IMG/VR virus record: IMGVR_UViG_3300027932_000003
Coordinates: 1 to 34,531 of that record
Length of the DNA stretch: 34,531 nucleotides
Direction: 5' to 3' (one strand)
Source of the DNA: a virus
Below, piece after piece: positions 1 to 34,531 of this stretch. Position numbers and translations under genes: made by a program. Each line of letters begins with the position of its first letter. The first letter of the stretch is position 1. Below the pieces are notes generated by a model. It was not told the origin of the DNA. It saw nothing but the letters and a program-made list of their open reading frames with translations, and did not search any database.

Positions 1-50
1 TGTAGTTTTTTTCATTTTCTGCGAAAATTTCACAACTAATGCAAAAAATT

Positions 51-410
51 GAAAATTCCAATTTCTTTCGTTTTTTTCGTTTTTTTCGCAAATTTCCCAA
101 CTTTCGCAATAAATTGGAAATTCCAATTAATTCTACACCTCCAAATAATAATTGGAGCGGTGCAAAAAATTCAAACTTCCAAAATTCCAATTAATCTGTC
201 ATTTTGCGTAAATTGTGCAAAAAATGAGAAAAATTGTAAATTCCTAATTTCCTAAATTTGAAATAATCTATCATTTTCTGCAAAAAAGTTAAAAAATTGG
301 AAATTCCTAAATTCCAAATAATTCTACATTTCCAAATAATTTTTCAACTATGATAAAAAATACTAATTTTCTAAATTCCTAAATTACAATTAATCTGTCA
401 TTTAGTGAAA
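51..410. repeat. Imperfect short tandem direct repeats inside the ITR (unit approx aaattcc(a/t)aatt, plus recurring aattaatctgtcatt)
   Basis: At least 8 copies of the aaattcc-aatt motif seen by eye between about 51 and 395; aattaatctgtcattt occurs at about 190 and 388; mirrored in the right ITR. Confidence 0.5.
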
Positions 411-1289
411 TTTGTAATATAAAATTTGCAAATTCAAACTTTGGAAATTTGTAATAAATGTTAATTTGTGGATATTAATAACTACTAACTATAATATTAT
501 AATTTATAATTTGGAGGGAACCAAACCCACAATTTAAAGTTTTTAGTTACTAAACATATTCATAATTTATTTAATTTCTTAATTCTAGCAAACCAAAACC
601 TCAATTTAAAGTTAGAAAGATACTAAACATATTGTTAATTTGTTATATTTATTCAAATCGTTATGTGTTGTTAGTTTTTTGCGTTTAGTGTTGGAGAAAT
701 TGGAAGTTTAGAAAGAAAAGTTTATATACCAGAAGAAAGCATTTAGTATTGTTAGTGGGCATTATCTTTCTTCTTATTATTATTTTTTTATATATATTAT
801 TATTAACATTTAAATTAGATAATTATATAATTATGAAGTTATATAATTATATAATTAGCTAACTACTAATTAGTAGTTTATAATATAATAATTATAGTTT
901 TGTAGTTCAAGTGTAAAATATAGTTTCTTTTTTTCTTTCAATTCAATAGAAGATTCTGTATACAGTTTGGATTTATATCAGTATTTTATGGTAAAAATTG
1001 TAAGGAGATTTAATAATTTAGAGAATATGGAAACTATCTAGTTATTCAATATAATAATTATATAGTTATGTAGTTAGTAGTTTATAATTAATAAATTATA
1101 GTCAAACCTAAAATAGGTTTTTTTAGGATTTTTCACCGTTAGGAAACAATTTATGTTTGGTGTTATGAGAGAAATTGGAGAGACAGAATTTACACGTTCT
1201 CTATAGAGAGAGGTGGCGATAAGAGTTAAGGAGATAGAGAATGTTTTATATTCGTCATATAATATATGATGATTTGTAGATGATAAAAA

Positions 1290-1478
1290 ATGACAAGAGT
1301 ACATAAATTAACTGCTGAGCAGAAAAAAATTTTAGAAAGAATGCATAATAGAATAGATTATATTATCAAAGCTTACAAGGAGTATTTGAATGCGTTAGCT
1401 GAATTTGATAGAACTGGTGTATTAAAAATTCATGGGAAAGTCATTTATGAAAGAAAATATAATGATCATCAAAAATAA
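1290..1478 (+). CDS. ITR-encoded hypothetical protein (62 aa), left copy
   Basis: ATG-initiated ORF with balanced helical-looking composition; upstream ttttatattcGTCATAt (1241..1260) about 40 nt before the ATG matches the genome-wide promoter pattern; identical copy in right ITR. Confidence 0.5.
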   Translation: MTRVHKLTAEQKKILERMHNRIDYIIKAYKEYLNALAEFDRTGVLKIHGKVIYERKYNDHQK

Positions 1479-1516
1479 CATAATTATAAGTCGAAAAATG
1501 AAGACATGAAAAGGTA

Positions 1517-1536
1517 GAGAAAGATTTAAATATGAG
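1517..1536 (+). promoter_or_regulatory. BRE/TATA promoter (gagaaagaTTTAAATAtgag) inside the ITR, driving 1567..1764
   Basis: Purine-rich stretch plus TTTAAATA box about 40 nt upstream of ATG 1567; same module recurs at about 1937..1954, 3241..3260 and 3968..3986. The mirrored copy (32996..33015) sits about 39 nt upstream of ATG 32966 on the minus strand. Confidence 0.5.
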
Positions 1537-1566
1537 TTTTTACATATATGATATTGTGAATAAAAG

Positions 1567-1764
1567 ATGATGAGCATAAAAACAAAAATAAGTAAAAAAC
1601 AAGCGAAAGAATTAGTTTCGCAGTTTTTGCAAAATTCAAATTATATTTCGTATAAAAGTTCAACTAACTTTTATTATTCATTTACTGATAAAAAAGCTTC
1701 AGTCGATATAAAGATTTATGAATTTGATAAGAAATATTTTTTAGAAATTATCACATTAAGTTAG
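1567..1764 (+). CDS. hypothetical protein (65 aa)
   Basis: ATG ORF preceded by the ITR-embedded TATA module; T-rich tail downstream. Confidence 0.45.
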   Translation: MMSIKTKISKKQAKELVSQFLQNSNYISYKSSTNFYYSFTDKKASVDIKIYEFDKKYFLEIITLS

Positions 1765-1840
1765 TTTTTTAATTTTTTATTTCTATTTCTTATTTTTCTC
1801 ATAATTTGTTATTTTTTATTTTCTGCAATTATGTTAAATT

Positions 1841-1860
1841 TTTTTCAAGTTTGAGATAAT
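1841..1860 (+). repeat. T-tract + palindromic element, copy 1 (tttttCAAGtTTGAGAtaat)
   Basis: Recurring motif 3' of plus-strand genes; see also 2403..2425, 3893..3912, 13608..13629, 17214..17237. Confidence 0.4.
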
Positions 1861-1987
1861 ATTACTAAATATAGAGAAATTGTGTGTTGTATAGTCTAAT
1901 GATAAAAATAACGTAAGATATAAAGGTAAAAGTATAAAGAAAACTTTAAATATGAGAATGAAGATATGTATATTGGTGAAAAGAAAA

Positions 1988-2302
1988 ATGAACACACAAA
2001 AAGATACACAAAAAGAAGTTGAGCAAAAGATAGGCGAAATTTTATATAGGGCAAGACAAGAAGGAGAAGCTTTTTTAGTTACTTTAACATCTGAGCAATT
2101 AAAGAAGTCTGGTTTTGAAGAGGATAATGATTTCTTTAATTTTAGCAATGTAGACATTTATATAATTTATGACGGCGAATACAAAATTAAATATATATTT
2201 GACAATGATCCTAGCAATTTTATGTATGAAAGTAAAATAGAAATTGGTGGGTTAAAGGAGTTCATAGAAGTTATTAAAAAATATCTAGAAGTTTCAGAGT
2301 AA
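1988..2302 (+). CDS. hypothetical protein (about 104 aa)
   Basis: ORF track starts at ATG 1952, which lies inside the TATA box (ctttaaatATGag). The first ATG at the expected 36-43 nt spacing is 1988, so I place the start there; same frame and stop. Confidence 0.5.
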   Translation: MNTQKDTQKEVEQKIGEILYRARQEGEAFLVTLTSEQLKKSGFEEDNDFFNFSNVDIYIIYDGEYKIKYIFDNDPSNFMYESKIEIGGLKEFIEVIKKYLEVSE

Positions 2303-2402
2303 TTTTTTTCTTTTTTTGTTTCAATTTTCCCAGTTACCGTTTTTTTCTCCAAATTTCTATTTCTCCATGACTATTTTCTAAAATTTTCAAGACTATGTAT
2401 AA

Positions 2403-2425
2403 TTTTTCTCAAGATTGAGATAAAA
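2403..2425 (+). repeat. T-tract + palindromic element, copy 2 (tttttcTCAAGATTGAGAtaaaa)
   Basis: TCTCAA-GA-TTGAGA is a perfect inverted repeat with 2-nt spacer, preceded by a T-tract. Confidence 0.4.
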
Positions 2426-2492
2426 ATTCATGACTAACATTTATTGAGAGAAACATAAATATGTCATAAATATAAAAGAAAATCGATATATT

Positions 2493-3017
2493 ATGAATAT
2501 AGTTTTGAGAGAATTGAATAAAGAAAAATTTAATATAAATATCACTGCATGGTTAGATATTGATAATGATATTCAAAGTTGTTATACAAATTTTAAAGAA
2601 ATTACGATAGTTACAATAATTCAAATGATTTCTGAAATTGTAGAAAAAGATGGCTGGGATTTACAATATTTTGAGAAAGATGAAGAAGAAAAATTATTTA
2701 ATGCATTTATGAAAAACTCTAAAATTACAGTACGGCTAAATAAAAAGATAGATGAATTGAATTATGATTTTAAAGAAACTATTGTTGAATTTGATTTTTC
2801 AGAAAGTGAGAAAAAGAAAATTGCAGAAATATATTTGAGTAATATACTTAATGAATATCGTTATTTAAATGACTGTATTTTGGAAAATTTAGCAGACAAA
2901 GATATTAATTCGATTTCAGAAGCTTTAAGTAGTGAAGTTTATCAATTATTAAGTTCTGATGAGATAAAAGCAAAATTTAAGGAAAAGATAGAGAAAATTA
3001 ATACTGAAAAAGTATAG
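2493..3017 (+). CDS. hypothetical acidic protein (174 aa)
   Basis: ATG ORF; promoter cataaatatGTCATAaatataaaag at about 2451..2478. Confidence 0.55.
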   Translation: MNIVLRELNKEKFNINITAWLDIDNDIQSCYTNFKEITIVTIIQMISEIVEKDGWDLQYFEKDEEEKLFNAFMKNSKITVRLNKKIDELNYDFKETIVEFDFSESEKKKIAEIYLSNILNEYRYLNDCILENLADKDINSISEALSSEVYQLLSSDEIKAKFKEKIEKINTEKV

Positions 3018-3032
3018 ATAAGATGTGAAAAT

Positions 3033-3194
3033 ATGGATTTAAATGCTCCATTAGATCCAATATGGCTTTTGGTTATTGTTGGAATTTTTTATGAATTATT
3101 ATTTATCTTTTTCTTATTGGAATTAAGACAGATAATGAAACGAATTGAAGAAGAAGAATTAGTCAGAATGTTAAAAAAGAAATATAAAAATTAA
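3033..3194 (+). CDS. small hypothetical membrane protein (53 aa)
   Basis: Hand-translated: MDLNAPLDPIWLLVIVGIFYELLFIFFLLELRQIMKRIEEEELVRMLKKKYKN; one hydrophobic helix followed by a charged tail; starts 16 nt after the stop of 2493..3017; below the ORF-track size cutoff. Confidence 0.3.
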   Translation: MDLNAPLDPIWLLVIVGIFYELLFIFFLLELRQIMKRIEEEELVRMLKKKYKN

Positions 3195-3293
3195 ATAAAT
3201 TTTCACTAAAAATATGGCGTAAGCTACAAAGATAAAAGTTTAGAGAAAACTTTAAATATAAGTTTAGACATATGTTATATTGAGGTAAGAAGA

Positions 3294-3461
3294 ATGAAAG
3301 AAGTAAAAGTTGGAAATTCGAGATATTATATAAGTTCAAGAGATGATGAGATAAGTGTAATACATGAGTTAGTTCAAAAAGGTTACTCCATAAGTCAAAT
3401 AGCTAGTTTGTTGAATATTTCAGAAAGAAAAATTAAAAAATACTTAGAAGATTGTTGGTAA
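3294..3461 (+). CDS. small helix-turn-helix DNA-binding protein (55 aa)
   Basis: Hand-translated: MKEVKVGNSRYYISSRDDEISVIHELVQKGYSISQIASLLNISERKIKKYLEDCW; GYSISQIASLLNISERKIKKYL is a typical HTH; TATA module at 3241..3260 and gaggt 8 nt upstream of the ATG; missed by the ORF track. Confidence 0.45.
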   Translation: MKEVKVGNSRYYISSRDDEISVIHELVQKGYSISQIASLLNISERKIKKYLEDCW

Positions 3462-3642
3462 GTTATTTCTTTTTTTGATTTTTAATTTTTTCTTTTCTTT
3501 TTATTTTTATGTTTTATTATTTTTAGTTTTAAAATATCAATACAAAATTTTCGATAAATTTTGGAATTGAAAGATATGAATGTAAAAGTTTGAAGAAAAT
3601 TTTATAAAGGGCAAATGACATAATGTAAAATTGGAGGTAAAT

Positions 3643-3843
3643 ATGAATTGTGTAACAATTGAACAAAAAGGCAAATATACGTACATAAAATGTAAAAAAT
3701 GTGGAAATGTGCTAATTACAAATGATCCAGAATTATCGTTAGCTCCAATAAAAAATAAACAATTAATATCAATATCTAGCTGTGAGCATTTTCAAGTTAT
3801 TGAAAATGAAGATACAGTCGAAATTATATCAAAACAAAGTTAA
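3643..3843 (+). CDS. hypothetical protein with Cys-rich putative metal-binding motifs (66 aa)
   Basis: ORF track starts at TTG 3631; ATG 3643 is preceded by ggaggt (Shine-Dalgarno-like) and lies about 40 nt from the TATA at about 3597; contains CKKCG and SSCEH. Confidence 0.45.
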   Translation: MNCVTIEQKGKYTYIKCKKCGNVLITNDPELSLAPIKNKQLISISSCEHFQVIENEDTVEIISKQS

Positions 3844-3892
3844 TTTTTTTCTTTTTTAGTTTTAACTTTCTATTTTCTATTTTTATGTTCCA

Positions 3893-3912
3893 TTTTTCTC
3901 AAGTTTGATATA
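3893..3912 (+). repeat. T-tract + palindromic element, copy 3 (tttttcTCAAGTTTGATAta)
   Basis: Same motif family, one mismatch in the right arm of the palindrome. Confidence 0.35.
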
Positions 3913-4014
3913 TTATTTCTAAACTGGAGGAATTAAAAAAGCGTAGGATAGAAACGTAAAACTGTAGAGAAAACTTTATATATAAGTTTTTGCATATTAG
4001 ATATTAGTGATAAC

Positions 4015-4251
4015 ATGAGTCAAAAAGTTAGGTTAGGCAGAAAAGAAAAAGCAGTTTTAGATTTTTTAAAAGAACATGCAGAAGGCGTTTGGAAGACCGA
4101 TTTAATTAATCATTTTAGCTGGGCTAGTCGTTATGATAATGTTATGAACAAAAGGTTACAACAAATGCAGAAAAAAGGTCTAATAATCATAAAAAGTGAG
4201 ATAAATCCGGAAAGCGGAAGAAGTAAGCAAAGAGTTTATTTAAAACAATAA
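4015..4251 (+). CDS. winged-helix DNA-binding protein (78 aa), paralog of 13704..13928
   Basis: Hand alignment with the 74-aa product of 13704..13928 shows shared R-GxxE, W, NKR, KKGL, NPxxGR and VYL positions; TATA module at 3968..3986. Confidence 0.6.
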   Translation: MSQKVRLGRKEKAVLDFLKEHAEGVWKTDLINHFSWASRYDNVMNKRLQQMQKKGLIIIKSEINPESGRSKQRVYLKQ

Positions 4252-4284
4252 TTTTTTTCTTTAATCTTTTTCTTTTTTTTAGTT

Positions 4285-4476
4285 TTATTTTAATTCTCTA
4301 ATTAAATCTTCTATCTCATAAATAATATCTTCTATTTTTTCAATTTTTTCTTTTTCAAATTCATGTTCTTCATAGTTCTCAATAAGTTTCATACTTTCTT
4401 CTAGTTTTTCTTTTGCATTTTGTAATTCTGTAATTGCAGATTCTAAAGCTGATATTATTTCATTGTAATCTATCAT
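4285..4476 (-). CDS. hypothetical acidic coiled-coil protein (63 aa)
   Basis: ATG ORF with aagaggtg upstream; last gene of a leftward gene string. Confidence 0.45.
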   Translation of the reverse strand: MIDYNEIISALESAITELQNAKEKLEESMKLIENYEEHEFEKEKIEKIEDIIYEIEDLIRELK

Positions 4477-4479
4477 TTT

Positions 4480-4746
4480 TTACACCTCTTTTATTCTTTT
4501 CCAAACCTTTCCAATTGTTACACTTATATCAATTGACATTACAGAAAACCAAATTTCAAAATTTAATAGTTTATTGTTAATTTCTAAATAGCCAGCAATT
4601 TTATTTTTATTTTTTGTATAAAATATTATTCTTGGTTTTTCGTTAAAAATAAAAGCTTTATTTAGTAGATTTAAAATATCTTCTTCTCTCATATTTTCAA
4701 TTTTGTTTTTTGTTTTTTCCATTTGCTCCAAAAATTTTTCACTCAT
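4480..4746 (-). CDS. hypothetical protein (88 aa)
   Basis: ATG ORF; own promoter tttttatatGTCATAtaatac on the minus strand at about 4765..4790. Confidence 0.5.
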   Translation of the reverse strand: MSEKFLEQMEKTKNKIENMREEDILNLLNKAFIFNEKPRIIFYTKNKNKIAGYLEINNKLLNFEIWFSVMSIDISVTIGKVWKRIKEV

Positions 4747-4798
4747 GTTTTCACAATTACTGTTGTATTATATGACATATAAAAAGATTTTTATTTTT

Positions 4799-5416
4799 TC
4801 AGAATAAAGAGCCAAAACATTTCGCTTTAAACTCACAGGCTTTACATAGATAATTATTCGCGCCAGGTATAGTTTTATAATCTTGTAATTTCATAAATTC
4901 TTTAAATTTCTTAATCCAGTCAATTGCTTTTTGCAGATATGTTCCAATTATAGTTTTATTTATTTGGAATTGTTTAACTTCTTTATTTATTCTATTTAAA
5001 TATATGATATAGACATTATCAATTTTATAGTTTTGTTGTTGTAATAAGTAATAGTAAATTGAGACTTGGTAAAGATGATATTCTTTGATATTAAAGTAAT
5101 TACTTGTGATAGTTTTTAGTTCTATAAGATCATTATTGCAAATTAAGTCAATTCTGCCTGATATTTTTAATCCTTCAATTTCGCCTTTTACTTCAACTTC
5201 AGATTTACAGCCTAGTTTTTCGACAAAATAATTTTCTATTCTCTCGTGATGTTGTTCTCCTAGGTCAAGGCTAATTTCATTTACTGCTTTCTCAAACTCA
5301 AATTTTCTACTAAAATAGCTTTTTCTAAAGCAAATTCCAATTTCGCTAGGAAATATTGTATTCTCTGGATATTTCATTTTGAAGCTTTGTTTTACAAATT
5401 CTTCATAATTTGTCAT
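4799..5416 (-). CDS. Cas4-like / RecB-family nuclease (205 aa)
   Basis: GRIDLI (motif II), IELK (motif III), [11 protein letters not shown] (QxxxY) and C-terminal C-x2-C-x5-C ([10 protein letters not shown]) plus an N-terminal Cys; aggtgg upstream of the ATG; follows the ATPase gene, as in the conserved rudivirus SSB-helicase-nuclease operon. Confidence 0.7.
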
Positions 5417-5418
5417 TT

Positions 5419-6726
5419 TTAACCACCTAAATTACTAAATCTCATTAAGTTTATTATTCTATTACAAATTTCTTCATTTTGTACTTTTCCAATTTGTAAA
5501 TCTATGTCTAATGCCTGTAATAGAATTTGAATATCGATACTTTGCTCTTGTCTTCTGGATTCTAAATTTTCGCAATTTACATAGTTATGAATACTATTTA
5601 TCTTCTGTTGAATTAATTCAATTAATGCTTTTAAAATTGAAGGATAAAGAACTCTTGCATTTATAATTTTATCGTAAGTTTTCTTAATTGCTAATTGAAT
5701 AATATGAATTCTATCTAATATTGCAGAAGTGAAAATTTCATAATTTTGTAGATAGTCTTCTAAATCTGGAGTTACTAATTTATTAATTGTATATGCATAT
5801 GGATTTCCAGCGTAAATAATTGGAATACATTTTTGTATAGTTGCTGATTTTGATTCTGTTCCAGCTCCTCTTGTCCAAATACAATTTTCAATTCCAGTTG
5901 ATAGAGTTGAATTTATAGTATTTAGTTCTTTTGTTGAAAAACCATCTTTCCAATTTTGAATTTCATCAAATATCAAACCGTTTGATAGAAATACAGCTCC
6001 ATACATATTGTTTCGAGCATCATATACCAAATTGGCATAAGTTGGAGCTTCCGTGTAATATCTAAAATTGAAAACTTCTTGTAAAATCATGAAAGTTGTA
6101 GTTTTTCCAGTTCCTCTATTAGAAATTTCAATATAATTTATTTGTCTTTTGGTAATTGGAGATTTGAAAAGTGGGAATAGTCTTGGAAGAAAGAGAAATA
6201 TATCATTTATTTCCATTTTAGTCGGGTCATATCCAAAACTTTGCAATAAAAGTGCATAAGTTGAATATTCTGAATTTGCTAATTCAAATAATTCTTTTGC
6301 AATTTCATAATTGTTGGGTGGCTCAATTGAATAAATATCATAAATACGCCAACCTTCTATACCTTTTCTAATTTTGACAAACATGTAACTTGTAATTAAA
6401 TTATAGAAATTTTCAGGATTATCAGCTATAAAATGTGGATCGAAATTTGCAGTAAAACCATTTTGAAATTTTGCTATAACTTCATCATCTTTTACTTTAA
6501 ACTGTATAATTTTAGAGATAAATTTCACTTCATCATTAAAAAGCAAATAAGATTGAAAATATTGTTGATCAATTCCGCGTTTGTAAGCTTTTAAAATTTC
6601 AATTTTCTTCCTTTCTTCAATTTGTTTTCCAGAGAGAATTATATTTAAAACTCTTTCTGTATCTCTTGGATTATAAAAAAAAGAATGAGATTTTATTTTT
6701 TCAAGAAGTTGATTTGAACTACTCAT
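5419..6726 (-). CDS. P-loop ATPase, putative helicase (435 aa)
   Basis: Walker A NRGTGKTT; size and position between the SSB-like and nuclease genes. Confidence 0.7.
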
Positions 6727-6751
6727 AAAAAAAATGATAACTTATGACGTT

Positions 6752-7165
6752 TTAAAATTCGTCTTCAACATTCTTTTTCTCTTTCTTTTTCTGTGTTTTT
6801 TCCTCCTTTTGGCTTGATTTTTGTTTTTCTTCTTCTTCTTCTGTGTCTATTTCTTCTTCTTGAACAGCATTATTATTCCTTGGCGTAAATTTTACATATT
6901 CGTTTAATAAGTCAGCATATTTATTTAAGAATTCTGAAATTAATCTTAAATCTTCAGCATCATTTGCGGTTATTCCAAGTTGTTTTCTAAAATTATTAGC
7001 AGAATGGATAGTCATTGAGTATCTAACTTTTCCGTCTTGTGGTATTGCATTTAACTGTACAACTATTCTTTTTAGACCTTTGATTTTTAAAATTCTACTG
7101 GCTATTTTATTATTTTCTTTAGCTTGTTTACCTAACTCATCTATTATTTCCTTCAAACTTGCCAT
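6752..7165 (-). CDS. putative ssDNA-binding protein with acidic C-terminal tail (137 aa)
   Basis: Acidic tail EEEIDTEEEEE; first gene of the leftward operon; promoter aaatatGTCATAttataag on the minus strand at about 7184..7208. Function inferred from operon context, not from a motif. Confidence 0.5.
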   Translation of the reverse strand: MASLKEIIDELGKQAKENNKIASRILKIKGLKRIVVQLNAIPQDGKVRYSMTIHSANNFRKQLGITANDAEDLRLISEFLNKYADLLNEYVKFTPRNNNAVQEEEIDTEEEEEKQKSSQKEEKTQKKKEKKNVEDEF

Positions 7166-7265
7166 CTTTTTCGCCTTATTAATAACTTATAATATGACAT
7201 ATTTATATATTTATAAAAGTACAAGCCATGATATTTAGAAGTTTAAAAAAAGATGAAAAAAATAT

Positions 7266-7538
7266 TTAAATTAACTTAAAGAATATAGATCTTATTAATT
7301 TAGATACTTTCATATTATATTTATTTGCTAATTCTTCAAGTTTTTGATAATATAATTCATCAATTGTGAAAAAAACACGCTCATCATAAATTTCACTGAT
7401 TTCAATTTCTTTAAATTCTTTTTGAGAATTTAGAATTTTATCTATTTCTTGTTTTATTGTCTCTCTTTTCTCATAAAAAAGATTTTTATACTTTGATGGT
7501 ATACGTAATTCGATATACTTATTTCTTTGCTTTTTCAT
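7266..7538 (-). CDS. hypothetical protein, possible ribbon-helix-helix fold (90 aa)
   Basis: C-terminal half RVFFTIDELYYQKLEELANKYNMKVSKLIRSIF fits a strand-helix-turn-helix (RHH) pattern; divergent from Rep across a shared 70-bp promoter region. Confidence 0.4.
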   Translation of the reverse strand: MKKQRNKYIELRIPSKYKNLFYEKRETIKQEIDKILNSQKEFKEIEISEIYDERVFFTIDELYYQKLEELANKYNMKVSKLIRSIFFKLI

Positions 7539-7581
7539 AATTTTAGATATTTTCAGGCATTATATAAACATGACATATACA

Positions 7582-7593
7582 TTTAAATGTCAG
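7582..7593 (+). promoter_or_regulatory. Rep promoter: TTTAAATGTCAG (TATA followed directly by GTC)
   Basis: TATA box abutting GTC about 20 nt upstream of the Rep start codon. Confidence 0.5.
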
Positions 7594-7609
7594 GTTTTCA
7601 ATTGCATAT

Positions 7610-7954
7610 GTGAACGGTAAAAAAGTTTTTAGCTATCATTTTCTTTATGTTTACACGTATTTTATTACTATTGCTACAAATTATCACTATAATGATACGA
7701 CAAAAATCTATAAAAAATTCAGACAATATATTTATAATCATGATAAAAATTCTCATATTTTTTCAGTAAAAGAATATACAACAAGATTACATGGTCTACA
7801 TTATCATGTTTTAGTTTTCACGAATAAAAGGCTTGACTATTCCAGAGTTCATAAGCAAATGCCAAAACATTCAGATATAAATATTCAATTAGTTCCAAAA
7901 ACAAAAAATGATATAAAAAAAGTTTTAACTTATATGTTAAAAAATCAAAAATAA
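7610..7954 (+). CDS. HUH-superfamily rolling-circle replication initiator Rep (114 aa)
   Basis: LHGLHYHVLVF (HUH motif: H-hydrophobic-H followed by hydrophobics) and VLTYMLK (YxxK, Tyr at residue 108 by my count). The frame has no ATG before residue 84, so the start is GTG at 7610, right at the expected leaderless position. Confidence 0.75.
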   Translation: MNGKKVFSYHFLYVYTYFITIATNYHYNDTTKIYKKFRQYIYNHDKNSHIFSVKEYTTRLHGLHYHVLVFTNKRLDYSRVHKQMPKHSDINIQLVPKTKNDIKKVLTYMLKNQK

Positions 7955-7955
7955 A

Positions 7956-8243
7956 TTACTTAGATTGAGGTTGTTGATTTTGTTCAGCTTTTTTCTGTGC
8001 TAATGCATTTACATCTCTTAATGTATCCATATTCAAGAGTGAATTAATTCCAAGGGTTGTAGTATCTTTAATTGATTCAACTGCTGAAATTGTAGATTTT
8101 GTCATCTGATCTACTGCAATTTGGAATGATTGATTTGCTTGCTTTTGATTGTAGAGATATACTACTTCTCCAACAACATAGCTAGCTATTAGAACTCCCA
8201 TCAGTACTAAAAATCCTTCTAAAGCTGTTTGGCTTAGTGTCAT
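7956..8243 (-). CDS. small membrane protein, N-terminal TM helix plus helical domain (95 aa); PVAP-like candidate
   Basis: One hydrophobic segment (ALEGFLVLMGVLIASYVVGEVVYLY) followed by about 65 polar, helix-prone residues; architecture resembles the roughly 98-aa rudivirus pyramid egress protein. Assignment is tentative. Confidence 0.5.
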   Translation of the reverse strand: MTLSQTALEGFLVLMGVLIASYVVGEVVYLYNQKQANQSFQIAVDQMTKSTISAVESIKDTTTLGINSLLNMDTLRDVNALAQKKAEQNQQPQSK

Positions 8244-8341
8244 TTCAATTTTATTATATGCAAATTACTTAGTAATAAAGTTTATGCAAAAAATCGAAAT
8301 ATATAAATATGTCATAATGTATGTTTATAAAATGAGGAAAA

Positions 8342-8503
8342 ATGATGGAGAAAGTTAAAAAGGAAAGAACAGTTTTCGGTATAAATATAGATAAAGAATT
8401 AAAAAGAAAATTAAAAGTATATTGTGCAAATAATAATATCACGCTAACAGAAGCAATTGAAGAAGCTTTAGAAGAATATTTACAGAAAAGGGGAACTAAA
8501 TGA
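8342..8503 (+). CDS. ribbon-helix-helix (CopG/Arc-like) DNA-binding protein (53 aa)
   Basis: Hand-translated: [53 protein letters not shown]; promoter atataaataTGTCATAat at 8301..8318; missed by the ORF track. Confidence 0.55.
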
Positions 8504-8646
8504 GAGTAATAACGTTTAAAGTTGAAGAAGATCTTTTGCAAAAACTTGATAAATATGCTATGAATCACAAGCTAAACAGATCTGAAGTAATTAGGCAAGC
8601 ATTAATGGAATTCTTGAGACCAAATACTACAACATATGATAGTTAA
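8500..8646 (+). CDS. ribbon-helix-helix DNA-binding protein (48 aa)
   Basis: Hand-translated: [48 protein letters not shown]; textbook RHH pattern; ATG overlaps the stop of the upstream RHH gene (ATGA). Confidence 0.55.
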
Positions 8647-8701
8647 AAATAAATTAATATATCTTTTTTTATTTTTCATTTTTTTACAAATATATTTCTA
8701 G

Positions 8702-8944
8702 TCATTTCTTTCTTTTTAATCTTTCAATTTCTGCTTTAAGTTCATCAATTTCATCATAAATATCTGCAAAGATATCATAAATTACTACATATATAATTGC
8801 AAAAATTCCAGATGCAAAAAATGTTGATATTATAACTATTGGCATATTTTTTACAAGAATTCCTAATGACATGACTATTAAAGCTAAAGACATTAAAGCT
8901 AAAAAAATTAAGAAAACTATTATTTCACGAAATTCTCTTTCCAT
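8702..8944 (-). CDS. two-TM membrane protein with C-terminal coiled-coil tail (80 aa), paralog A
   Basis: Two hydrophobic segments then ELKAEIERLKRKK; own promoter aaataaatttGTCAGaaaacg on the minus strand. Confidence 0.5.
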   Translation of the reverse strand: MEREFREIIVFLIFLALMSLALIVMSLGILVKNMPIVIISTFFASGIFAIIYVVIYDIFADIYDEIDELKAEIERLKRKK

Positions 8945-8956
8945 TTTTTCTCATTT

Positions 8957-9232
8957 TCATTTTTCGTTTTCTGACAAATTTATTTCTTGTTTTCTCTCTC
9001 TTTTTAATCTTTCAATTTCTAGTTCAAGTTTATTAATTCTTGTATCTAAATCATCTATCAAATCTATTATCCAAGTAAAAATTATTGCCAACAAAATTGA
9101 TACAATTGCGGAATATAAAACTATATTTTGTAGATTTTTAGATAAAATTCCTTCAGAAAATATTAAAAGTATATTAAGTATTACAATTGAAAGCATTATA
9201 GAAATATATAACCTAAAAGCTAATTTGCCCAT
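8957..9232 (-). CDS. two-TM membrane protein with C-terminal coiled-coil tail (91 aa), paralog B
   Basis: Same architecture, ending KLELEIERLKRERK; own promoter tatatatttGTCAGataacg on the minus strand. Confidence 0.5.
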   Translation of the reverse strand: MGKLAFRLYISIMLSIVILNILLIFSEGILSKNLQNIVLYSAIVSILLAIIFTWIIDLIDDLDTRINKLELEIERLKRERKQEINLSENEK

Positions 9233-9287
9233 ACTTTGTCATTCTTATTTTTCGTTATCTGACAAATATATAAGTTTCTATTTCAAA

Positions 9288-9434
9288 TTATTTGGAAGAT
9301 TTTTGATTAAGCTCATAATAAGCCTCAATTAACATTTTTCTAAATTCTTCTAAATCTTCTTTACTTTCAATTATCAAAAATTTTTCTCCATCTTTTTCTT
9401 CAATTCTCATATATGAATATTTGTTATTAGACAT
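9288..9434 (-). CDS. small hypothetical protein (48 aa)
   Basis: Hand-translated: MSNNKYSYMRIEEKDGEKFLIIESKEDLEEFRKMLIEAYYELNQKSSK; 32 nt downstream of gene 9467..9766 on the same strand; no separate promoter seen. Confidence 0.25.
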   Translation of the reverse strand: MSNNKYSYMRIEEKDGEKFLIIESKEDLEEFRKMLIEAYYELNQKSSK

Positions 9435-9466
9435 TTAAAAAACTTTACTTTATCCTTAATTCTGAA

Positions 9467-9766
9467 TTAATGTATTTCATTATTAATTTCACCGCAAAAA
9501 ACTACAATATTAAACATATTTCTATTATATCTCCAATTTATTTTAATATATTGTGGATATTTAAAAGTTTTTATTATATATTTTAAAATTCCAGTTCCTT
9601 TTTTCTCATATCTTTGTTTTGTAATATTCATCCTAATTTTTATAGTTATTAAATTTTCATCTTCTAAAACTAAGTAATCGTAAACATTATCAAAGTAACG
9701 TATTTTCAACCAATCGAATAATTGAAGTGTATATTTTTTACATTCTAATTTGATGAATTCGTCCAT
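9467..9766 (-). CDS. hypothetical protein (99 aa)
   Basis: ATG ORF; promoter atttaattGTCAAattatg on the minus strand. Confidence 0.5.
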   Translation of the reverse strand: MDEFIKLECKKYTLQLFDWLKIRYFDNVYDYLVLEDENLITIKIRMNITKQRYEKKGTGILKYIIKTFKYPQYIKINWRYNRNMFNIVVFCGEINNEIH

Positions 9767-10002
9767 GTTTTAATTTTCATAATTTGACAATTAAATAATT
9801 TTTTGTTACTTTACGTATAGTATAATATAGAATATGCGGAATTAGAAATTATAACAAAAATTACAACTCAGCATATATATTATATAATTTATATAGTTTT
9901 TTCTTTAAATGATGACTCAATTTCATCAACTTATATACATTATATTACATATACGACGTGAAAATTTATATTGTAGAAATTAAAATTTATAATTGACCAA
10001 AA

Positions 10003-10407
10003 ATGGCAAAAGGAAGAACACCAAGGTCCTATAGCCAAAGGTATGCAAAATGGTCAGCTAAATTTGCATCATTTTCAAATCCTACCGTAGCATCTACAAT
10101 TTTAAGTAATGTTTCGCCAGTTGCACAGCAAAATTTCCAAACTAATGTACCAAAGTTTACTAGTGTAAATGAACAAGTTTCTAGCGTATTGTCAGAATAT
10201 GGAATTACTGGCCCTAACAGGGCGATTTACCAAGGTTTCGGTCTTAAGGTAGCTAGAGCTTTAAATAGGTTGGGAGGAGGGCCAGCACTTGTTAACATGA
10301 TAAATGGACTAAAAGCATATTATATTTCAGCATTTAATGCTAATCCAACTGTTCTAGATGCAGTGACAAATATAATCACCGGTTCGCCAACTGGATATGT
10401 AAGCTAA
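10003..10407 (+). CDS. major capsid (coat) protein, rudivirus type (134 aa)
   Basis: Length and N-terminus (MAKGRTPRSYSQRYAKW...) match my recollection of the 134-aa SIRV coat protein; isolated monocistronic gene with a 235-bp upstream region and a long T-rich tail (10408..10518). Confidence 0.85.
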   Translation: MAKGRTPRSYSQRYAKWSAKFASFSNPTVASTILSNVSPVAQQNFQTNVPKFTSVNEQVSSVLSEYGITGPNRAIYQGFGLKVARALNRLGGGPALVNMINGLKAYYISAFNANPTVLDAVTNIITGSPTGYVS

Positions 10408-10518
10408 AAAATTATAGAATATCTTTTAAGCTATTTTATTTTTTTAATTTTTCTTTTTCAGAACTTTAGTTCAAATTTAAAATTTAAAAAAATTTACTTT
10501 TAACTTTTTAACTTGAAA

Positions 10519-10707
10519 TTAATCATTATCATCAATTTTTGTTTCTATATACTCATAATTTGTTTTACTTATTCTTTTACAATCACTAATTTTTACATTA
10601 GGATGATGTTTTTTCAAATGTGTAATCATAGCTTTTCTAGTTCTCGTTAAATGTTGACAAATTGGACATTCAAATAAAAAGATACCCATAGTGTTTTTTA
10701 GTGTCAT
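10519..10707 (-). CDS. C2H2 zinc-finger protein (62 aa)
   Basis: CPICQHLTRTRKAMITHLKKHH = C-x2-C-x12-H-x4-H. Confidence 0.6.
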   Translation of the reverse strand: MTLKNTMGIFLFECPICQHLTRTRKAMITHLKKHHPNVKISDCKRISKTNYEYIETKIDDND

Positions 10708-10725
10708 GACGTTTAAAAGCTTAAT

Positions 10726-11733
10726 ATGAAAACCGTAATTTTGACTATGAATTATTCATCTATAAGAAATGTTTCAGAAGATATTGCACAAGTTTTACGA
10801 AAAAATGGTGAAATTGTTACAATTTCAACAAATCCATATTTAATTCCACAATCTGATAAATTAATAATTTTTATGCCATTTCATCCTCCATCTCTAAATC
10901 CATATTTGTATGCATTTAGAGAATTTAAAGGTAAGAAGTATTTTTATACAACTTGTGATGGTTTACCTAATACAAATATTGTAAATCAATATCTATTAGA
11001 AAATATAATATTTATACCAAATTCAAAGTTTACAGCTCAGAATTTACAAGAAGTTGGCTTAAATGTTGAATTGCCAGTTTTCCATGGTATAAATTTTGAA
11101 ATTGTAGAAAAAGCTGAACAATTAGCTATTCAATTGAAACAAAAATTAGATGCTGATTTTCCAAATGTTGTAAAGTTTGGAATTGTTTCAGGTTTAACTA
11201 AAAGAAAAAATATGGATCTTATGATAAGAGTTTTTCAAGAAACAAATACTAAAATTCCAGAATTAGCCAAGAAAATCCATTTCTTTGTAATTTCTCATAA
11301 AGCATTTAAAGATTTTGAAGTTCCTGAAAATGTGCATTTTGTTAGTGAATTTGGACTAAATCCTAGAGAATATATATTTGCATTTTATTCAACTATGGAT
11401 TTTGTAATTGTTCCTTCTGGAACTGAGGGCTTTGGACTTCCAGTTTTAGAAAGCATGGCTATGGGAACTCCAGTAATTCACCAATTAATGCCTCCATTTG
11501 ATGAATTTACATCATGGCAATGGAATTTACTAATTAAATCATCAGAAATTGAAGAATATTACGATAAAACGCATGGGCAAAAATGGAGAATTCATAAATT
11601 TGATATTCATGACATGATAAATGCAATATTAATAGCTTCAGAACTTCAAGATAGAGATGAGAGAAGTCAAAATTTAAGAGAATTAGCAAAAAGATACGAT
11701 ATTAATAATTTATATGTTAGATTTTTAGAGTGA
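10726..11733 (+). CDS. GT-B fold glycosyltransferase (GT4-like) (335 aa)
   Basis: SGTEGFGLPVLESMAMGTPVI contains the E-x7-E motif of retaining GT4 enzymes; immediately downstream of the coat gene region. Confidence 0.8.
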   Translation: MKTVILTMNYSSIRNVSEDIAQVLRKNGEIVTISTNPYLIPQSDKLIIFMPFHPPSLNPYLYAFREFKGKKYFYTTCDGLPNTNIVNQYLLENIIFIPNSKFTAQNLQEVGLNVELPVFHGINFEIVEKAEQLAIQLKQKLDADFPNVVKFGIVSGLTKRKNMDLMIRVFQETNTKIPELAKKIHFFVISHKAFKDFEVPENVHFVSEFGLNPREYIFAFYSTMDFVIVPSGTEGFGLPVLESMAMGTPVIHQLMPPFDEFTSWQWNLLIKSSEIEEYYDKTHGQKWRIHKFDIHDMINAILIASELQDRDERSQNLRELAKRYDINNLYVRFLE

Positions 11734-11796
11734 CTTCAAGAGCTGATTAATCGAAAAATTTATGTATGTCATAATATATATAATTGTTGTGAGAGT

Positions 11797-11922
11797 ATGA
11801 GAGAGATAATAATCGAATGTAAAGATTTTACAAGATTTCATGTAAAAGAAAAGAAAGGTATACAAATTAAAAATATAATACAAATGTGTCAAAGTTACAA
11901 TCTAGAAGTTAAGGTGTATTAA
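11797..11922 (+). CDS. small hypothetical protein (41 aa)
   Basis: Hand-translated: MREIIIECKDFTRFHVKEKKGIQIKNIIQMCQSYNLEVKVY; preceded by tatgtatGTCATAatatatat; ends 3 nt before the next ATG. Weak. Confidence 0.25.
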   Translation: MREIIIECKDFTRFHVKEKKGIQIKNIIQMCQSYNLEVKVY

Positions 11923-11925
11923 AAA

Positions 11926-12225
11926 ATGCCAAAATTTTATTATTGCTATTTATGTAAAACTACACTTGTTGGGAAAAAACAATTTAAAAAGCATGCACAA
12001 ATACACTTTAAAAACAATAGATGTCCATATTGCAATATGAAAACTAAGAATTTGAATATTCATTTAGCATATTATCATCTAGGATATAGAAGAAAAGCAA
12101 TTTTATTAAGAGATTTAGCAATTTTGTGCAAAGAAGCAAATAGTACAAATATTTTGAAAGATGAAAATCTAAAACTTGATAATTACATCAAATTCAATAT
12201 ACAAAGAATGATGAAAAAGTTATAA
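11926..12225 (+). CDS. C2H2 zinc-finger protein (99 aa)
   Basis: CYLCKTTLVGKKQFKKHAQIH = C-x2-C-x12-H-x3-H, plus a second finger-like CPYCNMKTKNLNIHLAYYH. Confidence 0.6.
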   Translation: MPKFYYCYLCKTTLVGKKQFKKHAQIHFKNNRCPYCNMKTKNLNIHLAYYHLGYRRKAILLRDLAILCKEANSTNILKDENLKLDNYIKFNIQRMMKKL

Positions 12226-12249
12226 TTCTTTTTTTAGTTTGTATTTTTT

Positions 12250-12447
12250 TCACTTCTTATTTTCTGAGTTTTTGTTTAGCAAAACTGATATATCTTTGCT
12301 AATTTCTTCAGATATATTTTTAATTATTTCTAAAGCTTCCAATATTTCATCTTCTTTAAGATCTTCATTTTCATTAATTTCGGTAATTAGACCAAGTTGT
12401 AATTCAAGTAAAATCTCAAATTTTATTAAATCTATCTTTTTTATCAT
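12250..12447 (-). CDS. hypothetical acidic helical protein (65 aa)
   Basis: ATG ORF; promoter atatttGTCATAttttaaattt on the minus strand; preferred over the overlapping low-complexity plus-strand ORF 12239..12463. Confidence 0.45.
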   Translation of the reverse strand: MIKKIDLIKFEILLELQLGLITEINENEDLKEDEILEALEIIKNISEEISKDISVLLNKNSENKK

Positions 12448-12484
12448 TTTCTCACGTAGATAGAAATTTAAAATATGACAAATA

Positions 12485-12712
12485 TCAAGTTTTGCCTAAT
12501 CTCATTTTTATTTCTTCTATTTCTTTTTTAAGTTCATTTTGAGAAATCTTTAATTCCTCAATCTGAATTTTCAGATTTTGTAATTCTGAATTTACTATCT
12601 CTTTAACAGCATCTTTCAGAGCTTGTTTTATCTTAAGATAAAGTTGAACAATTGCGAATAATGTAGTTACAAATGTAGAAATTATAGTTAGAATTAAAGT
12701 TATTTCACTCAT
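12485..12712 (-). CDS. membrane-anchored coiled-coil protein (75 aa)
   Basis: N-terminal hydrophobic helix (ITLILTIISTFVTTLFAIVQLYL) then heptad-like ELQNLKIQIEELKISQNELKKEIEEIKMRL; overlaps the upstream gene by 8 nt. Confidence 0.5.
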   Translation of the reverse strand: MSEITLILTIISTFVTTLFAIVQLYLKIKQALKDAVKEIVNSELQNLKIQIEELKISQNELKKEIEEIKMRLGKT

Positions 12713-13088
12713 CTTTTATTCCCTCTAATTGATCTTCTAAATTATCTAAATTTAAATTTTCATCTTCTTTAAATTTTTGGTAAACAGAATCTACTTGTTT
12801 CGCGTAAGGCTGAGGATAAACTACGCGAAAATCTGCGATATCAATTCTACCAGTTTTAGGATCTTTAGCTATTAAAAATTGGAAATAGAAAGTAAATCCG
12901 GGGATATATAAATCTACAATTATGGGCAATTCTGAATTTTTTAAAACAATAATTGAATGTGGTAAATATTTTGATAATCCATAAATTTGACCTTGTAATT
13001 CTAATTCTCTAATTTTATCTATCGCGATTCTAACAGGGCCGAAAATATTCGCGAATTCATCTTTAACTTGCATAATTATATATTTCAT
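12705..13088 (-). CDS. hypothetical protein (127 aa)
   Basis: ATG ORF, first gene of a two-gene leftward unit. Confidence 0.55.
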   Translation of the reverse strand: MKYIIMQVKDEFANIFGPVRIAIDKIRELELQGQIYGLSKYLPHSIIVLKNSELPIIVDLYIPGFTFYFQFLIAKDPKTGRIDIADFRVVYPQPYAKQVDSVYQKFKEDENLNLDNLEDQLEGIKDE

Positions 13089-13175
13089 AAAACAAGAATA
13101 AATAAACTCAAAGCGAATTTGCTATATACATTATATTATGTATATTAGTTTGTTGTTTAATACGTAAAGCATGAG

Positions 13176-13198
13176 CGAAAGATTTATATATTTCGAAA
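13176..13198 (+). promoter_or_regulatory. Inverted-repeat-flanked TATA promoter (CGAAAgATTTATATAtTTCGaaa) for the zinc-finger gene 13223..13576
   Basis: CGAAA / TTTCG inverted repeat brackets the TATA box; identical 23-mer at 13656..13678. Confidence 0.5.
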
Positions 13199-13222
13199 AC
13201 GAATATTATCTTGGTGAAAAGA

Positions 13223-13576
13223 ATGAGAAGTCAAAAAACACAAAACAAAAGCCAAAACAAGTTACTTTTTTGTAAATTATGTTCTTTCGTAGCTACAAGT
13301 TATGAAGAATTAGATCATCATATAAAAATGAGTCATGAAGAATCAGATGATATTTCTGAAGAATTTCAAGTAATTTTTCTAAAGAAAAAAGACTATGAAG
13401 AGTATATGCGTAAAGAATATTTAAGAATTTGTAAAGGAGGAGGATGTATTATTAGACCACAAATTGATATTGAGAATGACAAAGATGAAATAAAACATTT
13501 ATACAAAGAATATTGTTCAACTTGTGAACTTAAGAAATATCTTCTAGCCGAATTAAAAGAAAACGGAAAAATGTGA
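13223..13576 (+). CDS. C2H2 zinc-finger protein (117 aa)
   Basis: ORF track starts at TTG 13211; first ATG is 13223, 37 nt from the TATA. CKLCSFVATSYEELDHHIKMSH = C-x2-C-x12-H-x4-H; additional C-x2-C (CSTC) near the C-terminus. Confidence 0.55.
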   Translation: MRSQKTQNKSQNKLLFCKLCSFVATSYEELDHHIKMSHEESDDISEEFQVIFLKKKDYEEYMRKEYLRICKGGGCIIRPQIDIENDKDEIKHLYKEYCSTCELKKYLLAELKENGKM

Positions 13577-13607
13577 ATTTATTAAGTCTTTATTTTTTTA
13601 TGCCCTA

Positions 13608-13629
13608 TTTTTTTCAAATTTGTATTAAT
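13608..13629 (+). repeat. T-tract + palindromic element, copy 4 (tttttttCAAATTTGtattaat)
   Basis: CAAATTTG palindrome after a T7 run, 3' of 13223..13576. Confidence 0.35.
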
Positions 13630-13655
13630 ATTTCTAATTTTTAACAAACAGAAAA

Positions 13656-13678
13656 CGAAAGATTTATATATTTCGAAA
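13656..13678 (+). promoter_or_regulatory. Inverted-repeat-flanked TATA promoter, second copy, for the winged-helix gene 13704..13928
   Basis: Same 23-mer as 13176..13198; 38 nt from ATG 13704. Confidence 0.5.
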
Positions 13679-13703
13679 GCATATATTATAATGATGAAAG
13701 AGA

Positions 13704-13928
13704 ATGAGGATAGGTAAAGAAGAAGAAAAAATTTTAGAATATCTTCAAAAAAATGGAGATTCAGAGTGGTTAGATAAATTGAAAAGTACTTTTTCTCATA
13801 CTGTTGGATATAAAATAATTGTAAATAAAAGAATAAAGAATCTAGAGAAAAAAGGTCTAGTAAAAATTGTTTGGGAAAAGAATCCACAGACTGGAAGAAA
13901 TAAAAAGAAAGTGTATTTAGTAACTTAA
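13704..13928 (+). CDS. winged-helix DNA-binding protein (74 aa), paralog of 4015..4251
   Basis: See 4015..4251; conserved NKR, KKGL, NPxTGR and VYL positions. Confidence 0.6.
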   Translation: MRIGKEEEKILEYLQKNGDSEWLDKLKSTFSHTVGYKIIVNKRIKNLEKKGLVKIVWEKNPQTGRNKKKVYLVT

Positions 13929-13954
13929 AATGTAAAGAGATATAGGTGAAAAAA

Positions 13955-14170
13955 ATGAGTGTAGAAAAAGTTGAGCAGAAAATAATTGAAATAGCACATG
14001 AATTTGCTCAAAAATATGGAAAAGAAATCTTGGAATTAAGTGAAGATGAACTAATCTCATATCTAACATCATTTTTTAATTATGAAGAATGGTTGATTTT
14101 TAAACATAATGAAATAGAAATGTTAAGATTATTTTTGAAAACAGTAAAAGAAGATTTATCTAAATCTTAA
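13955..14170 (+). CDS. hypothetical protein (71 aa)
   Basis: ORF track starts at GTG 13946; ATG 13955 is preceded by aggtga; likely co-transcribed with 13704..13928. Confidence 0.45.
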   Translation: MSVEKVEQKIIEIAHEFAQKYGKEILELSEDELISYLTSFFNYEEWLIFKHNEIEMLRLFLKTVKEDLSKS

Positions 14171-14355
14171 GTTAATATTTTTAAAATTTTTTTCTTATCA
14201 ATCTTTTTATCAGTTTTGCAAGGTATATAAAATCCTTCATGTAAATCATACGGTTCACCATACCATAATTTTTTATTCAAATTACATGGCTCAGTATTCC
14301 AACCTTTCTTCTTTTTGATTATCATATTCTCAATCTTATTATCTACTCGCCACAT
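14167..14355 (-). CDS. hypothetical basic protein (62 aa)
   Basis: ATG ORF overlapping the 3' end of the large upstream gene by 17 nt; uncertain. Confidence 0.3.
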   Translation of the reverse strand: MWRVDNKIENMIIKKKKGWNTEPCNLNKKLWYGEPYDLHEGFYIPCKTDKKIDKKKILKILT

Positions 14356-15739
14356 TTTTAAAGTTTTTATAGTAGAAAATTGGCTTATATTGTTTAGCTT
14401 TTGTCGATTTTTGAGCTAATTTTATCGAATTTTCAACTTTTGCTTGACCTTGTAATTTCTCTCCAAGTTGTTGAGCAAATTGTAAATCAGCATTTGAAAT
14501 TCCATAAAATGACCATTTTGTCTTCCAATAATTCAAGAAATCAGAATATGATAATGTTCTTTTTCCAGAATTGTAACTATAATTTTGTTGATATGGATAT
14601 CTAGCAATTTCTAGAATTGCTGAAGCTACCATTTTAGCATACCAAATGTTTGAATACTTCTTATTCACAATTTGTTGAACATGTAAGAATTGTTGATATG
14701 TAACTGCATAATTTTCAATTTCTGAGCTATAAGTAATATTTATCCCACCGGGACTTGGATCATAAAGATGTAATTTAAACAAACTCCCAAAAATTGAAAT
14801 TACAGTTTTATCAGCAGTTAAAATTGTTATTAAATCTAATTGTGTAACATTATTAGGATTAAATTCAGGAATTAACATAGCAAAGTCAAGAGGAGTATAA
14901 TCTAATATCATTCCGAAAACATCAGCAAAATTTTGTAAAATCATATTATTCTCAAGTTGAACTTTATAAGTTGGAGAATTTTCAATTTCTGGAGCTAAAA
15001 TACACCTGTCTAACCATCCAACATCAAGGGCAAATCCACTATTAATTATCTCGTTTAAATTGGGAACAAATGAAACTACAAATTTAGCTAAATCTGGAAG
15101 TTGATTATAGTTTAAATTTAATGCATTTAGCAAATCACCAACTCCAGTATTTTGAATATTATTAAGTGAATAATTATCAACATTTGGAATTTGAGTATTT
15201 CCAATTCCTAAAGTTTGTAAGTTAATACTAGTATTTGTAGTTGTTAAGCTATTAAAATATTGTTCTATTTTTTCACATGCTTGATTTCTATTTATAATTG
15301 TATTAGCTGGTTGAAAGACAGAGAGATCAAAATAAGTTTCATCAAAAACGGCTGGTTGATATAAAATTGAGCAAAGATCTACATAATTATCATAAAATTG
15401 TATAAAGTTATTAACAAATTCAAGACCAGAAGTTTGACCATAAATTCCACTTTGACCTAATTGTAGAAAACTAAATGAATTTGTATTTGGATTAAATATT
15501 GAAATTGCTAAATTGTTTAATGATGAAAGTAAAGCTGAAATAATTGTAGCATATGCAATTCCATAATTAGTATTTATACCTGGAGGAATTTGAACATTTT
15601 CAAGTGGAGTTGGAAGAATTGATTCAACTCCAGCGTTAAACATTACAGAAAAAGCTGGAAATGTTTTTCTATTTAGTACTTTTTGATAAAGATGATATTT
15701 CATTTGTGCAATTGATCTTTGTCCTACTTTCCTACCCAT
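14339..15739 (-). CDS. putative minor virion structural protein, N/Q/S/T-rich (about 466 aa)
   Basis: ORF track start 15763 is TTG; first ATG is 15739 with ttttattttGAC about 22 nt upstream; composition and size resemble rudivirus minor structural proteins (from memory). Confidence 0.55.
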   Translation of the reverse strand: MGRKVGQRSIAQMKYHLYQKVLNRKTFPAFSVMFNAGVESILPTPLENVQIPPGINTNYGIAYATIISALLSSLNNLAISIFNPNTNSFSFLQLGQSGIYGQTSGLEFVNNFIQFYDNYVDLCSILYQPAVFDETYFDLSVFQPANTIINRNQACEKIEQYFNSLTTTNTSINLQTLGIGNTQIPNVDNYSLNNIQNTGVGDLLNALNLNYNQLPDLAKFVVSFVPNLNEIINSGFALDVGWLDRCILAPEIENSPTYKVQLENNMILQNFADVFGMILDYTPLDFAMLIPEFNPNNVTQLDLITILTADKTVISIFGSLFKLHLYDPSPGGINITYSSEIENYAVTYQQFLHVQQIVNKKYSNIWYAKMVASAILEIARYPYQQNYSYNSGKRTLSYSDFLNYWKTKWSFYGISNADLQFAQQLGEKLQGQAKVENSIKLAQKSTKAKQYKPIFYYKNFKNVASR

Positions 15740-15873
15740 AATTATTATATTTGTAAAAGTCAAAATAAAAACTTAATTCTAATATACAATATAATGTATA
15801 TCAGTTTTACTCTTTGATCTCATCATATTCAATTCATAAAATATATATTTGTCATAATTTGAGTTACGAATGT

Positions 15874-16332
15874 ATGCAATTACAATTTAGAATAGAAGAA
15901 GCAAAAGATAAAGAATTAATAAAATTTGTAAGAATGTTGATAGATTATTATCATTCTCAAGGAATGCCTTTGGGAGGCGGTGCTGGAAAAAATAGCAGAT
16001 ATTTTATGTATATTGCTAACGACAGTGAGCAAGATTTTATTGTAGCAGTAGCATGGCTCCATGACAATACACCATTTAGATATATAGCTCAAGAATACAA
16101 AATTCCAGATAATAGAAGTTATTTTATTAGAAGAGTTACAAAAACAGTTCCTGGAGATTATGACATTAATTTTCTAATTGATTTAGCTAAGAAATTGAAA
16201 AATGATGGATTTGAAGTACTTTGGACTTTAGGATTTCCAGATCATTCCAACGCTTTATACAAGAAAGCAGGATTTCAAGAAGTTGGGAAAACAAATAGAA
16301 CTGGACATCCAATTTTCATTAAAAAATTATAA
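15874..16332 (+). CDS. hypothetical protein, possible GNAT-like acetyltransferase fold (152 aa)
   Basis: ORF track start 15814 is TTG; ATG 15874 lies about 25 nt after atatatatttGTCATAat. C-terminal NALYKKAGFQEVG resembles GNAT motif B; motif A is not clear. Confidence 0.45.
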   Translation: MQLQFRIEEAKDKELIKFVRMLIDYYHSQGMPLGGGAGKNSRYFMYIANDSEQDFIVAVAWLHDNTPFRYIAQEYKIPDNRSYFIRRVTKTVPGDYDINFLIDLAKKLKNDGFEVLWTLGFPDHSNALYKKAGFQEVGKTNRTGHPIFIKKL

Positions 16333-16608
16333 CTTATGTTTTTTAATCTTATTTGCTATATATACTGATTCTATAATTGAAAGAAGTGTTTCAAGTTGAA
16401 CATCATTATCGATAAGTACTCCAAAAAGATAACCAAAGAAAATAATTAAAGAATCCATACTTATTTTTTCATCTTTGTAGCTTTCTAAAAGATCATAAAA
16501 AGCATATTCTAGATAACTTACTTGTTTTTCTATAATTTTAAGTGAGTTTTCATCTGGATGAAAAGTTTCTTTAAAAACTTCTATTATTTTCTGTAAACCG
16601 GGATCCAT
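16327..16608 (-). CDS. hypothetical protein (93 aa)
   Basis: ATG ORF, convergent with 15874..16332. Confidence 0.5.
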   Translation of the reverse strand: MDPGLQKIIEVFKETFHPDENSLKIIEKQVSYLEYAFYDLLESYKDEKISMDSLIIFFGYLFGVLIDNDVQLETLLSIIESVYIANKIKKHKL

Positions 16609-16680
16609 ATATCATCAATATAAAAATTTTTATATGACAAATTTAAACATATATATGTCATAATTTTTAAGTTTAATTTG

Positions 16681-17064
16681 ATGAATTTTAGACAATCTGG
16701 AAAATATTATGAATATAAGACACTTAATTATCTTGAAAAACATGGCTATAAAGCTATAAGAATTCCAGTTTCTGGAACTGGAAAACAGCCAATTCCAGAT
16801 ATTATAGCAATTAAGGATAATACAATTTTTCCAATTGAAGTTAAATCAACTTCACAAAATTATGTTGTAATTGATAATTTTCAAATTGATAAATTGTTTA
16901 AGTTCTGTGAGATATTCAATTTTTGTAATTGTAAACCGTTAATACTAGTTCATTATAAAAAATATAAAAATGTCATAATATATAATTTGAGTCAAGATGT
17001 CAGAACAAAAGAAAAAATCAAATTTGCCTTCAGAGCTAACAGCAAAACTGTATTTAGCACTTGA
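16681..17064 (+). CDS. Holliday junction resolvase, Hjc-type (127 aa)
   Basis: ORF track start 16678 is TTG; ATG at 16681. RIPVSGTGKQPIPDIIAIKDNTIFPIEVKS shows the SG ... PD-IIA ... EVK nuclease core of archaeal Hjc; promoter atatatatGTCATAattt. Confidence 0.75.
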   Translation: MNFRQSGKYYEYKTLNYLEKHGYKAIRIPVSGTGKQPIPDIIAIKDNTIFPIEVKSTSQNYVVIDNFQIDKLFKFCEIFNFCNCKPLILVHYKKYKNVIIYNLSQDVRTKEKIKFAFRANSKTVFST

Positions 17065-17206
17065 CGATTTAACTATGGCATTAGCTACTTGTGATAGTGA
17101 AGAAATTAGAAAGAGTGAAGTTTTTCAAAAAGCTCTAGAAGTTGTGAAAATTGTAAAAGAAATGAGAAATGCTAAAATAAAATCTGATGAAGAAGAAAAA
17201 GCCTAA
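16997..17206 (+). CDS. hypothetical helical protein (69 aa), overlapping the 3' end of the resolvase gene
   Basis: ATG ORF in another frame overlapping 16681..17064 by 68 nt; plausible composition; uncertain. Confidence 0.3.
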   Translation: MSEQKKKSNLPSELTAKLYLALDDLTMALATCDSEEIRKSEVFQKALEVVKIVKEMRNAKIKSDEEEKA

Positions 17207-17213
17207 ATTTCAA

Positions 17214-17237
17214 TTTTTTTCAAGTTAAAGAGATAAC
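17214..17237 (+). repeat. T-tract + palindromic element, copy 5 (tttttttCAAGTTAAAGAGAtaac)
   Basis: Same motif family, directly after the stop at 17206. Confidence 0.35.
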
Positions 17238-17620
17238 ACATTTGGGTTATATCTTTTTATCTAAAATTTTTTTCTTTATAAATCTCGTTACGCTCTTTCT
17301 TTGCGTAAAATTACGTTAAGAAAAATAAAAATATCGAGAGATAAGAGTTTAAAAAGATTTCTTGTAAATTTACGACTTTAGTTTATATACTCATCATTAC
17401 AATTTGTTACGCAGTAAGCGAAATAAAAGATCATTAGATGAATTGAAAGTACGTGTTTGATTTCAAATTTCAATTTTTCATATCATAAAAAAATCGAAAA
17501 ATAAAAAAGTTTTTACTTCTTCAGTTGAAAACTTCAAAAAAAGGAAGAAGATTTTGACATAAAACAATTTTTACTTTTACAACAACATTTATAATTTTAT
17601 AATATATACATGATAATAAT

Positions 17621-20600
17621 ATGAGTTTCTTATTAAATCTTGGTGACCTAGGTACATTTTTTTCAGATGAGCTAACAGCATTAGAAAATTTTGCAAATTT
17701 CTTAAGCTCTGATTTTATAAACTTTTTTAGTGCAGTAGTTAATGATATTGAAAATGTTGTAAGTTTCATAGGTCAGGCAATTAGTGATATTCCAACTTTT
17801 ATGCAAAAAATTGCTAACAATTTCTTGACGATTTTGCAAAATTTTGTACAAACTGCAATTCCAGTAGTAAGTGGATTTTTAACATTTCTTGAACAACAAA
17901 TTATAAATGTATTTCAAGATTTATCTTCTTTAGCTTCTACATTTATAAACGATGCATATTCATTTTTACAGGGTGTTGTAAATGCATTTGCAAATTTAAT
18001 AAGTACAATAGTTCAAGATTTCTTAAATAATTTTGGTCAAAATATGAAACATATTAGTTCTGCAATTTCTCAACTTACTCAATTTTTAACTCCATTTATT
18101 GCACCAATTACAATTGGTAAATTTTTGCCAGCAATAATAGATAAATTAGCTGAAATTTTGCCAGAAGTTGAAATAGATTTAGCACCTGTTGGTCTAGGCG
18201 GAAAAATTCCAATTAACTTTGGAGAAATTGTAAAAGCGTTTGCTGAAACTGCGGTAGACTTTTTTGATGAAGTTAGACAAGAAATACAAACTACGCTTAA
18301 GGAGTTTATAAAAGAGCCATTTATTTCAGATTTTAAAATTACTGCTAGAGAAATATTTAATGAAATTGGACTTGGAGATTTGCCATTTGCAGATCCTCCA
18401 TTTAGATTAATTGCAAATTGGGTCGGAGCAAGATCATTTTCCGAAATAAAAGACCATCTCAGGGAAACAATTTTATTGACCGGTTTTCCAGCATGGTTTA
18501 CTGATGCTTATCTAGAATCTCCTGCAGATGATTATATACCTAAAAATCCATTATTTAGACCAGTAAATATAAGAGATGTAATTTTAGCGTCTCAATACGG
18601 TTTTCTGAATTTTGATGCAGTTTCGCAATATGCAGAAAATAATTTAATAACTCCAAAAACTGCAAAATTAATGTATCAAAATGAGACTGCTAGACTTTTG
18701 CAAAGAGCAGTTGAGGAAGGCATTCGTCAATTTATAGTCACCCCAGAAAAAGCTTATCAAGAAATAATACAAAATGTCAATTTAGCAGGCAAAGACTTAT
18801 ATTTAAAAGTTTTTACTTTAGAGTATAATTATTCAGTTCAAAGAATTGTCAGACAATTTTTAAGATCACTTTTGTCGAGAGCTTTAACGAATTTTGGAAG
18901 ACCTTACATTGATCTAAAATTCCTAGAATCAACAGTTCAAAAATTATTTAAAGAATTAAATTATCCTGAAGAAGTTCAAAATGTTTTTAACGTTATGATT
19001 GAACAATCTCAAATTGTGTATACTAATCAATTACTTTTAACACAATTAGAACAAATTACCAGATTAGGAATATTTGATGAGAAAAAGATAAAAGCGGATT
19101 TAAAAGCTAATAACTTTAATGAACAAATAGCACTAACAATTTTGAATTATGAACTTCAATATGTACAATTACAACATATTCTAAAAGAGTTTCAGTTCAA
19201 ACTACAAAATTACATTATTAGTTCAAAAGATGCAGAAAAAGAGTTAAAACATCTAGGTTTTGATTCTTCTATAATCTCTGAGATAATTTTTGAATATCAA
19301 ACAGCTCCATTAACAAAATATCAAATTAGTCAAATTGAAAATTTAGCAAAGAAAGGATATTTATCAGTTGATGAAATTAAAAAACAATTAAATTCTCTTA
19401 AAGTAATTAAAGAATTTGAAGACATATTTATCAATTACACAAATCAAGAAATTCAAATATCATCAATTTTGAGTATTGCAAAAGAACAATTGAGAAACTT
19501 CTTGATAGATTTGAAAACTGTAGAAAATGAATTAAAAGCGTTAAAAATTAATGATTATTTAATAAACGAGGTAATTCAAGAAGAATACAATATAAATATT
19601 GCTAAATTACAATTATCATATATAGAAACTTTAGCTAAGAATTTATACTATGATCAAGCTCAATTAGCTGGAGAATTATCTAAAATTTTGAAAGATAAAA
19701 CTGCAATAGATCTTTATACTCAAAAATTCTATTATGAATATGTATTTCCAAAAATAGTTAACTATTACGTAAGTTTAGCAAGACATGGAATAATTGGAAA
19801 TATTAAAAATTTACCAAAAGAAATTGTAGATTATGAAATTAATCCAGAAATCCAAATTTTTCAACTTACAACAGAATTAGAATATATAAAGTCTTTATTA
19901 AAAGATTTACAAATAACTCCAACAAATGCTGAAAATGAGTTAATAAAATTAGGAATGCAAAAAGATATAGCTAATTTGTTTGTACAAACTTATGTACCAA
20001 CATTTTATAGTTTACATACTATAATTGGAAATGTTGTGCAAGGTCAACTTTACAAAGTAGGAAAAATTCCAATTAATTTAGGAAATGCAGAACAACAATT
20101 AAGACAATTAGGAATTCCAGATAATCAAATTAAAGTTTTATTAAACCAATATGCCTCTTCATTTGGCTTAGAAATTTGGAGGAAATTCTTACCTTCACTT
20201 TCTCAAATTGAAACTGCAATAAAATATAACTTTCCAATTAGTCAATTAGTTGAATATTCATTTATACCTTCTGAATTTCTAAATCTTTACACTAATTTAT
20301 ATCAATATGAGCTAATTGGACAATATGTACAATCTCTAAAGACAGAATATGTAGAATTATTAGTTTATGGAGTTCAAAATATACAATTAGAAAGTTTATT
20401 AAAACAATACGGAATAAATGAAACATTATTAGGAGTTTTCAAATTATCAGCTCAAATTAGAAAAATATTAACGGCTTACCAAGAGCTTTACATCACCCCA
20501 TCTAAAGCACTCACAATTAGCGAATATATTAGTAATCCTAATCAATTATTACAAAAAGTATTTAGTGAATTTCAAGTTCCTAGTGATTTACAAAATACTT

Positions 20601-20797
20601 ATCTCGAGTATGCAAGAAATAGGAGATTAAGGACTTACGTAAACGACATAATTTCAACAATCAATTTACTATTTGAAAAGCAGAAAATTGATTTAAATAC
20701 CGCACAATCATATTTGCAACAATTAAAACAATATGGTTTAACTAATGAAGAAATACAATTAATATTGTTAAACTGGCAATTGAGATCTAACTACTAA
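17621..20797 (+). CDS. large virion-associated structural protein, predominantly helical (1058 aa)
   Basis: Single uninterrupted ATG ORF of 3.2 kb; size matches the roughly 1070-aa rudivirus minor structural / terminal fibre protein (from memory). Confidence 0.75.
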   Translation: MSFLLNLGDLGTFFSDELTALENFANFLSSDFINFFSAVVNDIENVVSFIGQAISDIPTFMQKIANNFLTILQNFVQTAIPVVSGFLTFLEQQIINVFQDLSSLASTFINDAYSFLQGVVNAFANLISTIVQDFLNNFGQNMKHISSAISQLTQFLTPFIAPITIGKFLPAIIDKLAEILPEVEIDLAPVGLGGKIPINFGEIVKAFAETAVDFFDEVRQEIQTTLKEFIKEPFISDFKITAREIFNEIGLGDLPFADPPFRLIANWVGARSFSEIKDHLRETILLTGFPAWFTDAYLESPADDYIPKNPLFRPVNIRDVILASQYGFLNFDAVSQYAENNLITPKTAKLMYQNETARLLQRAVEEGIRQFIVTPEKAYQEIIQNVNLAGKDLYLKVFTLEYNYSVQRIVRQFLRSLLSRALTNFGRPYIDLKFLESTVQKLFKELNYPEEVQNVFNVMIEQSQIVYTNQLLLTQLEQITRLGIFDEKKIKADLKANNFNEQIALTILNYELQYVQLQHILKEFQFKLQNYIISSKDAEKELKHLGFDSSIISEIIFEYQTAPLTKYQISQIENLAKKGYLSVDEIKKQLNSLKVIKEFEDIFINYTNQEIQISSILSIAKEQLRNFLIDLKTVENELKALKINDYLINEVIQEEYNINIAKLQLSYIETLAKNLYYDQAQLAGELSKILKDKTAIDLYTQKFYYEYVFPKIVNYYVSLARHGIIGNIKNLPKEIVDYEINPEIQIFQLTTELEYIKSLLKDLQITPTNAENELIKLGMQKDIANLFVQTYVPTFYSLHTIIGNVVQGQLYKVGKIPINLGNAEQQLRQLGIPDNQIKVLLNQYASSFGLEIWRKFLPSLSQIETAIKYNFPISQLVEYSFIPSEFLNLYTNLYQYELIGQYVQSLKTEYVELLVYGVQNIQLESLLKQYGINETLLGVFKLSAQIRKILTAYQELYITPSKALTISEYISNPNQLLQKVFSEFQVPSDLQNTYLEYARNRRLRTYVNDIISTINLLFEKQKIDLNTAQSYLQQLKQYGLTNEEIQLILLNWQLRSNY

Positions 20798-20828
20798 ATA
20801 AATTTGTCATATTTTTTAGTTTTTACAC

Positions 20829-21644
20829 ATGAGCGTTAATTTGTGTCATTATGAGGCAGAAAATATAAGTTATAAAGATTTAGAAAATCTTCAAGGTATG
20901 ATATATTATGAAATAAAATATGATGGTACACATATATGTTTAAAATATGAAAATGAACTAAAAATTAATACTAGAAAAGATATACCTCATGATAAAACAT
21001 TTCAGAATTTGTTTTATCAAGTTCCAAATATTGATGAAATTATAAAATATATAAAAGAACATAACAATTATATAATACATGGGGAACTTATACATAAAAA
21101 GACATCAGCACTACAAATCCATACAAATGAAACTCCAGAATTTATAATTTATGATGTCTTTGACAAAGAGAACAACAGATATTTAAGTCCGCTTGAAGTT
21201 GATAGTGAAATTTACGAATGGTATCCAGAAATTTGTTTAGATTTAGATGATTTACTTGATATTATAACTAAAGAAAAACTTGAGGGCTTAGTAGCTAAAA
21301 TCTATAATCCGAAATTTGCAAATTGTAAAGAAGGCAAAAACTTCAACTTATGCGTTTATAAATACAAACCGTATTTTTCAACTTTAGGAGTAATATTTAA
21401 GCCCGTTAGAAAAGAAATTGATGTTAGACAATTAGCGTTTCTTCTCGGCGAAATAGATAATGATTTAAAGAATAATAAAGATGAATGGTATAATAATCAT
21501 CCAGATTTGCTAAGATTCTTACTAAATAATAAAGATAAAATACTTCAACTTTTGCAAAATAAAAACTTTATACTACAAGTTGAGAAAGAAACACATTTAA
21601 ACATTAAGAAAATTGAAGAATACATTAAAAATTTCAAGAGATAA
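20829..21644 (+). CDS. hypothetical protein (271 aa)
   Basis: ATG ORF; promoter aaataaatttGTCATAtt. Confidence 0.6.
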   Translation: MSVNLCHYEAENISYKDLENLQGMIYYEIKYDGTHICLKYENELKINTRKDIPHDKTFQNLFYQVPNIDEIIKYIKEHNNYIIHGELIHKKTSALQIHTNETPEFIIYDVFDKENNRYLSPLEVDSEIYEWYPEICLDLDDLLDIITKEKLEGLVAKIYNPKFANCKEGKNFNLCVYKYKPYFSTLGVIFKPVRKEIDVRQLAFLLGEIDNDLKNNKDEWYNNHPDLLRFLLNNKDKILQLLQNKNFILQVEKETHLNIKKIEEYIKNFKR

Positions 21645-21725
21645 CAATACTTAGATCAAGTCATATACATAATATTATGTATAAGTTATGTGTACTTATT
21701 TTTGTCAACTCATTAATTTTTTCAT

Positions 21726-23474
21726 ATGAGCTTACCGTACAAAGTGCGTTTTAAATTACCACTTGAATTTCTGACTTTACAAGATTGGAATAACTTTGTC
21801 AAAAATCTGTTGTTCATTAATCAATATGGCCCAGGAAAATTATTACAATATTATCAAAATGGCAATTTTCAAAATCTAAATGATGTAATTGCAAAATATC
21901 TATATGTTTCAGCTTTGAAAGTTATGGGATATAACGTTTTGCATAATTTATCAACACCACAGGCTTATACATTCGGTGAAGGAAATCAACAGCCATTTAA
22001 AACCATGTCAAATAGACCAACTGTTAGTTTTCCATATTCAATACCATTTGAATTTATACAATTTTATCCGATATCTAAATTGCCTAACTATCAATTCCCA
22101 GTTTTTCCAATTTCAAAATTACAAGTTCAATTATCACAAGTTAGTAAACAATTACAATTATTAATTCCCAAACTCATAAGTAAAATTATAACTCCTAACG
22201 GAATTGCAGGTACTCAATTTCAATTTTCTGGAACTGCAACTGTTGAAGATTTAGTAAATAATTATTTAAATCCACAATATTTACAAACTTGGAGAGAAAT
22301 AATAATACAAAATTTAGGCAGTTCTGCAGTTCAAATTAATAATTCGATTTATTTAATGCCTAAAAATTGTTTAAAAATAACTGCAAGTTCTCCATCTGAA
22401 ATTCAATTAACTGCACAAACTCCAACTTTGCTAAGTGAAGAAATTGAATTTGTTGGAACTACTGGAACTCCCATAACTACTTATACAATTACTATAACAA
22501 ATAATCAGGCTAACCCTACTCCGTCACCGTTTCAGCAATTACTAAATTTAAATTTATCATCACTTTTATCAAGTCCTAGTCAATTTTCAAATTTAGAATT
22601 TTGCTTAGACGTTCAATGTAATACGCCTCTTTATGCATATGTTGAAAATTATAGTTCTAATTTATCAACTGTTTATATTTGGATAAATTTACCAACTTCA
22701 ATACCGGCAAACGGTTCATTAACTATCTATATGTTTATCAGAAATACAAATCAATATCCTTATACTGGAATTTCCCCATTAGTTGCACAACAATTATCAT
22801 TAACTGGAAATTATGATAATGGAACTAATGTATTTCCATATTATCAAAGTTTTGCAAATTTATCAGCTTTACCATCTGGTTGGGGATTAGTATATAACTC
22901 AGCTTCTAATTCTTTATTATTTCAAACATATTATTTGGAAATTACAAATGCTAATTTCAATAATGGAATAACACAAAGTTCATCACCAAATCTTGAAAAT
23001 TTAGTAGTTGATTTCCTAGTTCAATTAAATTCATTTAGTGGAACTCGTAGTTCTGTTATTGGAATCGGCTTAGGTCAAGCTAATACAAGATCAACTTATT
23101 TTATTGGCGGTGGCGGTGGGGCAGTTATCGGCAATAATTCAGACGGTGTAGCTTTTGGATATGATAATGTTGGTACAACAAATATACTTTATGAATATGT
23201 TGGCACTAGTAATGTTAATAGTTTCTCAGTATCAACAAGTGCAGTACTTCTCGGTATTGGTTTAGCACCGTCTGAAACATATTTCTATTATAATTATCAA
23301 ATTCAATATAGTTCAATTGATATTCCTGGAACATTTAGTTTGCCTATAACTGTAATTTTCCAATCAACACCTACAGATATGTATTTATATGCAATAAAAA
23401 CAAGAAATTTACCGCCAAACGGGGTAATGCCTTCAAATTCTCAACCGCAAAAGACAATAATTCTAATTACGTGA
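21726..23474 (+). CDS. putative minor structural protein, S/T/N/Q/G-rich (582 aa)
   Basis: ATG ORF; composition with Gly run GGGGGAVIGNNSDG; size class of a rudivirus minor structural protein. Confidence 0.6.
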   Translation: MSLPYKVRFKLPLEFLTLQDWNNFVKNLLFINQYGPGKLLQYYQNGNFQNLNDVIAKYLYVSALKVMGYNVLHNLSTPQAYTFGEGNQQPFKTMSNRPTVSFPYSIPFEFIQFYPISKLPNYQFPVFPISKLQVQLSQVSKQLQLLIPKLISKIITPNGIAGTQFQFSGTATVEDLVNNYLNPQYLQTWREIIIQNLGSSAVQINNSIYLMPKNCLKITASSPSEIQLTAQTPTLLSEEIEFVGTTGTPITTYTITITNNQANPTPSPFQQLLNLNLSSLLSSPSQFSNLEFCLDVQCNTPLYAYVENYSSNLSTVYIWINLPTSIPANGSLTIYMFIRNTNQYPYTGISPLVAQQLSLTGNYDNGTNVFPYYQSFANLSALPSGWGLVYNSASNSLLFQTYYLEITNANFNNGITQSSSPNLENLVVDFLVQLNSFSGTRSSVIGIGLGQANTRSTYFIGGGGGAVIGNNSDGVAFGYDNVGTTNILYEYVGTSNVNSFSVSTSAVLLGIGLAPSETYFYYNYQIQYSSIDIPGTFSLPITVIFQSTPTDMYLYAIKTRNLPPNGVMPSNSQPQKTIILIT

Positions 23475-23481
23475 TGAAAAA

Positions 23482-24456
23482 ATGTCTGGCCCAGTGACTG
23501 TCTCACGAATACCGCAACCATCATTTCCATGCAAAGCAGTCTATAAAATTGCTAATTTATTATCTCCAGTAACTAAATATTCATTAATTTCCTCTTCCTT
23601 ATGGAACGAAATTGTTCAAGATTTATATCTAACTTATAGTGTATTCAAATATATTAACTATTTATCTCAATATCCATATCCAGAATATATACAGCCTGCA
23701 ATTGATGAATTTCTAAACTTTCCTTATCAATTTACGCCTTATTCATTTACGCCTCTATTGATTGCACAAAAAGGAATTCCGTTAACCGCAGATGAATTTA
23801 ATAAACTTATTGATGCAATTACAGAATTAGCGAATAAATCCAATATTAAACTAAAATCACAACTAAATCACGTTCAACGTGATCAAATTGTTAGATCTTC
23901 ACAATTTTCAAATATAATTTATGCGGTAAATCAGTTACTAACTTTCAATCATAATCAGTACTTTCTACTTAGTTGTACAGGTTATGAATTTAGTAATTTA
24001 TTAAGTAAGCAAAATACATTTCTGAATGTGTTAATTGAAAATTTAAAATATAGCATTACTATTCCCTCAAATACTTATATTAAAAACTTCTTAATATATC
24101 AAACTTCAGAACTTATTATTAGTTACGGTTCAATTGCAAACTTAGTAATTAAAATAAATTTTGGAGGAATATTGTTATATAATTATTCATATATAAATTC
24201 AGTAAATATAGAAACTGATAATGACGGAATGCGTTTTACTGGTCATACATCAGCTAATACAATCACTATTCAAACTGAAAATGGAGGTATTTTTTTATAT
24301 GATGATTCATATGTAAACACTTTATATGTAGAAAATAATGTTGCAGGAATATATTTATATAATAATGCGATAATAGAAAATTTAATTTGTAAACAAAATT
24401 CTGGAGGAGTATATGTTTCTGGGAATGCAAAAATTATAAATAATCAATGTGCTTAA
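23482..24456 (+). CDS. hypothetical protein with C-terminal beta-helix-like repeats (324 aa)
   Basis: C-terminal roughly 100 residues carry repeats GGILLYNYSYINSVNIE / GGIFLYDDSYVNTLYVE / AGIYLYNNAIIENLICK / GGVYVSGNAKIINN. Confidence 0.6.
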   Translation: MSGPVTVSRIPQPSFPCKAVYKIANLLSPVTKYSLISSSLWNEIVQDLYLTYSVFKYINYLSQYPYPEYIQPAIDEFLNFPYQFTPYSFTPLLIAQKGIPLTADEFNKLIDAITELANKSNIKLKSQLNHVQRDQIVRSSQFSNIIYAVNQLLTFNHNQYFLLSCTGYEFSNLLSKQNTFLNVLIENLKYSITIPSNTYIKNFLIYQTSELIISYGSIANLVIKINFGGILLYNYSYINSVNIETDNDGMRFTGHTSANTITIQTENGGIFLYDDSYVNTLYVENNVAGIYLYNNAIIENLICKQNSGGVYVSGNAKIINNQCA

Positions 24457-24933
24457 CTATAATTTACAAAATACAAATTCTCTATTATCATCAGTTATAA
24501 AAGTTAGAATTGTTCCATATAATTTTTTCATTAACTCAAAGCGGTTTTCAGTCCAGTCATGAATAGCAATACAATATTGTTTATACTTTTGTAATTCTTC
24601 AATTTTCAGATTCTTTTCACAGCCTTCACAATCCATAACTAAAATGTCAGTGTCAGGATATTGATTTCCAGTCCATTCCCCATTTATCTCAACTTTATCA
24701 CAAATATTAAATTCTTTACAAACTTTTTCCTTAAATCTCTTGTTTAACTCATCACTTTTTTCAAAACCAATTACTTTTTTAGCATTCTTAAGAAGAAAAT
24801 ACAAAGCTGAACTTCCACAATCATTTCCGATTATCGTAATTGTCTTATCTTTTACGTCTAATTTTCCATAAGCTAAATCAAATTCATGCCAATAGCAACA
24901 TTCCAATTTACAAAAATAATCTTTATAATCCAT
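24457..24933 (-). CDS. SAM-dependent methyltransferase, FkbM-like (158 aa)
   Basis: TIIGNDCGSSALYFL ... KKVIGFEKS resembles FkbM-family motif I and the acidic end of beta-2; DILVMDCEGCE further on. Confidence 0.5.
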   Translation of the reverse strand: MDYKDYFCKLECCYWHEFDLAYGKLDVKDKTITIIGNDCGSSALYFLLKNAKKVIGFEKSDELNKRFKEKVCKEFNICDKVEINGEWTGNQYPDTDILVMDCEGCEKNLKIEELQKYKQYCIAIHDWTENRFELMKKLYGTILTFITDDNREFVFCKL

Positions 24934-24953
24934 AACATCACCTAATTAAGAAA

Positions 24954-25883
24954 TTAGGAACTAATAACTTCAAATAATGCATAAACTGTACATTTTCCAG
25001 TTGCCCAGGCATAAATATTTGAAGGATTATTTACATGAATTTCTATTGAATCATTTTGTAAAATCGGGAAGTTATTATATAGATTATTGCCAATATAAAC
25101 GATATAATTACTGAGATTTTGGAGAATTATTCTTACAGTTTCTATGGATGGGCCTGTGTACAAAGGTGAAGGAGTAGTAGAAACATCTAATTGTAGACCT
25201 TCTATAGTTGGTGGACTTAAGTATAAACCAAGTTTATTAATTGTATTTGTCAAACCGACAGTTGCTAAATATACATATGTCAAAGTATAAGCTAAAGAAT
25301 CAGCAACAAAATAAATAGCACTTTGTAACGAAATTCCTAATCTCTTAGCTATTGAATTTATAGTTTCATAAAATGAAATATAGAAATTCTGTAAATCTTC
25401 TTTTATAATTGTCCTAGATTGTTCAATATTTGAAATTAAATAATTAACAACATTATAAATTGTTTCATATAGAGCAATTGTATCTTTCTCTAAAATTGAA
25501 GTGGCAGTCGGAACGGCAACTACAATTTTTTCATAAATTTCTTCTGGTAATTTAACAATTGAATAATAAAGTTGTTGATTTGAGTATAATATTGAATTTA
25601 TTTGTTGATTTGCAGTTGCTATAAAACCTGCAATGTATATTGGATCAAGTTCAGTTAGCACAGGCTGACCAGAAACGTAAACCTCATCATAGAAAAATCC
25701 AGAATCTGCAGTAATTGAATTTGGAACTGTAAGATTACCGTTTTTCAAAATTGAAGTAACTGCATTTCCGCCAGTTTCATAAAGCTGAATTAGCAAAAGT
25801 GATGCAGTATTCCACATTGAAGATGTTAATCTCTGAAACGGTGACGCAAGTAATTCGCTAATTGAAGTATATGTAACGCTCAT
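24954..25883 (-). CDS. hypothetical protein (309 aa)
   Basis: ATG ORF; no motif recognised. Confidence 0.6.
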   Translation of the reverse strand: MSVTYTSISELLASPFQRLTSSMWNTASLLLIQLYETGGNAVTSILKNGNLTVPNSITADSGFFYDEVYVSGQPVLTELDPIYIAGFIATANQQINSILYSNQQLYYSIVKLPEEIYEKIVVAVPTATSILEKDTIALYETIYNVVNYLISNIEQSRTIIKEDLQNFYISFYETINSIAKRLGISLQSAIYFVADSLAYTLTYVYLATVGLTNTINKLGLYLSPPTIEGLQLDVSTTPSPLYTGPSIETVRIILQNLSNYIVYIGNNLYNNFPILQNDSIEIHVNNPSNIYAWATGKCTVYALFEVISS

Positions 25884-26014
25884 ACTATTTTTATCCCATC
25901 ATGACCTAAAAAACTATTCACAACTAATTCATAATATTATGAATATAGCATGTCCTCATTGATCTCATCAGAAACCAAGATAACTAATATTTGTCATAAC
26001 TTGAGAAGAATATT

Positions 26015-26620
26015 ATGAAAATCTTCACATTTGCAGGGTTTACAAAACATCTAAAGGAATTGGATTTTGATTATGTTGTCTTGGATAAAACTTTTAATGA
26101 TATAACTCCCCAGTTAATCGAAAAATTTAGAGATAAGATAATCTGGAATGAAACAAATAGTGATATAAGAGCCATAAGGATAGCTAAACAATTACTAAAA
26201 ATTCTAGAAATAGCAAAAGATCAAGATGATGACATATTTGCTATAGTAGATAGTGATCTAATTGTTCCAAATTTGAGAAATATTGACCCTAACGATAAAA
26301 TTTTAACTTTGTGCTATTGGCTTTATTACGACTGGGCTAATGAAATTAGACCATTTTGTTCAGGAACAAATTACATTTTTAATAAAAAACATATTGTAAT
26401 TTTAGAAACTGCAATAAATGTTTATTTAGAAAAAGAATATTATAAAGAATTTTCAGTGGATATATTTCTACATGACCATATTTTGCATATAAACGTCTTG
26501 AAGTTAGGAACTATCCATTATGTAAAAACTCCAGAGGGAGAGAAAAAAATGGAATTTACATTTGAAAATATAAATCAAGTGTTTAAACATATTCCAGAAT
26601 TTGTTTTAATATCTTGGTGA
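26015..26620 (+). CDS. hypothetical protein with DxD-like motif (201 aa)
   Basis: ATG ORF; promoter tatttGTCATAacttgag; IVDSDLIV could be a DxD nucleotide-sugar motif (weak). Confidence 0.5.
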   Translation: MKIFTFAGFTKHLKELDFDYVVLDKTFNDITPQLIEKFRDKIIWNETNSDIRAIRIAKQLLKILEIAKDQDDDIFAIVDSDLIVPNLRNIDPNDKILTLCYWLYYDWANEIRPFCSGTNYIFNKKHIVILETAINVYLEKEYYKEFSVDIFLHDHILHINVLKLGTIHYVKTPEGEKKMEFTFENINQVFKHIPEFVLISW

Positions 26621-26729
26621 GGTCAAATATGGAGTTCTTTAATTCAGAATTGAGACCGAACCAGTCCAAACTTAAAGTTAAAGACATTAAAATGTCATTT
26701 TTTAAATTTTGAATTAAGGACGTGGTAAA

Positions 26730-27812
26730 ATGAGTGGTGATATTTTATTGCAAACTCCAATTTATTACGTTTATCCACAACATCATGATGTTTCTTTTAA
26801 GTTTGTAGCAAAAGAACATATAAAAATGCTAAAAGAAAAATATACAGTTTACGAAATTCCTGCTTTATCATTTTATCAATTTACTCCTTTCAAATATCCA
26901 ATTTCAATTATTCATCCATTCTTTTATTCAATGTGGCATTGGGGTAACGTTGAATTTTCATTCTTTGAACAATATAGATCTAAAGTTAGTCAAATAATAG
27001 GAGTTGAAGTAGCTGACAGTGATAGAATTTCAGAAAAATTTATAGATTATGCAAATAATTATGCAGATAGACTAATTGGAAATTCTGAATGGACATTAAA
27101 CGCTTTTAAAAATTCTGGACTAAAAATTCCAATTTTTAAAGTTGTTCATAATTTTAATGAGAGATTATTGGCGAAAAATGATGAATTAAAAGTTGATGAA
27201 CAAGTTAAATATATTGAAAAAGTAAAGAAAGAGAAAAATATAAAACTAGTAATGATATCGCTTTGGCATTCTGATTACAGAAAAGGAGCTGATTTATTTC
27301 ACGTAATTGTAAAAGAAATACAAAAAGAAAGAGATGATATTTATTTTCTAGTCAAATCAGGCGGGCCGAGGACAGATTTTCAAGACCTCAAAATGTTTAA
27401 CCTAACAGGAAATACAGATTTTGATAATATCGTAAAAATGTATAGAATTTCTGACTTGTATTTACTAACTTCAAGAGGCGGAAGTTTTGAATTAAACGGT
27501 TTAGAAGCTTTTGTATCAAAAATTCCAGTTGTAGCAACTAAAGGAGGAGCATGGCAAGAGTATTTTCCTTCACAATTGAAAGATTTATTAATTGATAGTT
27601 GTGATTATCCAACAGTTTTACCAGGAAATCCAATTCATATAGGAAAAGGAGTGGAAATGTGCATAAATGACGCTATAGATAAAATATTAGAAGTTTTAGA
27701 TAAATTAGATGAATATAAGGCAAAAATTGAGGAGAACTATAATTTTTGGCTAGAAAATTTTAGTTATGAAACTGTAAAAAAACAATTGTTTAACACATTA
27801 GAAAAATCTTAA
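26730..27812 (+). CDS. putative GT-B glycosyltransferase (360 aa)
   Basis: TSRGGSFELNGLEAFVSKIPVVAT resembles the C-terminal sugar-donor region of GT4 enzymes; aaggacgtggt upstream of the ATG. Confidence 0.55.
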   Translation: MSGDILLQTPIYYVYPQHHDVSFKFVAKEHIKMLKEKYTVYEIPALSFYQFTPFKYPISIIHPFFYSMWHWGNVEFSFFEQYRSKVSQIIGVEVADSDRISEKFIDYANNYADRLIGNSEWTLNAFKNSGLKIPIFKVVHNFNERLLAKNDELKVDEQVKYIEKVKKEKNIKLVMISLWHSDYRKGADLFHVIVKEIQKERDDIYFLVKSGGPRTDFQDLKMFNLTGNTDFDNIVKMYRISDLYLLTSRGGSFELNGLEAFVSKIPVVATKGGAWQEYFPSQLKDLLIDSCDYPTVLPGNPIHIGKGVEMCINDAIDKILEVLDKLDEYKAKIEENYNFWLENFSYETVKKQLFNTLEKS

Positions 27813-27838
27813 ATTGGTCATAAAACTCAAACTGTAAC

Positions 27839-29035
27839 ATGGAATTTAAAAGAAAAAGTTCAGGCATAATAAAAAGTTTTAGCTCATTAGACATTTTTTC
27901 TATAAACCTACTTTACATGGGAATTTTAAGCGGTATAAGTTATCCTCTTTTTGTCTCAAGTCTTCTAAAATCTGTAAATTTACTATTTGCAATTTTGATA
28001 GGTGCAATTTTTGGAATTCCGTTACTTGCAATGTATTATTTACTGACTAAAAAAATTCCGCTTAATGGAGGAGATTATGCGTACATTAGATCTTCATTTT
28101 CTCCAAAATTCTATACAGTTTTTGGAATTTCGCTCTGGTTAATTTATGTATTTTCAGCACCAGTTTTATCAAACCTTGTATTGTTAAATTTCAATATTCC
28201 AATATTCGATAAGTTTTTAATTTCAGAACTATTACTTGGGACTGCGTTACTTAGTGTTAGCAAAAAAACAATTTATGCTTATATTGTTGACGCTATCGCA
28301 ATTTTACAAATAATCGTTTCGCTAATCTTGCCAATTTCAAGTTTCCATTTTCAAATTCAAAATTTTACAATATCCAATACTCTATTATCGGCATTATTAT
28401 TTGATTTATCTATGTTTTTATTTCTAAATGCAATTAGTTACATAGCAGGAGAAACAAAAAACATAAACAAAAATGCGAAAATCGGATATTTTGTAAGTTA
28501 TTTAGTAGTTACAATTTTAGCAGTATTGGACAGTTATTCAAATCTAAATATATTATTTCTACTAATGCCGATATGGTTTATGAGTTATATTTTTGTTACT
28601 TCTATGATTCAGAGTAGACTAGTTCAAAATTTAGCATTTGATAAAATCTTACCTGAAAAATTTGCAAAAATAACGCCTAATGCTTTACTGTTAATCTTTA
28701 TCGCTGATACAATTACAAACGTTTTAGAAAATCTTCTAAATTTTACAATTTCATTTGGTCTTGATGGCCTGTTATTTATTTTCTGGAACTTTATAATTGT
28801 TAGTTTTGCATTTCTGAAATTGACAAATAAAAAACTATTATTTTCAATAGTAATGATTAGTCTAATTTTACAGATCTTCTTATTCTTTTATTTAGGATTA
28901 CAAAATAGCGTATTTTATAATTTTGTAATTGAGGGAAACATACTATATACAATATTAAGAATATTGATAATGCCAATTGTTGGAGGAATTATTTACTTAT
29001 TGAGGAGAAAAGTGATAAATGTTGAATTAAAATGA
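27839..29035 (+). CDS. polytopic membrane protein, possible flippase/transporter (398 aa)
   Basis: At least 10 hydrophobic segments by eye; sits between a glycosyltransferase gene and 29032..29934, overlapping the latter by 4 nt. Confidence 0.6.
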   Translation: MEFKRKSSGIIKSFSSLDIFSINLLYMGILSGISYPLFVSSLLKSVNLLFAILIGAIFGIPLLAMYYLLTKKIPLNGGDYAYIRSSFSPKFYTVFGISLWLIYVFSAPVLSNLVLLNFNIPIFDKFLISELLLGTALLSVSKKTIYAYIVDAIAILQIIVSLILPISSFHFQIQNFTISNTLLSALLFDLSMFLFLNAISYIAGETKNINKNAKIGYFVSYLVVTILAVLDSYSNLNILFLLMPIWFMSYIFVTSMIQSRLVQNLAFDKILPEKFAKITPNALLLIFIADTITNVLENLLNFTISFGLDGLLFIFWNFIIVSFAFLKLTNKKLLFSIVMISLILQIFLFFYLGLQNSVFYNFVIEGNILYTILRILIMPIVGGIIYLLRRKVINVELK

Positions 29036-29934
29036 AATTGATTTTTGGATTAAGTTCAACATTATCATATATTTTAAAAACAAATTTTCCAATTTTAGTT
29101 AATCAACTAAGATTTAAAAGAAAAACATGGAAAAATGAAACATGGATTGATAGTGGCGGATATCAAATTATAATGCATAATCTAAAAATTTCTGTAAATG
29201 ATGTCTTGCAAAAGTATAAAAGTGTTAATGCTTACGCATTTTTTTCGCTTGATATTCCTAGCGTTTTTTCGCCAATTGATAAACGAAACTTTGAATATTT
29301 CGAATATCTATATACGAAAATTGAGTATATAGAAAAGATTATACCAGTTTTACATATTTATTCACTTCAAGATATAGATGAAGCAATTGATTTTTATAAA
29401 CAATACAGTTATTATTTTGCAATTGGTGGTATAATGACTTCTAGCAAAATGAAAGTTTTACAATATACATTTCCATGGGTTTATTATATAAAAAGAAAAG
29501 TTCCATATCTCCATATTTTAGGCATGTCATCTCCATATTTTTTACAAATTTTTAATAATATGCAAAGCATGGATACCGCAATTTGTTCAACAATTTCAAC
29601 ATTTAAAGAAATAATTTGGTTTGATAGTTCTAGGAGATATGTTGGAAATATGAAAACAAAAAGGGAAAGATATAAAATTACAAAAGAAGAAAAAGAACAA
29701 TTATTTGAATTTTTAGACAAACATAACTTTCAATTTAACTATGATTTAAGTAATAGAAATATTCTAGAACTTATAAATGCATATATGTTATTATATAATA
29801 ATTGGAAAATTAAGAATAAATATACAGAATATGCAGAAAAACTTAGAAAAATGGGACTAGATAGTTTGACAAGTGAGTTAATTAGAAATTATAAAATTGC
29901 AAATGAAATATTAAAACAGAAAAGAGAAAAATAG
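29032..29934 (+). CDS. hypothetical protein (300 aa)
   Basis: ATG ORF translationally coupled to the membrane protein gene. Confidence 0.55.
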   Translation: MKLIFGLSSTLSYILKTNFPILVNQLRFKRKTWKNETWIDSGGYQIIMHNLKISVNDVLQKYKSVNAYAFFSLDIPSVFSPIDKRNFEYFEYLYTKIEYIEKIIPVLHIYSLQDIDEAIDFYKQYSYYFAIGGIMTSSKMKVLQYTFPWVYYIKRKVPYLHILGMSSPYFLQIFNNMQSMDTAICSTISTFKEIIWFDSSRRYVGNMKTKRERYKITKEEKEQLFEFLDKHNFQFNYDLSNRNILELINAYMLLYNNWKIKNKYTEYAEKLRKMGLDSLTSELIRNYKIANEILKQKREK

Positions 29935-29948
29935 AAGATAAAAAAATA

Positions 29949-30503
29949 TTAACTTAACAATTTGTCTAATTCTTCATCATAAATTACTTCAACTTTTCCG
30001 TCTTTGACAATTATTTTGCCACTAAGATTTTCGCCGAAATAATGTAGTAACATTCCAAATCCTGTTGTTCTAGTTCTTCCGCTAATTTTGTATTCAATTT
30101 CTGCATTATTGTTACACCAAAGATGTTTCACATAGCCTAATGAGCCTGCAGGAGACATTAGTACGCTAGTTTGCTGACACTCACCAGAATTAATTTTTAC
30201 ACTTACATCTCCTCTAAATCCACTAGGAATTTCGATTAAGTATAATGTCGAATTTGGCTCATATTTTATCACTAAAGTTCCTTTTTCAGTTTGAATCATT
30301 TTGGCATTTGATAATTTTAATGCAATTGAACTAACTGACTCAAATTCTATAAAACTTCCATTCCCATCACTTTTAACAAACCTTCCGCTGATATAAATAA
30401 TTCTGCCTCTTTTTCTGGAACCAATACCAGTAAGATCTAATTGTTTATCTTCAAAATATGGATATTTTCCATCTTTTAAACTAACTGGAACTTTGTAACT
30501 CAC
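29949..30503 (-). CDS. hypothetical protein (184 aa), GTG start
   Basis: No in-frame ATG before residue 69; GTG at 30503 is preceded by gaggtaat; 10 nt after the upstream gene. Confidence 0.5.
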   Translation of the reverse strand: MSYKVPVSLKDGKYPYFEDKQLDLTGIGSRKRGRIIYISGRFVKSDGNGSFIEFESVSSIALKLSNAKMIQTEKGTLVIKYEPNSTLYLIEIPSGFRGDVSVKINSGECQQTSVLMSPAGSLGYVKHLWCNNNAEIEYKISGRTRTTGFGMLLHYFGENLSGKIIVKDGKVEVIYDEELDKLLS

Positions 30504-30513
30504 TTTTATTACC

Positions 30514-31236
30514 TCAATCTGTTTTATTTTTCCTTGGTCTTGGATGTGTAATTAAATAATATTTATTTCCGCTTAACATAACCGAATTTTCACCATGATC
30601 TGGAGATTTAATAACAAATACAGTAGCGTCTTGTGGATGTACTAAAAACGTAGAACCAGGTGTTGAAAATAAATCAGTAGCTAATACAGTATTTGAAAAT
30701 TGTATTTCATGATTATAAATTGTTAAACTACTTACATGATTGAGACTAAGATTTAATTCACCATTTGGCGGTGGAACTTCATAAATTTCTAGATTTCCTT
30801 GATTATATGTCAAATGAAATTCGTATAATTGACCTTTTATGAAATAATCATAAACTTCTATTGAATAATTGCTATAAGAAATTAATAATTCTTTTGAACT
30901 AAGATTTAAAAGTTCTAGTTCTTTTAATATAATGTTTTTCATATCTTCTAAACTTCTTGTAATTTTATTTCTTCTATAGACAGATATTATTGGCGATACT
31001 GGCGTATAATATATTCCTTTTACTTCATCCAATTGATCATCAATATTTCTAAAACATCCATTAAATGTCATACCGCTTCTTGAAACATATTTAGAACAAT
31101 TAATAAAATGATTAGATATTAACGAAATTTTGGTAACTTGACCATTTGTATGTTTCAACATAAAAACGATTGGCAAATATTTAATTTGTTTTAAAATTTT
31201 AACTTCATATTTTTTAACTTGATCTTCTTGAGACAT
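30514..31236 (-). CDS. hypothetical protein (about 240 aa)
   Basis: ORF track start 31248 is GTG; ATG 31236 is preceded by aggtga and by tttaaatttGTCATAtagc. Confidence 0.55.
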   Translation of the reverse strand: MSQEDQVKKYEVKILKQIKYLPIVFMLKHTNGQVTKISLISNHFINCSKYVSRSGMTFNGCFRNIDDQLDEVKGIYYTPVSPIISVYRRNKITRSLEDMKNIILKELELLNLSSKELLISYSNYSIEVYDYFIKGQLYEFHLTYNQGNLEIYEVPPPNGELNLSLNHVSSLTIYNHEIQFSNTVLATDLFSTPGSTFLVHPQDATVFVIKSPDHGENSVMLSGNKYYLITHPRPRKNKTD

Positions 31237-31322
31237 ACGATCTATCACCTGTAAAATATCATATGCTATATGACAAATTTAAAGCATTCGAAAAGTCTCG
31301 ATTTAGAAAAATATAAAAAAAA

Positions 31323-31607
31323 TTATTTTTCATAATATTCTATTGTAATTCTATCAATTGGAAAATCATATCCTGTTATCATCTCTAAAGTTTTCCTAGG
31401 CTCTCTGACTAGTAAGCAAAATAATTCATCAAAATTTTTAACTCCAAAATCTTCATAAATACTACTACTGAAATCTCTAACTTCTCTGTTAATTTCAGTC
31501 TCGATTAAACAATATTTTTGTTCATAATCTGTAATAAAATAACTTTCTTCTTCTGATAAAATAATTCTAAAACCATAGTTATATTTTTCAACTATTATAT
31601 CAACCAT
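31323..31607 (-). CDS. hypothetical protein (94 aa)
   Basis: ATG ORF with aggtgaagg upstream; second gene of a two-gene unit. Confidence 0.5.
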   Translation of the reverse strand: MVDIIVEKYNYGFRIILSEEESYFITDYEQKYCLIETEINREVRDFSSSIYEDFGVKNFDELFCLLVREPRKTLEMITGYDFPIDRITIEYYEK

Positions 31608-31623
31608 TTTTCCTTCACCTCAT

Positions 31624-31920
31624 TTAACAATTAATTGTCCAGTCTCTATTTCCATATTTTTCCTCAAACTCTTGGTATTTTCTTTGTTTTAATAATTTTA
31701 TAATTTTTTTAACTTCTTCTTCTGTAATTTTTAAACAATTCCTTCCATTATAATGGCTAATTGTAATTGTCGGAGTAACTTTGTCACGGTTTACTGTTTC
31801 AACTTGAACATAATATTCGCCATTTTTTTCAACAATATAATAATAATAATCTTCAAACTTAGTTTTTACTTTTTTAGAATAAATTATCTTCCTATCTTCT
31901 TGATTTGAACTTTCGGACAT
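31624..31920 (-). CDS. hypothetical protein (98 aa)
   Basis: ATG ORF; promoter tttttatatttGTCATAaaag then aggtga. Confidence 0.5.
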   Translation of the reverse strand: MSESSNQEDRKIIYSKKVKTKFEDYYYYIVEKNGEYYVQVETVNRDKVTPTITISHYNGRNCLKITEEEVKKIIKLLKQRKYQEFEEKYGNRDWTINC

Positions 31921-32009
31921 TTAACTCATCACCTGTAAATTAACATAACTTTTATGACAAATATAAAAATATCTTAAGCTTTCGATTTATAAAAAAGAAA
32001 AAAATAATA

Positions 32010-32474
32010 TTAATCTTTGATAAATTCGATTCTATAATTTTTCTTCAAAAGATAATATACTTTAAAATAGAAAGGATCAGCGTGACTGACAATAGATTCT
32101 GGTACCATCTTCAGTAAAGCAATGATATCTTCTGGAACATTATATTCATTAGAATAGTAAATGATTACTTTATTTTCTTTGCCTTCAAATCTATGCCAGA
32201 AATACGCTCTTTTGTAATATATGATATAATTATGAAACCCATTATTCCACTCATCATATGCTATATACTTTATATTATCATCATTAACAAAAATTACAGA
32301 ACTAATATATCGATCATTTACAACATTTCTTAATTTTTCAAATAGATATTCCTTAAGCTCCTTATAATTTGCTTTTTGTATTTCATTCCATAACTGAATA
32401 ATTTCATATCTCAAAATCTCTAATTGATTAATTATTTGATTTATTTTTTCTAATTGTTGATCAAATCTATTCAT
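32010..32474 (-). CDS. hypothetical protein (about 154 aa)
   Basis: ORF track start 32480 is GTG; ATG 32474 follows ttttaaatttGTCATAatac. Confidence 0.5.
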   Translation of the reverse strand: MNRFDQQLEKINQIINQLEILRYEIIQLWNEIQKANYKELKEYLFEKLRNVVNDRYISSVIFVNDDNIKYIAYDEWNNGFHNYIIYYKRAYFWHRFEGKENKVIIYYSNEYNVPEDIIALLKMVPESIVSHADPFYFKVYYLLKKNYRIEFIKD

Positions 32475-32651
32475 TTTCACTTCTCACCAAATCAATTCAC
32501 GTATTATGACAAATTTAAAAATGTCTTTACTTTTCGATTTGCAAACTTTCTAAAATATTAGTAATTTTATTTAAAGCCTGAGAAAAATTAAGCATGGAGA
32601 AAGAAAACAAAAAACAAAAAAATAAAAAATAAAGAATACGAAAGAAAAAAA

Positions 32652-32966
32652 TTAGTATATATTCCAAATCAATAAAGCAATTAACTTCAATATTTCTTCA
32701 CGCGTACCTTCAATTACTTTTTCATTATCAAAACTCTGACTGACCTTATACAATTGTGCAATCTTCTGCAAAATTTTAATAACGTCTAAATCTTGTGGAT
32801 TTAAGTACTGATAATAAACTTCATTTTCACCATGTTTTATCTTTATAACTAATTTGTTATACTCTATATGCTTACCTTGCACTTGTTCTAACTGAATTAA
32901 AAAATTAACATTAACTTGTTGTTCCAATACCTCTTTCATTTGACTTTGACTTTTTTCTTGACTCAT
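32652..32966 (-). CDS. hypothetical protein (about 104 aa), diverged paralog of 1567..1764
   Basis: Driven by the right-ITR copy of the promoter; ATG 32966 is 39 nt from the mirrored TATA (ATG 32978 is also possible); product shares KE(L/V), VYYQY / FYYSF and DxxIKI segments with the left-end 65-aa protein. Confidence 0.45.
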   Translation of the reverse strand: MSQEKSQSQMKEVLEQQVNVNFLIQLEQVQGKHIEYNKLVIKIKHGENEVYYQYLNPQDLDVIKILQKIAQLYKVSQSFDNEKVIEGTREEILKLIALLIWNIY

Positions 32967-32992
32967 CTTTTTCACCATTATCTATTATCTCT

Positions 32993-34531
32993 AAACTCAT
33001 ATTTAAATCTTTCTCTACCTTTTCATGTCTTCATTTTTCGACTTATAATTATGTTATTTTTGATGATCATTATATTTTCTTTCATAAATGACTTTCCCAT
33101 GAATTTTTAATACACCAGTTCTATCAAATTCAGCTAACGCATTCAAATACTCCTTGTAAGCTTTGATAATATAATCTATTCTATTATGCATTCTTTCTAA
33201 AATTTTTTTCTGCTCAGCAGTTAATTTATGTACTCTTGTCATTTTTTATCATCTACAAATCATCATATATTATATGACGAATATAAAACATTCTCTATCT
33301 CCTTAACTCTTATCGCCACCTCTCTCTATAGAGAACGTGTAAATTCTGTCTCTCCAATTTCTCTCATAACACCAAACATAAATTGTTTCCTAACGGTGAA
33401 AAATCCTAAAAAAACCTATTTTAGGTTTGACTATAATTTATTAATTATAAACTACTAACTACATAACTATATAATTATTATATTGAATAACTAGATAGTT
33501 TCCATATTCTCTAAATTATTAAATCTCCTTACAATTTTTACCATAAAATACTGATATAAATCCAAACTGTATACAGAATCTTCTATTGAATTGAAAGAAA
33601 AAAAGAAACTATATTTTACACTTGAACTACAAAACTATAATTATTATATTATAAACTACTAATTAGTAGTTAGCTAATTATATAATTATATAACTTCATA
33701 ATTATATAATTATCTAATTTAAATGTTAATAATAATATATATAAAAAAATAATAATAAGAAGAAAGATAATGCCCACTAACAATACTAAATGCTTTCTTC
33801 TGGTATATAAACTTTTCTTTCTAAACTTCCAATTTCTCCAACACTAAACGCAAAAAACTAACAACACATAACGATTTGAATAAATATAACAAATTAACAA
33901 TATGTTTAGTATCTTTCTAACTTTAAATTGAGGTTTTGGTTTGCTAGAATTAAGAAATTAAATAAATTATGAATATGTTTAGTAACTAAAAACTTTAAAT
34001 TGTGGGTTTGGTTCCCTCCAAATTATAAATTATAATATTATAGTTAGTAGTTATTAATATCCACAAATTAACATTTATTACAAATTTCCAAAGTTTGAAT
34101 TTGCAAATTTTATATTACAAATTTCACTAAATGACAGATTAATTGTAATTTAGGAATTTAGAAAATTAGTATTTTTTATCATAGTTGAAAAATTATTTGG
34201 AAATGTAGAATTATTTGGAATTTAGGAATTTCCAATTTTTTAACTTTTTTGCAGAAAATGATAGATTATTTCAAATTTAGGAAATTAGGAATTTACAATT
34301 TTTCTCATTTTTTGCACAATTTACGCAAAATGACAGATTAATTGGAATTTTGGAAGTTTGAATTTTTTGCACCGCTCCAATTATTATTTGGAGGTGTAGA
34401 ATTAATTGGAATTTCCAATTTATTGCGAAAGTTGGGAAATTTGCGAAAAAAACGAAAAAAACGAAAGAAATTGGAATTTTCAATTTTTTGCATTAGTTGT
34501 GAAATTTTCGCAGAAAATGAAAAAAACTACA
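32993..34531. repeat. Right inverted terminal repeat (ITR)
   Basis: Mirror copy of 1..1539; the window ends with the reverse complement of its first bases. Confidence 0.85.
33054..33242 (-). CDS. ITR-encoded hypothetical protein (62 aa), right copy
   Basis: Identical translation to 1290..1478; mirrored promoter. Confidence 0.5.
   Translation of the reverse strand: MTRVHKLTAEQKKILERMHNRIDYIIKAYKEYLNALAEFDRTGVLKIHGKVIYERKYNDHQK

Follow-up and report, generated by a model that had tools for sequence, protein, structure and literature searches.

The window, by which is meant the whole 34,531-nucleotide stretch of DNA that was analysed, comes from an archaeal rod-shaped virus, a Sulfolobus islandicus rod-shaped virus of the Rudiviridae, with a nucleotide identity to SIRV4-11 of about 85% and a genomic G+C content of about 25%. 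The four genes of interest fill a 3.9-kb stretch, and are listed here with the neighboring features that are relevant to them.

10003-10407: coat gene (Sulf_coat_C, 1.2e-75 among the window ORFs)
10726-11733, plus strand: second GT4-type glycosyltransferase gene, coat-adjacent (Glycos_transf_1, 8.2e-12)
24457-24933, minus strand: 158-aa gene, a SAM-dependent methyltransferase by the annotation of its relatives, syntenic with SIRV4 gp39 and SIRV2 ORF158a
26015-26620, plus strand: ORF201, 201 aa, predicted GT-A-fold protein
26730-27812, plus strand: ORF360, 360 aa, GT-B glycosyltransferase
27813-27838, no strand: 26-nt spacer between glycosyltransferase and permease, the boundary of the two modules, read from the sequence
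27839-29035, plus strand: ORF398, 398 aa, APC-superfamily permease
29032-29035, plus strand: ATGA, in which the stop codon of the permease overlaps the start codon of the DpdA-like gene, read from the sequence
29032-29934, plus strand: ORF300, 300 aa, predicted DpdA-like enzyme
30514-31248, minus strand: homolog of SIRV2 gp48 (ORF249), 40% identity, E 3e-50

ORF201, ORF360, ORF398 and ORF300 are genuine, conserved genes. Stop codons are frequent at about 25% G+C, so ORFs of 200-400 aa are unlikely to arise by chance, and each of the four has dozens of full-length homologs. Values of dN/dS against three to four relatives range from 0.09 to 0.30 across the four genes, indicating purifying selection; the permease (0.09-0.16) is the most constrained, at about 0.09-0.10 against three usarudiviral relatives. 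The gene identities are very probable, as is a division of the stretch into two independent two-gene modules and not, as an earlier note on this DNA had proposed, a single unit for glycan synthesis and export.

The first module (26015-27812) is a glycosyltransferase pair. ORF201 is a homolog of SIRV2 ORF176/gp43, and the "DxD" label given to it in the earlier note holds, with D79-S80-D81 invariant in 11 homologs and directly following a predicted beta-strand. One predicted structure suggests a GT-A fold (nucleotide-diphospho-sugar transferase fold); homologs of ORF201 are labelled only "hypothetical protein" in the database records consulted. It is unlikely that ORF201 is instead a MobA/IspD/GlmU-like nucleotidyltransferase, an enzyme type with this fold that would make the activated donor for the GT-B enzyme. 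ORF360 is a GT-B glycosyltransferase of the GT4 type, as had been noted, and scores above the Pfam gathering cutoffs for both Glyco_trans_1_4 (1e-9; 39.3 bits, cutoff 27) and Glycos_transf_1 (2e-7; 31.2 bits, cutoff 26.4). It also matches PHROG 2170 ("glycosyltransferase") over its full length (1.6e-110), and is 75% identical to the SIRV2 homolog, ORF356/gp44. The closest known systems are the rudiviral core glycosyltransferase genes (gp43 and gp44 of SIRV2 and the coat-adjacent ORF335) and the archaeal-virus GT-A enzyme STIV A197.

The pair is kept in all rudiviral lineages compared (SIRV1-11, ARV2 and SSRV1). In relatives it adjoins a methyltransferase gene and large genes annotated as minor structural proteins, and the conserved block runs methyltransferase, ORF309, ORF201, glycosyltransferase, although the window's own 158-aa protein has no Pfam match. 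The coat-adjacent GT4-like enzyme that the earlier note mentioned is likewise real, and the synteny of major coat protein and GT335 is kept in SRV and SBRV1. The GT pair may glycosylate virion or other viral proteins from host nucleotide-sugars in the cytoplasm; with such donors a membrane flippase would not be needed.

The second module begins with ORF398, which has about 12 hydrophobic segments and is thus polytopic, as described before. It is an APC-superfamily secondary permease, shorter than its cellular homologs. The only Pfam family detected at E<=1 is AA_permease_2 (1.6e-5), whose 24.5-bit score falls slightly under the 27-bit cutoff; no Wzx/MOP, MurJ or GtrA-type family is matched in the Pfam search, which speaks against the earlier suggestion of a flippase. 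ORF398 matches PHROG 8289 at 2.8e-200, and its profile finds only 66 hits among 1.84e9 proteins. Those longer relatives (466-554 aa) that were tested also match AA_permease_2, with scores over the cutoff in nearly every case; outside viruses, the nearest relatives are APC permeases of Sulfolobaceae, which pass that cutoff. The APC superfamily (TC 2.A.3) is known for the transport of amino acids, polyamines and organocations.

The stop codon of ORF398 overlaps the start codon of ORF300, so the description of ORF300 as translationally coupled was correct, and co-expression in a fixed proportion would follow. Across about 30 related loci these genes stand -1 to +11 nt apart, and insertions between them are never seen. 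The junction between glycosyltransferase and permease, by comparison, spans 29 to 1235 nt in related loci, with insertions of up to 1.2 kb and, in some relatives, an extra annotated ORF. The position of the permease/DpdA pair also varies. In this window it lies between the glycosyltransferase and the gp48 homolog; in Usarudivirus the permease and then DpdA follow the glycosyltransferase, and in Icerudivirus the same order is found in the left arm. In SIRV1-3 some 20 kb separate the two pairs (in SIRV2, permease/DpdA at 6.4-8.6 kb and GT at 27.8-29.5 kb), while in SRV the two genes are convergent and overlapping, beside the coat gene. Two divergent metagenomic contigs, with proteins 31-39% identical to those of the window, have the reversed order, the permease following DpdA and overlapping it by 1 nt. 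Adjacency is thus retained in three arrangements and in several genomic settings, and the pair is a separate module that moves independently of the glycosyltransferases.

The two genes are not always associated. In SBRV1 a permease and a TGT-like gene lie about 5 kb apart; in ARV2 and SSRV1 the permease is present and a TGT-like gene is not detectable; and STSV1/2 and several metagenomic contigs have a TGT-like gene without the permease.

These arrangements bear on the proposal that the four genes form one glycan unit, with the membrane protein as flippase for a lipid-linked sugar and ORF300 as its helper. In its favor, the four genes all run in one direction here and lie close together, there are two true glycosyltransferases, and the ARV2/SSRV1 permease also adjoins the GT pair, in convergent orientation. 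The permease/DpdA pair nevertheless moves separately, the junction between the modules takes insertions, and in SIRV2 anti-CRISPR genes directly follow the GT pair, with no transporter. The membrane protein belongs to the APC family, and its partner is, by sequence, a TGT/DpdA-type enzyme; an importer coupled to such an enzyme would not be a sugar flippase. The glycosyltransferases of the earlier interpretation therefore stand, whereas its flippase and its single unit do not, and the latter is now highly improbable.

ORF300, whose homologs include SIRV2 ORF310/gp13 and STSV2_15, is a predicted guanine transglycosylase. It is a minimal protein with a TGT fold and no zinc site, and is of the phage DpdA type. 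Phage DpdA proteins (DpdA1 type, as in Enterobacteria phage 9g gp03 and Escherichia phage CAjan) act as guanine transglycosylases on phage DNA and place preQ0-type bases in it. Both ORF300 (8.8e-65) and the 9g protein (2e-98) fall in PHROG 887, and an hhalign alignment of the two spans 205 columns at 94% probability and also covers the C-terminal subdomain past the nucleophile Asp. They are similar in size (300 and 317 aa), share a DSGG[YF] motif and all three Asp, and neither has a Zn motif rich in Cys within the C-terminal stretch of the alignment; their identity, however, is only about 18%. The ORF300 profile also matches ArcTGT (E 3.4e-5) with the three Asp aligned. These residues, D40, D74 and D181, correspond to the general acid/base, base-binding and nucleophile positions and are invariant in 17 homologs (25-84% identity). 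Only 39 residues precede the first of them. Unlike ArcTGT (PDB 1iq8) and bacterial DpdA (PDB 7ui4), ORF300 lacks the CxCxxC...H site, the structural zinc site conserved in TGTs and bacterial DpdA, as well as the C1/C2/PUA tRNA-binding domains and the DpdA Ins8 insertion. There is no match to Pfam TGT or NCBIfam DpdA/TgtA. The rudiviral setting also differs from that of phage DpdA in its host, a crenarchaeon living at about 80 C and low pH.

Of the homologs with an experimental context, the closest is STSV2_15 / STSV1 ORF18, the DpdA of Sulfolobus spindle-shaped viruses of the Bicaudaviridae. STSV2_15 is 37% identical over 90% of the protein, and no other TGT-family gene is annotated in the part of STSV2 that was examined. 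The DNA of STSV2, also a Sulfolobales virus, carries 7-carboxy-7-deazaguanine (dCDG), at a very low level (0.04% of G) in this only relative assayed (PMC10516641). The partner of the enzyme in STSV2 is STSV2_16, an ArcS-core protein, and a permease homolog is absent there, whereas the rudivirus has the permease and no ArcS. In phage CAjan, 7-deazaguanine insertion needs DpdA, and 12 Ligamenvirales were among the viruses with a DpdA homolog and/or a pathway gene in the survey of Hutinet 2019 (PMC6884629). Literature searches found no paper on rudiviral DNA modification. ORF300 would swap guanine for a 7-deazaguanine-type base by the double-displacement mechanism of TGT/DpdA, with viral DNA as the most probable target; that it exchanges a base into DNA is given a little better than even odds.

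A tRNA target is considerably less probable. ORF300 might act on host tRNA (e.g. at a wobble or core position) with an imported base, retuning translation for the AT-rich viral genome, much as a transporter and a TGT salvage queuine in eukaryotes. RefSeq labels the relatives "queuine tRNA-ribosyltransferase", the 25% G+C of the virus fits such a role, and pairing a transporter with a TGT is an established principle of Q salvage (PMC11130926). Against this, a 300-aa protein without the zinc subdomain and the additional domains of ArcTGT (chain of 577-582 residues) groups by profile with phage DpdA and not with tRNA enzymes, Pfam TGT and TgtA are unmatched, and the STSV2 homolog accompanies DNA modification.

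Phage 9g encodes FolE, QueD, QueE and an amidotransferase beside dpdA; the rudivirus lacks preQ0/G+ synthesis genes, with none of the 36 other window ORFs matching the QueC/D/E/F or FolE families, and belongs to the class of "DpdA-only" viruses, for which host preQ0 or uptake of an exogenous precursor has been proposed (PMC6884629). Some phages encode the preQ0 transporter YhhQ (PMC6884629), and in three superfamilies unrelated to one another, preQ0/preQ1 importers were identified through transporter genes that cluster with TGT genes and were then confirmed by experiment (PMC11130926). ORF398 would, by analogy, bring in a 7-deazaguanine-type base or its precursor from outside the cell. Like those clustered transporters, its gene is physically coupled to a TGT-family gene; unlike them, it is an APC/AA_permease_2 protein, outside the validated and candidate families (QPTR/YhhQ, QrtT/QueT, and MFS, ureide-permease and HlyIII members that transport preQ0/preQ1; PMC11130926), and its cellular relatives have no TGT-like neighbor at 6 Sulfolobaceae-type genome loci or 80 metagenome loci. 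That the permease feeds the exchange is possible but doubtful.

It is similarly conceivable, if not favored, that the two are accessory genes of independent function, the permease being a host-derived amino acid or polyamine importer that boosts the supply of the infected cell and DpdA using host preQ0, with a compact genome keeping them adjacent because they are regulated, or move horizontally, together. The permease family itself, the stand-alone Sulfolobaceae relatives in varied chromosomal contexts, the 80 metagenomic relatives and the occurrence of either gene alone (permease in ARV2/SSRV1, TGT-like gene in STSV1/2) are consistent with this. Archaeosine, and hence preQ0, is made in at least one host lineage of the Sulfolobales (G+15 in S. 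acidocaldarius tRNA; PMC7668247), so host preQ0 may be available and import unnecessary. Independence is harder to reconcile with an adjacency that survives at least three rearrangements, including the reversed, overlapping order at 31-39% protein identity, with zero insertions beside a junction that is an insertion hot spot, and with the fixed-proportion co-expression implied by the overlap. A GT pair followed by a permease/DpdA base-exchange module is the best overall explanation, with slightly less than an even chance. Records of relatives already annotate these genes; no report of such a coupling was found for phage DpdA, nor was the coupling hypothesis found in the searchable literature, and it is directly testable.

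The permease/DpdA module would be accessory, of an anti-defence type, and not essential. The SIRV2 pair is located among anti-CRISPR genes, and gp13-gp14 were spontaneously lost on passage in CRISPR-null hosts (PMC6315595). SIRV2 gp48 is a published anti-CRISPR (bioRxiv 10.1101/2024.04.02.587611), and its homolog in the window marks an accessory/anti-defence region downstream of the permease/DpdA pair.

Over 97-100% of its length, the region 26015-29934 of the window shares 82-87% nucleotide identity with Sulfolobus islandicus rod-shaped viruses 4-11 (SIRV4-11) and the Yellowstone isolates; its match to SIRV1, SIRV2 and SIRV3, at approximately 72% identity, covers the second half only. As judged by these identities, the window, with a G+C content of 22-31% over 34.5 kb, is a near-complete usarudivirus-like genome of the Rudiviridae; its genes have long-known orthologs in the SIRVs, and it represents another member of a well-sampled rudivirus group. 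Four ORFs lie exactly where the earlier note had placed them:

26015-26620, plus strand: ORF201, 201 aa, predicted GT-A-fold enzyme
26730-27812, plus strand: ORF360, 360 aa, predicted GT-B glycosyltransferase
27839-29035, plus strand: ORF398, 398 aa, predicted APC-superfamily permease
29032-29934, plus strand: ORF300, 300 aa, predicted DpdA-like enzyme with a tRNA-guanine transglycosylase (TGT) fold

Full-length homologs are numerous for each, and dN/dS values range from 0.09 to 0.30 (against SIRV4, SIRV5, one metagenomic relative and SIRV2), with the permease ORF398 the most constrained of the four. The last two genes have an ATGA at 29032-29035 in common, as expected from the coupling claimed for the 300-aa gene. 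The four had been read together as a glycan synthesis and export unit; the glycosyltransferases of that unit are present, but its flippase and export half is replaced here by a permease and a DpdA-like enzyme that form a separate module.

No Pfam or NCBIfam family matches ORF201 at E <=0.1, and its sole family match is PHROG 5113, which carries no functional annotation. An AlphaFold2 model based on 11 homologs has a pLDDT of 84.7, although the five models span 64.7-84.7 and caution is due. The predicted structure is a single Rossmann-like alpha/beta/alpha nucleotide-sugar-binding domain with an Asp-x-Asp motif at the end of a core beta-strand. This motif, D79-S80-D81, is invariant among the 11 homologs and directly follows predicted strand 74-79, which bears out the earlier description of a DxD protein; GT-A enzymes carry their DxD motif at this position. 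The model thereby identifies ORF201 as a predicted GT-A-fold enzyme. The same fold would also be found in a nucleotidyltransferase, an improbable identity for ORF201; the preferred reading is of a GT-A glycosyltransferase, encoded next to a second predicted glycosyltransferase.

That second enzyme, ORF360, exceeds the Pfam gathering cutoffs for both Glyco_trans_1_4 (39.3 bits, cutoff 27) and Glycos_transf_1 (31.2 bits, cutoff 26.4), so the GT-B glycosyltransferase proposed at this locus stands. A full-length match to PHROG 2170, 'glycosyltransferase' (1.6e-110), fits a two-Rossmann-domain GT-B architecture, and by eye the E-x7-E-like segment appears shortened, to FELNGLE. ORF201 shares 69% identity with SIRV2 ORF176/gp43, ORF360 shares 75% with SIRV2 ORF356/gp44, and the same pair adjoins a SAM-methyltransferase gene in ARV2 and SSRV1 as well. 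Sequence comparison thus defines a conserved rudiviral pair of putative glycosyltransferases. Glycosylated capsid proteins and glycosyltransferase genes are found in many archaeal viruses, and the predicted role of the pair is likely the cytoplasmic glycosylation of virion proteins. The distance from ORF201 to the glycosyltransferase gene varies from -8 to +154 nt among related loci. In the window, the two are separated by a 109-nt spacer (26621-26729) that is missing in several relatives, in which the genes abut or overlap (-8 to -2 nt); a TTTTTAAA box lies inside the window spacer, approximately 30 nt upstream of the glycosyltransferase start.

The permease and DpdA-like genes are arranged independently of this pair. 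In approximately 30 ice- and usarudiviral loci, the spacing from permease to TGT-like gene is always -1 to +11 nt, whereas the spacing from glycosyltransferase to permease in the same loci ranges from 29 to 1235 nt. In SIRV2, the glycosyltransferase pair is found at 27.8-29.5 kb, followed directly by two AcrID1 anti-CRISPR genes, and ORF399 (permease) and ORF310 (TGT-like) lie on the opposite strand at 6.4-8.6 kb, with a further AcrID1-family gene as their neighbor. In SRV, the permease and TGT-like genes run toward each other, with a 23-nt overlap, and adjoin the coat gene. Two divergent metagenomic contigs (L061 and L063) show the reversed order, with the TGT-like gene preceding the permease gene and overlapping it by 1 nt; their TGT-like protein (302 aa) is 37-39% identical to ORF300, and their permease (483 aa) is 31% identical to ORF398 (E 4e-43). 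Because the permease-DpdA spacing is tight, the glycosyltransferase-permease spacing is variable and the pair is rearranged together, the glycosyltransferase-permease boundary is an insertion hot spot, and the permease and DpdA-like genes behave as one mobile cassette. This is comparative evidence that the two form one putative unit, kept through three gene arrangements and down to approximately 31-39% protein identity.

In the window, the junction between the glycosyltransferase and permease genes (27813-27838) is 26 nt long, or 29 nt when measured with the tblastn coordinates applied to the relatives. In many relatives, it measures 430-1235 nt (the window was compared with related loci L002, L016, L025, L027, L030 and L034), and in some it holds an extra annotated small ORF. 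The window cassette sits between the glycosyltransferase pair and a homolog of gp48 (30514-31248, minus strand) that is 40% identical to SIRV2 gp48/ORF249, which a preprint describes as an anti-CRISPR (bioRxiv 10.1101/2024.04.02.587611). The cassette borders an anti-defence-type region; the corresponding SIRV2 slot after the glycosyltransferase is the one held by the two AcrID1 genes.

The polytopic membrane protein of the earlier note is indeed encoded by ORF398, which has approximately 12 hydrophobic segments. Its identification as a flippase is not upheld: AA_permease_2 is the sole Pfam family at E <=1 (E 1.6e-5; its 24.5 bits fall slightly short of the 27-bit cutoff), and a flippase or sugar exporter of the Wzx/MOP, MurJ or GtrA type is rejected, with none of these found in Pfam or NCBIfam. 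The NCBIfam search gave no match, and hence no equivalog naming a substrate. When 1.84 billion representative proteins were searched exhaustively with the profile, only 66 relatives emerged, all of permease type. The permeases of SBRV1, ARV2/SSRV1 and SRV come closest, followed by proteins of 466-554 aa linked to ORF398 by profile (E 1e-47 to 1e-11), nearly all of which, among those tested, pass the AA_permease_2 cutoff (33-64 bits). A PDB profile search with the permease family produced only GkApcT, at a non-significant E of 0.36. The segments PLNGGDYAY and AGETKN are invariant in the viral homologs and align with the cellular relatives; they presumably correspond to the APC signatures P-x-x-GG-x-Y-x-Y and G-E-x-K-N, and together with the hydrophobic segments they give ORF398 the approximately 10-12 transmembrane helices and signature segments of an APC protein. 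ORF398 can be aligned end to end with its cellular relatives, lacking several loops and the C-terminal ...EIPPE tail, and one relative, P0296, is encoded in Sulfolobaceae genomes. By these comparisons, ORF398 is a predicted shortened APC-superfamily permease of Sulfolobaceae origin. The APC superfamily (TC 2.A.3) transports amino acids, polyamines and organocations. The cellular relatives have no TGT-like neighbor at any of six Sulfolobaceae-type genome loci or 80 metagenome loci, and no conserved neighborhood; their surroundings are uninformative about substrate and speak mildly against a 7-deazapurine role in cells.

ORF300 is more difficult to place by conventional searches. As a single sequence, it has no Pfam, NCBIfam or PDB (phmmer) match, including no match to Pfam TGT (PF01702) or to NCBIfam TgtA or DpdA at E <=1; its link to TGT structures emerges from the family profile and from fold comparison. 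It does match PHROG 887, 'queuine tRNA-ribosyltransferase' (8.8e-65), to which phage 9g DpdA (gp03) also belongs (2e-98). Among 17 homologs (25-84% identity), D40-S41-G42-G43, D74, H108, G132, H161, G164 and D181 are invariant. The family profile matches Pyrococcus ArcTGT (1iq8, E 3.4e-5), with D40, D74 and D181 aligned to ArcTGT D95, D130 and D249. The DpdA residues D95, D130 and D256, like their TGT equivalents, serve in general acid/base catalysis, base recognition and as the nucleophile, and all three active-site aspartates, the predicted catalytic triad, are intact in ORF300. The AlphaFold2 model (pLDDT 92) is a TIM barrel of the TGT fold, and its best Foldseek matches are all TGT structures. 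The structural zinc site (CxCxxC...H), conserved in TGTs and in bacterial DpdA, is absent from ORF300, which has a single cysteine that is not conserved among the 17 homologs. In an hhalign comparison, the rudiviral family profile (A1) aligned with 9g DpdA over 205 columns (probability 94.3%, E 9.7e-8), including the helical region after the nucleophile. Because of the PHROG 887 membership, the alignment to 9g DpdA, the three aspartates, the TGT fold and the missing zinc site, ORF300 is assigned as a putative minimal, zinc-less TGT-fold enzyme of the phage DpdA type; the fold alone does not separate DNA, tRNA or protein as its target.

More distant TGT-like homologs occur outside recognizable rudiviruses, in related loci L004 (6001-6978) and L006 (1725-2603). 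A cellular homolog with 30% identity, P0091, matches the DpdA and TgtA models at 2.5e-4 and 3.9e-4, both far below the cutoffs; it is encoded on a 213-kb contig, beside ribonucleotide reductase and a 633-aa radical-SAM gene. Another related protein, P0089, adjoins CedA1 (DNA import) and Sso7d-type genes. In SIRV7, the annotated product of the TGT-like gene is 215 aa long (P0080, P0081 and P0086 are relatives of ORF300), and on one 3-kb metagenomic contig the gene is found in two fragments of 189 and 166 aa. Such short and split genes suggest occasional natural inactivation.

The association between the two genes has exceptions. SBRV1 has both, approximately 5 kb apart; ARV2 and SSRV1 have the permease and no detectable TGT-like gene; and STSV1, STSV2 and several metagenomic contigs have a TGT-like gene without the permease. 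In the hoswirudiviruses, a conserved 207-aa ORF is located 9 nt downstream of the permease:

L008 5475-6098: SSRV1 ORF28-207
L007 5764-6387: ARV2 gp33

Homologs of this ORF with 28-32% identity occur in ATV (ORF192) and SMV3, and its invariant residues include D37, D71, H97, WYLG and D166. It has no PDB, Pfam or NCBIfam match and is not ArcS-like. Its motifs look colinear by eye with those of the TGT-like proteins; the idea that it is a degenerate member of that group is unsupported, with an hhalign probability of <1% when the TGT-like profile was compared with the single sequence and with a four-sequence profile including the ATV and SMV3 homologs.

DpdA acts by base exchange to place preQ0-type bases in DNA; in phage CAjan this insertion requires the enzyme, and the viruses carrying a DpdA homolog, a pathway gene or both include 12 Ligamenvirales (PMC6884629). 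No preQ0-pathway gene was found among the 36 other window ORFs, and the window virus falls in the published 'DpdA-only' group; a preQ0 pathway of its own is not strictly required of a virus with a DpdA-family enzyme. For such phages, host preQ0 or imported precursors have been proposed, and YhhQ, a preQ0 transporter, is encoded in certain phage genomes (PMC6884629). In three unrelated superfamilies, validated importers of preQ0/preQ1 were traced through the clustering of their genes with TGT genes (PMC11130926). STSV2, the STSV2_15 protein of which is 37% identical to ORF300, contains 7-carboxy-7-deazaguanine (dCDG) in its DNA at 0.04% of G, with the source of the base an open question (PMC10516641).

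It can be proposed that the permease would import a base or its precursor, and that the DpdA-like enzyme would then swap the imported base for guanine in viral DNA, as an accessory function, probably in anti-defence. SIRV2 gp13 (DpdA-like) and gp14 (permease) are dispensable in culture and were spontaneously lost in CRISPR-null hosts (PMC6315595). Of the two steps, DNA base exchange by the DpdA-like enzyme has a little more in its favor than against it; that the permease feeds this exchange is a tentative idea and on balance doubtful. Counted against import are the substrates for which the APC superfamily is known, amino acids and polyamines. Also counted against it is that S. acidocaldarius makes archaeosine and therefore preQ0 (PMC7668247). 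The full proposal, that the Ligamenvirales captured a host APC permease as a dedicated importer of a 7-deazapurine or non-canonical base, which a coupled zinc-less phage-type DpdA writes into the viral genome, is slightly less likely again.

Relatives of three of the four genes are already annotated, as glycosyltransferase, amino-acid permease and queuine tRNA-ribosyltransferase, and only the ORF201 homologs are listed as 'hypothetical protein'. Since 2019, counts of DpdA homologs have included the TGT-like genes of rudiviruses (PMC6884629). The searchable literature yielded no description of the rudiviral permease-TGT-like gene link or of rudiviral DNA modification, no GT-A assignment for the ORF201 family and no argument that an APC permease and a DpdA-like enzyme act as one functional unit. 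The present analysis adds a correction of the flippase/export reading, a model-based GT-A fold for a conserved rudiviral protein and comparative evidence for the permease and DpdA-like enzyme as one unit. If the permease does feed the enzyme, this would address both the substrate source of 'DpdA-only' viruses and the way in which crenarchaeal viruses chemically mask their DNA. Among virus-encoded secondary transporters, the permease would be the first one dedicated to DNA hypermodification, and neither the APC superfamily nor the archaea would have had a 7-deazapurine transporter before it. It could also provide a 7-deazaguanine source for Sulfolobales viruses in a pathway-less host (PMC10516641), yet STSV2, the virus that prompted the question of this source, lacks a permease homolog. 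SIRV2 is unusually suited to testing, with a genetic toolbox and a natural gp10-gp14 deletion mutant, SIRV2MII, that is without exactly this pair.

Two other genes were observed. Within the structural block of the window, between structural-type genes of 1058 aa and 582 aa (DUF2341), a 271-aa ligase-like nucleotidyltransferase ORF (20829-21644, plus strand) shows two domain matches, to Pfam RNA_ligase (1.9e-11) and to the adenylation domain of ATP-dependent DNA ligase (1.1e-6). In SBRV1, ORF23-270 (L010 11621-12433), just after the coat-adjacent glycosyltransferase, belongs to the PAPS-reductase/PP-loop ATPase family (PAPS_reduct 3.5e-10 on the first 126 aa), a superfamily that also includes QueC.

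What the first reader, a model, noticed from the sequence alone, without database searches (positions are those of the whole stretch)
29949..32966. Right-arm block of six leftward genes of unknown function with SD-coupled starts
Genes of 184, 240, 94, 98, 154 and 104 aa, all on the minus strand, several with aggtga/gaggt ribosome-binding motifs and TATA+GTC promoters. None has a recognisable motif. Terminal-arm genes of rudiviruses are variable, and this is where anti-CRISPR genes such as AcrIIIB1 have been found in SIRV2, so the block is a second candidate region for undescribed anti-defence functions.
Basis: inference. Interest (0 to 1): 0.5.

Follow-up and report, generated by a model that had tools for sequence, protein, structure and literature searches.

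The report
Rudivirus right-arm anti-defence gene cluster
The six leftward genes are real and form the early accessory (anti-defence) cluster of a Yellowstone-type Sulfolobus rod-shaped virus: one is a clear relative of the known anti-CRISPR AcrIIIB1, four belong to gene families already predicted in 2024 to be anti-defence genes, and only one small gene is uncatalogued, so the block is mostly a new example of a known kind.

Summary
Observation confirmed: six minus-strand genes (184, 240, 94, 98, 154, 104 aa) with GGTGA-type ribosome-binding sites. All are under purifying selection (dN/dS 0.14-0.28).

The window is a complete Usarudivirus genome with a perfect 1539-bp inverted terminal repeat. 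"None has a recognisable motif" is wrong:
- The 240-aa protein is a full-length homologue of SIRV2 gp48 (AcrIIIB1/AcrIA4; 40% identity, E 2e-50).
- The 104-aa protein belongs to the SSV1 A100 family (PDB 4LID; ADG.01).
- The 184-, 154- and 94-aa proteins match ADG.06, ADG.18 and ADG.22 of Bhoobalan-Chitty et al. 2024.
- Only the 98-aa gene is uncatalogued. It is absent from 50,697 phage records but conserved in metagenomic relatives, always between the 154- and 94-aa genes.

The block has four transcription units:
- Three use a conserved promoter module (AAATCGA box, 13-14 nt, then TATA-TTGTCATA).
- The fourth uses the SIRV2/Aca8-type anti-defence promoter, which lies inside the terminal repeat.

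AlphaFold models of the 184- and 94-aa proteins are confident (pLDDT 94.5) but match nothing solved. Anti-defence function is inferred for everything except, by homology, the AcrIIIB1 relative.

Verdict: new member of a known kind, moderate interest.

The parts
29949..30503 (-). o184, 184 aa, ADG.06 family. Second gene of a bicistron with the AcrIIIB1 homologue (10-nt gap, GAGGT ribosome-binding site, GTG start). Soluble, all-beta.
30514..31236 (-). o244/240 aa, homologue of AcrIIIB1 (SIRV2 gp48, also called AcrIA4). The ATG at 31236 is the likely start; the GTG at 31248 lies too close to the promoter.
   Evidence: 40% identity over residues 11-240 vs 2-249 of SIRV2 gp48, E 2e-50; tblastn hits 33 records: all Usarudiviruses, SIRV1/2, SIFV, AFV7; SIRV9 orthologue labelled AcrIIIB1 in PMC11065993.
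31269..31304 (-). Class B promoter of the o244-o184 bicistron: AAATCGA box (31298-31304), 14 nt, then TTTAAATTTGTCATA (31269-31283).
31306..31322 (-). T-rich tract (TTTTTTTTATATTTTTC) directly after the o94 stop codon; likely archaeal terminator of the o98-o94 unit.
   Evidence: Read from the sequence; function inferred.
31323..31607 (-). o94, 94 aa, ADG.22 family. Second gene of a bicistron with o98 (16-nt gap, GAGGTGA). Very acidic (pI 4.4, net charge -10.5).
31624..31920 (-). o98, 98 aa, uncatalogued family; first gene of the o98-o94 bicistron.
   Evidence: No tblastn match in 50,697 phage records; 13 metagenomic clusters at 61-100% identity; the exact protein occurs on 17 contigs from independent samples, always in the order 154-98-94-244 aa; dN/dS 0.20-0.23; not the pyramid protein P98, whose homologue is at 7956-8243.
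31953..31988 (-). Class B promoter of the o98-o94 bicistron (AAATCGA 31982-31988; TTTATATTTGTCATA 31953-31967). Its upstream half is 55/60 identical to the upstream half of the SIRV9 AcrIIIB1 promoter.
31989..32009 (-). T-rich tract (TATTATTTTTTTCTTTTTTAT) after the o156 stop codon; likely terminator.
   Evidence: Read from the sequence; function inferred.
32010..32474 (-). o156/154 aa, ADG.18 family, monocistronic. N-terminal long helix region followed by a conserved C-terminal domain.
   Evidence: 82% identical to SIRV9 gp53, which is listed as ADG.18; a second subfamily at 37-38% identity occurs in SIRV4/5/6/11 and in the SIRV9 left arm; no PDB sequence match.
32505..32540 (-). Class B promoter of o156 (AAATCGA 32534-32540; TTTAAATTTGTCATA 32505-32519).
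32652..32966 (-). o108/104 aa, ADG.01 family, equivalent to the SSV1 A100 family; monocistronic.
   Evidence: 76% identical to SIRV10; also found in 20+ fuselloviruses and in SYV1; SIRV9 gp54 is listed as ADG.01; profile hits PDB 4LID 'A-100' at E 0.018 over the full length; pairwise vs SSV1 A100: 28% identity, E 4e-4; the fusellovirus homologues are the first gene of the early T6 operon.
33000..33016 (-). Class A (SIRV2/Aca8-type) promoter of o108: AGAGAAAGATTTAAATA. It lies inside the terminal repeat, 8 nt from its inner edge.
   Evidence: Exact match; 12 sites at <=2 mismatches against 0.77 expected; near-identical to the SIRV2 gp05 and gp52 promoters; terminal-repeat edge at 32993.
33054..33242 (-). 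Adjacent gene, outside the finding: o62, 62 aa, ADG.17 family (viral Phd-like antitoxin). Duplicated in the left terminal repeat at 1290-1478 (+).
   Evidence: 88% identical to SIRV9 gp03, which is listed as ADG.17/vAT; family function tested for SMV1 gp44 in PMC11065993; duplication.
3294..3461 (+). Aca8 homologue (55 aa, wHTH), the presumed repressor of class A promoters. Located in the left arm.
   Evidence: 55% identical to SIRV2 Aca8 and to SIRV4 gp51, E ~1e-19; preceded by a class A site at 3242-3258. Role taken from PMC11065993; not tested here.
32993..34531 (.). Right inverted terminal repeat: a perfect reverse complement of 1-1539.

Best explanation
The block is the right-arm early accessory (anti-defence) gene cluster of a complete Usarudivirus genome of the Yellowstone SIRV4-11 clade. 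It has four transcription units, each with a strong archaeal BRE/TATA promoter and each ending at a T-rich tract or a convergent gene: (1) o156 (ADG.18); (2) o98-o94 (uncatalogued family plus ADG.22); (3) o244-o184 (AcrIIIB1 homologue plus ADG.06); (4) o108 (ADG.01, the SSV1 A100 family).

Units 1-3 share a ~36-bp module: an AAATCGA box, 13-14 nt, then TTTWAATTTGTCATA. Unit 4 uses the SIRV2-type anti-defence promoter that also precedes the Aca8 repressor gene.

Proposed mechanism (inferred). On entry these promoters fire first. The AcrIIIB1 homologue binds the host Cmr (type III-B) effector complexes, blunts Csx1-dependent immunity and contributes to inhibition of type I-A, as shown for SIRV2 gp48. 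The small, soluble, fast-evolving partner proteins neutralise other host defence or takeover targets by protein-protein or nucleic-acid binding. o184 is translationally coupled to the AcrIIIB1 homologue; o94 is very acidic.

Shown here: gene reality, homologies, operon and promoter architecture, and distribution. Inferred: timing of expression and every biochemical activity.
For: Genome identity: the major capsid protein is 99% identical to SIRV8/9/10, and the terminal repeat is a perfect 1539 bp.

o244 matches SIRV2 gp48 over its full length (40% identity, E 2e-50). gp48 inhibits III-B by binding Cmr-alpha and Cmr-gamma (PMC10681719) and also inhibits I-A (bioRxiv 10.1101/2024.04.02.587611).

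o184, o156, o108 and o94 are 63-87% identical to proteins listed as ADG.06, ADG.18, ADG.01 and ADG.22 in Supplementary Data 1 of PMC11065993.

Promoters: the class B box occurs 3 times, only in this block, against 0.24 expected. The same box precedes at least six unrelated terminal gene families in SIRV4/8/9, V3 and metagenomic relatives, but not core-gene TATA-GTCATA promoters. The class A site upstream of o108 is an exact match and is near-identical to SIRV2 anti-defence promoters.

Horizontal spread: o108 homologues are the first gene of the fusellovirus early T6 operon. In unrelated 34-40 kb elements, o184 and o94 homologues sit side by side, and in the 40-kb contig (L015) a distant AcrIIIB1 homologue and an AcrIII-1/DUF1874 gene lie within 4 kb of them.

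No match to structural or housekeeping families, no transmembrane segments, and confident models with no known fold relatives, as is common for anti-defence proteins.
Against: No experiment or transcriptome exists for this virus. Only the AcrIIIB1 family has tested members, and those are at 40% identity.

The ADG labels in the literature are predictions from promoter motifs. Several Usarudivirus orthologues sit in that paper's 'low-probability' sheet: the AcrIIIB1 genes of SIRV8 and SIRV9, ADG.06 of SIRV4-7 and SIRV11, and ADG.18 of SIRV6, SIRV8 and SIRV11.

o108's relatives are a soft-core fusellovirus gene described as a Pur-alpha-like putative transcription factor (PMC9608457), which fits a regulatory role as well as an anti-defence one. 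The same supplement queries 'host cell cycle regulation?' for members of ADG.06, ADG.17 and ADG.18.

The published link of ADG.22 to an AcrIIIB1 fusion protein was not recovered by a profile search of 1.84 billion proteins.
Confidence: 0.72

Rival explanations
1. Early host-takeover or regulatory genes rather than inhibitors of immunity. Most of the non-AcrIIIB1 genes would reprogram host transcription, the cell cycle or viral early gene expression. For example, o108 would act as a PUR-like nucleic-acid-binding regulator, and o156/o184 as cell-cycle modulators.
For: The o108 family equals SSV1 A100, a soft-core gene in fuselloviruses annotated 'Pur-alpha repeat' among putative transcription factors, and always the first gene of the early T6 operon. 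The authors of the ADG catalogue themselves note 'host cell cycle regulation?' for ADG.06, ADG.17 and ADG.18 members. SIRV2 gp47 (AcrIA3), which sits in the position next to gp48, is a DNA-binding repressor.
Against: The patchy, horizontally exchanged distribution across unrelated viruses, and the clustering with AcrIIIB1, AcrIII-1 and a viral antitoxin, are more typical of counter-defence genes. No DNA-binding motif was detected in o184, o94, o98 or o156. A regulator of host defence genes, like AcrIA3, would still count as anti-defence.
Confidence: 0.2
2. Structural or core replication/morphogenesis genes of the virion that are simply too divergent to recognise.
For: Rudiviral minor virion proteins are poorly annotated. 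o184 is a beta-sandwich, a fold class common in capsid and fibre proteins.
Against: o94 and o98 are absent from nearly all isolates; o184 is absent from SIRV8 and V65; o156 comes in two 38%-identical variants. The core rudiviral genes (capsid, minor structural proteins, glycosyltransferases, resolvase) lie elsewhere in the window. o184 is shared at 71% nucleotide identity with a non-rudiviral element.
Confidence: 0.04
3. Some of the ORFs, especially the small o98 and o94, are chance reading frames in AT-rich DNA.
For: The genome has 25% G+C, so long stop-free frames need checking. o98 has no match in isolate genomes.
Against: dN/dS is 0.20-0.27 with dS ~0.5-0.6. There are 13 and 11 conserved protein clusters, with many invariant residues. 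Synteny is conserved on 17+ contigs from independent samples. A GGTGA ribosome-binding site sits at the right distance. The AF2 model of o94 is confident.
Confidence: 0.01

Closest known systems
AcrIIIB1 / AcrIA4 (SIRV2 gp48, ORF249)
   Same: o244 aligns end to end with gp48 (40% identity, E 2e-50). It is the same size, sits in the same right-arm position and orientation, is preceded by its own strong promoter and is followed by a small partner gene.
   Different: At 60% sequence divergence, activity on the Yellowstone host's Cmr or I-A systems is untested. Its downstream partner is the unrelated 184-aa beta protein (ADG.06), not the wHTH AcrIA3 (gp47), which has no homologue in the window. 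Its promoter is the class B module rather than the SIRV2 consensus.
Predicted anti-defence gene (ADG) clusters at rudivirus termini (Bhoobalan-Chitty et al. 2024, PMC11065993)
   Same: Single small genes or short operons at the genome ends behind conserved BRE/TATA regulatory sequences, together with Aca8. Four of the six genes fall in their families ADG.01.06.18 and .22.
   Different: This genome is not in their set. o98 has no counterpart in any of the viruses they analysed. Three of the four promoters here are of a second type (AAATCGA box), and orthologous genes with that type were partly relegated to their low-probability list.
SSV1 A100 (PDB 4LID), first gene of the fusellovirus early T6 operon
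   Same: o108 has the same length and is detectably similar (profile E 0.018; pairwise E 4e-4). It has intermediates at 38-48% identity in SSV Lassen B104 and SSV-RH A102a. It sits directly behind a strong early promoter.
   Different: It is monocistronic here rather than heading a 7-10-gene operon. The function of A100 itself is unknown. The fold of o108 was not modelled here.
AcrID1 family (SIRV2 gp03 and paralogues)
   Same: Small proteins of about 100 aa in rudiviral arms.
   Different: Profile-profile comparison finds no relationship for o94, o98 or o108 (probabilities <1%). No AcrID1 homologue was found anywhere in the window.

Membership tests
AcrIIIB1 (o244) | Full-length sequence homology to SIRV2 gp48 | tested here: met
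   40% identity, residues 11-240 vs 2-249, E 2e-50. The hit set is the one reported for the family: rudiviruses plus SIFV and AFV7 (PMC10681719).
AcrIIIB1 (o244) | Binds Cmr-alpha/Cmr-gamma effector complexes and inhibits type III-B (and I-A) interference | not testable with these tools
   Known only for SIRV2 gp48.
Archaeal-virus ADG as defined in PMC11065993 | Predicted strong promoter (purine-rich BRE plus TTTAWATA TATA box) upstream | tested here: met
   Exact AGAGAAAGATTTAAATA upstream of o108. TTTWAATTTGTCATA with an A/G-rich upstream stretch before o244, o98 and o156. o184 and o94 are second genes of bicistrons and have no promoter of their own.
Archaeal-virus ADG as defined in PMC11065993 | Regulatory sequence around the promoter shared with other genes of the same genome | tested here: met
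   Class B module: 3 sites against 0.24 expected. Class A: 12 sites against 0.77 expected, concentrated in the two arms.
Archaeal-virus ADG as defined in PMC11065993 | Immediate-early transcription, later repressed (by Aca8) | not testable with these tools
   An Aca8 homologue is present at 3294-3461. No transcriptome is available. Whether Aca8 acts on class B promoters is unknown.
ADG.06 (o184), ADG.18 (o156), ADG.22 (o94) | Sequence similarity to the listed family members | tested here: met
   o184 is 87% identical to SIRV4 gp48; o156 is 82% identical to SIRV9 gp53; o94 is 77% identical to V3 34359-34643.
ADG.22 (o94) | Domain also found fused to AcrIIIB1 in a 535-aa MAG protein (claim in PMC11065993) | tested here: not met
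   A profile search of 1.84 billion representatives gave 23 hits. All are 73-261 aa, and none carries an AcrIIIB1 domain. The paper's own table gives 7.8% identity for that member.
SSV1 A100 / ADG.01 (o108) | Sequence homology to A100 and its fusellovirus homologues | tested here: met
   tblastn E 8e-23 to SSV Lassen B104. Profile vs 4LID E 0.018 over the full length. Pairwise E 4e-4.
SSV1 A100 / ADG.01 (o108) | PUR-alpha-repeat-like fold of 4LID | not tested
AcrID1 family | Profile similarity to SIRV1/SIRV2 AcrID1 paralogues | tested here: not met
   hhalign probabilities of 0.1-0.3% for o108, o94 and o98.
Virus-associated pyramid protein P98 (for o98, which has the same length) | Homology to SIRV2 gp49 and a transmembrane segment | tested here: not met
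   The P98 homologue is at 7956-8243 (64% identity). o98 has no hydrophobic segment (maximum KD19 -0.08).

The most novel reading that the evidence does not exclude
Usarudiviruses would run a second early regulon, distinct from the Aca8/SIRV2-type one and defined by the AAATCGA-N13/14-TATA-TTGTCATA module. This regulon would drive two-protein anti-defence modules: AcrIIIB1 with the novel beta-sandwich o184, and the uncatalogued o98 with the acidic o94. The identical promoter cores would also serve as recombination sites through which such cassettes are swapped between viruses. The o98-o94 insertion is bounded by two promoter copies, and its breakpoints relative to SIRV9 fall at the 15-bp core. 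o98/o94 and o184 would then be new inhibitors of a Sulfolobus defence system.
Probability: 0.25. Interest if true: 0.6.

Novelty: new member of a known kind. Interest (0 to 1): 0.35.

Why it matters
Archaeal anti-defence proteins are few: four Acr families and one antitoxin had been characterised up to 2024. This block gives a compact, well-delimited test set from an uncultured Yellowstone rudivirus. The set comprises a divergent AcrIIIB1, its conserved translationally coupled partner with a confidently predicted but unmatched fold, an uncatalogued two-gene cassette, and a promoter module that may mark anti-defence genes missed by the published motif search. [quoted passage not shown] As it stands, the block is largely a new instance of an already described arrangement.

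Tried and rejected
- Pfam, NCBIfam and PADLOC scans of all six proteins gave nothing above threshold. Weak hits of o98 to DUF6438, phrog_5744 and AbiH recur in some family members but stay below the cut-offs, and those families are themselves of unknown function.
- PDB sequence and profile searches found nothing for o184, o244, o94, o98 or o156.
- I tested whether o98, o94 or o108 are AcrID1-like or related to one another. They are not.
- I tested whether o98 is the P98 pyramid protein. It is not.
- I tested the published ADG.22-AcrIIIB1 fusion link and did not recover it.
- I looked for paralogues of the six genes inside the window and found none.
- Rfam found no RNA family in 29500-34531.
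Full report
**What the window is.** The window has 25% G+C. Its major capsid protein (10003-10407) is 99% identical to those of SIRV8/9/10 and 87-90% identical to those of SIRV1/2. The first 1539 bases are a perfect reverse complement of the last 1539. It is therefore a complete linear genome of a Usarudivirus from the Yellowstone SIRV4-11 clade. No deposited phage record reaches 90% nucleotide identity over the block; the best is SIRV9, at 80% over 81% of it. The exact proteins recur on contigs from several independent metagenomes.

**The observation.** All six minus-strand ORFs are present at the stated coordinates. All six evolve under purifying selection: dN/dS is 0.14-0.28 with dS 0.34-2.3 against three orthologues each. 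None has a hydrophobic segment, so they are soluble proteins.

**Identities.**
- *The 240-aa protein* aligns end to end with SIRV2 gp48 (ORF249) at 40% identity, E 2e-50. Its tblastn hits cover all Usarudiviruses, SIRV1/2, SIFV and AFV7.
  - gp48 is AcrIIIB1. It binds the Cmr-alpha and Cmr-gamma complexes and blocks type III-B immunity against middle and late genes (PMC10681719).
  - gp48 has since also been shown to inhibit type I-A, together with the adjacent gp47/AcrIA3 (bioRxiv 10.1101/2024.04.02.587611).
- *The 104-aa protein* has homologues in every Usarudivirus, in more than 20 fuselloviruses and in SYV1.
  - A profile of the family hits the crystallised SSV1 protein A-100 (PDB 4LID) over its full length at E 0.018. 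The pairwise comparison gives 28% identity, E 4e-4.
  - In SSV1, SSV-RH and SSV Lassen the homologue is the first gene behind the early T6 promoter.
  - A review lists A100 as a soft-core fusellovirus gene with a Pur-alpha-repeat fold and unknown function (PMC9608457).
- *Published catalogue.* Supplementary Data 1 of Bhoobalan-Chitty et al. 2024 (PMC11065993) lists the SIRV9/SIRV4/V3 orthologues of five of the six genes:

| Gene here | Catalogue entry |
|---|---|
| 184 aa | ADG.06 |
| 240 aa | AcrIIIB1 |
| 154 aa | ADG.18 |
| 104 aa | ADG.01 |
| 94 aa | ADG.22 |

  The 62-aa gene just outside the block (33054-33242, duplicated at 1290-1478) is ADG.17. This is the Phd-like viral antitoxin family, whose member SMV1 gp44 was shown to neutralise a host Doc toxin.
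- *The 98-aa gene* has no match in any of 50,697 phage records, so it is in no catalogue.
  - It nevertheless has 13 conserved clusters in metagenomes.
  - It always sits between the 154-aa and 94-aa genes.
  - It is not the pyramid protein P98, whose homologue lies at 7956-8243.

**Architecture.** Gaps of 10 and 16 nt, each with a ribosome-binding site and no promoter, join o244-o184 and o98-o94 into bicistrons. o156 and o108 stand alone.

Three promoters share a module: AAATCGA, 13-14 nt, then TTTWAATTTGTCATA. The boxed form occurs three times in the window, only here, against 0.24 expected. TATA-GTCATA alone is genome-wide: 29 sites against 8.2 expected. From memory, the GTC element was described for SIRV1/2 promoters by Kessler et al. 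2004; I did not verify this here.

The same boxed module precedes unrelated terminal genes in SIRV4, SIRV8, SIRV9, V3 and metagenomic relatives. These genes are AcrIIIB1, both ADG.18 subfamilies, the viral antitoxin, SIRV4 gp45, an ADG.01-like gene and others. Core-gene TATA-GTCATA promoters lack the box.

The o108 promoter is different. AGAGAAAGATTTAAATA is an exact instance of the SIRV2-type anti-defence promoter, which has 12 sites against 0.77 expected and is near-identical to the SIRV2 gp05 and gp52 promoters. That promoter type also precedes the Aca8 homologue at 3294-3461. It lies inside the terminal repeat, 8 nt from its inner edge, so the same promoter drives o108 on the right and a different 65-aa ORF (1567-1764) on the left.

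In the published catalogue, several Usarudivirus orthologues appear only in the low-probability sheet: the AcrIIIB1 genes of SIRV8 and SIRV9, most ADG.06 entries and several ADG.18 entries. Among those I examined, SIRV9 AcrIIIB1 has a class B promoter and SIRV4 ADG.06 is an internal operon gene. This suggests that the class B module was only partly captured by that method.

**Variation.** SIRV8/9 go directly from ADG.18 to AcrIIIB1. This genome has the o98-o94 cassette in between, and metagenomic relatives add a tandem o94 paralogue (40-45% identity).

Relative to SIRV9, the upstream half of the o98 promoter is 55/60 identical to the upstream half of the SIRV9 AcrIIIB1 promoter, and the 15-bp core is identical. 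The o244 promoter matches SIRV9 only downstream of the core (44/60, against 30/60 upstream). The insertion or deletion is therefore bounded by two copies of the promoter core, which suggests cassette exchange by recombination at these repeats. This is an inference.

**Guilt by association outside rudiviruses.** ADG.06 homologues occur on 34-50 kb contigs with about 29-30% G+C. In the one tested (L015), the backbone matches no deposited virus except through this gene itself, at 71% nucleotide identity. In two of these contigs (L014, L015) the ADG.06 gene is adjacent to an o94 homologue (53% identity). In L015 a distant AcrIIIB1 homologue (25% identity, E 8e-9) and an AcrIII-1/DUF1874 gene lie within 4 kb.

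**Structures.** AlphaFold2 gave confident models for two proteins:
- o184: 55-sequence alignment, pLDDT 94.5, all-beta.
- o94: 30 sequences, pLDDT 94.5, a five-strand meander plus helices.

The published grouping of ADG.22 with an AcrIIIB1 fusion protein was not reproduced. A profile search of 1.84 billion proteins found 23 small proteins and no fusion.

**Interpretation.** The best-supported reading is an early accessory, counter-defence cluster:
- an AcrIIIB1 orthologue with a conserved coupled partner;
- three families already predicted to be anti-defence genes;
- one uncatalogued family.

These are expressed from two classes of strong promoter. What is shown: gene reality, homologies, operon and promoter layout, distribution and synteny. 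What is inferred: early timing, regulation by Aca8 (class A) or by an unknown factor (class B), and all molecular activities.

The main rival is that several of these genes, notably the A100-like o108, are regulators or host-takeover factors rather than immune inhibitors. Structural, housekeeping and non-coding readings are effectively excluded.

**Verdict.** This is a new member of a known kind. The modestly novel details are the o98 family, the class B promoter module, the promoter-bounded cassette, and the unmatched folds of o184 and o94.

Noticed in passing
window 1-1539 and 32993-34531: Perfect 1539-bp inverted terminal repeat, so the window is a complete linear genome. The repeat ends 8 nt after a class A TATA box, so one promoter sequence drives two different genes: o108 on the right and a 65-aa ORF at 1567-1764 on the left.
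   Followed up: partly
window 1290-1478 (+) and 33054-33242 (-): A 62-aa gene carried in both terminal repeats is 88% identical to SIRV9 gp03. It belongs to family ADG.17, the Phd-like viral antitoxin shown (for SMV1 gp44) to neutralise a host Doc toxin. Its promoter is a hybrid of the class A upstream part and the class B TATA-CGTCATA core.
   Followed up: partly
window 3294-3461 (+): Aca8 homologue (55 aa, 55% identical to SIRV2 Aca8) behind a class A promoter at 3242-3258.
   Followed up: partly
whole window: At E<=0.01 there is no homologue of AcrID1 (SIRV2 gp03, gp45, gp46), AcrIA3 (gp47) or AcrIII-1/DUF1874 (gp37). The AcrIIIB1 homologue and the antitoxin are the only relatives of characterised anti-defence proteins.
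   Followed up: partly
window 7956-8243 (-): Homologue of the pyramid-forming egress protein P98 (64% identical to SIRV2 gp49). It lies in the left half of the genome, not next to the AcrIIIB1 gene as in SIRV2.
   Followed up: no
window 13174-13190 and 13654-13670 (+): Two class A-like promoter sites lie in the genome interior, upstream of ORFs 13211-13576 and 13704-13928. SIRV9 gp33 at the equivalent position is listed as ADG.04, so there may be an internal anti-defence candidate.
   Followed up: no
L011 2951-3262; L009 3510-3821; L010 1244-1555; L012 1404-1715: Metagenomic relatives carry a tandem 103-aa paralogue of o94 (40-45% identity) between o94 and the AcrIIIB1 gene. It is missing in this window. 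In L011, o98 follows o156 with a 17-nt gap and no promoter of its own, so the whole set is one operon there.
   Followed up: partly
L014 and L015 (contigs of 34.5 and 40.2 kb); L013 (49.8 kb): Non-rudiviral elements (G+C ~0.29-0.30; Rad51-like, RNA-ligase-like and CCA-adding-enzyme-like genes). L014 and L015 carry ADG.06 next to an ADG.22 homologue. L015 also has a distant AcrIIIB1 homologue and an AcrIII-1 gene nearby. L013 carries only the ADG.06 homologue. The identity of the elements is unknown.
   Followed up: partly
window 27839-29934 (+): Amino-acid-permease-like and tRNA-ribosyltransferase-like genes lie immediately left of the block. In SIRV1/2 the same pair sits in the left arm, so the arms are rearranged between Icerudivirus and Usarudivirus.
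   Followed up: no
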